From: Catajapyx aquilonaris | Taxonomy: Eukaryota | DNA: 64,000 nucleotides | Assembly: GCA_000934665.2 (NCBI GenBank) | Contig: JYFJ02001225.1 | Span: 1 to 64,000 of the forward strand | Direction: 5' to 3' | Shown: piece by piece, positions 1-64,000 of the stretch | How the letters are laid out: each line of letters opens with the position of its first letter | How positions within the stretch are numbered: position 1 is the first letter of the stretch | The notes under the pieces: generated by a model | Databases searched by the model: none | What the model was told of the DNA's origin: nothing | Seen by the model: only the letters and a program-made list of their open reading frames with translations | Position numbers and translations under genes: made by a program

Positions 1-1332
1 TCTATCACGAGTCTCATACAGAATATCTGATCTACACAACTCTTACCCGACATAAACCCACTCTGAATATTCAGTATTCTCTGACTTGTGACCCTCTATA
101 ATCGATTATATTATAGAGCGCCTTAATATGCAATTTTGTGTTCCTGTCTTATTAAGAGTATCATTAAGCGTATATTCAATAACAAAACCATTGTAACCTT
201 CATTTTACATTGTTGTGGCTCACGATAATGTTGCGCTGGGACGTCGAGTTGTTCCTGGGAACGTTTTTTTTTTTCTCCTGCCACCATCGCAATTGGCTTT
301 CTTATTTCCCCCCAAAAAAGGTGACTCTTGCTAACCTTACGCTGCTAATGAAATCATGTGCAGATGATGCAATTTGATGGAATTTCAAGGCCAGCGTAGT
401 AATGTAGGCCAGGTGACAGTGACATTCCGCAGTGATGTCCTTAACTTCAATTGAGCGCTACTTTGTTCAAAGCATGTCTTGAAACAATATTTAATGATTA
501 ATGTTAGTAGGTATCGGCCTGGTCAAATTTGTGACTTCATGTAATTCCACTGCTCTTGACCGTTGCTAATACAACATTTCGATTAAACTGATCATATGTT
601 TATCACGGTCTACTTGAGATGTACCATAATGCGTTTATGAGCCTCCCTACTCATTGCAAGACTTGACAATGATTACTTACTATTACGGCTCATAGTGTGA
701 CCAAAATAATTCACATGAATTTCTCCTGCATGTGATAAAGGAGTGAATGCGTACATCATCATCCTGATAAAAACTTGTGTGTTCTGTGAAAATCATGTGT
801 AAACACTCCATTTTGCAAACCCTTTCTGTTTACATGCGCACAAAGTGACCCCCCCTTCCGGAAATTCCCGCATCCTTTGAGTGATTAGATAACTGGGCCA
901 TCTTAGAGTAGCAAGGTATTTGAAATAGGGGGGGTCGGACATCACTGGCAAAGGGCCAAGGGAGACTTGCTATTATTTCTTGTCCGACACAACTCTTGTT
1001 AGAATTCCACATTGATTTAGGCTATTGATTTCTTTTCTCGCATGAACTGCTTGCCTTGGGAATGCCAAAAAAATAGCTGTCAGCTGGCTCTCGCATGTTT
1101 TGGACTTCCGAAAGTTTTCAAGGTTTTTTCCCCCCTGCCTTTTGTACGTAACGGAAGCCTGTGATGAGAAACACTGGCACCAGATTTGAATCAATGTGAT
1201 TAAAATCGTTGTGAACTCTGAGGCACTCGTACATACGTACATTCCTACAGATGGCTAATTAAATGATAACCTATTTGCCAGGTGTAATCTTCTGTGTTGA
1301 TAGTGACAGTAATTGCACATTTATACTTTCAG

Positions 1333-5130
<3,798 letters not shown>

Positions 5131-7878
5131 TTTTCTTCTCAATTGTTGCTGTTCCCAGAAAAAAAAGAAGGGAAGGACGGAATTCTCTCCAAGAGCGTGT
5201 CCCCCTCTCTCCTCTCCACACAACCAACCTTCCCTACCATGAAAAATGCTGTGTGCGTGAGTACAAGTGTGCGTGAGTGTTATATATAAAAAAAATAATA
5301 TTGTTATTCTTCCCGTGTGAGAGTGGGTTAGGTTTTCCTTTTAGGTCACATATCTCCACAAAAGTTGTTCCCCGTGGCAACCGAAGGTTGAAGGGAGAGG
5401 TTTTTATGAACCATGTTGATTTCCAGTTTCTACCCAATTTTTTTAGATAAATAAATAAATAATAATTGCTCCCTCCTCACAGGAGGGGGAGTAGCCATTT
5501 TTTGTTGTACAGTCAAAATAGCGACAAGATCTGTAGATAATTGCACGAGTTTTTTTTTTGTCTTTGTGTTAGTGTATTTTTTGTTAATCAAAGTGCGTAC
5601 TAGTGAGGTTTAACTGCATTATAACAATGTTTTTTACAACATTGGACCCATAGACTCATTGGTATGCATACTTATCAGGGATAAGTACATATTTTTAACA
5701 TATATTTTACAAAACGTACGATAATGGAAATGTTGCCATACCTTTAAAATAAAAAATAGTAAAAAAATTTGATCTGCCAGGCCTCAAAATTACACAACTG
5801 CCATTTGAGTTAAAGTATTAAAACTTGGGAAGAGTCGATTATTATTGTATTGTACCGCAAATAACTGTTTCTTGGTCGCTTCCTGGGAGATTATTAGAAA
5901 CCAGCTTTCAGTCACATGACACAAGTGCCAAAACTTAAAACATTGAGAATAATTATTCTGGGCTGAGGGGGGTTGATAGGGCAAAAAAAAATTTGCTCAA
6001 AACATCACAACTAGGAAATTTTTAAAAATACATAATAAAAATAAATAAAATAAAACCAGACTGACTTATATTTTGACAGACAAAATGGGATGGGGGTTGC
6101 CATGTGTGTGAAGGTTCTTTTAAAAAAATAATATATTAATGAAATCAATCAATCACAATATTAGTTTTCAATCTCCTAGTGAATAATGATGTAAGCATGC
6201 CAGTTATTTTTTTGAACCAAGTGCAATGAACTGACTTTCTTGGGACGGGGGAGGGGGGAAAATAATGAAAGCCGTGAAAGTTTAAAAAAAACAAAACAGC
6301 TTAAGTAAGGTATAAAAATTATAATACGACTGATTGATGACCCACATTGGGTCACATGATTGCCGATGATGCTTTCCCCTCCTTCCCCCGCTCGTCTTTT
6401 TATATATATTTAAAAAAATATATAAATATATAGATATATAATTTGACACCAGTGTAATCAATTTAAAAAAAAACAATGGGCAATAATGATAGGGCAGGAG
6501 AAAGGCAGGGAGAGAAATATTGAAACATAATTTTTGCAAGGAGTGTAAAAATGACGGAAATCTTAATAGCTGTAAAAATCCCCCTCCAAACCTCTTTCCC
6601 CCCCTTCTAAACAATGTTTCTTTTTATGTAATAGTTAGCACCCCAAGACTTATAGACAGTTTCGAAGAGAGTAATAAAAATGTACTACCATGAGGCCATA
6701 AACATGCTTTACAACGGAATTTTATTACATGTGCTTCTCATTCACAGTGACATACCGTACTGTAATAATGCACGTCATCAAAAATGTTCTTTCGATTATC
6801 CCGTAGCAAAGTCCTAGCATCTCTCTCTCTGGATAATCCAGCTCAGAGTATATGAATCAGTCATCCCTTGCACTGGCTGCACTTCAAGCGACGTATTTTC
6901 CAGCAGTAAACGGCCCTGGAAATTCGTGACATCACAAACCTGCCAAGAAAGCATTGGTTTGTTTTGTTGAGACATGCTGTAGTGAAGGGTCGTAAGATTT
7001 GTTTGTATACACATAGTGTTGCTTTATAAAGCTCTTCTGTGCACCTAGGCCACCTTTACATTGTCGACTGTCTGCGGTCGGCGTGGCTTCCCAGTCGGAC
7101 ACACAAATTATAGCATTAATACACATGTCAGCACATTGCAATTAAAAGGACGTTCCCTTTTTGTGCGCCAAGAAATATTCAACAGCATCACACATGTAAA
7201 CGAAAGCTCGCTTTTCCTAGAAGCATTCATGTCGAACCCCATTCTGTATTTTTGCCAAACACCAATGCAAAATGTTATTTACCACTCTTTACAGAATTCA
7301 GCTGCATGCAACACTGTCCCTGTTACTTCAGCAGGTGTTTTCTCTGCTTGCGATTCGCATGCAATCACTGAAGGTGTGGACATGACTACTCCCGTCTGCT
7401 GCGATTTTCAGGATTTCCAGTGACGTGAATGCATCTCAGCCCCATTGGATAATTCAAGATTATTTCAGGTAGAAATGAACCTTGATTTTTCCTCCTCTAA
7501 CTTTTAAAAAAAAATATTTTTCATTTTATTAGCAAATGAACCGACACAACACCTAAAAATCAAGCAATTGCACATGAATGTACATACATAAGACACTTGG
7601 CATATCTGGGTTAACAGCAGGTTGCTCAACAATGATAACCTGAGGGTGGCTAGCGAAACCCGCGATGGTGCAACCTGGACTAATAGAATTAGGCAAGAAG
7701 TCAAAACGTATTGTCATACTCGCAGCTCAACAAACTAGCCTTATATTTAGAACGTTATCATGATTTATTGTCCCAGTTTCACAGAACGATTTGGAAAATG
7801 TCCTGCTCAAAATTGAAATCCTTTTCAAAAGAGGCCCAGGTGGCCTAATTTTGGTCAGTACTGTTTCGTTCCTCATTT

Positions 7879-10447
7879 TCACTGGGGTACCACGGCATTG
7901 GCCCACTCATAGCATCGGTTCACTGCCGCCTTCCACATGTCATACCTCTGATTCCTCTCTGCAGGTAGGAGGAAAAGAAATTGTGCAAAGGAAAGTAGCA
8001 CGAGCTGATCCAATGCTGCATAATTACCAAAGTAAAAAAAAAAAGAAAGAAAGAAAAAGGGTCAGATGTGAAGAAGAAGAAAAAATGGGTACTCAACCTT
8101 TTTCCCCCATGGACGGAGTAAACACATCCGTGGGGATGGCCGAGAAGGTCTCCGTGTCGCACTGCCACACCTTCACCCCCTCCGCCAGGCCTGCAGTTAT
8201 AGCCGCACCCAACCCAGCACTTGACGATATCCTTGGCCGCACTGACAGGGAAGGAGGAAATTAAAAAAATCAACGGCAATTCCCCACAATAATTGCAGGG
8301 TGTTTCAGACATTTCAGTGGGAACACGCCTGATATGGAGGGCAAATTAAACTAATTGAACCCACGTCACACCCGGATGACTCACCAAGGTCCATCCCGAG
8401 GAGGTTTGCTTGTATTTGCATCAGCTGGTTGTTCTTGCTCAGAATTCCCTCTCCTACGAACGTGTGGATCGGTATCTTGGCATCCCTGTGCAGGGCCGTC
8501 ATAACGTCTCGGGTCTGGAAGCCGATCGATTCAAGAACCGCAAGCGACACATGAGCCTTCTCAGTGGACTGAGTCAGGCCGCAGAGGGTCCTGCCGAATG
8601 GGGAAAAAAGGAAAATCCAACACTCCAATTGCGACTTCATTACAATAATTTTCTCACCCTCGAGCCTCCTTATGCCAGTACGGGGATAGCAGCCCGTCGA
8701 AAGCGGGCACAAAGTAGACTCCCGTGGTGTCCGCCACCTCGCTTGCCCAACGCTGGATGTCCTTTGGGTCCTTCCCGATACCCATGTTTTCATTCAGCCA
8801 TTTCATGCACTCTCCAGCCATAGGCACGGATGCCTCCAGGGCGTAGTAGGCTGGAACCTTCTTACCGAGTTTGAACGCCACGGTTGAGAGGAACCCATTG
8901 TGAGAATGAACCAGCTGCATGGAAAGAAAGTGTTGGACAAAAACAGAGGCGGAAAAGAGCACTTTACCCGAACCTGCCATGCAAGTGCCTGCGCTTTACC
9001 TTTGTGCCCGTATTCAACAGCAAATAGCAGCTTTCGCCGTAGGAATTCTTGGCCATTCCCGCAGTCAGGCAGAGGTTACCAACTAGCGACGCCTGCTCGT
9101 CGCCCAAGCACTGGAAAAGCCAAAGGAATTCATAGATCACACCTGCTGCAACGACTCAAAAGTGTAAGAAAAAAAGAAGCTTGTGTACTCCAGATATGGG
9201 TACGCCGGTGAGGGTCAATCCACGTGCTACGTAGCCGTACACCTCAGACGAGCTGCGGATCTCCGGAAGTATGTACCGTGGAATTTCAAAGTACCTGCAT
9301 TTTGAGCGGAAAGTGAGTGAGGTGCCGAATTTTACGACCAGGATTTTGGGGCTCACCTCAGCAAAACTGGGTCGTAGTCCAGAGTGTGCAGGTTCATTAG
9401 CATGGTTCTAGATGCATTCGTCACATCAGTTACGTGCTTGCCTCCAGACGCTCCACCTGTCAAGTTCTGAGACAAAACAATAATAAGCAATAGGTTTCGA
9501 TGAGAAGGTGCGACCCACCCAAATGATCCATGTGTCTATGGTTCCGAAGAGACATGTTCTCTCCTTCACAGCTTCCAGGACTGTAGGAACGTTTAAGAAG
9601 AGCCAGTGCAGCTTAATGGCTGAGAAGTAGGAGCAGACTGGCAGGCCGCAGAGGGGCCTCAAGTAGTCCTGGCCGTACGAGGGCATCCTGGCAGACATCT
9701 CCTGAGCCAGTTCTTCCGCCCTGGAGTCCAAGGCGACTGGACAAAGAAACAACAAAGCCGTGTGGCAAGTATAAGCGTATAAGCTGCGTCAGTTAGAAAC
9801 CCGTACTGACCTATAGCGTTGTATAGCGGCTGTCCTGTTGTCTTGTCCCAGACGACAAAGGTATCCCTCTGGTTGGTGACCCCAATGGTCTGTACGTCGT
9901 ACGGATCCCCACGCAAAAGCTTCAGCTGTATGACTGCTGTGTCGATGCACGCGTATACTGCTTTCATGATCTGAAGTGGGTCCATCTCCATCCAGTTCTC
10001 CCTAGGCTTGATCACTTCCATCCTCATCCGATATGACGTCACTAACTGTGACGTACGAGCTGAGTATATCTGGAATTATTTTTGAGCAAGTACGGAACAA
10101 TTATTATCCGTTACAATATGCTTCTTGTTGTCGAGCACGCACCATGAAGAAAGTTGCGTTCATGTCATGATAAATGGTTCCTATCAATGGTCCGTATCTT
10201 CCTTCCCCCTTATTTAGGGTATATTCTACTGCTGGCGGGGTCATCATCAATCTTTGTATGATCTGCTTGGCATGAAAAAAAGGAGTAAAGTACTTGAACT
10301 TGCGAGATGTCAAGTAAAATCTCACCTCCTTCCACTTTGCTCGCGCCGAGTAAGGCTTCTGTCCGTCGTCGAAATGGAAACGAATCAATGTTAAACTAAC
10401 GTGTCAGCATATCAATAGAAATTAAAATTTACCTTGATAGGTGCCAT
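7879..10447 (-). CDS. Glycerol kinase-like (FGGY family) paralog with degenerate catalytic motifs, probable pseudokinase
   Basis: Approximate minus-strand exons: 10447-10433, 10358-10326, 10265-10143, 10069-9810, 9736-9520, 9466-9357, 9294-9191, 9110-9000, 8914-8658, 8591-8385, 8241-8098, 7958-7879 (TGA). Peptides include [41 protein letters not shown] and [13 protein letters not shown]. Core intron positions match the + strand glycerol kinase. The two small N-terminal exons are less certain. Confidence 0.85.
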
Positions 10448-10669
10448 GTCCTCTCGAGGTCATACAAGTTCTGCAATGGAAATGTCCTCAGTACTTATTA
10501 CCAACGTAAACTTACATGGGCCTTACCTCCGGAATTTCCAGCTTCCTGTTCAGTTTTTCAAAACAGACTATTGTACAGCTCGTTGCCCAGCATTTTACCA
10601 TTAGTAATATCAATTGTTGACTTTAACAAAGAACTGTTGACTCACTAGCAGGGAGCATATACTTATATT

Positions 10670-11179
10670 GGGCCGTATTCAGAGTCGTTTGCTAATGCAG
10701 CGCAAAAGTCCACACTAACTATAGTGCGACGCTAGGTCCACATTAGCTCCACACTAGTTGCTCCCATTCAGAGTCGCCTCACTGCCTGCTTAGAGCGGTG
10801 CACTAGGTTCGAACACTGCACTAGCGAGACGCGGTGTTGTCACGAATGCGACTTTTCTTAGTGAACTGGGTCACGTGGTTTAAAGCACTGCACTAACTTG
10901 TTGTTGTTGACTCTGAATATGGCCCGGGCCGTATTCAGAGTCGTTCGCTAATGCAGCGCAAAAGTCCACACTAACTAGTGCGACGCTAGGTCCGCATTAG
11001 CGCCACACTAGTTGCTCCCATTCAGAGTCGCCTCACTGCTTGCTTAGAGCGGTGCACTAGGTTCGAACACTGCACTAGCAAGACGCGGTGTTGCCACGAA
11101 TGCAACTTTTCTTAGTGAACTGGGTCACGTGGTTTAAAGCACTGCACTAACTTCTTGTTGTTGACTCTGAATATGGCCC
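10670..11179. mobile_element. Two head-to-tail copies of a ~255 bp PIF/Harbinger (Tourist)-like MITE
   Basis: Copies at 10670-10925 and 10926-11179 are near-identical. Each has terminal inverted repeats GGGCCGTATTCAGAGTC ... GACTCTGAATATGGCCC. A related copy lies at 45955-46319. Confidence 0.85.
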
Positions 11180-12719
11180 AATTATGTAGTATAATTATTA
11201 TGCTCCCTGTCAGTAGTATGTTGAAAAGATGATTAACCTAAAATGCTGTAATGCTGCTACAGCATTATTATGCTAAGCAGCACCTGGAATAATCTGAAAT
11301 TACAGAATGAAACAATTTGGTGGGATCTAGCGGACTCGATAAGATTAAACAGAACTTGAGGGGAATCGATTTATTAGGTAACATTATTACAACTTACAAA
11401 TCTGCCTTGAAACGACGTCCAATTTACATAGCAGTGGTTTTGAAAAATATATATCGCTTTAAACTCATGAACTTGATTGTACAGTTGCAGAATTGAGCAG
11501 GTTCTGCAACATCACTGGTGTGTCCGACAGTATTGCGGGTGCATCGAAGTGTTTCTAATACTCTGTAATGTAGAACGATGAGTCATATGGATTGCGTAGT
11601 GTAATACGTACTGCCTAGTAGTATATCGTTTTCCGCTGCATTAATTAGTCTCCCTAGAGAAATTACAAACTTATGCATCATTCTTGACCCATTTGACACA
11701 TTTACAAAAACATGTGTTAAAGCAGATTCTCAAAATGTTGTTAAAGATTAATGTCAAATGCAAGTTAGCCCGAGAACATTGTGATAAATGGCCGACTTAT
11801 CATCGGATTGTCGTATGTTGATCATGACATTTCCTTACTAACTAAGAAAAAGCTTGGCTTCAACATTTCACCGGTATGCCAAACTCGCAGGAGGTTTCCA
11901 TGCACCCTGCACTTTCTAACACGATTTATATAAAATCAATTATGGTATAAAATGTACAAGTCATAATTATTAAAATTGGTCCCATTTTCACATTTCAGTT
12001 TCTTTTTAAAATCAGTTCAAACGAATCTGTGCAACACATTTTCCTAGCATCGCGTAAGGCACTTGCACAATTATTTCCACACAAATGGAAGCTGTATGAT
12101 TATAAAATACTCTTAAAATACTAATATACTGTATTTGCACGAAAATAATGAGCCTACAAATTACATGATTAACACACTGTGGCTGGTTTATAACTATGCA
12201 AAACAGAAATAATGTCGTGTACGCCTCACCAGCCACAATTCATTTATAATTAACGCAAACGCCCACTATGGCCTCAACAGGCCGACAAGTAAAAATTACA
12301 CCAAACGCTTTTCGCATTCAATTGCATAGTAGCATATCCCATGGTCATAGCCCTAAAATGTACGAATATTTATTAACTTGCTAAACCTGCCTACTAGTAA
12401 CATTAAATTTAGCAGTCAAATTTACTCAACTAGTGGTTACGCATCTTCCAGAAGCATCATACAACAGTGATCAGTTGGATAAGCTGTATAAGTACAATCA
12501 TTACCCAGCAGCATTTAAAATCATGCACAGCGTACCGACTTGTCCACATGTTAGGAACCGTTGCAAAATTTCCAGGTCTGTTCTCTCTCTACATACATTT
12601 TTGTACAGCACTGCCTTTCCGAGCCATATAGTGAAGAGAGATTAAAATCATGAATGCATCGTCCTCATGCAATTAAAAAAAAAAAATCCATCATTGTGCT
12701 GCGATATTGCGCATACATT

Positions 12720-14339
12720 TCATGACTTGTTTGCGAGAGCTAAATTGAGTGACGCTGACAACTTATTTTTCAGCCTAAGCACAAATCCAGACCCTCCGAG
12801 CGGATTCTGAACACGAGGTGGCTCTGGCTCTGGTTCAGGCTCGGGATCAGAATCCAGGTCCAGATCCGGCTCCAACTTGATGAACTTGTGCGGAGCTGGC
12901 TTCTTCCTGCGCTTCAGCATCTTTGGCACTTCGCTGATCTTAACCCTACGTGGCATCAACGGGGCTTTCTGAGCCGCACTACTGGACAGCGCAGTCGACA
13001 TCACCGCTCTCGGTAAGCCCTTGTCGGTCAGCCCTTTTTTTAGTAAGGCGCGGTTGTTAAGGGCGGACACAATGACCGATCTGGGCGGCCCTGAGGCAGC
13101 TGGAAGCCCAATCAACGAGGGATCCTCTTCGGGAGCAGGGGGAGCATTAGGGTGAGTCCGCTCCACGTGCATGTCATGGTACGATTTACGCTGGAAGGCC
13201 TGGTTGCATATGTAGCAACGGAACTCCTTGTGCAGCTTCTGGTGCGACCAGAAGCTATTCTTGTCAAAGAACTCCTTACGGCATTCGGGACAATGGAGAG
13301 GCCTAAGTACGTAAATAGTTGGTTATTACGCATGGTATTACTTTGAGCTACACAGTACTCACTGTTTGTTTCGGTGGTACCGCCGGTGGTGCTTGAACAG
13401 CTCGATCTTGGTCTCAAACTGCAGGCATGTGCACTGCGGAAAGGGGCACCTGAAGTCCTTGGGCTGCTTGCATCGGCAGCCCTGCAGGTGAGTCCGCAGC
13501 TCTGCGGTCAAGGCGTGGACTTTCCCACAGCGATGACACGACACTGGACTATCGCTCGTGTGGCACTGCACGTGCGTGATGAACGCCGAGCGTGTGGTGT
13601 ACACGCACGGGCATGCGCTGCAGCGGAACTTCCCTTTCTGCGCGTTTCAAAGGGCGTTAAGTTACCTTCAGAATAGGAACGCTAGAAGTATACTGACCGA
13701 GCTGACTTTCCCGATGTGGATCCTGAACTCCATCTGCGTCCCGAACCCTTCCCAGCATCCGGGGCATCTGATGGGGCAAACGCAGACCTCGCCTATTCCC
13801 CCCTGCTTCCCCGGCACCGTCTGCTTCTTGGTGGGCTTGCCGCAGTTCTTGCAGCGATGCACCTCCCCATTCTGATGCTCCTCCGACACGTGGGCGTAGA
13901 ACTCCTTGGGGCCGTTGAACGACTTTGTGCAGGCGGTACACTGCAACGAGGATGTAATTAGTATGCCGCATGCAACCGCTTTAACGGAGCGTACCTTGTA
14001 GAGGCATTCGGGCGAGCCTTCCCTCGACCTGTCCTGGCCATCAGACCCCTCCCCGTCCCGCTCTTCTTCTCGTCGATCCCTGCTTTTCTTGGCAGGCGGC
14101 TCCGCTCCTCCCAGTGGGTCAGGCTCCTCCAGCTTGACCCCCTCCGCTTCCATCTTAACCTCCTCCTGGACTTCTGCTGCTGCCCCTTCTTCTTCTTCAT
14201 CCTCCGGCTCCACCTTCACCTCCCCTTCCACCTTCACACTGTACGCAGAGGTGCTGCAGCTGGGCCCCTCCTCCTCCTCTTCCCCCATCTCCTCATCATC
14301 CGGAGGCTCCACTTTGACCACCACCTGACCCTCCATCAT
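12720..14339 (-). CDS. C2H2 zinc-finger protein with acidic N-terminus
   Basis: Approximate exons 14339-13995, 13940-13698, 13637-13363 and 13303-12720. The N-terminus has VKVEP/VKLEEP acidic repeats. About seven CxxC...HxxxH-type fingers follow (CTAC..HVSEEH, CSAC..HVQCH, CPFPQC..HHRRYH, CPEC..HQKLH, CYIC..HVERTH). Confidence 0.85.
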
Positions 14340-14609
14340 CACCCTCTGGAAGTGAAGTGAACGCACACTTAATCACGTACACCTCACCAGCAAAGACTCT
14401 TAAATAATTAACTCACCAGAAATGGAAGACTTGAGAACTCTAGATCAGAATATGGAACAATAAAATAAAAAAGATGAAGAAATGGCAGCAGTGAGCACAA
14501 AAAAAAGATGCTAATGACATATCGGTACTATCGGGTAGCATAGCGGCTACGAGCTCAGTCACGGCTACAAGCAGTAGATATTAGTAGCCTACTTTAAAAA
14601 ATATATAAT

Positions 14610-15076
14610 ACGTACAGTAGCAGTAGTAGTAGATAGAAGCAGCAGCAGCAGCAGGAGTAGTATACTTAGTACTTAGAAGTAGTCGTAGTAGTAGCAGCAG
14701 TAGTACTTAGTAGTAGTAGTAGAAGAAGACATAGTAGTAGTAGAAGTAGACGTAGTAATATAGTAGTAGTGGTAGTAGTACCAACTTATTAGCTCTTGAT
14801 AGTACTTAGTAGTAGACGTAGTAGTAGTGGTAGTAGAAGTAGAAGTAGTAGTGGTGGTAGTAGAAGTAGACGTAGTAGTAGTGGTAGAAGTAGAAGTAGA
14901 CGTAGTAGTAGTGGTAGAAGTAGACGGTAGTAGTAGCCTATAAGCAGACTCTTAGTAGTAGTAGTAGTAGTCGCCTATAGCAGACTTTTAGTAGTAGTAG
15001 TAGTAGTAGTAGTAGCCTATAGCAGACTTTTAGTAGTAGTAGCTATAGCAGGACTTTTAGTAGTAGTAGTAGTAGT

Positions 15077-15121
<45 letters not shown>

Positions 15122-15165
15122 CAGCAGCAGCAGCAGCAATAGCAGCCTATAGCAGACTTTTAGTA
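14610..15165. repeat. Degenerate (TAG)n/(CAG)n microsatellite with an embedded GCCTATAGCAGACTTT subunit
   Basis: Long AGT/TAG runs interrupted by repeated tagcctatagcagacttt units, read directly. Confidence 0.9.
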
Positions 15166-15523
15166 GATTGCTGATGTGTAGTTTATCAGGTGTACTTGAA
15201 TTATAAATGAAAACAAGTCTTTCCCTATGCCTATTGTATTACAGGAAGGCTGGAGCACAGCAGTTTCAGAAGATCGACCATCATGCGTTTATCTTTGCGT
15301 GTAATTAATTATACATGGTGCACAAAATAAATGATATTTGAAACTTGCAATATGCTGTGACAAAATGCAATTAAATTTCTTATTACGTACATTTGATGTC
15401 TTCGCAATCTTCAGATTCGTATGTGCTCTGAGAATGAACAGGGAGCCAATAAAAAAAATCTCGTATCCAGAACCTGTGAGTACAAGTGGGGTAGATTTTA
15501 ATAACCTGCATTTGTAAAGGCGA

Positions 15524-15524
15524 A

Positions 15525-15559
<35 letters not shown>

Positions 15560-15590
15560 ACAAATAAACAAACAAACAAACAAATAAATA
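15524..15590. repeat. (AAAT)n/(AAAC)n microsatellite
   Basis: Tetranucleotide run read directly. Confidence 0.9.
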
Positions 15591-15690
15591 AGTAGCCATA
15601 AAAATCTTATAGCCAAAACCCGCCAGTTATTTTCCGTCCGATTTTCTGACGGAATGGGCAGTACATGTTTTTCAAGGGAGGAAAATACAA

Positions 15691-15770
15691 GTAGCCTGTG
15701 GGCGTGGGGCTAAGGCGTCTTCCTCCTGATCTTGAGGTTGCGGGTTCGAATCCCTCTGGAGACTGCCTCA
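15691..15770 (+). mobile_element. tRNA-derived SINE head (A/B box), not a functional tRNA
   Basis: A-box-like GTAGCCTGTGGGCGTGG and B box GGTTCGAATCC, with no complete cloverleaf. A second, more decayed head lies near 15900-15973. Confidence 0.55.
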
Positions 15771-16950
15771 TTTTTCCCGATTTCCGCTTTTATCTAGTAC
15801 ATATAAAGTCCTTTTTCCTTTCCTTTAACATATTATTGTAATGCATACTGCATCTGGTAAATAGGCTAGACCCTTCCAACACACACAATCTCGTTACACC
15901 AGAGCGTGGTTCTGAGGTAGCGCATCGGACTCTCGATCGATCATCGATGGGTCCTGGGATCTAATCCCGGGGCTTCTTCGGTTGTGGTCTGAGAAGAAAA
16001 GAAAAAAAATTTGCAGCCGTCATCTCTGGCCAAGATGGCGACTGTTCCTTCGCAGTTTCCCCAACACTTCTTCATCAGAAGGTGTCGGAGGATGAGCAGC
16101 GAAGAGGGGAGGGAGGGGTGGAGAGGGGGAGGAAAAGGAGGAGGGGAGAGATTTTTTTTTTGGAAATTTTTAAGACACCTGCTTAATGGGAGGGGGCGGT
16201 CACTTTTTTCGAAGAAAAAAGTAAAATAAAAAAGTAATCAATATGATCAAGTGGCTTCGCTTGTGTTGTCCATCCCGGCAGCCCCCACCCTACGCACCCC
16301 ATAGTCCCTACATTTATCTTATACCAGGGAGTTCCATTCTCAAACCTATCACCCCTCCAAATATTTAACCCTACAATTTAAACTATAGGTCCAATAAAAT
16401 CAGCAGCACATGCAAATGAATCGGCACACTTTTTAGGGCATTTCCAATGGTTTGTTGCAGCCTGACCTTTGACCTGAAAGGCCCTAATATTAGGTTTTTG
16501 GTCTGGGGCCGGGGAATACCGACTTCTCCATCTGTCGGATCTTTCGTAATGAGACTGTACATATTAGCATAGTACATAGATAGGCCTATACAGTATACTG
16601 TATATCTCTCGATGTGAAGCAGTATGCCCCTAGCCAAACGTAGTTGGCAGGTATCAGTATGAATGTGACGTAGGCGAGTGGTCATCGTCACCTCCTTGGG
16701 GTCATCAGGACGGTCATTCGGCATCACTGTTTGAATTAATAAAATAATAAATCCCCCACCCGCTGTCGGTGGAGATGCGCAGATCGTCGACGCGGTTTTA
16801 GATAGTCTATTTTCATGTAAGAAATAAAAAAATAATTTTATTTCTTCTTCCCCACCCCTCCCTCCAGTGCCCCTCTCATCTTCTTTGGTCATCTTATTGA
16901 CCCGGAAGATGAAGAGGTCGCGCCGTTCATGATGGCAACAAATATTTTGA

Positions 16951-17020
16951 CTCTCACTCGGGATTTGAACCCGGATATCTCGATTGAGAGTCGAGAGCGC
17001 TGCTCACACGGCCAGCTCGC
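16951..17020 (-). mobile_element. tRNA-derived SINE head
   Basis: The minus strand reads GCGAGCTGGCCGTGTGAGCAGCGCTCTCGACTCTCAATCGAG...CCGGGTTCAAATCCCG, with A box, anticodon-like arm and B box. Confidence 0.55.
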
Positions 17021-17384
17021 ACCATCCACTCTCACGTGTCAATCGGAGGTGTAGCATCCTATTTACCAACAATTTTTTTGGTGGTTTTAACTTCACTTCA
17101 AACAAATACCACAAAATAGCATCAGTTGCATAATATTTCCCTCTTCATTTTATTCTTCAACTTCACCTCATCATAAAACATGTTTATGTTACATTTTTAG
17201 GCTTAAGACTTTAGTAGTTATAAGTGTGTTTAAGTAGTACAATCAAGGTACAATATAATTTGGTAATTTATCATGAGGTGTACAAATAGTACATAGCAGA
17301 TGTGTGTACTTAGTTTTGCAGGTTTAGAAATGGCCATGTTCCGACATTAAATGCTATAATTTTGGCGGATTTTCATTAATATTA

Positions 17385-17505
17385 GCAGCTAGTGGCCACT
17401 AGTAGCAGCTAGTAGCGTTTTAGTAGCAGCTAGTAGCGTTTTAGTAGCAGCTAGTAGCGTTGTAGTAGCAGCTAGTAGCGTTGTAGTAGCAGGTACTAGT
17501 AGCAG
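17385..17505. repeat. ~21 bp minisatellite (TAGTAGCAGCTAGTAGCGTTK)
   Basis: About five tandem units read directly. Confidence 0.85.
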
Positions 17506-17517
17506 GTTCTGATTGGT

Positions 17518-17530
17518 GCGCCATCTAGTG
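17518..17530 (-). promoter_or_regulatory. CTCF-type core motif (CACTAGATGGCGC)
   Basis: The + strand has GCGCCATCTAGTG, whose reverse complement matches the metazoan CTCF core. It lies ~500 bp upstream of the glycerol kinase ATG. Confidence 0.5.
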
Positions 17531-18031
17531 AGGGATCCACAAACTACAGTTGATTATTATCGGAAAGTGGCGCTGCACTCGGCACTTTTATAAACTAATG
17601 TCTGGGCGCTGAATTTGAACTGGCATTTTAAAAACCACTGTACGTGACATGTACAGAGAGAGTACAAAATGCGGTTTACGACTCATAAAAAAAATAAAAA
17701 ATAAACAGTTCCGATAACAAAATGGGCCATTGCACATCGTTTCATTGTAAACACCCGCAGCCGGAAAGACCTGGTTGAAAAACAAGATAAGATACGGGGG
17801 TCAAATGAGGAAATAAAGAGTATGACGCAATTGCCTTGTAATGACAGGTACTTGGAAGCAAAAAAAAAAATGCAAAGAAGCAAACAAGGAAGTAAACTGC
17901 TCGGTTGCCAGGCTGCTCCTTGGGTTGATTACACTTTCAAATTGCGAGTGGCCAGCCAGCCACATTGCACGTACATGGAAACGTGCGTCCGGATTAAATA
18001 GGCGCACACTTTTCATATTCAAAATTTTAGG

Positions 18032-20676
<2,645 letters not shown>

Positions 20677-22735
20677 TGTGAAAACAGCCCCTTGCAACCG
20701 CAGGGTAAGGAAGCAAATATAAAGTCAATAAAATTCCACTTGGGCTTATCATGCTGTACATTCTGGAACGAATCGTGGAAATCACAGGCCCGTTCACACG
20801 GGATCCTGTGGGACCCAAAACTTATGATTACGATGTTTGGCGTCACCAATGAATAGAACAAGAGATGAAAAATATTCCTATCATTTTTTTTCTTCCAAAT
20901 ACGATATCGCCAAGAATCTTAACGTGCACATAAAATTACAGGGGGATTCAAAGAAAGCAGGTTTGAGCCATGTTTTTTTTCATAAGATTTTGCTTTATTT
21001 AGGTTGAATAAAATCGTGTATTCAATCTTATAGTTATTGATGATCATCCCTGGATGAGTTACAAGGAGTGAGGACTATTTAATTTTTCCCAGCCATATAA
21101 ATGCAGAAGATTTTTGGGGGGGCGTCCCTTTACACACATTACAATAACGTCACCTGGACTCTCTGGATGGATTACAATTTTTTTTTTTTTAAATAATAAT
21201 AATTGAACTGCAGCTCGATTAGGCCACGACTTAAACTGTGGGTCCAGTTGTGAAGGTAGGGTTTGGACCTACGCTAAACAAATGGATGACTTAAAAACTT
21301 ATCCTCTGGCAGTGAGGCGACACTTGAAAGAATGCAATATTCTTCTCTGCATATCCGTATAATATGTATAGATGTGATAAATGCCTGCTATCCATAGGTA
21401 AAACTGATTATTCCGTATACATTTGCATGGACTCCCAACATAAGACGAGAAAGTAATGTAAGAAGGTCACCTACACATGTAGGTGTGGGCACTACCGCGC
21501 ACACATTTTTTTGTTGTTGTTTGGAACCCTCCCTTCACGTATGGTGCCTAGGAATAACCGAGAAAGGTACAAATAGTTTGTACTACATCTAAATCAAATA
21601 CAGGTATTAATGCCAGACGCCCTATACAGGCGGAGCACTAACCCAATTACCGTATATTATATTAGATTGTCTGTGACGAAATTTCATTCAAAATACTCTG
21701 GGGGTGGAATTTTCGTCTCGCTGCACTATAGTTAGCAGGAGGATGAAAATTCCACCCTTGGTCGATAGTAACAGATAGGAGCGAGAAGTAATGCAGCATA
21801 TCTGACACTAATAATTAAAACTGTTTTTAACACACTATACAATCATAAGTGCCTATCAACAGTCCTTCATAGGTATTTTTTATATAGAAAATAATGTAGT
21901 TCTACATAAATATTCAATGTCATAATTTGACATTTGACCTGAGGATCTCACTCTGCTTTCATTTTTTGCACTATCATGAACCTCGCATTAACAAGTTCCT
22001 GCTGTTATGTACAGACAATGTTTTTTTCTTTCGAAGGCACTAGAAAGATATCCATCACAAGTGATTCTGATGTGATACGCAGGGATAAAACTTCACAGTC
22101 GTCATCCGCAAGCACAGCCATAGTGAGAAGAAAAATTCAGCACCAATTTGGACTTAGACATCGAAAATTAATTTTCATTTATTTTATTTAATCTCGGAAA
22201 AAAAATGACAGCGATTCATTCTACGGCTCGCAATGGATGTTTATATAGACAGCTGTGAAGTTTCGCCCTCACCCAAATACAACGACGAGCATCTTGTTCT
22301 CCATTCACTGGCAGCATTATTATTATGCCATTATGCCATTACGTTCTGTATGCTTTAAAATAACGGAAAAAAGGACACTTTTGATATAGTTATAACATGT
22401 ACATAGAGAGTTCAAAAATAAAGGTCCTTCAATACGGCCGTCCTACTAGCAATAAGCTTATACTTGCCAAAGACAGCAATCTGACAGCACATGCGGCAAG
22501 AAGTATCGTTACTCATTACTACTCATGCCCAACCGTAATATCCTTGCACCAAGACTGAATAAAAAGTATCCCTCTTGATCTAGTATATTACTCATCAGGT
22601 ACCATATAATAATAATACATGTAAGACATCATTGGGTCCAAGCTCTCTGCGCATAAAAACTCTTTCATTACTTACATTTTTAAAAAAATAATAAAAAAAT
22701 TTGAAGCAAATAAATGACTTAGTGGTTGTTTTTTT

Positions 22736-25700
22736 TCAGTCACTCATCTCTTCGTCATTGTCCAGCTTTCTTTCAATGTACGCATCAATGTCAAACCATG
22801 GTGTCGAGTTCATCAGACGCACCTCTGCCCCACTGTCTATGGTGAAAACTCCCACATTGTCGGTGTACTTCATATCATACAGTAGTTTTGGAGTGACCAT
22901 AAAATACTGTGCAGCGTCGTCCTTTGCGCTCACCTGTAAATGAAAAAAAAAAGTAGCAGTTATTTGCAATCTAGTGTGTACGCATTAGTCTCTTCACTTT
23001 GGAGCAACTTAGTAAACGCAACAGAGAGATCAATTATGCGAGTGGCTAACCTGCATCAGTATCTCAATGATCTTCCGCTCATTTCCCTCGTCCATTCCTT
23101 GATTTATCTCATCCAGACATCGGAAGGGAACCTTGGTCAGTTCCTGAAGGCTGAACACGTACAGGGCGGTTGTCACTGTCCGCTCCCCTCCACTCTGCTT
23201 CCAGTGACGCAGCTCCTGAATTTCTTGGTCATGCCGGAACTTGACCTGCAAACCAAGGTTGTGTGAGACACATCAAATCGGAAGTCTCCGCAGAGGCCAT
23301 CGCATCGAAATGCGCAAGTGTGGAATAAACCTGACCTGTATGACAATTCCGTAGGCACCAAAATCCTCGTCTTTTTCACTCAATTGAACTTCCCCGGCAC
23401 ATCCCATCATTCTGAAGTAGCGTTCGAAGCGTTCGTTAATCTTCCCAACCAATTCTTTCAGTTGTGGGAGCCACCTCTCTTTCTTTTCCGCAATTTCAGA
23501 CGTCAGTCTTGTCATTTCCTGCTGAAGCGAATCTGTCGTGCTACGCAGCTTATCTATCTTGGCCTTCCTCTCGTTAAACTCGGCCACGACCCTATCCATC
23601 CCATCCATGCTATTAGTCATGAACATTACCTGAAATGCAACGCACGGTTAAAACCTAGCCTTTTCAGCTTTAGATAAATATTGTCGTGACTCACCTGCGA
23701 CTCGATTTCGGTGTACTTAGCATCAATGGACTCAAGATTCTCTGGAAAACCCCTTGGCCCACGATCCATCATTTCCTCTGGTCCCGCCGCATCTGCAGCC
23801 TTCCGAAGTTCTTTGACCTTGTTCTTCTTGTGTTCCAACTCCATATTCTTCCTGTCAAGAACGTCTTTCAGCTCCCCAACCTTCCTTTTCTCATCGGCCA
23901 GGGCATTCCTTCGCTCCCTGATCTCACGTTCCGACACCTCACCAGCCCTCCTGACCACCAGCAATTCCAGGACTGGATCGTACATTTTATGGGCAGTGGT
24001 AGTGATGACTGTAAAGGTCTCCAACATGCGGGTGCCTTCTTCACGAAGCTTTTGCTTCATCTCACTTTCAGCCCGCTCCAATTCTCGCTGGGTATCCCTT
24101 GTTTTCTACGGTTATGACAAACGCATTTTAATAAAGACCATCGGTCATCAACAACAATCCCATTTCTTACCAGCCTGTTAAGATGTTCCTTCTTTGAGCG
24201 AATCCTGGTTTCACTGTCGTCGAACTGATTTAGTTCAGTGCGGCATTTGTCCATCTCGTGTCTCGCTTCCTCAACCCGTTTCCTGTGTTCGCCGCATGTC
24301 CTCTCCTTCGCCTCCAGCTTCTCCTTCCTTCGTGTCAGGTTATCCTGTATTTCCTTGAGGTGTTCTCCCAATCTCTCCAGCCTGTGGCTGGCCACGTTAG
24401 TCACCAGGATGTTTGCCGGGCTCAGTCCTTGGATTGAGATGATTGGGGCATTGCGATATCGTGATTTCTGAATCTGGTAGCGCTGAGTCTCTGCAAAAAA
24501 TTGTTGTACAGGCCGTTAGATTAATTTAAATCGAACAATCGAGCATGAAAAGCGAATGAAACAAACCAGAAAAGAAGAGCCTGAATGGCAAATCCTTCTG
24601 AATTCTGTCAGCATTGGCATCCACTTGCGAGTTGCCCACAGGTATGGTGTTGAATCGGAACTGATTGCAAAGGAAAGTCATGACGGCTGGTGGGGCAGTC
24701 ACCAAGTCCGACAAGTACGCTTCAAACCCATATTTACTGAATCGGAAAAGAAAGCAACATGTTACGTGATACGCAGTCATAACGACAGAGATGTTCTAAC
24801 AATAAGTTCTGCGTAAAATCGGAAACGTCACAGTTCCTAGATGAATCAGCAATAACCTTGACGTGCATTAGGTCCGAGACATTGACTGAACTTATTGGCA
24901 GGCTTTGCGGGAATCCAACTTATTCAAGTCAGAAAGCTCCCGACTTCTTTCCTTACCGAATTCTGTCAAGAGGAATCGAAGGTTTGAATCCACCTGGAGG
25001 TACATTGGGTTGACAGAAAATGACATTCACGTTAAGGCCTAGCTGCTGCCTTGCGGTCAGGATGAACTGGTTCATATCCTGCTTATTCTCGCACACAAAT
25101 GCTAGCAATTCTCGCCTGGGGAGATGACTCTCGATGAATTTGGCCTGGTTGGGCTGCTCCACATTCATCTGCAAATCGGAAAAACTTAAGAGAACAGCCT
25201 CCCACACGTCGAACTCGTCAACTTACGGTGACCATGATGGGATCGTGTATCATTCCCCTGAAATTCCCCCTGTTCGATCTGAGCCACTCGCAAGCCTTGT
25301 ATGAGTCAATATGCTGCTGCTTGAGCTTATCCAGCTTCTTGTTAGCGACGCTCTGCAATTCTGCGTATTCAGTAGTAGCACCCCTCAGCCGCATTTCCTC
25401 TTGGATCTTGGCATCACGCATCTCATGCACTTGCATTTCCTCAGTCATCAGCTTATTATTTGCTCCTCTGTGGCACTGGGAGGCCTCCATGTAACGAGCG
25501 TTAAGGGTATCCCCTGAAATGCGCAAGTACGCCTGATGAAGCTTACTGCTTTCACTTACAGTTAGTCATTCCGCAATGACACACGCAAAATACGCAGACT
25601 AGCACATCACGAAAATATGAAACAAGAAGTCACGTACTGTCGATGCCTTTTGATGCCTTGTCTCTCTCCAGCATGTCCAGCTGCCTCTTGATGTCCGCAA

Positions 25701-28569
25701 TTGTCTTCTGCATGTCCTCGATTTCCTTCTTTTTCCTTTCATACTCAAATTGTATGTTTTTCAAACGATCGTCGAACCTGCCCATCTGGTCCACTTTCTT
25801 CGTTATGTCAGCTATTAAACTGCGTCTTGCATCTTGCTGTGAAATATTGAATTGCTAATGTAACAAAATCTTCGGTGGATATGAAATAAAACTAGTGCAT
25901 TCGGTGGCTCCGATGTTATACTTAACCCGACTATGGGCTTATGAGAAACAACCGATTTTGTTTCCAAAGCCAATAATGTGTTGCAGAAATTGTACCTCGT
26001 AATAATGGAAAGCTATGTCGGCAACCAACCTGCTTCTTTTGCTTATCACGAGCAATGTTGGCATCTCTTTCGAGGTTTCTGATCACGTCTTGTTTTGGCT
26101 GCAGCTGTGCTTCCGCCTGTGCCACCTTCCTTTTCTCCTCATGTACTTGCGTCTTAATCTGAGAGAATACACGCACATAAATACACCTAAATATAACATG
26201 TCCGAGAAGAACATAGCCATCAATAATAATGGGAAGAAACAAGGACCAGACTGCAGTGATTACTGACCGCTTCCAGCTCCTCCCCATGCTTCCTATACAA
26301 GACATGTATCCTTTTATTCTTGAGCTGCTCCATCTGCTTTAGCAGATCCTCTCGCTGTCGATAATTGTTTATGACATCTTCCAGCCGATTAGTGGCACCT
26401 TCCTCGTTCATCAAATCTTTCGCCTTCCTGTCCAACTCGGCCGATATAGTCTTCAGCTCGCGGCTGCAAGTTGTGAGATCCACATGCAGCGTCTGCAACT
26501 CCCCAGTGCCTACAGTCCTCTCCGTGTTGTCCAGCAGCTGCTGAGGATTCATCTTGGAGAAAGCATGGACACGTTCTTGTGGAAGGAATTGGCACAGATT
26601 GTCGACAAAGATTCCCAGACGAGCAGTTTGCTCCTCAATCTGAACAAGAAGAAAATAAATTGCACGTAAGAAGCCTTACATTTTGCAATGCCTGACACGT
26701 ACACAGGTCTTCCGCAACTACCTTATGTGTAAAAAGGGCTGCGATTTTAAAGGCTCGTAACAGGATCCAATATGACAACAAGCGGCCCTACCTGCTTCTG
26801 AGTTCTCTTCTGCCCCTGAAAGTAGTAGGTGCTCCTGTTGTTGGTGTCAAATATGCGTTTGAAGACGATCCTCTCATTCCCTGGCTGCTCCAGCTCCACC
26901 TGGATCATAGCTTCTGCCCTTCCCGATTTCACAAAGACGGAGAGGCTGGCTCCGTCCTTCAGCACGTTAGGCTTTCCTCCCAGACCAAGGCAGATGGCAC
27001 TAATGATGGTCGACTTGCCCGTGCCATTTGGACCTATTATTATGTTCAGGTGGGGCTCGGGGCACACCACCATGTAATCGTAGGTTCTGAGGATGACAGA
27101 AAACAGGCGTTAAGAAATGTACCTTGGGGTAAACAAAGAAAAATGTGTGTCACATAGCTCTGAAGTTTCTAATTATACACACAAATTTCAGTACTGAAGA
27201 GTGTGGGCATTATTATTATTATTATTACACTGTACGCCCAATTATTATCTGAGATAATGACTGACGTCGCCGTAAATCGGAAAATGGTTCTAGATACAGT
27301 AACAATGAGCTATTCGGAAGTTTTAAACAAACTACTGTACTATATCGCTCAAAACAATGGAGACCATTGTGCATCTGGTTTCAATGCCAAGTTGTCTCCA
27401 TCTTTTTGAGCGATACAGTACATACTGTACGCTGCTTTTAAATAAGGCTTAATGCAAATAATTAAACTTCCCACGCATTTTTAGTTCGTCTTCTGGAAAA
27501 AGTCTGCCGTACGCCTTTGTTTGCGAGAAATATTGAAATTTTCTTTTTTCGGACTGTCCTCTGTTGTGGCGATGCACAGAAAATCTGTACCATGGATAAT
27601 CCGCACCCGGATAATCGAGAGTACAATGTACTCAGATTGTAGAATTTTGGTTAAAGGATTTTCAACCTGCTTAATTAATATTATTACAGTAAAACTTCTA
27701 TGAGTCGAACTTCCCTATAAGTCGAATAAAATCATGAGCTTGGTTGGTCACAATGTAAAATAATAAGAAATAAACTTCCCTAACTCGAATACAGCGTTGC
27801 ATAATATATTGTGTAACATTTAAATTTAAAATTTAATATTGAGAGTTTGTCATCTGAAATGGTTTATAGATTGATTTTTACAAGTTTTAATTTAGTTCAT
27901 ATGTTGGGTTAGCTGAGGCTTTAGGCGCATCGCTGACTACCCCTTATAGGGAAATGTCGTGGGGTTGTTGTTGTATTATTATTATTATGCAACTTCTCAT
28001 GTGCACTTGCCCAATGACCAGCTCTTGCTGATTGCAGTAATTATTAAGCAGAAGAGGTGACCAAAGAATACAGAAAATGTGCGTGTGAAAGCGAGCCTCC
28101 GAGGCTGACTCCTAAACAGTCCGAAGTTAGTGTCGAGTGTTTGTCCAAGAAGAACATGTGAAATTTGCTGGATTCTTTATAGCCACCTGTTGTGCATAAT
28201 TACCATGAAGTAAGAAGCTGGAATAAACCTAAGTAGGCACAAAAATCAATCCTGAGCGAGTCGTCCAACGGCCTTAAACCATTGGGGGGGGGATAATAAT
28301 TACAGGAAGTTCTTCATGACGATCCTTCTGATGGCACCGACGCCGAAGTCGCCATTCTGAAGGTCTCCTCCTCTGTCCAACTCCATGGCTTCTTCTTCTT
28401 CTGGTCTCGGCATGTTGGGAAGGGAGGGGGGTAACCCACCGGAAGCCTTTTCAAGCCCCGCAGCAACCTGTGCGACGTCTCCCACACCGCCCAAATCGTC
28501 TGGAACAAAGCCCGTTGCGTTCCTTTCAAAAGCAGCAACGACTCCTCCGCCGAACTCCGAACGGGACAT
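22736..28569 (-). CDS. SMC5: Structural maintenance of chromosomes protein 5
   Basis: About 13 exons from ATG 28569 (MSRSEFGGG) to stop 22736-22738. Motifs: GAIRRIVMKNFL/TYD, Walker A GPNGTGKST, NLCQFLPQERV, coiled coils, signature QSGGER, Walker B/D-loop PFRCLDEINQGMD and QYFMVTPKLL, all typical of SMC5. Confidence 0.94.
27228..27628. mobile_element. Tc1/pogo-type MITE in SMC5 intron 1 carrying a nested ~85 bp MITE (27338-27420)
   Basis: Imperfect TIRs CACTGTAC..ATTATC and GGATAATCGAGAGTACAATG are flanked by TA. The left part is shared with 53191-53292. The nested element has inverted ends TACTATATCGCTCAAAACAATGGAGAC / GTCTCCATCTTTTTGAGCGATACAGTA. Confidence 0.6.
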
Positions 28570-28630
28570 GTTCCATCGTGAACGGGCTAGGCCTAGGACA
28601 CCAGGTGGCAGCACGGACGGAGCATAATAA

Positions 28631-28851
28631 TTGGCGGGAATAATTATTGGCACGCCAATTAAAACGGGCGTTAAACATGCCGCGTTGTTTTACGCACTAA
28701 AAAACGCAAACGGCATTTTATTTTTCCTGATGTTATCTGATTAAAATATTTTAATCGTTTAGTTGGGGACGCCCAGTCTGGGCGCGTAGCTGCTAGTTGG
28801 GTCAAGCGGCTGTAGCAGCTACCTCTGAAGCGGTTTGGCGGTCCTTTCAAA
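28631..28851. promoter_or_regulatory. SMC5 upstream region with E2F sites and a CDE/CHR-like (DREAM) element
   Basis: TTGGCGGGAA at 28631 and palindromic TTGGCACGCCAA at 28647-28658. GGCGG (28837-28841) is followed by a 4 nt spacer and TTCAAA (28846-28851). Confidence 0.55.
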
Positions 28852-29157
28852 TTTTTCATTTTTATAGTCACGTCTGTTGAGCGGGTTAAATTAATGTCGG
28901 ATGGTAATTAAAACTAGGTTGGGCTTCAGTGGCTAATTTTTTGGCTAATTATTCAGGTGTCAATGATGAAGGCAATACTGTGCAGAGGCGTTTTTTTTTA
29001 AAAAAAATACCAGTCCGTAGTTTAATTTTTAGGAGTTTTTTATTATTTTTAATTGTGACTAGTTATATTTACCTTTTTATTAAGATTTTGCTCTGTACTT
29101 CGGTGGTATTCGTAACGTCAATTGATACTTGCACCTTCTAATTCCGATGCATATTAA

Positions 29158-29400
29158 GAGTTAATAAAATTCCATACCTCGAGTGCTTTTGTGACACCAT
29201 GTACTTGTACTTGCACCCTGTACTTGCACTTAATTTCCATGCGAGTTAATAAAATTCCACCCCTCGAGTACTTATGTGACACCATGTACTTGTACTTAAT
29301 TAACTCTTGCTAGTTAATAAAATTCCCTACCTGAAGTACTTTTGTGACACCATGTACTTGTACTTAATTAACGTGCTAGTTAATAAAATTCGCTACCTTG
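29158..29400. repeat. Tandem repeat, ~66-85 bp unit, about 3.5 copies
   Basis: GTTAATAAAATTCC...TGTGACACCATGTACTTGTACTT recurs at about 29160, 29244, 29313 and 29379. Confidence 0.85.
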
Positions 29401-30087
29401 CGTACATTATTTTGTGAAGCGTGTGCGCTCAACAATGTGGCTCTGAAACTTTTTTTTGGAAGTTGGTGTAATTTGACTTATCCAAAGTGTGGATGTTTCT
29501 TAATTACGTGATATTAATGCAACATGTTGATTAACAGTGGCACCATTCCAAATAAGCAAGTACCATTATTGACACTATGATCAGTTTCGTCAAACCTTCC
29601 GACACAACACATTTGCCATCCACTTTCGGTGGTCGAACTCCAGTCACTTGTACGCGTAACAATAATTACGAACCCTCTAAACCTAGGGAAGCATAAATTA
29701 CAAGTCAGTTTTGATCATTTTCCTTTATTACAAAAAAAGTGCTATTGACTAGACTGCAGCGTGTGCGACGTCCTCTTCAAATCGTGGTCGGCCAGCATCT
29801 GCACTGCTCTCTCGGAATACTGTAATCAAATTCGGGACTCCCTTACTTTCCATGAAACTTTCCGGCACTTTCCCCAAGCTGCGATTCGCTCCCAACATCA
29901 TTACTTAAAACATGTAAAGTCATAATAATGTGCAAGATCCCACGACCAGGTTAGTGCATATCTAACTACAGAGAAAGGTGCCAGACTATGAGCAAGTAAC
30001 GTCGGCACATTCCGGCTGCTTTGCTATACACACAAACTCTATTCCCCAAAAATTCATACACAAGCGTACGTGACCATACAGAAAAAG

Positions 30088-33000
30088 TTTATTTCACAAG
30101 CAGTTGTTACATTTGTACACCATATACAAGTAGTTTTTATAAACTTTAATTTTCTACAGTAATTATTTTTATGCAATTTTTTTTGTGTGTGTGTATGTGC
30201 GTGACCAGGATGGGCTTCAAACATATCATGCAAGGTTGTGGGAGACGGAATCGAGATGGGGAAAAAAAATAAAAATCGTAGACAACATCCACCATGAATA
30301 CTGACAAATCCACTATTTTTTTTCCCAAAAATTTTTTTTTAAATGGTGGGAGGGAAGGAGGATGAAATGGGAGAGGGGGGAGGGGGACAGCCAAACCTTC
30401 GCACCACATAACTACATAACATAATACTACATATACAACAGTGCAATATATGTCACAAATTATGAACAGATCGTACAGGACAATGACATTTTGTCACCTT
30501 CACCCATTGCCACGGAACATGAAAATGTTCCTCACTGTCGTTGCTGTTCAGAACCAAAAAAAAAAAAAGGGTGTCGGATCATCACAAAATTCATGCCATC
30601 ATCCCGTCGATCGCTACAAAAAAAAATCATGTCATTATATATATATATGTATATATTTATATATGTATACGTTATGTATAATTATGTATACTGTATATAT
30701 GCACGTGTAAAAAATCCAAAAAAGCTCGCTCGAAGGGGCGGGGCACGTTATTTTTTCCTTTTCTCCGTATTTGCAAAACGACCTGTGTAAAGTTTATGTT
30801 TTTAACATGTGTTATGTGCACATTTTTGAGAAATGGGTTAAAATGGAGGATGGTCATGGGGGGGAGAGGATGGTATGGAGCATATGTGAATACAAACATA
30901 CAAAGCCTATCAGGGGGGTCAACACAAAAAAAAAATAAAAAATCTTGTACACTACACTATATATACTTGTACATTATGCTATGATTTTTCAGTTACCAAA
31001 CATACACCGAAAAGTGTTTTTGACTTTTAACTGCAAAAATGGGAAGCGAAATTAAAACTTAAATCGGATGAGGGGGGGAGGGGGGGGGGGGNGAGCAAGG
31101 AGAAAGAATTAAAGGAGTCGCAGGGCAATACAAGGTGCACACCATAAGTGAAGTGAGCCCATTTACTTTTCATTTTAAACCAAGCTACACAAGCTCGGCA
31201 ACAATTCACTTTTTTCCACGCGACACTAACCAGAAAACGACCCTAGAAATTGCATTAAAAAGTGACGCTCGTGACGACACAGTCAAAAAAATACGTACTC
31301 CGCTTCCGGCATATTTTGTTTAAAAAATAAATTCGCCCGCAACTTATGGAACAATCCTTGCACCTGTCAATTAGCCAAACTAAATAAAAACCCCAGTAGT
31401 ATGAGCGGCAAAAAAATTCTACTTAACACAAAAAAAATCATTACAGCTAGGGATTAAAAAACTAGGGAGGAAAAAAAAATCACTACGTTAAATCTACAGA
31501 CAAACCCCACAAAAATAACGGGGCGTCATTCTAACCAAACAAAATGGACGCAGGGCCTCTTATTTCGCGTGCTCATGATTAATTTTCTGCCCCACAGGAA
31601 AGTCAACACTGGTGTGGCCGTGCTTGAAAAAAAAAAATTTTAAAAAAAAGGAAACACCGACGCACAGGACAAAAAATCTGAGATCAAAGTCACACCTATT
31701 TTTTATCATTTTTTCCCCTTACTTCATCTTTTCTACTTCTCACCAGCCTGATTTTTGTTCTACTTTCATTTTTCTCTCTCATCGTCGTCGTCGTCGTCTT
31801 CTACTTGGCAAGTTCATGCCTCGTCTCTCATTTCCTTCCAACTTACTCTCGGCAAGTACAAACCTAGATTAGCGCGAATATTCGTCTTTTTTTGGGGGGG
31901 GCGGGGGGCGGGAAAGAGGGTCAATGTGATGGTTGGAGGGAGCGAAACAGTAAGGTGATCAATGTGTAGGCAGAGGGTGTGAGGTTATGGGTTATAAACA
32001 CATGATGATAACGAGAGGGGGAGGGTTCGAAATCATGCATTCCCAATAAATCAACTTAGCCAAAAAAGAGGACTATTTACATATTTCATTTTCAAACACT
32101 CACTTCCCTCCCCAAAAAAAACACCAAATATCAAAAAAATAAATAGGTAAAAATCCTTCCCCCCCTTTTTTTTTTGCAAATCACAACCCCTCCCCCCCCC
32201 CTGGTCAACAAAATTCTCGCCAACTTGGCGAGTAAAAAATGCAGTATCAAGGTATCACTTTCAATTTTTTTTTAAAACGAAAGGAGGAAAAAAAAAAAAA
32301 CATTACAATCATTACTACATTACAATCCCACTTTTTTTTTTCACCCTCCACATACGTCTAATAAAAAAAAATCAATTCGAGTCACAAACTAGTGGGAATG
32401 AGGGCGCAAACTAAAAAAACTTTATACATGCGGAGCTTAGTTATTTATAGTATGTATAAGTTGGTATTATATACATCAAAAAGTGGACTTTTAGAAAAAG
32501 AGGTCTACTGTCTTACAAAAAGGGACTCGGGGGTGGCGGGGAGTGACGGGTGGGAGAAACATTATGTTGCATTCACGTTTGATTCCTGGACAATAGCCTA
32601 CAATTTATACACTATTTATACAGTAGTAGTCTCGTAAAAAATTCCCCAAAACACTAGCCAGCTTCCATTATTATTCTTGTCGTTAATTATTATTGAAACG
32701 TTTTGAAGAGGGGGGGAGGGGGCAAATCCACACCAAGAAATTGGCTGGCAGTAGGAAAAATAGATCGCACCTGTTACACTGTACACTTTACAGCCTTGAG
32801 AAATAAAATGAAAATAAATGGGGTCAAAAGCGATAGTTACGTTTGATTCCTCAGCTCAAGTCGGGACTTCCCTACACAATAAATCAAAGCGAATTTCGAT
32901 GTTTTTTTGGTGCCAAAGAAGGTTCAAATGGGGATGAAAAAAAAAATGAATTAAATTTGCATGGGTAACAATGTCAGTCATTTTTTTTTTTTTAACCACC

Positions 33001-34098
33001 AAAAAATGTGGAGGGGTGGGGGTGGGGAGGGCATTAAATGCTCTATCCTAAGTCTTAAAAACTATCATATTAGATGCAATTAGGTAATGTACAATGTGTG
33101 TAAATGATTGAAATTTACAGGAGAGCAAAAAAAAAATTAGTCTGCATGTTTTGTGGCAATTACCTGGCTTGATCCCTACACCGCCTAAAAAGTGTGATGA
33201 TTAACTCCGCTTCATAATCAACTGCATGTAACCATGCAAAAGAGCATTTTAAAACTCTAAACCATGTCACTAAATATACACACAACTACCAAAACAGCTT
33301 GGAAAAAAAAAAAGGATGAACGTCTTTCTCACAACTATCGCCTATAATTATGTATATATATATATATATATTATTTTTAAAAAACAGGACATTACACTAT
33401 GCAACTATCCAAGTATACAAAACGTGATTACCAACTTCAGTACAAGTGTTCAAAATTCTTAATTACAAATTTGCCGCTGATTTTCTTTTGCAGATTAAAT
33501 TACAGGTATGTACAGTTCAAAACAAAAAGAGATAAAGATTACTGTTGTCAGTTGGGAGTTCTTTTTTTTTTTTAAAAAAAAAGAAGGAAATATAATATTT
33601 ATCCTCGTGACTTCCTGAGGCGTCTATCACAAAAAAAGCATGCGTCTTGTCATTCTCTGATTTTAGACCAAAAAAATTTCCTCACTTTTGAAAGAAGGTA
33701 AAGGGGGGGGTGTCCACATGATTTTTAAAAAAGCATTACTTACACACACAAATCAATACAGCTAAAGACACAATTATCAGGAAGCAATTTCAGGCAACTT
33801 CCCAGTGATATTTTTTTGTTTGTTTTAAATATAAAAAAAACCCCTGTAGTAGAAATCTAAGGATGCCAGATCCAGAAGGGTCACCACACTTTCACACCCA
33901 TTTTTACAAGAAAGCTGGCGCCGTTGTACCATCATTGCTTTTTTAAAAAAAATTATGTTACAGGTGGTCAAAACCTGAACCTGGCAACCTTCAAGAATTC
34001 AGGGACTACTATTACGCACATTGTTATTTATATCCATGTATATTTCCTCTGCCCAACTTGCCTCTTGGCCGGTAAGCGCATCCAGATGACGTGACACC
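30088..34098 (-). other. Long (~4 kb) pumilio 3'UTR with candidate poly(A) signal and Pumilio response elements
   Basis: Non-coding and U-rich on the sense strand. AATAAA lies on the minus strand at 30088-30093. Perfect TGTAHATA sites are at 32074-32081, 32468-32475 and 33507-33514. Confidence 0.65.
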
Positions 34099-37000
34099 TC
34101 ACAGGCCGCCGTTACTTGGAGGTCCAATGGGACCAAGGTCCGTGTTGTTCTTTAGGAAATATTTCTCAAGTTTGGCGATGATGTGCTTTCCGTAGGTGTA
34201 CTTGCGCAGGGAGTTGAGATGCGGACGGATCTTGTGCATGAGGACCTTGCGCTGGGAGGGCTCCGACACGTCAATCATCTTCTGGACCACATAGTTCGCG
34301 TACTGGTCCTTCATCATTATATGTAAGGCACTGTTTGGATTGCTGGAATGGAGGTTAAAATGAGTTAGGACATTACAAAGGGGACGCTCAGTTTCTGAAG
34401 TGCACGATGAAGAGCGATCCCAGTACATCCAAATATGCCACTCACTTGTCATTGTAACTGCAAATCTCATCGATGAGCATGGCCTTCTCTGGCCTGGTGG
34501 CGTAGGTGACACACTTCTCCACCACGTTGGATGCGAATTTGTGCTGAGACAGCTGCAAGACTTTTCCTCTCACCACTGACACAATCTTCGACTTATCATC
34601 AGCCTTTCCATGCTCTGCGAAACACACAAAAGTAATCTTATCCAAAACATACCACCATTTCTGGATATGAATTGTTATTGTCTGATCAGCACTGCAAATA
34701 CTAAGTGAATTCCACCTGCTCAAAGTACTGCGAATCAGAGCTAAGGTATTGAGGTATTGAACTGTCGGTACAATATAATTTTCTCCAGACAAACCAGTGT
34801 TAAATTCCAATTAAAAACAGAAGCCGCAAAACTCACCCAAGACATGCTGTATGACGTAATTCCCATACTGGTCCTGTATTAGCTGCTCAGTGTGCCCATG
34901 TAGTTCGTCTAAAATGGGTGTGGTCTGCTCTGGTGTGCAGTGCTCCAAGATGCGTTGGATCACACGGCATCCATATGGATGTGTTGACAGGGCAAATACC
35001 TGCAGGAAGCGAAGAAGTCAAAATCCGTATCCAAAAACCGTGCAGTCAAATAAGTAAATTGGTAGCTCTGGTCCTCCAGACACTCATCGTATCACAGAAT
35101 TTCAATACGTAAGCAAACACTAACCTGTCCCTGGAAGGCATTGATGATAAACTGCAATGCATGTGGGTCGACACACTCGATGCACTTCTGCACAACATGG
35201 TTCCCATTCTGGTCTTTGACGCACTTCAGAACGTGCCCGTCCAGCTCCCTCACAATCTCCTTCTGCTGCTCTGGTGGAATCGACTCCAGTGCTTTCTGGA
35301 TCACCCGGCAACCATACATCTGCAGAGCCAGAGGGAGGACATGGCCGCGAACCTGGCAATGGAAGTAAATGATGCATCTAGGTGAGGTTCAAACACAGAG
35401 TGGTTGGGTTAACCAACCAAACAGGACCTTCAATCAAAATTCTCATTTAAAATCTTATCACTGATGCAGTTTGAATGTACTTTCATCCCTCGACTTACAT
35501 AAAAATTGTGGTGGTGATTAGGATCAGATGCGATATTTCTCAAAACACAACATGTTCAGTGACTTAGGTCCGTACGATCATCACGTCCTTCCCCACCACT
35601 CTTAAACATGAATTCAATAATATGCAGTAGTAGCTACACAACTTTTTTTTTTTTTGCGCACACATCAAAACTTCCTACTTTCTGTGCGAGAGTGGCCTTC
35701 TGCTCTGGTGTTCCAAACTCGAAGAACTTCTGGATGACATAGTTTCCGAAGACATCAGTCATGAGGCTGTAAGTGGCCTGCAGAATTTCACTGAACACCA
35801 TCTGCTTCTCTGCAGGTGTGGCCCTCTCAAGCTTCTGCTGGATGAACCTGGATCCATGCTGGTCTTGGCTGAACTCTACGATGTGATTGGCAAGGTCCCG
35901 AAGCTGAAGGTTGGGGAAGCGGTTGTTCCTGAAGTCCTCCAACAGCCGGCTACGCCCAATTGGCTTATCCAAGGAGGAAGACGCCGCACTGTTACGTGAC
36001 GTGAACTTTGTGAAGAGTGATGCCGCAGTTGCAACCCCACTGTTGGCACCACCATTCCCACCACCAAGACCCACGCCAAGGCCAGCACCAGATCCAAACA
36101 CGCCATTTGTTGGAATCCCTCCGTTTCGGAACTTGGCTTCGGCACCTGGGGCTGCACTCAGCATGCGGCTTCCTGTTAAAATGCAAAGGTCACATTATAA
36201 TCTTACGCTTCAATAAAACAGCCTGTTATCGTAAATAAGTGGCAATACCATTTGAAATATTTCAATTGGATTTGTCAGTGAAAGCCAATAGATATTGTAA
36301 TGACAGAAATTAGCGGCGGTTAGGATCAGATGCGAATGTCTCAAACACAACTTGTTCAGTGACTTAGGTCCGTACGATCATCACGTCCTTCCCCACCACT
36401 CTTAACAGTGAATGTGAATAATACATATTAGTAGTCGTTTCAACTTCTGTTTCAGTTATGTCAAAAAACAAGTTTCATCTTCATGATGCTGTGGCCTGAC
36501 ATACCTGACATCAAAGCGCCCAATTGCAAGTTGGAAGTGCTGCTGGACAGACTAGGAGGGGGTGTCAGAGACCCAGACCCAAGTCCGAGAGGCCCTGGAG
36601 ATGCCGTGACTGTCCCAAGGGCACCGTAATTCTGGGTCCATTTCCCCCTGGCGTAGTCCAGAGATGGAGAGTAGGAGGCAGTGCGATCAAAAGAGTCGCG
36701 CCGTCCAGAGTTGCCGTTGCCCAGCCCAAGTCCTGACCCCAAGGAGCCCAGGGCTGGAGAGCCGATGGTGCCTAGAGAGTTATTTCCATAGCCAAGAGAG
36801 CTGTTCTGCTGGATGTTCAGTGAGCCAAAGCCTCCACTCAGGCTGGACGACTGGAGGCTCCCTGGAATCCATTAATTCAATAATGGGTCACACATCAAGA
36901 GGGAACTGATAACTTCAAAAAAAAAAAAGGGTTGCATCTCACATGCTTTTTATCGAAAATTACTCCTTTTAAACCTTGCAAGGTGCGGTATATGCAAGTA

Positions 37001-40000
37001 GTGACACCCAACACCAAAATTGAAATTAATGTACACTGATAAAAAGTTCACATTAACCCACAACCAAGCTAATAATTTTCTGACCGGCACTTCAGGTGGA
37101 TATGAAGCGAAATTTCAATGCCTATGAATTTCCACAAAAGTTTCATAACTTCAACTATAAAAATCCTGCCTACACCAAAATCCGCAGATGCTCAAGTCCT
37201 TTATATTGATTAGTATGGCTGTTCACGTACCCCATGTACTCGACACCATCCGACGTTACTTATATTACATAATACCATTGAAGTGCTCAGCGCACAGCAA
37301 ATTCACTTTCCATAACTTTCTCGAATGGCATTATTTTTCCATTATCATTTTTGGGGATTTTCTTGCAGCTTGAGCAGCTTGAACACCTTAGCGGATTTTT
37401 AAACCCCCACAGACAGAATTTTACGACTTCATTATTTTCCATCTTTACACATGAAGATACGCAGTTACATGAAGGATGAGATGCGAAATTCTCTAACACA
37501 ATCTGTTCAGTGGTCCATACATCATCACTTCCTTCTACGGTTCAACATATCCTGCCACACATACACCCCAACAATCAACTGTACTATCACCAGCACACAT
37601 CACCCTTGCTAACTATGTACATTAATTGACCCTAATTTAAAGCGAAATGTGAAAAATTTGGATGGGACGTACGTAACTCACCTCCCAAGGCCCCACCACT
37701 TGAGGAGGAGGAAGAGTAGATGGAAGCAGGCTGGTTACCGTTGTACAGAGAGGCTGGAGGAGTCTGAATTTGCTGTGGTTGGTTGCTTAGCAAGCGCAGG
37801 TTGCTCCCTTTTTGAGTGGGATTTAGGATTTTCGGTTGTTTTTTTTTTGGCATAGGTCGGAGGAGGGACAGGGGTTTTTTTTGTACAAAGGTTAAAAGAA
37901 GCCAATTTGGTGAGGAGGAAAAGCAGACATACCTCGTTTTAGATCTCTTGCAATCAACACTCATGCACAACAATTCCCTTTGCTATCTAAATAACTAGTG
38001 CACAAACATTCAATGCTCATTACCAACTATCACCCTTAATTCTTTGTACAAAAATGCACCAACATTACGAAATATTTATGGTACTTTGTGAATTTAAAGG
38101 CACACATGTTATCCTGGACATCTCACGTGACCAAAATGAAAGAATTTATGGAGCACCGAGAGTGCCAGTGTTTCTAAGAGTTTACAGTACACCAGAGTAC
38201 TACGGGTGATTGGATAGTGTTGTCTAGATTGTAATTATTTGCTTGACATTAATCTAAAATCAATACAATAGACTTTGGTTTAACGCAGAGTAATCATCAT
38301 TGCCAAAAAAAAAATACCCTCTTGGTATCACATGAACACCACAAACTATGTACCACAACAGGATCACAGGACTGTACAAACGATCCGAAACTGATCTGTA
38401 CACTGTACAAAGGAAATGTTCTTCCTGGTGTCTCACCTGGATTTCCTGTGTTGACCAGGACTGGTGCAGGTGACACCAACCTGACTGGAGTCCCGTTGCC
38501 AATGCCTCTCATGTTTCCCATCACCAGGGAGCCGTTCTGGTCATAGTAGGCAGGTATCACCTGATACTGTCCTTGCACCTGCTGTGGGAATAAAGAAATA
38601 ACTTTACAACCATGAACTTCAATTCCGTAAATAAAAGGATCCGTAAATATGCTTTTAACAACACTTGACATCTGCTATGCAATTTTCCCATTTTGACGTT
38701 TTCTGTGCCAAGGAACATTTCCTTAGACTAACACTGACCTCCTGACTTTGGTATGAAATGCTTTTCCCAAACAGGGTCTTCGATCAAATAGATATATTTT
38801 TTTTAAATCATAAGACTCTGCTTCTACTGTTGTGCAGTTTGAATGCACTTTCATCCCTCTACTAAACCAGTGGCGATTAGGATCAGATGCGAAATTTCTC
38901 AAAACACAACATGTTCAGTGACTTAGGTCCGTACGATCATCACTTCCTTCCTCACCACTCTTTGACAGGGTATGTGATAAAAGAATTCGTGCATATTACC
39001 AAACTGTAATGTAAAAAAAAACTAAAGCTGCATCATCATCATCATGACTGACATGACACACATGCCATATGAACTATCCTTTTTTTTTACCTAGCCCCTC
39101 CCAAAAATTCCTCAGTTTCAGTTGTGCCACAGTTATCATTTTCAGCTTTAGCATGGTCTGCATGCCCATACAAATGGCCAACATAAGATGACATTTAGTC
39201 CACTGGCTCTAAGAATAGGCATCTGGGCAGACACCAAACTGACATTTGCCATTATGACACCAAAAGATCAAGTGTCTTTTCATTCGCCTGACAGTGCTGG
39301 GAAAAACTGTACTGTACTTCCGAAAGCATAGCGAGTGGAAGTGTTCACGCAACTGACCTGTGCAAGATTCCCTCCATTTGTGGCAATATCTGGTGCAGAA
39401 GACGGTGTAAGTGGCCGCCTCTGCTGTGCTGCCGCGGCTGCTGCCGCAGCATTTTGTTGGAGGACATTGGCTGGGTATACACCCCAAGGGGCTGCCACTC
39501 CATAGTACTGAGGAAGGACCGTAGGGCCTGGAAAAGCGAACACAACTCTTCAGAACATTGCAGTTAAGATACTGAGAAATACCGACAGGCTGAAACATTG
39601 CAACAGTACGCACATATTAGCGGTAAATTAGTGGGGACATTCATACAAGTTTCAGAAGCACAAAAAGTAGGCATGCCCAATCTACAAAATGTAATTTCCA
39701 TATAATTATCTGGCTGCATGATAGCAATGTGGCTTACTTGTTAGTCACAACATGACAGACCCCACGTAAGCCTTGGGTTTACTTCATTTTAACTGTAATG
39801 ACAATACTTCCAATATCACGACGACAACTTCGGAGTAGTTTTCCAGAACACTTGTCACGTAAGTTTCTCTCGCTTATCAGCTGCAGTTAGCAGAACATTG
39901 TACCATGACCTATCCCTCTTGCCATGGTCAAGGGACCAAAACTAGACCCTCCACCCAAATCACTTGCCCCTAACCTGGCAGCTACGCCCCAAACTTTATG

Positions 40001-43000
40001 CCAGGAGTCACTTTCACTTATGAAGATCGCTCAATGAAAGTATCACTATTCTCAACTTTCCAAGACCAACGATTTGCTCCAAATTGATCGTTTTTCCAGA
40101 CCGTATCAAATTCCGGTCTGAAAAAGGTTGGAAAAGAAAGGGTCATCGGACACTTAAAGAGTTCAGCTTAGGTCGCCATTATTTCCTTCCATATCGGCAC
40201 AAAAATAATGGGGGGAAAAAGCATCTTCATGAAATTGTTTCTCATTGGAGGGAAAGAGAAAGCTAGAAGACTGCCACTTTAATAATCAAGACCAAGGCTC
40301 CCTTCTTAACTAAACAATAAAGCAAGTTTCCATTTCCAATTTTTTTCTCACTGTGCTTTTCCAAACTAGTTGACACTTGACTTTCTCAACACACAGCCGA
40401 TTCTGCTGGAGCTAATCACATGCTGTCCTGACAGGTGAGAACAAAGAGTTCAACGACCTCCAGATGAATGGGAAGAAAAAAACACAAGAACCTGTTTCCC
40501 CCCCCTTGTGACGGTCACAGGCTCTCCAAGACTATCTAATCACACTTGACTGACCTTTCCTCGCACCAGACCTACTTGCAGCCTCACCAATTAATCAAGC
40601 ACTGGACTCCCCGACTCTGGGAGTGAAAGCTTCCTCCCATTCTTATCTACACAAAGCTGACTGCATCTTGGGAGAGGACGAAGATAATGAAGCATTTAAA
40701 CCACCCTCCTGAAGTCAAATCAGGGGTTGCGGCAGGTGACAGTGAGCATGAACACACAAGTTATTTACAGTTGTGAAAACAAACATGAAGGTCAGGTTTG
40801 TTCAACAAGGTGCCATCCTGTTATTATACAGAGCTACCTTAGGCTGCTTAGACCTGCTAGGAAGTTCTTCAGCGTACTACTAATGAGGCCAAGGTGACAC
40901 AAGGTCTCACAGGCACTGTGTTAGTCTGACCGTTGTCTTGTCCCCCACTCCCCCCGTATGCTGGAGGTGAAGCACTTTGAATTCTCTCTCTCTGTTCATG
41001 GGTATTACCAGATACAATGGGAGGAAGCACCTCATTACTAACGTGAATGCCTCCAAATCTGTGCATAAGTGAAGTGAAAACTTGTACATGTACACTGTAC
41101 AGGGCATTGTCATAATTACTTCGCAGAGAATGGACACCTCTGGTATGCATTAATTTTCAATAATCATAATGAGGTCCTTTGTTCCGAGTAGAAGACGTCC
41201 TTAATATCACATGTATCGATGCAAATAGGACACTGCCAATTCGAAGTAGCCCACAAGTTTAGCAACGAATATTACCACTTCTTAAAAACTAGAGTACTGC
41301 ATATATCTACAAAATAAGGCCCTTCTCGAGGTAATCCAGTAACACACACGAAGCAGTCACAGGGTCAGGCTCGAAAGCAAGAGCAGTCCGCACTGAAGGC
41401 AGCAAATTACTCATAAGATCACACATGCCTAAATTCTCCCAATATTTAACAAGCACCACACACCCACGCATGTACACACATAAATGGGCAGGGAAAGGAG
41501 GGGGAAGCAAAGGGGTATCACATAATTGTACCTGCAATGAGTGTCCCGACGTAGGGCTCCTGTGCATTGATCACGTATGGGGCACTAGTGAATGCTGCTG
41601 GACCAGCGAGCCCTAGAAGGACAAACGATTGGCCAATTATACAAAGCAACAATGCCACGAGGCAGAAAAGGGGCAGCTGTGGGATGCCAAAAAAATCATA
41701 TCAGGGCGACTGAGGATGATACGAAGGAGCTCGTCTACATCATGTTAATGAACAACTGGTGGGGGGAGAAGGTTAATGAAGCAAAAAATCTACAGCGAGA
41801 GGTTAGAGTAAGTGGCCTCTCAAAAATGAGACTTTACAATGTGATGCTTTACAGGAAGTAGTGCGTGCTACTTTTAAGATAAAAGTCATGCGACACTTCA
41901 GAGTTACAGGACAAGGAAGATCGAGACTCACCAAGTTGTTGCTGCTGTTGCTGAGCTGCCAGGAACTGCTGCTGTGGTACCAGCTGAATCTGAGCTTGTT
42001 GCTGCTGTTGACTGCGGAATAACTGCAATAAAATGGGGGGAAATGTACAGCATGTTCTACATCACGACAAGAATCATACAACAATCCACCTTTTCAACCA
42101 GAAGTATGACCTGGTCAAATCACACCCATTTTCATGTTCAGTTCCCTACAGAAAAGTAACCCACCGAGATTTGCTCCTCTGCGTACCTAAAAATCTGCCC
42201 TATTTCAAGTAACCCATCTGTTATGTCACAGCTGTTGTTGACCTAGTCACCGTTCTCTGTGATACTTGCAAGATCACCTGCTGCCCAAATGGCTGATCCT
42301 TTTAAATCGTAGAATTGTGTGTGCCATTATTAACAAAATAACTGGGGGGAAAAGCAATGCTTGCAGGCCACCAAAGGGCACTGACCTTATTAATTACACG
42401 TTAACGTACACCTTTGCTTAACCAATACATGACCAAACAATTTGGTTGGAAAAACAAAAGCCTTGACGGTGTCAATAATAATCAGATGTTTCGCATATAA
42501 TCATGCCCTGTGCATTAATAAGTGTGAGAGAGAAAGCTCGTGGATGTAGGAGCATGGCGGGAATGTGAACAGGGCCAGAAACTACTTTACGACCCAAATG
42601 TTGACAAGATAGTTGGTCTGCTCAACGCATGAGGAGGCTCTTGCTCAGGTTTTTCCTTGCTGTCTGTCAAACAGAGAAACCTCAAAAAGTTTTGTTTCAT
42701 TTCAAACTGCACAATGCCCACTTTTCTCATTTTTGGCTTCAAAGGGAGCCCTAGATATCAACCCCCATAATCAAGGGCTATTGTACCTTTATTACACCTT
42801 TCACATTCAACCAACATCACAGCAGCACACTTATAAAAAGCACAGAATTAACTCCCTCTTTGCAGAGCAACTGTAACATCCTACAGCAACTGTGTCAAAA
42901 TGAGGGACACAATTTGCTTTAACAGTATGCGCGGTCATTACTGTTCCACACTTAAACCTCAACTGTCCTGCAAACCGAAGACCTCCTTTGCAGCTGAGGA

Positions 43001-46000
43001 GGAAACGAGGTCGGTCTTAAGTGCTGTTATTATTTGCCGTTAGGGAGAGGAGAGAGAGAGAGAGATGCCTTCTCTGGTCCAACATTCTGAGAAGAGGCTT
43101 GAGGGGACCTAACCAGATACGACTCCGAGTCATTGACTTTTCAACACTAGAAAGCATGTATTTCCTGTGAATCCTGACTCAGCACATGGGGATTGTTTAA
43201 GCTTACTTCCAAGCAATTTGCCGACAGGAAGGGATTCCTACCGGAGGTGTCATTAGAGACTTTCACACCCCTCCATAAACTCAGCCAAAACCACCTAAAT
43301 CACTCCGAGTTCAGATCGAGTTCAACCCAGCTCCTTCCATCAGGCAAGGACCACGTCCAAGAAACCTAATGGCTGCAAATAGGGTGATTGTCTCACCTCC
43401 GACGCACTAATTTCAAAACCTTTTTTTTTTCCAGTCCTGCTCCAAATCGTTCATGGTCCACCACAAACTCCTGAGCATTCTGCATTTAAATTTCCACCAT
43501 GTTCAAGGTGTTGTGCAACTCTCTCAGAAAGTTACAAATCTCGCATGTCCCATCCATAGTTTTCTCATGGAAAAACTCTCAATCCAGTTCATGCAACAAG
43601 GTGAGAAAACTGCTGCGCTTCCGTATCAACACATTTATCTTTCACCTTTCTTCCAAAATAATTCGCCTTTCAACTACCCAGTTATCATTGCAAATATGCT
43701 GGCCGTTACCATTTCTAATCATTCATCATATGGAGGAATTTTTTCTCTCAATAATCGCCCTAACACATGCTTGGTAGCTGATTACATATTAAAAACAACG
43801 CCATGCCCTGGCATTTCAATCATGTCACTGGAACTGCAAGAACTCTTTATCCTCCTGGAGTGTTCATTGGTCCTTCACCCAGGAAACTTGGCCTTGACTG
43901 CTTGTGCACTCGACTGCATGCCACAGGCACTGAAGTACTAGCTCAAGCAAAATTAATGGCCGCACAGACTTCTAGCGCAAAACGGCACGTTATTACTACA
44001 CAGGAAAAAACACCGCCTTCAAATGCAAGGGGAGAAGGCAAATATACTGGTCCCTTGTGACATTTCAAACTCTAAATCACAGCACTTACTCCACATCCTT
44101 TCGAGAACAACTCATGCGAGCTTAATTCATGCGATCAGCACAATCAATTGCAAGGCAAGACGGCAAACAAGGATGGTATGGACTGCAGTAATATTATTCA
44201 CGCTAATTTCCTCTCTTGTGTCAACTTTGGCACAAGGAAGTGAACCTAATTTCATATCAGAGGCACTGCATTATTGCACCGTTAGGATTCTCATAGCTTA
44301 CCATTGTCACGAATAATATGCAAGTTTCATAATTATTTTTTTTCATAACGGCTTCCGTAAACTTTTCTTTCAAATCATTTTACTTTTCAGATAAAATAAT
44401 TAACTGTCAAAATGTCACGTAAATTGCGTGCAACCCAGCCCAATTACAAGGAAAACTTCCTCAGTCAAGTTCAATTAACTTTTCCCAATATTCAGCATGG
44501 CCACTCTTTTACCCTACTACAATATTGCCTGATTTCATTACGGGGTAATTGTAAGTAAAAGTGGAATCATCAATATAACCGACATTCACTGATTGCAAGG
44601 CATTATTATTCATCAACTTGTCAATGTCAATAAAGGTTGATTACGAAACCCAGATTTTGTATAGTCAAACAACAAATCCTCTCCCAAATTAGTCGTGGTT
44701 CACGTCAGGCCTAATATCTAAATTTTTATGCAACACTCAAATTGTTACAATTTTGTTGCTGTAATACATTCATTTACCTTGGCGTTTTTTTTTTTAAATA
44801 CAAAGACTTAGATGAGGAATATGAATCCAAAGACTGACAATTCCATGAACGTGATTTGAATCATAAAATATTTCAAATAATAAAATCGGTTTTATTCAAG
44901 TGTCGTCTGTTTTGGTGCTCATCTTTGCACATGAAAAAAAAGGTTCCCAAAAATTTTGTTTTAGTGCAAGTGTTCATAATATTACAAAATTTAAGCACCA
45001 TGCCATTGTAAATTTTTACTGTTCATGGTTCTTTGAATGTAAATCTTCGATTCTCCTGGTTAAATATCCCTCTTCCTTCTTTTCAAAAAGCAAACATTCA
45101 GACTGACAAACAAATCCTACATGCCTGCATCAAAAGTAGCTAGAAATGCAACTAATATTGTTTATTGTTGCTGATATTATCATCAGTAATGTATGACTGC
45201 TATTACTTGGTAAAATCATTGTAAATATCGATTCCTTCACTACCGGCTGATTCCTATTATGTATCTTTGCTGTCAAAATATGCAAATAATTATGCATTAA
45301 TGTAGAAGAAATCGCAGACCTTTATAAACGCAGGTTCAAATCATTTTGCGCTATCCACAACTCACGACACTGCTCACAGCACCGTATTTTGGTAAATGCA
45401 AATCCACATGTGTGAGAAACAATCACAAACTTGCAGCACAATCCATTCTATCTGACAGCAGTATACACGCAGATGTACGATCTATCATTAATATGAAGAC
45501 ATTAAATCTTTAAGGACTCCTAAATCCCCAGATTCGAATTACATCTGCTCCAGTGAGTAGCACAAGTCCGAATCCACACAATCATATTCAACAACTTTGC
45601 TCATGATAAGTGTGGCCATCCCTTAAACTTCCCTATCTTTTCCGCGTTTTCTGCAGAAAATCTCAGGCAAGTGTCACAAGCTTGCAAAATTCCACCATCT
45701 CGGTGCCAAGCAAATGTGCTAACAAAAAATATTTCCAGCAGCAAAATAATTGCCTCCAGGCAGCCAGTAGCAACAAAGTGAAGATGCCTTTGGCAACTAA
45801 TGCAAATATTTGAATTGTCACAATTTTTATGAACTATCCACTTTCATGTGCAGCAATTGCTCAGAGGCATATTCTCCATTCTATTCGCCTACTATTTTCT
45901 ATTTGATATCAATTCCTATACTGGATGGCCAATGGCACTTTCGCTCATATTATAGGGCCGTAATCAGAGTCAACAACAAGAAGTTAGTGCAGTGCTTTAA

Positions 46001-49000
46001 ACCACGTGACCCAGTTCACTAAGAAAAGTCGCATTCAGAGTCGCGCTTTAGGCCTAGTGCGGACTTAGTGCGATCCTGTTAAAGCGGTGCACTATTTAAA
46101 AGCCCATTTATCGCCCAGACGGTGTCCGAAAACCTGACTGTGAAATCGTGGCAACACCGCGTCTCGCTAGTGCAGTGTTCGTACCTAGTGCACCGCTCTA
46201 AGCAGGCAGTGAGGCGACTCTGAATGGGAGCAACTAGTGTGGCGCTAATGCGGACCTAGCGTCGCACTAGTTAGTGTGGACTTTTGCGCTGCATTAGCGA
46301 ACGACTCTGAATACGGCCCATATTCTTTCACTAAACTAAATGTAGCAGACTTTCCCCGTACTGCCAATATTAATTTCTAGTGTAAATTAGGCACTGGGGG
46401 TGATAATCGTCTGTAGCCATTGCTGTAAGCTCTCTCTCCAGCTGCAACCCCAGACTTGGGACGCACTCACGCATGCACAAGTAGGCAAGGTACATGATTA
46501 AATTTTGTTACATTTCAGCTAGCTGTGCCATTGTCATTAGTAAGCAAGTTGTGTGGGTCCACTTTTAAAAATCGGTAGCGGTGTGCACTTTGGCAATAAT
46601 GCATCCACACTTAAGAATTCTACCCATCAGTGGACCCCAACCGTGTCACTGGTCACTAACCACATCTTTGACTTCCTTGGCCAGCAACGGCCCGTAACTC
46701 TGGTGTATGCTGATGAACTTTTTCTCCAGCAGCTTCATGTCCCCCACGCACATTCGCGCGCGCCACACTCCACGACCCCACCACACTCCCGAAAAAAATA
46801 TCCAAAGTCACGTGGTCCTCCCACACATGTGTCAACCTCCTCATGTGCCACGCGCAAAGTTCTTAGTCCTCTAGCACAGCGTGGGAGTAAGCACCTTTCC
46901 ATCCACGGGCCCAAAGCCGACTGCCGGGATTGGACCGCACTGCGCTAAAACCCCTTGCACCGGTTCCTTCACTTGGGAGGAGGGTTTTTTTTTTTTGGAG
47001 GGGGGAAAGAGGGGTGGTGGTTCAGGAGGGGGAGGGAACACCACCACCACGTTCTAGGTGGGTGGATTGAACCTAGAGCTGCTTGCAAGAGCCGGAACAG
47101 GAAGGAAGGGGGTTGTGGAGGGGAACTCAGTGGAGGGGGGATTTGCCCAGCAACCCTCCCACCCCAGTACAAAACAGCCAATCCCTCAACTTCCATGTAT
47201 GACCCCTTCCTTCTAACCTACATAAAAGGCATTTTTAGGGGAGGTGGATGCAGACGATGGAAAGTCTTGAAAAAAAGAAAAAAAAGGGGGGGCAGCAGTG
47301 GGGGTGGGTTTCGGTTTTATTGCCGGGAAGGAGGGGGGAGAGAAGGACTAATCGTGGGAATATAATTCGCGTAATTTTGGTCGGCATGCACAAAACACGA
47401 AAACGACCGCAGATTGGGGGGGCCCTTTCCCAAGAACCGCGATGTATGCAAGCCGGTATGCACGGCTCGTAGTTTAGAAAAAGAAAAAAAAACGCGGGTG
47501 GTACAAATCGTGTACAACTAGCGCAATGCCACGCCAAAAAAAAATGGTGCAGCAACGTTCTGCAACTCGTCTCAAAAACGACCTGCCATTCGCCAAATGC
47601 AGTAAAAATCTGCTCTGGTCCGTCTCTCTCTCTCAAATCGTATAATCCGTTGGCACGTCCCACCACGTGTCTGTAATGTCCCCCAGAGACCCACAAAGTC
47701 GAGGAAGATGACCCCTTGGGTGAGGGTAACGGTACCTGAGCTGTAACCCCCCCTCCATATCTAACGGTATCGGGGCAATCCCAGCCGGCCATTGCCCACC
47801 CCCACCCAGTGTTAACCTGCCCATCAGCCCACTACAGGAACGCACAAAAAAAAACCATTACATGCTGGGTGTGCGTGTGCTTCATATACCATTTGGATGT
47901 ACAGGGAACCGGGCGAATAACTGGGCAGGGTTGGGTGCCCCGCTCTTCATTTCAAATGGTGTGTGTTTGGTTTGTGTGTTCCGGACACTTCATAACTGAT
48001 ATTAAGGAGGTTGGCCCAGCATTGCCTTTCAACCTCCAAGGATAAGGAAGGAAGGAAGCGGCTGTGGCCTATTATACGGAAGCAACCCCGGAATTATCCT
48101 AGAAAGACCGTGGAAAACCACAGAAAACCACGGTCAAGGTTGCCGGCCCCGGGATTCGAACCTAGGACCTCCCGATTAGCAGTCGGACGCCCTATCCACT
48201 ATGCCAACCTGCTTCAGTGTGTGTGTTCCAGCCAGTGGAAGATATTAGAGTGAAAATTGAATGGCCCGACAGCACAAGGGTCTGAAATCCAGGGTAATAA
48301 ATTTGGAATGAAAAGTAAACCAGTTCATGCAATTGGCATCATTAAATTACAAACCAATTGTCACGGTAGCTCTTTCGTGTGTGAGGCTTCATCGCTGGTG
48401 GGATGTCCGCTACTTTTCTACGCCGACAGTACCCATGGTACCGTGAAGTATCGCCAAATGATCTAGACTTCCAGAGTCGTCTCCTGGTGGTGACCACCGA
48501 TCGACCCGGACGGAAGTTGTCATGACGACTGTTTTTCTAATCAGTGCGAAAAGAAACTAGCGTCGGCACGTGATGGGCTTTAAACGATTAATGTCCATCA
48601 ATGTGTGGCGATTTTCATCTCGGACCTATCAATTTCACTTAACGCCAAACCGACGACACGGTTGCGAGTTCAATGGTGCGTGTGCGCTTCCCTCCTCCAC
48701 ACACACTTCATATCTTCTTAAATGCGTACTGAATTTCACTTCCCAACCAGGCTGTTACTGACTTCTGGGGGGGGGGGGGGGGGNNNNNNNNGGGGGGGGG
48801 GGCAAAGTATCGGTACCTGGTATTATATGATCGTTGTTGCATATCCGCCAGCGTTTTCACCGCGTGCTCGGTCACACGGCACAGTTTTGATTGGTCCAAA
48901 TGTTAGCCTCCAATTGAAAAAAATGTACAGGGATAAGGATGGATTTAAGGAATTCCTACTGATACATTTTGATAGAAAATACCACAACGAAAACGCCCAA

Positions 49001-52000
49001 ATATTTTTTTTAATGAAAAAAAAACTAACATCCGCATCGATCCGCATGGTGTAGTGGTCACAGCTTCGAAAAACAATCACTAAAAACTGCAGTTTCTCCC
49101 ACATTTTAGCGAACTGTCAACACTGCAAAATTCCACAATCTCTTCACGTACGTCAGTAACCAGTGCGGTGTGACACACCCTTAATGAAACTGAACTTATG
49201 GCGAATGTATTGTCTTAGCCCAAGTGTATAGGCATGGTGTCAATTACATCCATGATTGATTCAAGTGCAATTTAGGCCCAATTTCGCTTTACTGTAAAGG
49301 GGAGCGAACCCGGCAGTTGGCAACCACAGCATCCGAGCATCTTCCCATGCTTTCTCCCCCCCAGCCATCGATCTTCCAAAACCTAACCCGCCTACCACAA
49401 CTCTCCAGCAGACACATGTTCAGAAATGGAGGGCAATACTGCTGCAAGACGTGCAAAAAAAAAGGAGAAGAACCTGGCCGTCGCTCGTCCTCGCCAATGA
49501 CCTCCTATCCTAGTACAGGAGAAGTCCTCCAATGGCAAGTACTGCCTTGTAAGGGGGAAGAGCATTGACCTTCCAACCGGTTCCTCGGCCACAGAACTTG
49601 CATCGCAGCCAGATCCGCGAAAAGAGGTTTATCTCTTGTATCCAGAGCGTGTAGGGAAGAGGAGCAGATGATGGTGTGGAGGAGGAAATCAAAGAAAGGA
49701 GGATGTGACCACAACCAAGCAATTCCCATACAGGCCAGCCCCCGATTTGCCTCCGTGATTCCTACCACCCACCCTCCCAACCATTCCAACCTTTGCTGTG
49801 CACTATAAACCACGACACGCACTCAATTTACACACAGCTTGTACTTCTCGAGTGCGCCCATCCATGAGCATGGTTCATATACATGGAGAGCGATTCATAA
49901 ACCGTTTAATAAATGCGGCTCGTTTAACTGTTTGCGAAAAAAAAAAAGCGCGCGGCCGGGCAAAGTCGCGGAAATATTGGCGGTGAACCGACACAGGGTG
50001 GTGCACAGACCACAGTTCAAGAGCTTTGATTTATTGCATCAAACAATTAACTAAAGGAAAATCATGACATGATCACTCGTCAGAGCCTTCTAACCCATCT
50101 ATCGTTGTATGTTGCCTTCTGATTGGCCCGGCCTCATTGTTACCGCGCCGCTTCCCCATTGGTCCACGTCTTCTATCCTGTTAAAATCGTATTCGGTGCG
50201 CTTGCGTAAATGCTTCCGATTGGTTCCCGTTCCGCGCCTGCGCAACGGGAGGCGGAACTCCTCAGTTGCTTGCCGACTAGCTGCGAGTAAACATCGCCTC
50301 TCCCGACACCTCAACACTTTCCCCCTCCTTTACCAGCCTACACTCTAAGAAATGTCCGGGTTAAATGTATTTATCCCGGAAAAAAGATCACTTTTGTCAT
50401 GGTTAATGTCCGGGTTAAATAACCATGACAAAAGTGATCTTTTTTCCGGGATAAACACATTTAACTCGGGCATTTCTTAGAGTGTAGAAAAATGCGAGCG
50501 AAGAGATAGTTTTTCTAGTGTTATATGTGAAATCCAGGTGACTTTGAACGTCACAATAGACAATGACGATCGGCATGACAAAGGACTGCAATTTCAATGC
50601 ACTTCAAAGTATACAGTACATCCTTTTCTTTGACTTTTTGCCCTCGACATTGTCATGCATCCAGGGTATATGAGGCTGTCGGCCTTCGTGACTTGGAACT
50701 ACACCTTAACAAACATGACCAAATCGGCTGAAGGGCTCGTTACGTAACATAAAACCGCATCGGCACCGCTCCTGTTTACACGCATTCATAATGGAGAGAC
50801 TTTGCATATAACCAGACGCCCTCCTCGAGGTTCTTAGTAACTCACCCAGGATTCCATATCAGGCTAACAAGTCCGACTTCGCGGGAGGCATATTGCTCTG
50901 ATTTAAAAATGGAGGCTGTCACTTAAACGTCAAATATGGCCTTTTTCCTGCAACGAAACGGCTGCCCTTTTTTCCCCCCCTTCTGGTAGTGACAACCCTT
51001 CCCTGCCATAATTCCGTATGCAATTCGCCATGTTATATCTCCCCTTCCGAATGCTCTTCCCCGCTGACAGACCCACATGCAATGCCCTACTACCCACCCA
51101 CCCACCCCTAATGAAATGTGCCGTTACCAAGGCTGGTTCCTATCACGCCAAGCAAAATGGTAGATCCTCCTGGTACGGTAAACTTCGCCTTTTTTTTCTC
51201 TCTCCGTCCCCCCCCATTTGCTTCCTCCCCTCAAATAAACTCCCCACCCATTTAACGTTCAATTAATCACTCTGGACAGACATCCCGAGATGTCTCCCGG
51301 TGTGCTAAATCGGGGTCATTAGCATGATTCATGGCAATTTTTGCGTCAGATAGTGTAAGGGACACTTGTTTTTCGCGGAGGTGGACGCTGGCTGTTCACC
51401 AGGATGGGATGTTTAATTTGCAAGTAGCATCGCTGGGCATAAATATGTCGTGCGTGCCAGGTGCCCCATATAAGGGAAACTCTTGCTGCCATTGATGAGC
51501 AGATACCTGCCTTTACACGCACCTGTGGTTTTACTCCTTAATCAGCTTTTTTATCGCACTAATACCTGCTTTTCGATAGGTCACCCACTAAGCCTGCAGT
51601 GCTATGAATCTCCAATGTGCTACGAAACAAAAATTCAATAAACTGTGTTGCAGCAACACTATGTGAAACAAGAAGCTAGTGTTCTCTCTCTGCACTCAAC
51701 GATCAATCCACCGGCAATAAATTGCACTTCCCTTTCCTTATGGTGCAGCTTACTAATGGTGGCCTAACTTGGAATCGTTTTATGCTCTTTGTTAGGCCCA
51801 GCCAGTTGCACCATCGCAGTAAGTCACTGCCAGTAAATCCTACCCACAATATTTAAAAAATAAATCTTGATTTATTGGGGTGACAATCCATCAAGGCCAG
51901 ACACATACAACTTGCAGAATTGTGATCTACTCCAAGCAGGAAAGGGCAGTAAGTAGTGAGCCTTGCTATCTTCCCTATATCATCAAGCTAAAATATTAAC

Positions 52001-55000
52001 AATGCACAGGCCACGTGCTATGTAAGCAATACTAAAATGCTTAATAATGAATGTAAACTCTAAGAGAATTCTTCGTAGAATTAGTACCTAATAAAATTAG
52101 CAATGTCCACATAGAATGACATGGCTTGTTAACATGTATACAATACACCGCGAAAGCTGACATATACCAGTACTTGTCTTATTACGCTCCACAAGGCACA
52201 ATCCCTGATTTATTCGCACAACTCACATCCACAAAGTATCTCACACAGAAGTGAAAAATGACAACCTACCTGGCCTTCGTAGTTTGTGGGCAGCACATTG
52301 GGTGAGTCGACCTGTGGCAAAACTGGGTATGATCCAGAGTCAAAGGGCACTGTTGCATGCTCCAGCATTACTGGCTCAAAATGTGAGGTGTCCAGGTTGA
52401 GCCCTGCCTGTCCTAGTCCACCACCTCCAACGAGGTCCTCTGCCTTCAAGCCACCGCTGTTCTTCACCAGATCTTCATCTGATGGGGATGGTTGCCGGCT
52501 ACCTCCACCTCTGCTAGGAAACCTTAATTTTGGAGAAAAAGCGTCAAATTTAATATCATTCGATGTGGTTTGCAGATGGCAATCAAATTTGACTTAAGCT
52601 TCAGTATAACATTTTCTTAAATTTGTATTAATTCTGAAAATGTTACGACAGAAGCAATGTGTCATGATAGCAATTAGTATTGCCAACATAATGAAAAATG
52701 CCCCCACCTTAAACTAAGTGCCAACATTACCCACTTAATTTGAATGCAACATGCAATGCGTGACAATATCTGCCATGGCACCAAATTACATTACAGTTGA
52801 GATTAATCACTAGCCTAGGCTATACACAAATCTCAAGTCTGAAAACCCAGGTGTAACAACCATAGTAAGTTATCTCTGAAAATATTTGCACAACAATAAA
52901 TGTTTGACATAGGTTTAGATATAGTATGCTCCAATTTGTATATCTGATGCAGCTAGTTACCTTTTTGCACTCACTTTCTGTATTACTTTTAATAGTTATA
53001 TTAATTGCTAATAATTATGTGAAATTGAATAAAGAATTTATGAGCTTCAATGCAGTGGGACTGTCATGCTCGAATCAACTGGCACAAGAGGCTAATATGT
53101 GAACGATTTTTTTTTTTTTTTTGCAGTAGTTAAAACCAGATATCATTACGGTAACACCAATATTAATATTTGTGGCTTCTAATAGTAGTTCACTGTACTC
53201 CTGATTATCCGAAAATGGTTCTAGACACCGCAAAAGTGATCTATTCCCAGGTTCTTAATAAACTACTGTACGCTTCTTTAAATAAGGTTTAAGGGGGGGG
53301 ATAAAGATAATTTGGGAGTAAAGTTCTCGCTAACTAACAACAGCAGAACCGAATGACTTTTTATAATACTACTTTTCCCATATTCTTAATGTAGTATTAT
53401 AAAAAGTCATTTGCATTCGGGAGTAATTTAGGCAGTCGTAAAATTTTAAGTTATGTCGTAACAAGCACCCAAAAATACTGAAAAATGAGGTGCTCCGGAC
53501 CAACAAAGCCGATTTTTATGTTTAGCTATAGGTTTCGGCAAATAATAATTTTGTCAAAATTTGACTGATTTGAGAACTACTAGAAGTTAGGGGAACCCTA
53601 ATTTTCAAGGTTTATATTGCTTTTGTGTAGAGAGGGTGGGATCCACTGTCTCCTCTTTTGGCCAGAGTTGGAACTCGAAGAAGGTCCGGGTTTTCTTTAG
53701 CCCAGCCTTAAACAAAATACCCCTTGTCTTCTGTAAAAAGTATCATTTCTTTGTTTGCAAGACATATTTACATTTTTCCTGACTAATTTTCCTTTGGTTT
53801 GGCAAAACACAGGTAAACCGCAACATGCATAATCAGCAGTACAGTATTTCAAAAGTAACTGCCATCATTGACACAGTAGGCCCTACCAAGTACCAAAAAT
53901 ATTGCTGGTTTGGTTACTGCATGATCTCAATGCATGACTTCAACACAATGTGTCTACAAAAAATGAAAGTGGCCGGAAATCACTGCCCTAAACAATTACA
54001 TCTGGATGTGCATGTCTCATATTTAATATGCCACGTGCAGATGTGGCTTATCCTTTTCCTCAACAAGGAAGCTTACATCAGTTATCTCGTAATTACACAC
54101 ACACACCAAAAAACAATGGTCATCTAAAACCTGTTAAATCAGTGGCATCTCATTTTCGACGAACCCCCACGAGATTACAAGTTTTCTGCACTCAATTCGC
54201 ACATTGTCCCCCTTGCAATGGAGGCCATGAGTTTTGGTTTCCCCCCAACATGTGCCAGAGCCATCCACCGCCATCTACTGGCAGACTCCCACAGCCTATC
54301 CTCCCGGACACGCTCACTAGGGGGCGGAGGCCTGCAGCAAGAGACAGCCGCACAAAAGGTAAATGGTCTGCTGCAAGTGCAGCTACCTCATGCCATGTTG
54401 CCAGACTGGCAGGCTCGACTGGGTGCGAAAATCTCGCCGGCCAGGGGGGGACTTCCACCCCAGCCTTGAATTTATGGAGCCTAGGATTTCCCCCGTCGTA
54501 TTGCCATCACGTCGGATAGTTTGCACTGCCACAATAACAACGCGTGATTGTGTAAACAAACCTTTACTATTTACAGATCAACATGACTATACAGTACTGC
54601 GATTTTTCAAAAAGACGTCACCATTGTAATGTTGAAAGATGCATATCTTTGGAAGAAACACATTGGCGCTCAGTTTGTGCCAAGGACATGACCTGCTAGC
54701 CACTGTTTGAAAAATAACGTGTCATTCTGCACAAAGAGAATGCAAAGGTTGTTTTTTTTTCTCTCGAAAAACGCGAAAAAATGTTGAGGACAGCCCTTCT
54801 CTAAGGCCTGTCGCAAGACTGACAGCCCAATGATCCTAGTAATTACACATTGCTGACTGAATTCTGATTACTGCTTGTCCTTATTGAAACTCAGTAATCA
54901 GCAGCTAACGAGTGTTCCAGCCTCAACCACTGCTAGCCAGATGATTAGCCAATTAAATGCATTCATTTCAACCACTGTTTCCAAGAATAGATGAGGTCTT

Positions 55001-56471
55001 TGAAAACAACATGCAAGGCACAAGCAAGCCCTCATTGTTGTGATAGAACACTTAACAGAGGCTGTGACCTCTTCCCCACTACAGTTCATCTCACTTCCCA
55101 GTAACTCCCATCTGGTTGAAGACCTGATTTGCCTACACAAGGTTCTGCAGCAATAACATGCAGTCAGAATCTGCAAGTGGCGGATGACAATTTCTCGCAA
55201 TCACATTTTCCCCACAAGTGACAGTTCCAACAACAAGCTGCTAACTTCTATGAATAACATTATTATTGGAAACCTTTCTGACAACCACAGATGTCCCGTC
55301 CATATAGCAACTAGCAGCATGCCCTGTACACCAATCACTCAACTGCAGCTGCCAAGAAGACCTTCAACAACATTTACTTGTCTATTACAGTGGAACATAC
55401 TCCAAGTGGACCCTGCATAGTGTGTCAACTTTTCTGCAGAAAGTTTCATCATCATTCTGCCGCACATAGCATGTTACACGTGGTCTAGCTGAAAACTTGT
55501 GCCTCTGAATTTTTAAGATAAGCTTTTATCTACTTTAGCAATCCAGCCTCATTAATTGGTGCAGAACTCGCATTGCAAGTCAGGCCTTAAGATTCTGCCA
55601 GATATGATCTTTAAAAATGTGAACTAATTATCTCTAATAATGTTTTTACACTTGAACTCAAATAATGACGCGACTTCTTGACCTGCAGTGGGAACTTGGT
55701 GTTTGATTGTGCGTGTTTAAATTAATTTAGTAATCACACCATGTATTTGTCTCTTCCCTGCCGTGTAGTCCGTTACTCTAGTGCTAACCCAGCACTAGCT
55801 GCACAGTAACACCTGTCACAAACTGCAGCACTAGTAGGCCTCTTACATTCGGTATGTGTGGGACTTAAAATTATTTCAAAGTGAAAAGCGACTAGAGTGT
55901 GACAATATGTCCATATTCTTGGATTTACAATCACTTTCTTACTTGTGCAAGCTGTGGTAGATTTCTCACAATAAGCCAATTGGCTCCTCCATGTTTCAGG
56001 TCATAAATAAAATCGAATTGCAAATGGATCGCTCAACTAGGAATCTATATAACAAATCATCGCATACTCACTTGAAGCCCTTGTCGTCCTCCACAAGCCC
56101 ATTCTGTACGATCCCATTTGCTTGGGTCACTACCACTACGTTTCCGTTCTCCACATCTTTCTTGCATACGCCTGCTCCACCACCCCCACCTCCACCTCCT
56201 CCCCCACCTCCACCTGTGGGGTCAAAGGGTGAGGGTGCCTTGTCCTTCTTTCCATCAGGATCAGAAGCATCTGAGGTGGAGCTGAGGACAAGGCCCCTCA
56301 TGCGGCTCTCCATGTCCTTTCCAGTGGGTGAGGTTCCAAGCACATATTCCACCATCTTGACCCCCAATCCCCCAGTCTCCGAGCGGGGGGAAAGGATACT
56401 TGCTGCATCACTTCCAGGGAGGCTACCTGAACGGCGGGGGACAAGGCTGATTGGTTGCGACACCGCATGAT
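34099..56471 (-). CDS. pum: Pumilio (PUF family RNA-binding protein), 5' exons not found in window
   Basis: Minus-strand exons: 56471-56072, 52522(or 52513)-52270, 42022-41932, 41612-41532, 39527-39358, 38581-38437, 37807-37682, 36861-36505, 36172-35679, 35352-35125, 34999-34837, 34614-34446, 34342(or 34330)-34099. The splice phases are consistent. Conserved motifs: [50 protein letters not shown] and eight PUF repeats ending [15 protein letters not shown]. Confidence 0.96.
35520..35589 (-). ncRNA. Intronic box C/D snoRNA candidate, copy 1
   Basis: Sense to pumilio: AGGA-C-GTGATGA (C box) ... CTGA (D' box) ... CTGA (D box)-TCCT. It has a 4 bp terminal stem plus outer GTGGTG/CACCAC pairing, is ~70 nt long, and lies in intron 35353-35678. 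Confidence 0.8.
36322..36389 (-). ncRNA. Intronic box C/D snoRNA candidate, copy 2
   Basis: Same C, D' and D boxes, AGGA/TCCT stem and identical D' guide region TCGTACGGACCTAAGTCA. It lies in intron 36173-36504. Confidence 0.8.
37473..37533 (-). pseudogene. Decayed copy of the C/D snoRNA unit
   Basis: The C box and D' box are retained, but the D box is mutated to CTCA and several bases of the D' guide region are deleted. It lies in intron 36862-37681. Confidence 0.65.
38879..38948 (-). ncRNA. Intronic box C/D snoRNA candidate, copy 4
   Basis: Same boxes, stem and D' guide region. It shares extra flanking sequence (TGCAGTTTGAATGYACTTTCATCCCT on +) with copy 1 and lies in intron 38582-39357. 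Confidence 0.8.
45955..46319. mobile_element. PIF/Harbinger-like MITE, longer inverted member of the 10670-11179 family
   Basis: TIRs GGGCCGTAATCAGAGTC / GACTCTGAATACGGCCC with a 3 bp ATA duplication on both sides. It carries ~110 bp of extra internal sequence (about 46037-46147). Confidence 0.85.
47736..47831 (-). CDS. Candidate alternative pumilio exon (96 nt, phase 0-0, Trp/Gly-rich, in-frame ATG)
   Basis: Strong acceptor (T-run...GTTCCTGTAG) and donor CAG|GTACCG. It reads open as [32 protein letters not shown] and matches the phase of host intron 42023-52269. Confidence 0.45.
48030..48212 (-). mobile_element. tRNA-derived SINE with body sequence
   Basis: Minus strand: TGGCATAGTGG (A box), GACTGCTAATC arm and GGTTCGAATCC (B box). 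The body GTGGTTTTC...GGCCACAGCCGCTTCCTTCC resembles widespread arthropod SINEs. Confidence 0.75.
50122..50244 (-). promoter_or_regulatory. Candidate internal promoter: three NF-Y CCAAT boxes plus an NRF1/EWG-type site
   Basis: Minus-strand AACCAATCG, GACCAATGG and GGCCAATCA all fit RRCCAATSR (ATTGG at 50219, 50158, 50122). TGCGCAGGCGC is at 50234-50244 and the region is locally CpG-rich. Confidence 0.55.
50341..50484. mobile_element. Palindromic non-autonomous element with CACT...AGTG termini (EnSpm/CACTA-like), TA flanks
   Basis: 144 bp that is almost entirely self-complementary, with ~65 bp arms (CACTCTAAGAAATG ... CATTTCTTAGAGTG) and TA on both sides. Confidence 0.75.
53191..53292. mobile_element. 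Partial copy of the 27228-27628 MITE lacking the nested insertion
   Basis: CACTGTACTCCTGATTATCCGAAAATGGTTCTAGA...AAACTACTGTACGCTTCTTTAAATAAGG aligns across the insertion point of the 27 kb copy. Confidence 0.6.
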
Positions 56472-57222
56472 CTGGAAATAATAGAGCCATTTAATCACTG
56501 ACCACACACCACCTGGAAGCATGATCTGCTACTTCTTCCCATCGTGGGACAAAAGAGATGCAAAACTTCTGGCATGCAGCATGACATGACAATTTTACTT
56601 TAAGCTGCACGTTTTATTGGCCAAACTGCAACGATTCACAAAATTAGCTCCTGCATGCCCCTCAACAATGATAAGTACTGCACTAGCACATATTGTTACT
56701 TGGGGAAACTTTTGTTGTTTGTTAACATCCGCTTAAATGAATTACTCATTACACTATTGGTCTTGGGGATGAGAGACCCAAGTCCACTAGACCCTACTCC
56801 CCCCAAACTATGGTGCAAATAATTGTAGACAGATAAGATAATCCCCACTAGGCCAACTGGATGGCACCTGTCACCGACTTTTCCTTGTATGATGGGGTCA
56901 ACATTTGAGTGAAATATTGCTCAAGTTCTATTTCCACACCAGGGGCTGATAGCATTTACATACAATCCTGCACCACCGGACATTCCAATAGCTTCCATAA
57001 TATGTCACCCGACCCCAAGGGAACTAATCCTTGCCATTACGCGCGGAATGAATGCTGCTTTGCTGAATGAATTAGAATTACAAGCAACGTCTGTGTAACA
57101 TGACTCCAAGTATGAAATGACAGCAGCATGTTGTCACCTCTTAGATAACAATTTGGATGCCATTGCATAAATGCTTCTGACAACTGATGCCACGCGAATA
57201 CTAGGAGGTATGTCATACTAAC

Positions 57223-57315
57223 CATGTCTGGCTTCTCGGAGGCGCTGCACCCTTCCAGGCGGTGCTCTGGCTGGCAGGAACGTCGATGCAGGCGCTGGAG
57301 ACGCCAGAAACGTGT
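57223..57315 (-). CDS. Candidate pumilio cassette exon (93 nt, phase 1-1)
   Basis: Acceptor TCTCCCTTTGCAG and donor ATG|GTTAGT. It reads open as (D)TFLASPAPASTFLPARAPPGRVQRLREARH, in phase with the exon starting at 56471. Confidence 0.45.
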
Positions 57316-59129
57316 CTGCAAAGGGAGACGGGAAGGAATGCGACACTTTAATTGTTTGTCCCACAATGTGACAGCTATGGTCAAGGCTACAATAACAAAA
57401 CAACAGGCATCTAAAATCTCAACCACGCATGGGCTTCCGAGCAGCACATGGCCTAACAATAACACGCTGACGCTCCCCTCAAAAACCCGTCTTTTATTGG
57501 CGACATTAGGTCAAGCACATGATGATTATGAATGACAATTGCTCCTACATACAACTGAAAGCTATGTTTCATTCCCAATACCGATAAAATATTTCAGAAG
57601 CGATCCTACAAAAAAACAAACCCACTTCTGCCACGACGTAAATAAACAAGAAATGGTCACCCTAAAATTATCACTTGCGATTGAAAACAGCAACAATCAT
57701 GCGTGACAGGATCAGGGTACCAATAGGTCAGATAGTGTGATGATGTTTACAGAATTTTATGTTGGGTTCGGTGCTGTAAACTTTGTCGGTCGGGTTGGTC
57801 TTGTGTTTTCTAAGGCCCCCAAAGGACAAAGATTTCAAGGTGCTCCCGTCCGGTTCATTCTTATCATTTGTCATCTTTTGACTTCTCATTACTTTAGGCA
57901 ACCATTTCTCTGCTGTGTGCCTTTACCCTTGAATAATTCTTTTTAAAAAGCAATGATATCAAACAAATAATGCTGCAGGGGGAGGTTAAGCCACTGGAAT
58001 CACCCACCCATGTCCGAAATGAAAAGGATCGAGGGGTAAAAGAAGCGTGCGAACTCGCGCCGCGCATATTCCCACAATGGAGGAATAAAAATGTCTTGAA
58101 ACCTAGTCCGGATATGAATAGATTTTTTTTTTTTTTTGTTTTCTTTTGGTCACTGAAATGTGCTCGAGTCACAAAAAACTACATATACCACGCCTGTGTG
58201 CAACGTGAGGGGGTTATGCACAAGTATTCCAACCCATGATATTCTAGCAGTCAGGTCAAACTTGCAACTGACCGCAACGACCTGATGAAACTTTTGGTTT
58301 CACATTGTAAACGTTGCTATAGCTGTCAGATACGAGGAACAAAGGCCTGCATTCTCGTGGGCTCTCTCACAAGTCACAACCGACGTGCATGTCGCGTATG
58401 TCAACCTCAGGTGAAAAATAATAATAATTTAACGCGCCGAGTTAAATACTCTCACCTCGATTGAAAACTCGCGAAATTCAAGGGCCACCAGCTGTGCCTG
58501 AATATTTAACTTCTGGCGTGCACAGTACGAACTGCATTCCTGTGTAAAGGCATAATTAGACGGACGTGAAGTGACTGCATTTTGCAAGCGGAACATAATG
58601 CAAAATGCTCGGACCCTACTCGAGAGTGTGACAGTGCCGTGCCAGATCTCGATAGGAAATGCTCAAAAACACAATGCGCTTTCATCCATGAAGAAATCCA
58701 TACAGGACGAGTCGAGAGTATGCCCGGATCTCATAACCTTGTGTAAACACCCATTCCTGTCAACATTCAAGAGCTGCTAGCCAGATGGTCCGGATGGGAA
58801 CCGAAAGGATTGGTGGGGGCCGCGGAAAAGAGATTTGGTAACAAACCGAGGGTTTTTCCCCCTCCATATTTCTCGGCATCCACTGCGGACATCCTGAAGT
58901 AGTATAGACATGCCCCCCCCCCCCCNCCCCCCAAAAAAAAAGCTTGCTGGTATACGCCACAAATCCTAGATTATACAATAGCTTTTCTACAGAAGGTGTC
59001 ATGGGAATTCGCACACGATCACTGGACGCAATCGGGGTGTGGTTTAGGTTTATTAGGAAGAAGCCAAAAGGAACTATGGCTATCTGGCTACGTGAAGGTG
59101 GTACAGATGGAGAGAGTGTCTCCTATTTC

Positions 59130-59240
59130 TAAGACCTGTCCGACTTGGGTGACCCTGCCAGTATAGACGCAGCTACCGCCGGCATAGCTCTTGGGGTCAT
59201 GGGAGAAACCGAAGCCCCACTACCACATTAGGTGGCAGTC
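59130..59240 (-). mobile_element. RTE-clade LINE 5'UTR fragment (or RTE-derived SINE body)
   Basis: The minus strand reads CACCTAATGTGGTAGTGGGGCTT...ATGACCCCAAGAGCTATGCCGGC...GCAGGGTCACCCAAGTCGGACAGGTC, the conserved 5' motif of RTE/BovB/Expander-type elements. No ORF follows. Confidence 0.7.
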
Positions 59241-61878
59241 GTGGTGTCACAATGAAAGAAATAATAACACTCATTGTTCCCATTATTTTGCTGCTAGTTC
59301 ATATGCGTTGATGGCTTTATAACAAAAGGCCACAGCGAATCCCTGCGATCCGGCTGGGGAAATACCGCAGGTATCGGATTCAGCAATCGGTGGGCGCGAT
59401 TTCGGCAGCACCCCCTCTCATTTGTCCAGATTTCACCACCAGGCCCCTGTGCAAACCTGGTAATTGAAAACCATGCGCTCTTCCCATCGCAACAATCGCC
59501 ATAATTACCTTCCCCTCTGCACCCCCAGGTGTCAGCATCTCCTGCAGGCAGGGTTTCAGGGGATTCACCCTCATATGCCGCCTACCCCCTCCCCATCCCC
59601 ACGGTGGCCTGGCAACCCACTGACGTCATGAACCTCCCCCCAAAATATCGACCCAAAATCGAGGCGCCCGTCGTCAGGATGGGGGGGCACAGACACGGGA
59701 ACGCGCCTAAGGGGACGTTGGGAGGCACAGGGGGGTGGGGGGGGGGAATATTAGGGGGGGGCCATTGCCCCTCTTGCCACTCGAAATTTAGACTGCAGCG
59801 GCTAGGTAGCATTAACCCCCCTCCCACCCACCCTGGCTCTGACCTAACAAAAAGTCAATGGCCTTTTTGGGGGGGTTTTTGCTACGGGACGCAGCGACAG
59901 AGGATGCGGATAAACCGTCCCCCAAAAATAGCGCCTAGGATTTGTCCGTTGCTGTAAATGTGCAGCGAATCTACCACAACAACGTTTAGCCATTTAGACA
60001 CTAAACTACTTATTTAAGAGGCTAGACTAGTGGGCCTACTTACTCAAATTTTCGCCAGTAGCGCTGCATGTTGACTACACTAGCGACCACTGGTGACAGT
60101 CTACGAAACTGATTGCTGGCTACTTTTTCCTTCAATCACCCCAAGAATCACCCCAACCGCCATAAATCACAAGTCCAGTCCCCCAACACCTCACCCACTA
60201 CCCTTCTTTGGACCCTCTCCTTTGCCTTCAGGGTTCCNCCTCTTTTTCAGTCGGTCTGCGGGGAAAAGGAGATTGGAAAACCGCTGTAGAATCTGACTAC
60301 TGGGAGCTTGGCAGATGTCACGGGCATTTTTGGTAGTCAACATCAGGCAGCAGCCCGTTATTGGCTCATGAGGGGGGGGTGCCAGTGGCATCAGACAAGC
60401 TGCGGTATATCACCTGCACATTGAATCAAGAGTTGATGGAAAAATAAAACACTTCCCTGGCGTTAAGGGAATTCCCTAATTGAAGTGTTCCCGCCGTCAT
60501 GCACGGTGTAACATAGCAACCCCCCCACCTACAATGCGGTCTGACTGCGACGCAGGGTTACGTCAGAACCCATAATCAAACGTCATTATCCCCGCCGCGC
60601 CGCTTGAAGTACGTGAGGGCTAATTTCCAGGCTTGCATTATGCAGGCATCACTTTCATACCGAGAGCGCGATGCCTAATTATTTATGGCCAGGAACAGAG
60701 GACCACGATGTCACGGAACATGTACATTAAAAAAAAAAGGGTGGATGGGGGGGTGCTGATCGAACCGATTGGATCGGAGGCATGTGGATTTTCCAAAGGA
60801 CCAAACGATGGGTCTAATTTTGGGCCAAGTGGGGGGGCCTTTGTGGCCCAAGGTCATGGTCACTGGTCAGATTCCGATCATGGCAAAAGGAGGGCTATCC
60901 AATCATGTGTGTCGCTCTCCGGGAAACCCTAGTTACACGCCAGCCATACATCTGGACGCGGTCCACATGCTTCCCCTGTGGTCTGTACTAATTAAATGTA
61001 CCAATACATGAGCCAAGCAGTAAGGAATCCGAACATTACCAACTTTCGTAACAAGTCGATTTGAACGGCCCCGTTCCTCTAAGTACGCCAGCAATTCAAG
61101 CTCTAGCAATCAGTTGTGTTTCAAGAATCCTATTTCGACCTGACGAATAATTTAGGCAAGATATATATGCATCGAGACCACTACTAGTTAGTGTTGTTAC
61201 GCACTGTCGCCCTTACGCCATCAATAACTAGGCTACAACATACCTGACATCACAAACAAGAAAGACAATAGCTTTGCACGTAAACAAACGGATATCACCT
61301 GTTAATACATTCAGAGGCGTCCACCGTGCCATACAAGTCGTTACTTAGCTAGTTACTTGCCTAGTAATCGCGCATAACCTTGCGATACCCTGAACCTAAA
61401 ACAGTTGTTTTCACTGCCACAATTTCATTTGCATATTCATGGGTCGGGTATGGAAACAAGTTACTATATTTCTAGCCGTCTCTCGACTGGCATTAGACAA
61501 GTTGTTATTCCCCGCGATGCAACAGTTACCTCACACGACTACATGCCTTCAGTGCAGTTAATAATCCCCCCCGCGTCCTACGAGACCTGCAAGCTAAAAG
61601 CTTCGGCGGAAAATTCGCAATTTGTTTTGTATTACTACACCAGATGTCCAACCCTGGCATAACAAAGACCCCCAATTCCCAAACCCTCATTTGCTAAACA
61701 ACAAAATGCAAATGTGATAAAATGGGTATATAAACGAGTATGAAGTATATCAGCTGTATGTTCATGATTTGTAAAGCACATTATGCCAAGAATTTGTATG
61801 GCCGAACAGCCGTAGTTGCTTTGGCTCCTTCCCAATCAAACATGGCATCATTTCGACAGAACACCCTTCAAAAATTAA

Positions 61879-62097
61879 GGGCCGAATTCAGAGAGGTTGC
61901 TTAACGTAAACGCGCCCGATTAAATCCTTTAGTCATCCTCGATTAGCAAATTTAACCAACCTGCTAATACAAAGACGGCGATTAGCGCTAAACGCCCCCT
62001 AATCGCACTTGCTAGCACTTTTAAATTTACTAATCGAGGATGACTAAAGGATTTAATCGGGCGCGTTTACGTTAAGCAACCTCTATGAATTCGGCCC
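61879..62097. mobile_element. PIF/Harbinger (Tourist)-like MITE
   Basis: About 75 bp near-perfect TIRs starting GGGCCGAATTCA, with a TAA target-site duplication at 61876-61878 and 62098-62100. Confidence 0.9.
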
Positions 62098-64000
62098 TAA
62101 TTGCTTTGTTATGCGGCTATACGTATGTTGTCCTTTTTGCAAGTCGCTGTTCAGACTTCCTAAAACAGGAAAAGGTTCCAGTTTTTCTCACCTCAAAATC
62201 GGGGCTGTGTAATGGGTGTGTCTACTTCGCCTCATTGCTTTACTTGTTAAGAAGCAACTCCTAAAGTCAACAGCTTCGCCTATATAACCCAAGCGAAAAT
62301 AAACCGCTGGAAATGGGTTCAGTTTATTAGTGTGGCCTTTTGATCAAATGCATTTTTGGCCGCCCGAAAAATTTCGGCGCGTCATTTATATAGAAGGCCC
62401 ACGTATCGTGGCTTGCCTCCCACGACAAGTGTGCCCCACAGAACTCCTTTTCGCCCGAAGGTTACGTCATCGTTGCCGGGTAACCACCGTCGAGGTAACC
62501 CAGTCACATCCGCGCACCCCACACGTGGCAACACCGCCCTGCAGGCAGCTTTTGGTATATACGAGAGGGGAAGGGTCATTGACGCATTATTGATTTATGG
62601 ACGGATAGTCGGCCGGCTCTGTGTGTGTATGTTAGGTGTGTGCGCGCACACTCGAGTACATGGTGGTGGGGGGTGGGAGGTGAGTGAAGTACCGGTTGAT
62701 GGGACACATCGCGTCGAGATATCAAGGCATCGATTCCGGACACTATCGATAGATCAAATCAGCCAAAACAATAAACTGGCTACCACCATTGCGGATACGC
62801 TCATGTAATAGCTTGGGTTATTATACAGTAACTGGCGTCCGTCCATCGTGATATCAGTTGGATATCGGCTGCGTAGGAGTGACATACCGACCAATAACAT
62901 CACCGTCTCGAGAGACTCAGACGTGCAACTTATGTATTCAGATTTTTACAAAAACAGTTCGGGATTACGTCAGCATCGATCATTACTCAAGTCACAATAA
63001 CTCTGCCGATATGAGCTAAATTATGTAACACATGGTATGCTCTATGCACATGTGCTCGATTTATTCGATAAGGTGACTAATATTACTTCAATGTCACAAA
63101 CGTACTGGCATGCACATGCATCGTGTCCTATTTACCTGAGGTGCTCCAAGTGGCATCCCTCCACATTTGGTCGCTCAGATGGAGAATCCCTTTGTCGTCC
63201 TTCTGCTCTTCCACACCCCACAGCTTCTTGGCCGAGGGGGCAATCTGAAAAACAAATCGCAGGAAATTGCGTCACATTGGTGTATACCCAACAAACAAAA
63301 AAACCACAAGTACATAATTTCTCATTTGTAGTAACGGAATCACAATGGCAGCAATTTCATTCAGCAAAGTTCCATTCCCATTCCTGTATTGGTGGGTAGG
63401 TAACAGTGCGGCTGTGGCAATAAAGCTAATCAAGTGTTCCCAATAAATCAGTGGCACCAATATCGGCTGATTTGGATCACGTGGCGACAACCTGCGGGCA
63501 CGGGCTATGCACCACCCTTGGATATGCCAATATATTGATATCGCTATTTAAACAAACTGATTATTATTAATTTAGGCGCAGTAAATGCAGGGTGCTGCAT
63601 TCTTTTCGGCGCAGTGACTCTTGATGCAAGTTGGAATACGCAATTTATCGCACACGTACCGGCGGCTTACATAAACGCACTTCCTGCTGGCACCGTGCAT
63701 AACCTCACATGCTTCCTTTTACATTTCACATGCCGAATCGCGCGCATGAAGAAATCTTCCCAGGTTGCCTGAGGTAACCTCCGACCCGACACGAAAATGG
63801 GGTTTATTCAGAACTTGCGAATTCACCTTCCGGGATTATTTCTCAAACATTACCCGATGATCGTATTCACGATTTATAACTTCTAATTTATCATTAGCCA
63901 GAAAGTGCAAAAAGTGTGTAGTACATCATAATACTGTGTTAAATTCTTCGATTCCATTTTTTTTTTTTGTGAGATTGCGTGACCTCGAATAAAATTATGT

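Follow-up and report, generated by a model that had tools for sequence, protein, structure and literature searches.

The window, a 64,000-nt stretch of DNA, carries on its minus strand what is, judged from its sequence, the 3'-terminal part of a classical Pumilio (PUM-HD) gene of an arthropod. The visible part of the gene was delimited by tblastn of the proteins P0189, P0132 and P0200 against the window, and the Pumilio N-terminus possibly lies beyond position 63247. The exons of the PUM-HD and the elements of the last intron are as follows (slashes here and below mark splice boundaries).

34099-63247, minus strand: visible part of the Pumilio gene, at least 13 coding blocks
35679-36172, minus strand: exon E1, PUM-HD region with PUF repeats 1-2 and the preceding linker (PF00806, E = 3.1e-26, two stretches)
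35125-35352, minus strand: exon E2, PUF repeats 3-4 (PF00806, E = 7.5e-22, two stretches)
34837-34999, minus strand: exon E3, PUF repeats 5-6 (PF00806, E = 2.1e-24, two stretches)
34446-34614, minus strand: penultimate exon E4, PUF repeat 7, ending ...EICSYND + AA (sequence, translation, PF00806 and structure alignment)
34444-34445, minus strand: donor GT (CAA/gtgagt), read from the sequence
34364-34368, minus strand: CTAAC, putative branch point; its A, at 34365, lies 22 nt from the G of AG1 and 34 nt from that of AG2
34354-34358, minus strand: TTAAC, second putative branch point with its A at 34355, 12 nt to AG1 and 24 nt to AG2
34345-34360, minus strand: pyrimidine-rich tract ttttaacctccattcc, immediately 5' of AG1, read from the sequence
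34343-34344, minus strand: upstream acceptor AG1, exon start 34342, long loop NDN-NPNS-ALH
34331-34342, minus strand: 12-nt alternative segment CAATCCAAACAG, the last two bases of which are the acceptor AG2
34102-34330, minus strand: last-exon core common to both forms, PUF repeat 8 and the C-terminal tail (sequence, translation and PF00806)
34099-34101, minus strand: stop codon TGA

The translations of the five exons all score above the curated cut-off of PF00806 (5/5), and their 2+2+2+1+1 stretches make up eight PUF repeats. The PUM-HD of the window is 80.5% identical to the full Pumilio P0132 over 431 aligned positions and 90% identical to the Schistocerca protein over 355 tree columns, and the best solved-structure matches of the window exons are PUM1, PUM2 and fly Pumilio. 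In addition, the RNA-recognition residues of repeat 7 (S-N-x-x-E), which in the fly are given as S1342, N1343 and E1346 in passages of PMC4995099, are present in exon E4 when it is aligned to the fly and human chains. The earlier note had called the gene Pumilio, and the repeats, the identity to orthologues and the structure matches bear this out.

The penultimate exon ends in ...TGC AGT TAC AAT GAC AA, followed by gtgagt, and the end of the last intron reads cctaactcattttaacctccattccag/caatccaaacag/tgcc on the minus strand. The downstream acceptor AG2 (34332-34331) lies 12 nt from AG1, sets the exon start at 34330 and gives the short loop NDNALH. The 12-nt segment codes for the third base of Asn, then Asn-Pro-Asn, and then the AG of Ser; the split Asn codon is AA/C via AG1 and AA/T via AG2, and the T at the start of the core (34330) completes Asn with AG2 and Ser (AGT) with AG1. 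The last exon, read from 34341, ends in ...GGL, and the stop lies at 34101-34099. Both spliced frames are open to this same stop, with 431 (AG1) and 427 (AG2) residues counted from E1. The two in-frame CAG acceptors 12 nt apart are thus as claimed in the earlier note, in their coordinates, in both products and in both open frames.

According to excerpts of the TassDB2 paper (PMC2878309), tandem alternative splice sites (TASS), including NAGNAG and wider frame-preserving pairs spaced by 2-12 nt, are both frequent and widespread, and the pair in the window falls within this range, with two AGs 12 nt apart (2-12 nt, at most 18 nt) and the frame kept either way. A second in-frame AG within 15 nt is found at 2/9 acceptors of the gene, while the AG frequency of exons predicts it at a share of about 0.35, so the tandem by itself is not above chance. 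What we regard as the non-trivial part is the placement of the 12 nt at exactly the exon junction at which loop length varies among Pumilio homologues. The pyrimidine fraction at -23 to -4 is 0.75 for AG1 and 0.60 for AG2, and the other acceptors of the gene range from 0.60 to 0.80. RNA folding of the intron with its flanks gives z = -0.37, with no significant structure able to mask AG1. We also considered whether the 12 nt are chance intron sequence and rejected this, as the frame is kept, Pro and Ser stand at positions conserved in homologues, and a good acceptor lies upstream.

Loop length was measured as the number of residues of the segment between LI.EV and MMKDQ. Among 224 Pumilio homologues, the short class has 92 members, of which 87 are insect-type; another 92 belong to the GPHS type, and 27 exceed the latter by one residue. 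The last group consists of copepods and branchiopods with a 14-residue segment, for example ISFSDTNPHSPLHT. The short product of the window has a segment of 10 residues (ND-x-AL) and the long product one of 14 (ND-NNPNS-AL), compared with 13 in vertebrates. The segments of Collembola have 16-27 residues and that of a mayfly has 18, and all named neopteran insects sampled are short. In the tree, the window sequence groups with Collembola and insects (93/92) and stands outside mayfly plus Neoptera (92/91), with support below the starred level, and long loops persist in Collembola and the mayfly, at the window's region of the tree. In an alignment to human PUM1/2, the Pro and Ser of the window's NPNS fall on those of P-H-S; this alignment and the length shared with the 27 homologues mark the long form as conserved coding sequence. 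Its length matches that of branchiopod and copepod Pumilio, suggesting that the long loop is the ancestral arthropod type.

In structure alignments, Drosophila Pum reads ...CTFND followed by N-A-L-H (3h3d/5kl1), and human PUM1 reads ND-G-PHSAL (1ib2), so both loops are as the earlier note had given them, as is the contact of F1367 in the R7-R8 loop with Nanos, which is stated for the fly in passages of PMC4995099. According to the same passages, PUF proteins have a partner-binding hotspot in the R7-R8 loop, which engages Nanos in flies and CPB-1, among others, in worms, a 4-residue insertion in the fly loop (Pum-Mlu) abolishes the Nanos complex, and human PUM1 without the vertebrate insertion binds fly Nanos (citing Sonoda and Wharton, 1999). 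The likeness of the window to the Drosophila loop (5KL1/5KL8/5KLA; Weidmann et al., 2016, PMC4995099, in the excerpted text) lies in the family, the loop, the length of the short form and the ND-N-AL-H motif; in contrast, the fly is short only in the sequences seen, whereas the window could give both forms, and its long form adds four residues about where the Pum-Mlu insertion disrupts. The earlier description of the short isoform as fly-type holds for the exact insect loop length and motif, but not for the Nanos-contact residue, because the window has Tyr where the fly has F1367 (CSYND vs CTFND), a conservative change that is also found in a louse homologue. The description of the long form as vertebrate-type is imprecise. 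The GPH(S) loops of vertebrate PUM1/PUM2 (1IB2, 3GVO) resemble it in the aligned P and S of NPNS, but the window loop has 14 rather than 13 residues and Asn in place of His; the long product does not show the vertebrate ND-GPHS-AL of 13 residues and instead matches the branchiopod and copepod length.

Of 80 loci retrieved, 78 carry the motif, and 36 of these are of genomic type. The intron is found at the same position in contigs of a termite host (acceptor gatacag/T GCA) and of ants (donor GAC AA/gt, acceptor gcatag/T GCA), both of which give the short form only. It is also found there in annelid-like contigs, which are long only, and in the metagenome contig L041; copepod-like contigs have an intron at about the same place and are long only. 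An in-frame tandem occurs in 1/36 genomic-type loci, none of which comes from a close relative. This locus is L041 (matching ORF P0269), with the donor GAT GG/gtaagt and the acceptor ctgtttcag/C AAC CAC AG/T GCC. Like the window, it has two in-frame acceptors at this intron and a pyrimidine tract before the first AG, but its sites are 9 nt apart, giving G-NHS-AL or G-AL, and it is known from genomic sequence alone. In the nemertean Lineus longissimus, isoforms X16 (P0156) and X4 (P0196) of one gene differ by PHS (NEG-PHS-ALY vs NEGALY) at the same point, the pattern expected of an in-frame tandem acceptor, although the difference is 3 residues (9 nt) rather than 4 and the isoforms are database predictions. 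Furthermore, the last exon of a short cDNA-like sequence (L033, NDGALYS) is identical at 73/73 positions to the genomic ORF P0251, which reads ...CRPHSALYS, with PHS in frame upstream of ALYS. The downstream AG may therefore be the mRNA form in the same design, and the short form could be the major one in the window after all. Protein searches found no protein of the same species (best matches 93% over part of the query, about 72%, and, in the search for fragments spanning the junction, 89%). Taken together, the comparative data make dual acceptor use plausible, short of demonstrating it for the window gene.

The codon of the loop Ser was compared among these sequences as a possible sign of selection for AG2. 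It is AGY in 9/9 distinct non-copepod cDNA sequences that have the Ser, and TCN in all copepod and annelid-like sequences. Because this distribution follows lineage, it fits descent as well as splice-site selection, and we rejected it as uninformative.

We favor a reading in which AG1 is the main site and AG2 is at most minor or regulated, in which a shift of acceptor is the origin of the insect short loop and of several others, and in which the loop affects partners; we put its probability at roughly 50%. The last intron would be an old phase-2 intron located precisely where the variable part of the R7-R8 loop begins, and the host an arthropod grouping with springtails and insects. As a rule, of two AGs separated by more than about 8 nt, the one reached first from the branch point is used. 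AG1 is most likely the main site, since the pyrimidine tract immediately precedes it and no other AG lies between it and CTAAC, and it would give the long loop ND-NNPNS-AL of branchiopod and copepod length. AG2 would coincide with the first two bases of AGT, the Ser codon at the end of the long loop, and its use would remove N-P-N-S and yield exactly NDNAL, the short loop of the insects sampled. The short form would be no more than a minor or regulated isoform, and the same acceptor shift may have led to the short insect loop and to several short loops in other phyla. In the fly and human proteins, Nanos recruitment depends on how long the loop is, so any short isoform would be expected to bind partners differently; a Nanos cofactor switch in the window gene remains an inference. 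The window does not contain the organism's own Nanos.

The gene may also use both acceptors appreciably in a tissue- or stage-specific manner, for example germline versus soma, and so make a short Nanos-competent Pumilio and a long-loop one that prefers other partners, the kind of switch that the earlier note had proposed. We hold this to be possible but doubtful. The spacing of the two branch-point-like motifs would allow a separate one for each AG, both products are natural loop classes, both forms are annotated for the one nemertean gene, and the short cDNA L033 matches an ORF with in-frame PHS upstream. Excerpts of PMC4484395 report, for C. elegans, a switch between germline and soma in the choice of neighboring 3' sites separated by up to 18 nt, a precedent for such regulation, and Nanos binding is controlled by loop length in the fly and human proteins (PMC4995099, in part). 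However, the Lineus isoforms are predictions, the folding result offers no significant structure to mask AG1, and the Nanos-contact position is Tyr, not Phe.

A further possibility is constitutive use of a single site. If only the long form is made, AG2 is the first two bases of a conserved exonic Ser codon and never serves as an acceptor, and the likeness of the would-be short product to insect Pumilio comes solely from the later loss of these codons in insects. The position of AG1 after the pyrimidine tract and first downstream of CTAAC fits this, as does the frequent occurrence of AGs in frame within exons. Cladocerans, springtails and GPHS-type animals share the AGY Ser codon with the window through common descent, and the copepod and annelid-like loci are long-only; but the same design elsewhere yields or coexists with short transcripts (Lineus, L033/P0251), and the pyrimidine fraction of AG2 is within the range of the gene's genuine acceptors, and we judge an exclusively long product unlikely. 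An exclusively short product, as in insects, with the upstream CAG and NPNS as a recent relic inside the intron, appears highly improbable. The window groups with hexapods, and the neopteran insects named above are all short. TTAAC, only 12 nt from AG1, could make AG1 sterically unfavorable and so could be a factor favoring AG2. Against this, introns normally lack an AG between branch point and acceptor, the 12 nt retain a Pro and the reading frame along with a good acceptor context, and the window stands outside the pterygote clade, with springtails and mayfly still long.

A broader scheme can also be drawn, which we consider rather improbable. Acceptor choice at one ancient phase-2 intron would set R7-R8 loop length across bilaterians, some animals would make both forms, Neoptera would have fixed the downstream site and thereby gained the short loop clamped by Nanos, and the arthropod of the window, near the base of hexapods, would keep both sites as a regulated cofactor switch, for example between germline and soma. 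Our literature search found no paper on splicing at the Pumilio R7-R8 loop and one report of a Pumilio tandem site, a donor elsewhere: in excerpts of PMC8055015, a tissue-biased 6-nt tandem donor of human PUM1 exon 17 removes two PUM-HD residues. That event concerns a donor at another exon, while the window case concerns an acceptor at the partner-binding loop.

Engineered insertions or deletions of 3 or 4 residues in the R7-R8 loop switch Nanos recruitment off or on, as stated in passages of PMC4995099. If animals make such changes by acceptor choice, it becomes testable how one Pumilio serves germline, embryonic and neuronal programs with different cofactors, and why the Pumilio-Nanos interfaces of fly and vertebrate differ. 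The comparative result holds even with single-site use here: the boundary between long and short loops is the acceptor of the conserved intron, and a shift of that acceptor would thus be a simple mechanism for the origin of the insect-type loop.

Searches with three full-length homologues as tblastn queries place a minus-strand Pumilio gene in the window, from 63247 to 34099, in at least 13 coding blocks. The Pfam PUF model (PF00806) scores above its curated cut-off in the translations of all five exons of the PUM-HD (E1-E5), which contain 2, 2, 2, 1 and 1 repeat stretches, and the closest solved structures are those of human PUM1/PUM2 and fly Pumilio. No closely related or same-species protein was found in the searched protein collection, where the best identities per search are 93% (over 88% of the query), about 72% and 89%. 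With splice junctions marked by a slash, E4 ends in ...GAC AA/gtgagt at 34446, and the 3' end of the last intron reads cctaactcattttaacctccattccag/caatccaaacag/tgcc. It offers an upstream acceptor (AG1, long loop) and a downstream acceptor (AG2, short loop), whose reading frames are both open as far as one common stop. Re-reading of the intron end, both frames and the CTAAC motif showed that the earlier note had described the tandem acceptors exactly to the base; a second branch-point-like motif, TTAAC, was absent from it.

PUM-HD exons and splice elements of the window Pumilio gene
36172..35679, minus, E1, PUM-HD exon
35352..35125, minus, E2, PUM-HD exon
34999..34837, minus, E3, PUM-HD exon
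34614..34446, minus, E4, PUM-HD exon (penultimate)
34368-34364, minus, CTAAC, branch-point-like, 22 nt to AG1 and 34 nt to AG2
34358-34354, minus, TTAAC, second branch-point-like motif, 12 nt to AG1 and 24 nt to AG2
34344-34343, minus, AG1, product AA/C AAT CCA AAC AGT GCC = N-N-P-N-S-A
34332-34331, minus, AG2, product AA/T GCC = N-A
34342 or 34330 to 34102, minus, E5, PUM-HD exon (last)
34101-34099, minus, Pumilio stop codon

The tandem by itself is not above chance: of the gene's 9 acceptors, 2 are accompanied by another AG in frame no more than 15 nt away, and about 0.35 in-frame second AGs per acceptor are expected from the AG frequency of the exons. Its location is the special part. The feature is a candidate member of a known, widespread class, tandem splice sites 2-12 nt apart as described in PMC2878309, and the unusual part is the place where it cuts. 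A switch between neighboring 3' sites from germline to soma has been documented in C. elegans (PMC4484395), and a tissue-biased 6-nt tandem donor is described for human PUM1 exon 17 (PMC8055015). Full-text searches, covering the main texts of papers, found no report of splicing at the Pumilio R7-R8 loop.

In fly Pumilio, F1367 in the R7-R8 loop packs against Nanos M378, and the F1367S substitution abolishes the ternary complex (Weidmann et al. 2016, PMC4995099). The same source describes Pum-Mlu, in which a four-residue insertion in this loop disrupts both assembly of the complex and repression of hunchback, a three-residue insertion in vertebrate PUMs, without which human PUM1 binds fly Nanos (citing Sonoda and Wharton 1999), and worm FBF-2, whose corresponding region binds CPB-1 and other partners. 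From these engineered loops we infer that the two predicted isoforms may differ in Nanos binding. Unlike the fly protein, the window Pumilio has Tyr at the F1367 position.

Loop length was taken as the number of residues separating two conserved motifs, LI.EV and MMKDQ, in 230 full-length homologues, with taxon names taken from the search tables, and the pattern was matched in 224. The segment has 10 residues in 92 of the 224 and 13 residues (ND-GPHS-AL type) in another 92, although 63 of the latter share one identical vertebrate PUM2 loop and are not independent. The 13-residue group includes vertebrates, amphioxus, molluscs, a brachiopod, nemerteans, a millipede and a horseshoe crab, as well as decapods and isopods with NAHS. 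Copepods and branchiopods have 14 residues (27/224, e.g. ISFSDTNPHSPLHT), and other lengths occur in 13/224 (16-27 in Collembola, 18 in a mayfly). Most short loops (87/92) have a C-x-F-N-D-N-A-L-like reading, and those with a species name read are from insects throughout (beetles, bees and ants, moths, flies, bugs, locusts, a termite and thrips). The five non-insect short loops are those of Owenia, Mactra and Limulus, all three gene predictions, Lineus X4 and one other. The predicted products of the window gene have segments of 14 (AG1) and 10 (AG2) residues, and the 12-nt segment, which sits right at the start of the last exon, is the exact gap between the crustacean (14) and insect (10) classes. 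Alignments give CTFND-N-ALH in fly chains 3h3d/5kl1 and ND-G-PHSAL in human 1ib2; together with PMC4995099, they bear out the fly loop, the F1367-Nanos contact and the longer PUM1 loop that the earlier note took as established. Its "vertebrate-type" label for the long form fails on length, which is that of the branchiopod/copepod class.

Scanning metagenomes with the last exon gave 582 matching stretches; 357 were confirmed, and 80 loci were retained. The MMKDQ motif is present in 78 of the 80; 41 of these 78 are uninterrupted from repeat 7 (cDNA-like or intron-less), in 36 (genomic) the frame breaks immediately before the A/P-L of the loop, and one is truncated. Termite-host contigs (acceptor gatacag/T GCA CTG CAC) and ant contigs (donor GAC AA/gt as in the window, acceptor gcatag/T GCA) have only the short form. 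Annelid-like contigs (acceptor tgtag/G CCT CAG TCT GCA) have only the long form, and lack a second in-frame AG because their Ser codon is TCT; copepod-like contigs also have only the long form, with the intron at about the same place. Locus L041 (donor GAT GG/gtaagt, acceptor ctgtttcag/C AAC CAC AG/T GCC) resembles the window in its tandem design, with the alternatives G-NHS-AL or G-AL, but its sites are 9 nt apart. Judged from sequence, the last intron appears to be old and the loop boundary appears to be its acceptor; comparison of the termite, ant, annelid-like, copepod-like and L041 contigs thus indicates that loop length changes through movement of the acceptor of a single conserved intron.

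We favor the long form as the predicted main product and the short form as a minor or regulated one (probability about 0.5). AG1 lies directly 3' of the pyrimidine tract, is the first AG 3' of CTAAC, and gives a product that retains Pro and Ser aligned to the human P-H-S at crustacean length; the pyrimidine fraction is 0.75 at AG1 vs 0.60 at AG2. Given 3' splice-site scanning and AG-exclusion zones, it is usually the first of two AGs about 12 nt apart that wins, and an unused AG is avoided between branch point and acceptor. Exclusive use of AG2 is very improbable.

Some use of AG2 is suggested by its context, which is inside the range of the gene's other acceptors (0.60-0.80), by the TTAAC merely 12 nt from AG1, and by two comparable cases. 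The Lineus longissimus isoforms X16 (P0156) and X4 (P0196), both database predictions, are identical apart from alternative blocks, namely a stretch around residues 539-560 plus a pair of short PUM-HD indels, one of which is PHS at the R7-R8 loop (NEGPHSALY vs NEGALY). Locus L033, an uninterrupted 419-residue ORF, has the short loop NDGALYS, and over the last exon it shows 73/73 identity to the genomic-type ORF P0251, which reads ...VFCRPHSALYS across the acceptor; because the two are from the same or sister species, the match is suggestive of downstream-AG use and not proof. These observations make a long form only rather unlikely, and they are what a regulated switch, with appreciable amounts of both forms, would draw on, a reading that we hold as tentative and slightly less doubtful. 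No RNA structure masking AG1 was found (z = -0.37).

In a 54-row maximum-likelihood tree built on the PUM-HD, to which the loop supplies a few alignment columns, the window Pumilio groups with Collembola and insects (93/92, moderate and below the starred level) and outside the mayfly and Neoptera group (92/91, moderate). Its source is thus probably a hexapod that branched early, or a near ally. Long or variable loops are still present around this place among the sampled homologues.

Several further junctions were observed. The second Lineus PUM-HD indel, a predicted 4-residue VREN at ...FNGQ/VFTLSTHPYG..., matches the E2/E3 junction of the window. Decapod Pumilio P0144, P0145, P0218 and P0219 differ from P0136, P0179 and P0210 by short inserts (NV, LQV, NMIEV) within ...LIEEV-CGY..., adjoining the R7-R8 loop just upstream, which suggests that repeat 7 may hold a further variable splice junction. 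The genomic-type ORF P0294 (112 aa) reads ...FSPHS-YIFVVFS-ALYT..., with PHS codons in frame seven codons upstream of a short-type acceptor that has its own pyrimidine run; the PHS stretch may be left over from an earlier long-form acceptor. Two related genomic sequences with the same C-terminal tail, L047 and P0289, read ...RYS-NALQA vs ...FFSNS-NALQA at the loop acceptor, where P0289 may have a 6-nt in-frame tandem. In the window, the acceptor of another Pumilio exon (38578-38584, minus) is a NAGNAG-type tandem, cccacag/CAG/GTG, whose use could insert or omit a single Gln, and the alignment of insect homologues begins at the first CAG. Three different Pumilio introns contain copies (35511-35608, 36311-36408 and 38870-38967) of a dispersed repeat that is about 98 nt long, with 69-94% identity to the reference copy; the repeat is probably a short interspersed element.

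Follow-up and report, generated by a model that had tools for sequence, protein, structure and literature searches.

In the window analysed here, which is the whole 64-kb stretch of DNA, the minus strand carries a Pumilio gene. Of five consecutive introns of this gene, four (A, C, D and E) each contain one copy of a short repeated unit. The host was identified as Pumilio because the exon at 35679-36172 (minus strand), at the start of the PUF repeat domain, contains PUF repeats (Pfam PUF, 4e-26) and matches human Pumilio homolog 1 (chain 5ykh_A, 4.7e-71), in agreement with the host named in an earlier sequence-only reading of this DNA. The introns were inferred from splice motifs and reading-frame continuity (matching phases), and every unit lies sense to the host in its own GT-AG intron.

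All five introns are on the minus strand. In intron A (38582-39357, 776 nt), the unit is separated from the 5' and 3' splice sites by 409 and 297 nt, respectively. Intron B (37808-38436, 629 nt) has no unit, and intron C (36862-37681, 820 nt) has a degenerate one. The corresponding 5' and 3' distances are 115 and 149 nt in intron D (36173-36504, 332 nt) and 89 and 167 nt in intron E (35353-35678, 326 nt).

The units, all on the minus strand, comprise three near-identical intact copies and one decayed copy. The intact ones, recognised from the sequence repeat, the box motifs and a consensus fold, are found at 35520-35589 (intron E, 70 nt), 36322-36389 (intron D, 68 nt) and 38879-38948 (intron A, 70 nt). 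They share the layout of box C/D snoRNAs: a C box (GTGATGA), an 18-nt element, a D' box (CTGA), a small hairpin, a degenerate C' box (TGAGAA or TGAGAC) and a D box (CTGA). Degenerate C' boxes are common among box C/D snoRNAs. In the intron E unit, the C box is at 35578-35584, the putative D' guide at 35560-35577, the D' box at 35556-35559 and the D box at 35524-35527, enclosed by a terminal stem formed by 35586-35589 and 35520-35523. The same parts (C box, D' guide, D' box and D box) are located at 36378-36384, 36360-36377, 36356-36359 and 36326-36329 in intron D, and at 38937-38943, 38919-38936, 38915-38918 and 38883-38886 in intron A.

The degenerate unit in intron C (37473-37533, 61 nt) retains the C box and the D' box, so that GTGATGA and the D' CTGA are present in all four units, and the D box CTGA in three. 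It has no external stem, and it is considered a decayed copy because its D' element is 7 nt shorter and CTCA replaces the D box. For the same reason, the sequence-only reading was correct in speaking of three intact copies, and its account of the boxes and of an AGGA/TCCT stem applies to these three units, the fourth having CTCA at D.

All units share an invariant AGGA/TCCT terminal stem, which continues into an external stem of 8 bp in the three intact ones. With this stem, the intron E unit extends over 35510-35600 (5' strand 35593-35600, 3' strand 35510-35517). The consensus fold therefore contains the 8-bp external stem, the 4-bp terminal stem and a 6-bp hairpin between D' and C', and minimum-energy folding of each of the three intact units likewise recovered the external stem. 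Substitutions within the stems preserve pairing: in the consensus fold, two pairs alternate between U-A and U-G, and one among G-U, G-C and A-U. These changes are transitions only, which preserve pairing almost automatically, and this counts against the snoRNA reading. The fold energies were barely more favourable than those of shuffled sequences (z of -1.0 to -1.2, with 27-35 of 200 shuffles folding equally well); a weak fold energy is usual for C/D snoRNAs and lends no support.

Copy number, conservation and origin of the units

An nhmmer search of the entire 64 kb with a profile of the four units recovered these four, all on the minus strand (E of 1e-32 to 2e-19), and no other convincing copy; three further weak matches (1-9 bits, E of 0.04-7.7) were taken as noise. 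The nhmmer search, the splice motifs and the frame continuity thus agree with the earlier description of a unit of about 70 nt recurring in sense orientation in four pumilio introns, one per intron. A stretch of 28 nt, from C box to D', occurred three times with no mismatches, compared with zero expected from 100 shuffles. When both strands were scanned with a crude generic C/D pattern, four spans were returned, namely the three intact units and a spurious one that reuses the D' box of the intron A unit; in shuffled windows (n=30), the average was 0.57 spans and no window gave more than 2.

The 18 nt before D' had been described as identical in the intact copies and the D side as variable, and this contrast was borne out: none of the 18 columns of the D' element varies among the three intact units, compared with 9 of 27 D-side columns (Fisher p=0.0053). 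As it comes from three related intact copies, the contrast could reflect a short gene-conversion tract, not selection. The units are identical at 78-86 of 91 columns, while the flanks drop to 22-58% identity. Introns E and A have a further 3' flank in common, and no poly(A) tail directly follows the unit. The flank shared by E and A is consistent with duplication of DNA segments and not with retroposition of a mature RNA, and the copies would be products of DNA-level duplication among the introns of one gene.

One alternative is that the unit belongs to a short dispersed repeat, derived from a snoRNA or of another kind, which has no function of its own and was caught four times in one gene. 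The decay visible in the intron C copy and the empty search for a guide target in proxy rDNA (described below) would be expected of such a repeat. Against this, the four copies are all intronic and in the sense orientation within one gene, with none elsewhere in the 64 kb on either strand, and the boxes, stems and D' element have been retained next to strongly diverged flanks. The duplicated segments with their shared flank, together with the missing poly(A) tail, also speak against such a repeat, and we consider a functionless repeat unlikely.

From the architecture, placement, orientation and conservation pattern of the units, it is instead likely that they are paralogous intron-encoded box C/D snoRNA genes, of which three are intact and one is decaying. 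They look like ordinary RNA-methylation guides, and it is plausible, judging from the sequence, that they constitute a new member of the known box C/D kind. For now the feature is best described as an ordinary type of gene. If confirmed, an animal genome would gain a box C/D snoRNA family that had gone unannotated.

Predicted processing and the comparison with vertebrate PUM1

From what is established about box C/D snoRNPs, each unit would be transcribed within the pumilio pre-mRNA, where the external stem and the AGGA/UCCU terminal stem could place the C and D boxes side by side to form a kink-turn. Snu13/15.5K, Nop56, Nop58 and fibrillarin would then be recruited by this kink-turn, and after splicing and debranching, exonucleases would trim the intron to an RNA of roughly 70 nt.

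Many features of the units are those of animal intronic box C/D snoRNAs: an RUGAUGA C box, CUGA at D' and D, a 4-bp terminal stem, a length of about 70 nt, one sense unit per intron, an 18-nt putative antisense element directly upstream of D' and a hairpin between D' and a degenerate C'. They differ from these snoRNAs in the 8-bp external stem, in being known here from sequence and in the distance between the intact units and the 3' splice site (149-297 nt). This distance counts against the snoRNA reading; for mammalian units without external stems, the described optimum is about 70-80 nt.

A multicopy box C/D family is also found at the human pumilio-family locus. A human locus list groups PUM1, SNORD85, SNORD103A and SNORD103B (PMC9152224), the SNORD103/85 family is described in one report as multicopy with identical mature forms (bioRxiv 10.1101/477869), and a published table assigns all three genes to 18S Gm601 (PMC11550049). 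According to these entries, the likeness extends to paralogues with identical functional parts.

The units could therefore descend from the SNORD103A/B and SNORD85 family, with pumilio as an ancient host in which the resident guide has changed. Such a descent concerns the origin of the units and is compatible with our main explanation of them as box C/D snoRNA genes. The shared Pumilio host family, the multicopy arrangement and the common target of the human genes speak for it. However, neither antisense element forms a continuous duplex at the stretch equivalent to 18S Gm601 in any of six SSU loci, where only gapped duplexes of -6.7 to -12.3 kcal/mol were obtained, and no Rfam match was named SNORD103 or SNORD85 even at E up to 10, leaving no relationship detectable through Rfam. 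The sequence-only reading had likewise attributed a different guide to the vertebrate PUM1 snoRNAs.

On this analysis, the link to the vertebrate PUM1 snoRNAs is a host-gene likeness only, and descent from them appears improbable. SnoRNAs are known to move between host genes. If the units are confirmed as snoRNA genes, this would be the second case, with vertebrate PUM1 as the first, of several copies of one snoRNA in the introns of a pumilio gene. Such a case would bear on whether the ties between snoRNAs and their hosts are old or have been acquired repeatedly, and on how guides turn over. Among the matches listed in a literature search, none was on the subject of a pumilio intron-hosted snoRNA by title or abstract.

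The D' element as a candidate guide

Under the reading of the units as box C/D snoRNA genes, the 18 nt before D' would be the only conserved antisense element and a candidate 2'-O-methylation guide. Following the box+5 rule, methylation is therefore predicted at the U of the target 5'-UGAC[U]UAGGUCC...-3'. The element on the D side probably does not act as a guide, because it is short (8-9 nt after the degenerate C') and drifts between copies. In copy 1, it could form 8 bp with 5.8S ATGCGATA in several loci, and this was rejected because the other copies differ at this element.

Complementarity of the D' guide to 31 proxy eukaryotic rDNA loci (67,907 nt) was no better than that of shuffled guides; the longest canonical-register run was 10 bp, and 96 of 100 shuffled guides equalled it. 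A 10-bp run with 1 G-U pair at LSU TGACTTGGGT, just upstream of the conserved GGGTATAGGGG, was found in five loci, and it was rejected as a target because both loci that bear AGGTCCGTA (discussed below) read GGAACTGGGT there and shuffled guides do equally well. Longer runs occurred in divergent SSU regions of two loci (L017 and L037), in places that are not homologous, and were also set aside. Within the 64-kb window, no target was found beyond chance, and we know of no convincing one among tRNA anticodon loops and snRNAs.

Wider searches were made with exact sequences. The 18-mer had one match in metagenome contigs, located in a 209-codon ORF of a GC-rich contig, and the target 15-mer had 13 scattered matches in viral contigs; both results were taken as chance. 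With a primer motif, a single viral contig was recovered, in which a tmRNA and no rDNA were present. Neither the guide nor the target 14-mer was found in literature full text.

The putative target could be a lineage-specific stretch of the rRNA or snRNA of this animal, or the RNA could be a true orphan. A conserved guide without an rRNA target would join the orphan snoRNAs, the function of which is debated. A more specific form of this is that pumilio was a snoRNA host before the vertebrate split, that the guide was swapped, and that the RNA is now a true orphan acting on a non-ribosomal RNA, possibly the host transcript; we regard this combination as very unlikely. If true, action on the host transcript would couple the gene of an RNA-binding protein to an RNA from its own introns. 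The guide does have a canonical-register match of 12 bp, with 2 G-U pairs, to the pumilio exon at 36574-36585, which is at chance level because shuffled guides normally reach runs of 11-13 bp in 68 kb. This match sits in the exon just upstream of intron D.

Another possibility is that the RNA does not direct methylation and instead pairs out of the box+5 register, perhaps with LSU AGGUCCGUA as a folding chaperone or with the host pre-mRNA, where the exon match just described would be relevant. The complementarity to LSU AGGUCCGUA had been pointed out in the sequence-only reading, and in part it holds: guide positions 7-15, outside the D'+5 register as that reading stated, are perfectly complementary to AGGTCCGTA at one LSU position, and most of this 9-mer is retained in the decayed intron C copy. 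The 9-mer is variable among eukaryotes and is found in only 2 of 27 eukaryotic LSU fragments (L054 and L058). By our own arithmetic, an 18-nt guide would be expected to have about 0.27 perfect 9-mer matches in some 7 kb of rRNA. With the exon match also at chance level, a non-methylating role of this kind is very improbable.

Rfam matches and SNORD52

The comparison with Rfam covariance models, which had been proposed alongside the earlier description, gave no family at gathering score for any unit. With a 101-nt unit, all seven weak matches were to box C/D families, on the minus strand and at full model length. The best match of the three intact units was SNORD52 (RF00276, clan CL00063), at 28.1, 22.9 and 21.2 bits compared with a gathering score of 45 bits, and E varied from 0.003 to 0.33 depending on the search space.

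That the units are diverged members of SNORD52 is the least probable of the explanations considered: although this family tops the matches in all three intact units and its model consensus guide agrees with the guide here at 9 of 12 positions, every score is far under the gathering score and the guide is incompatible with the conserved SNORD52 site in LSU. SNORD52 guides methylation of LSU Um3925 (human numbering). All seven loci that contain the site have GACTCTAGTCTG or a close variant of it there (exactly in three), and against the exact GACTCTAGTCTG the guide has three central mismatches, beside the position to be methylated. The guide requires GACTTAGGTCCG and is not complementary to the SNORD52 LSU stretch GACUCUAGUCUG. 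The likeness to SNORD52 consists of the overall layout, a D' guide of similar length and the partial letter identity of the guides. In human, SNORD52 is carried by a different host gene.

Box C/D-like units and their host introns

An earlier reading of this DNA, made from the sequence alone, had claimed that a box C/D-like unit is repeated in the introns of a pumilio gene, with one unit per intron, and both claims were borne out. Over 35300-39200, the repeated unit was found on the minus strand, with intact copies at 35520-35589, 36322-36389 and 38879-38948. In the RNA sense, the 5' part of an intact unit consists of AGGA, C or A, GTGATGA (C box), an 18-nt element that would serve as guide (the D' element) and CTGA (D' box), and the 3' part of a 15-nt hairpin region, TGAGAA or TGAGAC (degenerate C'), 8-9 nt, CTGA (D box) and TCCT. 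The 28-mer that spans C box to D' is present in three perfect copies, where none would be expected by chance. A profile of the four units, searched against the whole 64 kb, matched exactly these four, all on the minus strand (E 1e-32 to 2e-19), and three further weak matches of 1-9 bits were treated as noise. When both strands were scanned crudely for C/D motifs, with no target required (RTGATGA, CTGA 40-130 nt on and a terminal stem ≥4 bp), four spans resulted, namely the three intact units and one spurious span borrowing the D' box of one unit; 30 shuffled windows gave a mean of 0.57 spans and a maximum of 2. The fourth unit, at 37473-37533, has kept its C box and D' box, but 7 nt of its 18-nt element are gone, the external stem is absent and CTCA stands in the place of the D box; it is a decaying copy.

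A classical Pumilio protein is encoded on the minus strand: translations of three exons matched the Pfam PUF repeat (E 4e-26 to 4e-08), and exon 35679-36172 matched the structures of human Pumilio homolog 1 and Drosophila Pumilio (E 1e-71 to 1e-65). GT-AG motifs, together with a reading frame that continues over each junction, were used to infer the splice sites, giving five consecutive minus-strand introns, four of which carry a unit: intron A (38582-39357, 776 nt, intact unit), intron B (37808-38436, 629 nt, no unit), intron C (36862-37681, 820 nt, decayed unit), intron D (36173-36504, 332 nt, intact unit) and intron E (35353-35678, 326 nt, intact unit). The distance from the intact unit to the downstream 3' splice site is 297 nt in intron A, 149 nt in D and 167 nt in E. 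In mammals, Hirose and Steitz reportedly found an optimum of ~70-80 nt to the 3' splice site for units without external stems, and such stems are said to lessen the dependence on this distance. The units probably constitute an intron-encoded box C/D snoRNA family, a reading that is well supported by sequence.

Conservation, folding and spread of the units

From external stem to external stem, the units in introns E and A are identical in 86 of 91 columns, and both comparisons with intron D give 78 of 91; in the flanks, identity drops to 22-58%. Among the three intact units, variable columns number 1/8 in the C box region, 0/4 in the D' box and 4/8 in the 3' strand of the external stem. The D' element had been described as identical in the intact copies and the D side as variable, and the counts agree (0/18 variable columns vs 9/27 between D' and the D box; Fisher p=0.0053, from three related sequences). 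Given this relatedness, a short gene-conversion tract could mimic the contrast.

For the three intact units, RNAalifold predicted an external stem of 8 bp, a terminal stem of 4 bp and, between D' and C', a hairpin of 6 bp. Variation in the stem never breaks pairing (U-A or U-G at two pairs; G-U, G-C or A-U at one), and lends weak support because all the changes are transitions, which retain pairing almost automatically. The same outer stems were present in single-sequence folds, whose energies were just 1.0-1.2 sd better than those of shuffles, with 27-35 of 200 shuffles folding equally well; this is typical of C/D snoRNAs and in itself no evidence.

Introns E and A have ~100 nt more in common in the 3' flank beyond the unit, which points to spread of the copies by DNA-level duplication between introns rather than retroposition of the mature RNA. 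Downstream of the units, the 31-nt stretches 35465-35495 and 38833-38863 are 94% identical, and the alignment holds further shared sequence. The extra sequence shows segmental duplication between introns of one gene.

Rfam families and the vertebrate PUM1 parallel

A comparison with Rfam had also been proposed in the sequence-only reading. At gathering thresholds, no snoRNA family was matched on the units, the sole match in the window being a tRNA elsewhere. With permissive thresholds, a search over 3.7 kb gave 12 matches, of which 8 were box C/D families on the four units and 3 were unrelated models. The best family was SNORD52, which scored 28.1, 22.9 and 21.2 bits (cut-off 45). When the 101-nt unit was searched alone, 7/7 matches were C/D families, on the minus strand. 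The matches to C/D families are weak and none reaches its cut-off, so the unit has a generic C/D architecture outside any curated family. Its likeness to SNORD52 extends to 9 of 12 guide letters, but its guide would have three central mismatches to the exact form of the SNORD52 LSU site, GACTCTAGTCTG, which, or a close variant of which, was present in 7/7 eukaryotic LSU loci holding the site (exact in 3). On these scores and mismatches, membership of SNORD52 is very unlikely. The twelfth match, weak and most likely due to chance, was to the snoU61 box C/D model (minus strand; 16.5 bits, E 7.3) at 37372-37450, on the downstream side of the decayed unit in intron C and close to it.

In excerpts of the sources cited, SNORD85, SNORD103A and SNORD103B are listed for human 18S Gm601 (PMC11550049) and grouped with PUM1 in a locus list (PMC9152224), and the mature forms of SNORD103A and SNORD103B are identical (bioRxiv 10.1101/477869). 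The SSU stretch containing the Gm601-equivalent site formed only weak gapped duplexes with either antisense region of the unit in 6/6 SSU loci. Therefore the parallel with PUM1, as far as these excerpts describe it, lies in the host gene and the multicopy habit and not in the guide, in line with the earlier statement that the vertebrate guide is different; as evidence of an evolutionary link it is only a resemblance.

Candidate targets and other matches in the window

As proxy rDNA, 48 contigs (L015-L062) were fetched from prokaryote assemblies via the complement of a published LSU primer, and many were eukaryotic rDNA contaminants. Many contigs filed as bacterial isolates or MAGs bear eukaryotic rDNA markers (SSU, ITS and LSU primer sites), therefore indicating eukaryotic contamination of prokaryote assemblies.

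The D' element was scanned, ungapped, with G-U pairs allowed and a Watson-Crick pair required at position 5, against the 31 loci with a second rDNA marker (67,907 nt). No run exceeded 10 bp, a length reached in 5 loci; of 100 shuffled guides, 96 reached at least 10 bp and 57 had at least as many runs of this length. The conserved eukaryotic rRNA core, as covered by these 31 loci, thus offered no target for the D' element. No known guide served as positive control for the scan; inspection by eye showed that the 12-nt SNORD52 site of the loci perfectly complements the consensus guide of the Rfam model, so a guide of that quality would yield a 12-bp run. The LSU complementarity mentioned earlier, AGGUCCGUA, would involve guide positions 7-15, which lie outside the box+5 register as had been stated, and was found at one LSU position in just 2 of 27 LSU fragments (L054 and L058), with variants in the others; by our own arithmetic, a perfect 9-mer match is expected ~0.27 times by chance.

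In a metagenome collection, the exact 18-mer had one match, within an ORF of a GC-rich contig. The best sense-strand match in the window, of 12 bp including two G-U pairs, is in the canonical box+5 register; it lies in the pumilio exon adjoining intron D on the upstream side (36574-36585, minus strand) and is at chance level by shuffled guides. With the target search limited to proxy rDNA, the window and the metagenome collection, the label 'orphan' is unproven for this family.

The tRNA match is a 72-nt tRNA-like gene at 48141-48212 (minus strand; Rfam 33 bits, cut-off 29), called tRNA-Ser (anticodon GCT) by ARAGORN. Nuclear tRNA-Ser normally has a long variable arm; the gene is short for one and could therefore be a pseudogene or a tRNA-derived element. 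A palindromic hairpin at 50381-50444 matched the mir-153 model on both strands (32.6-32.8 bits vs a cut-off of 54) and, weakly, mir-232 and a bacterial sRNA model; rather than a known miRNA, it probably represents an inverted repeat.
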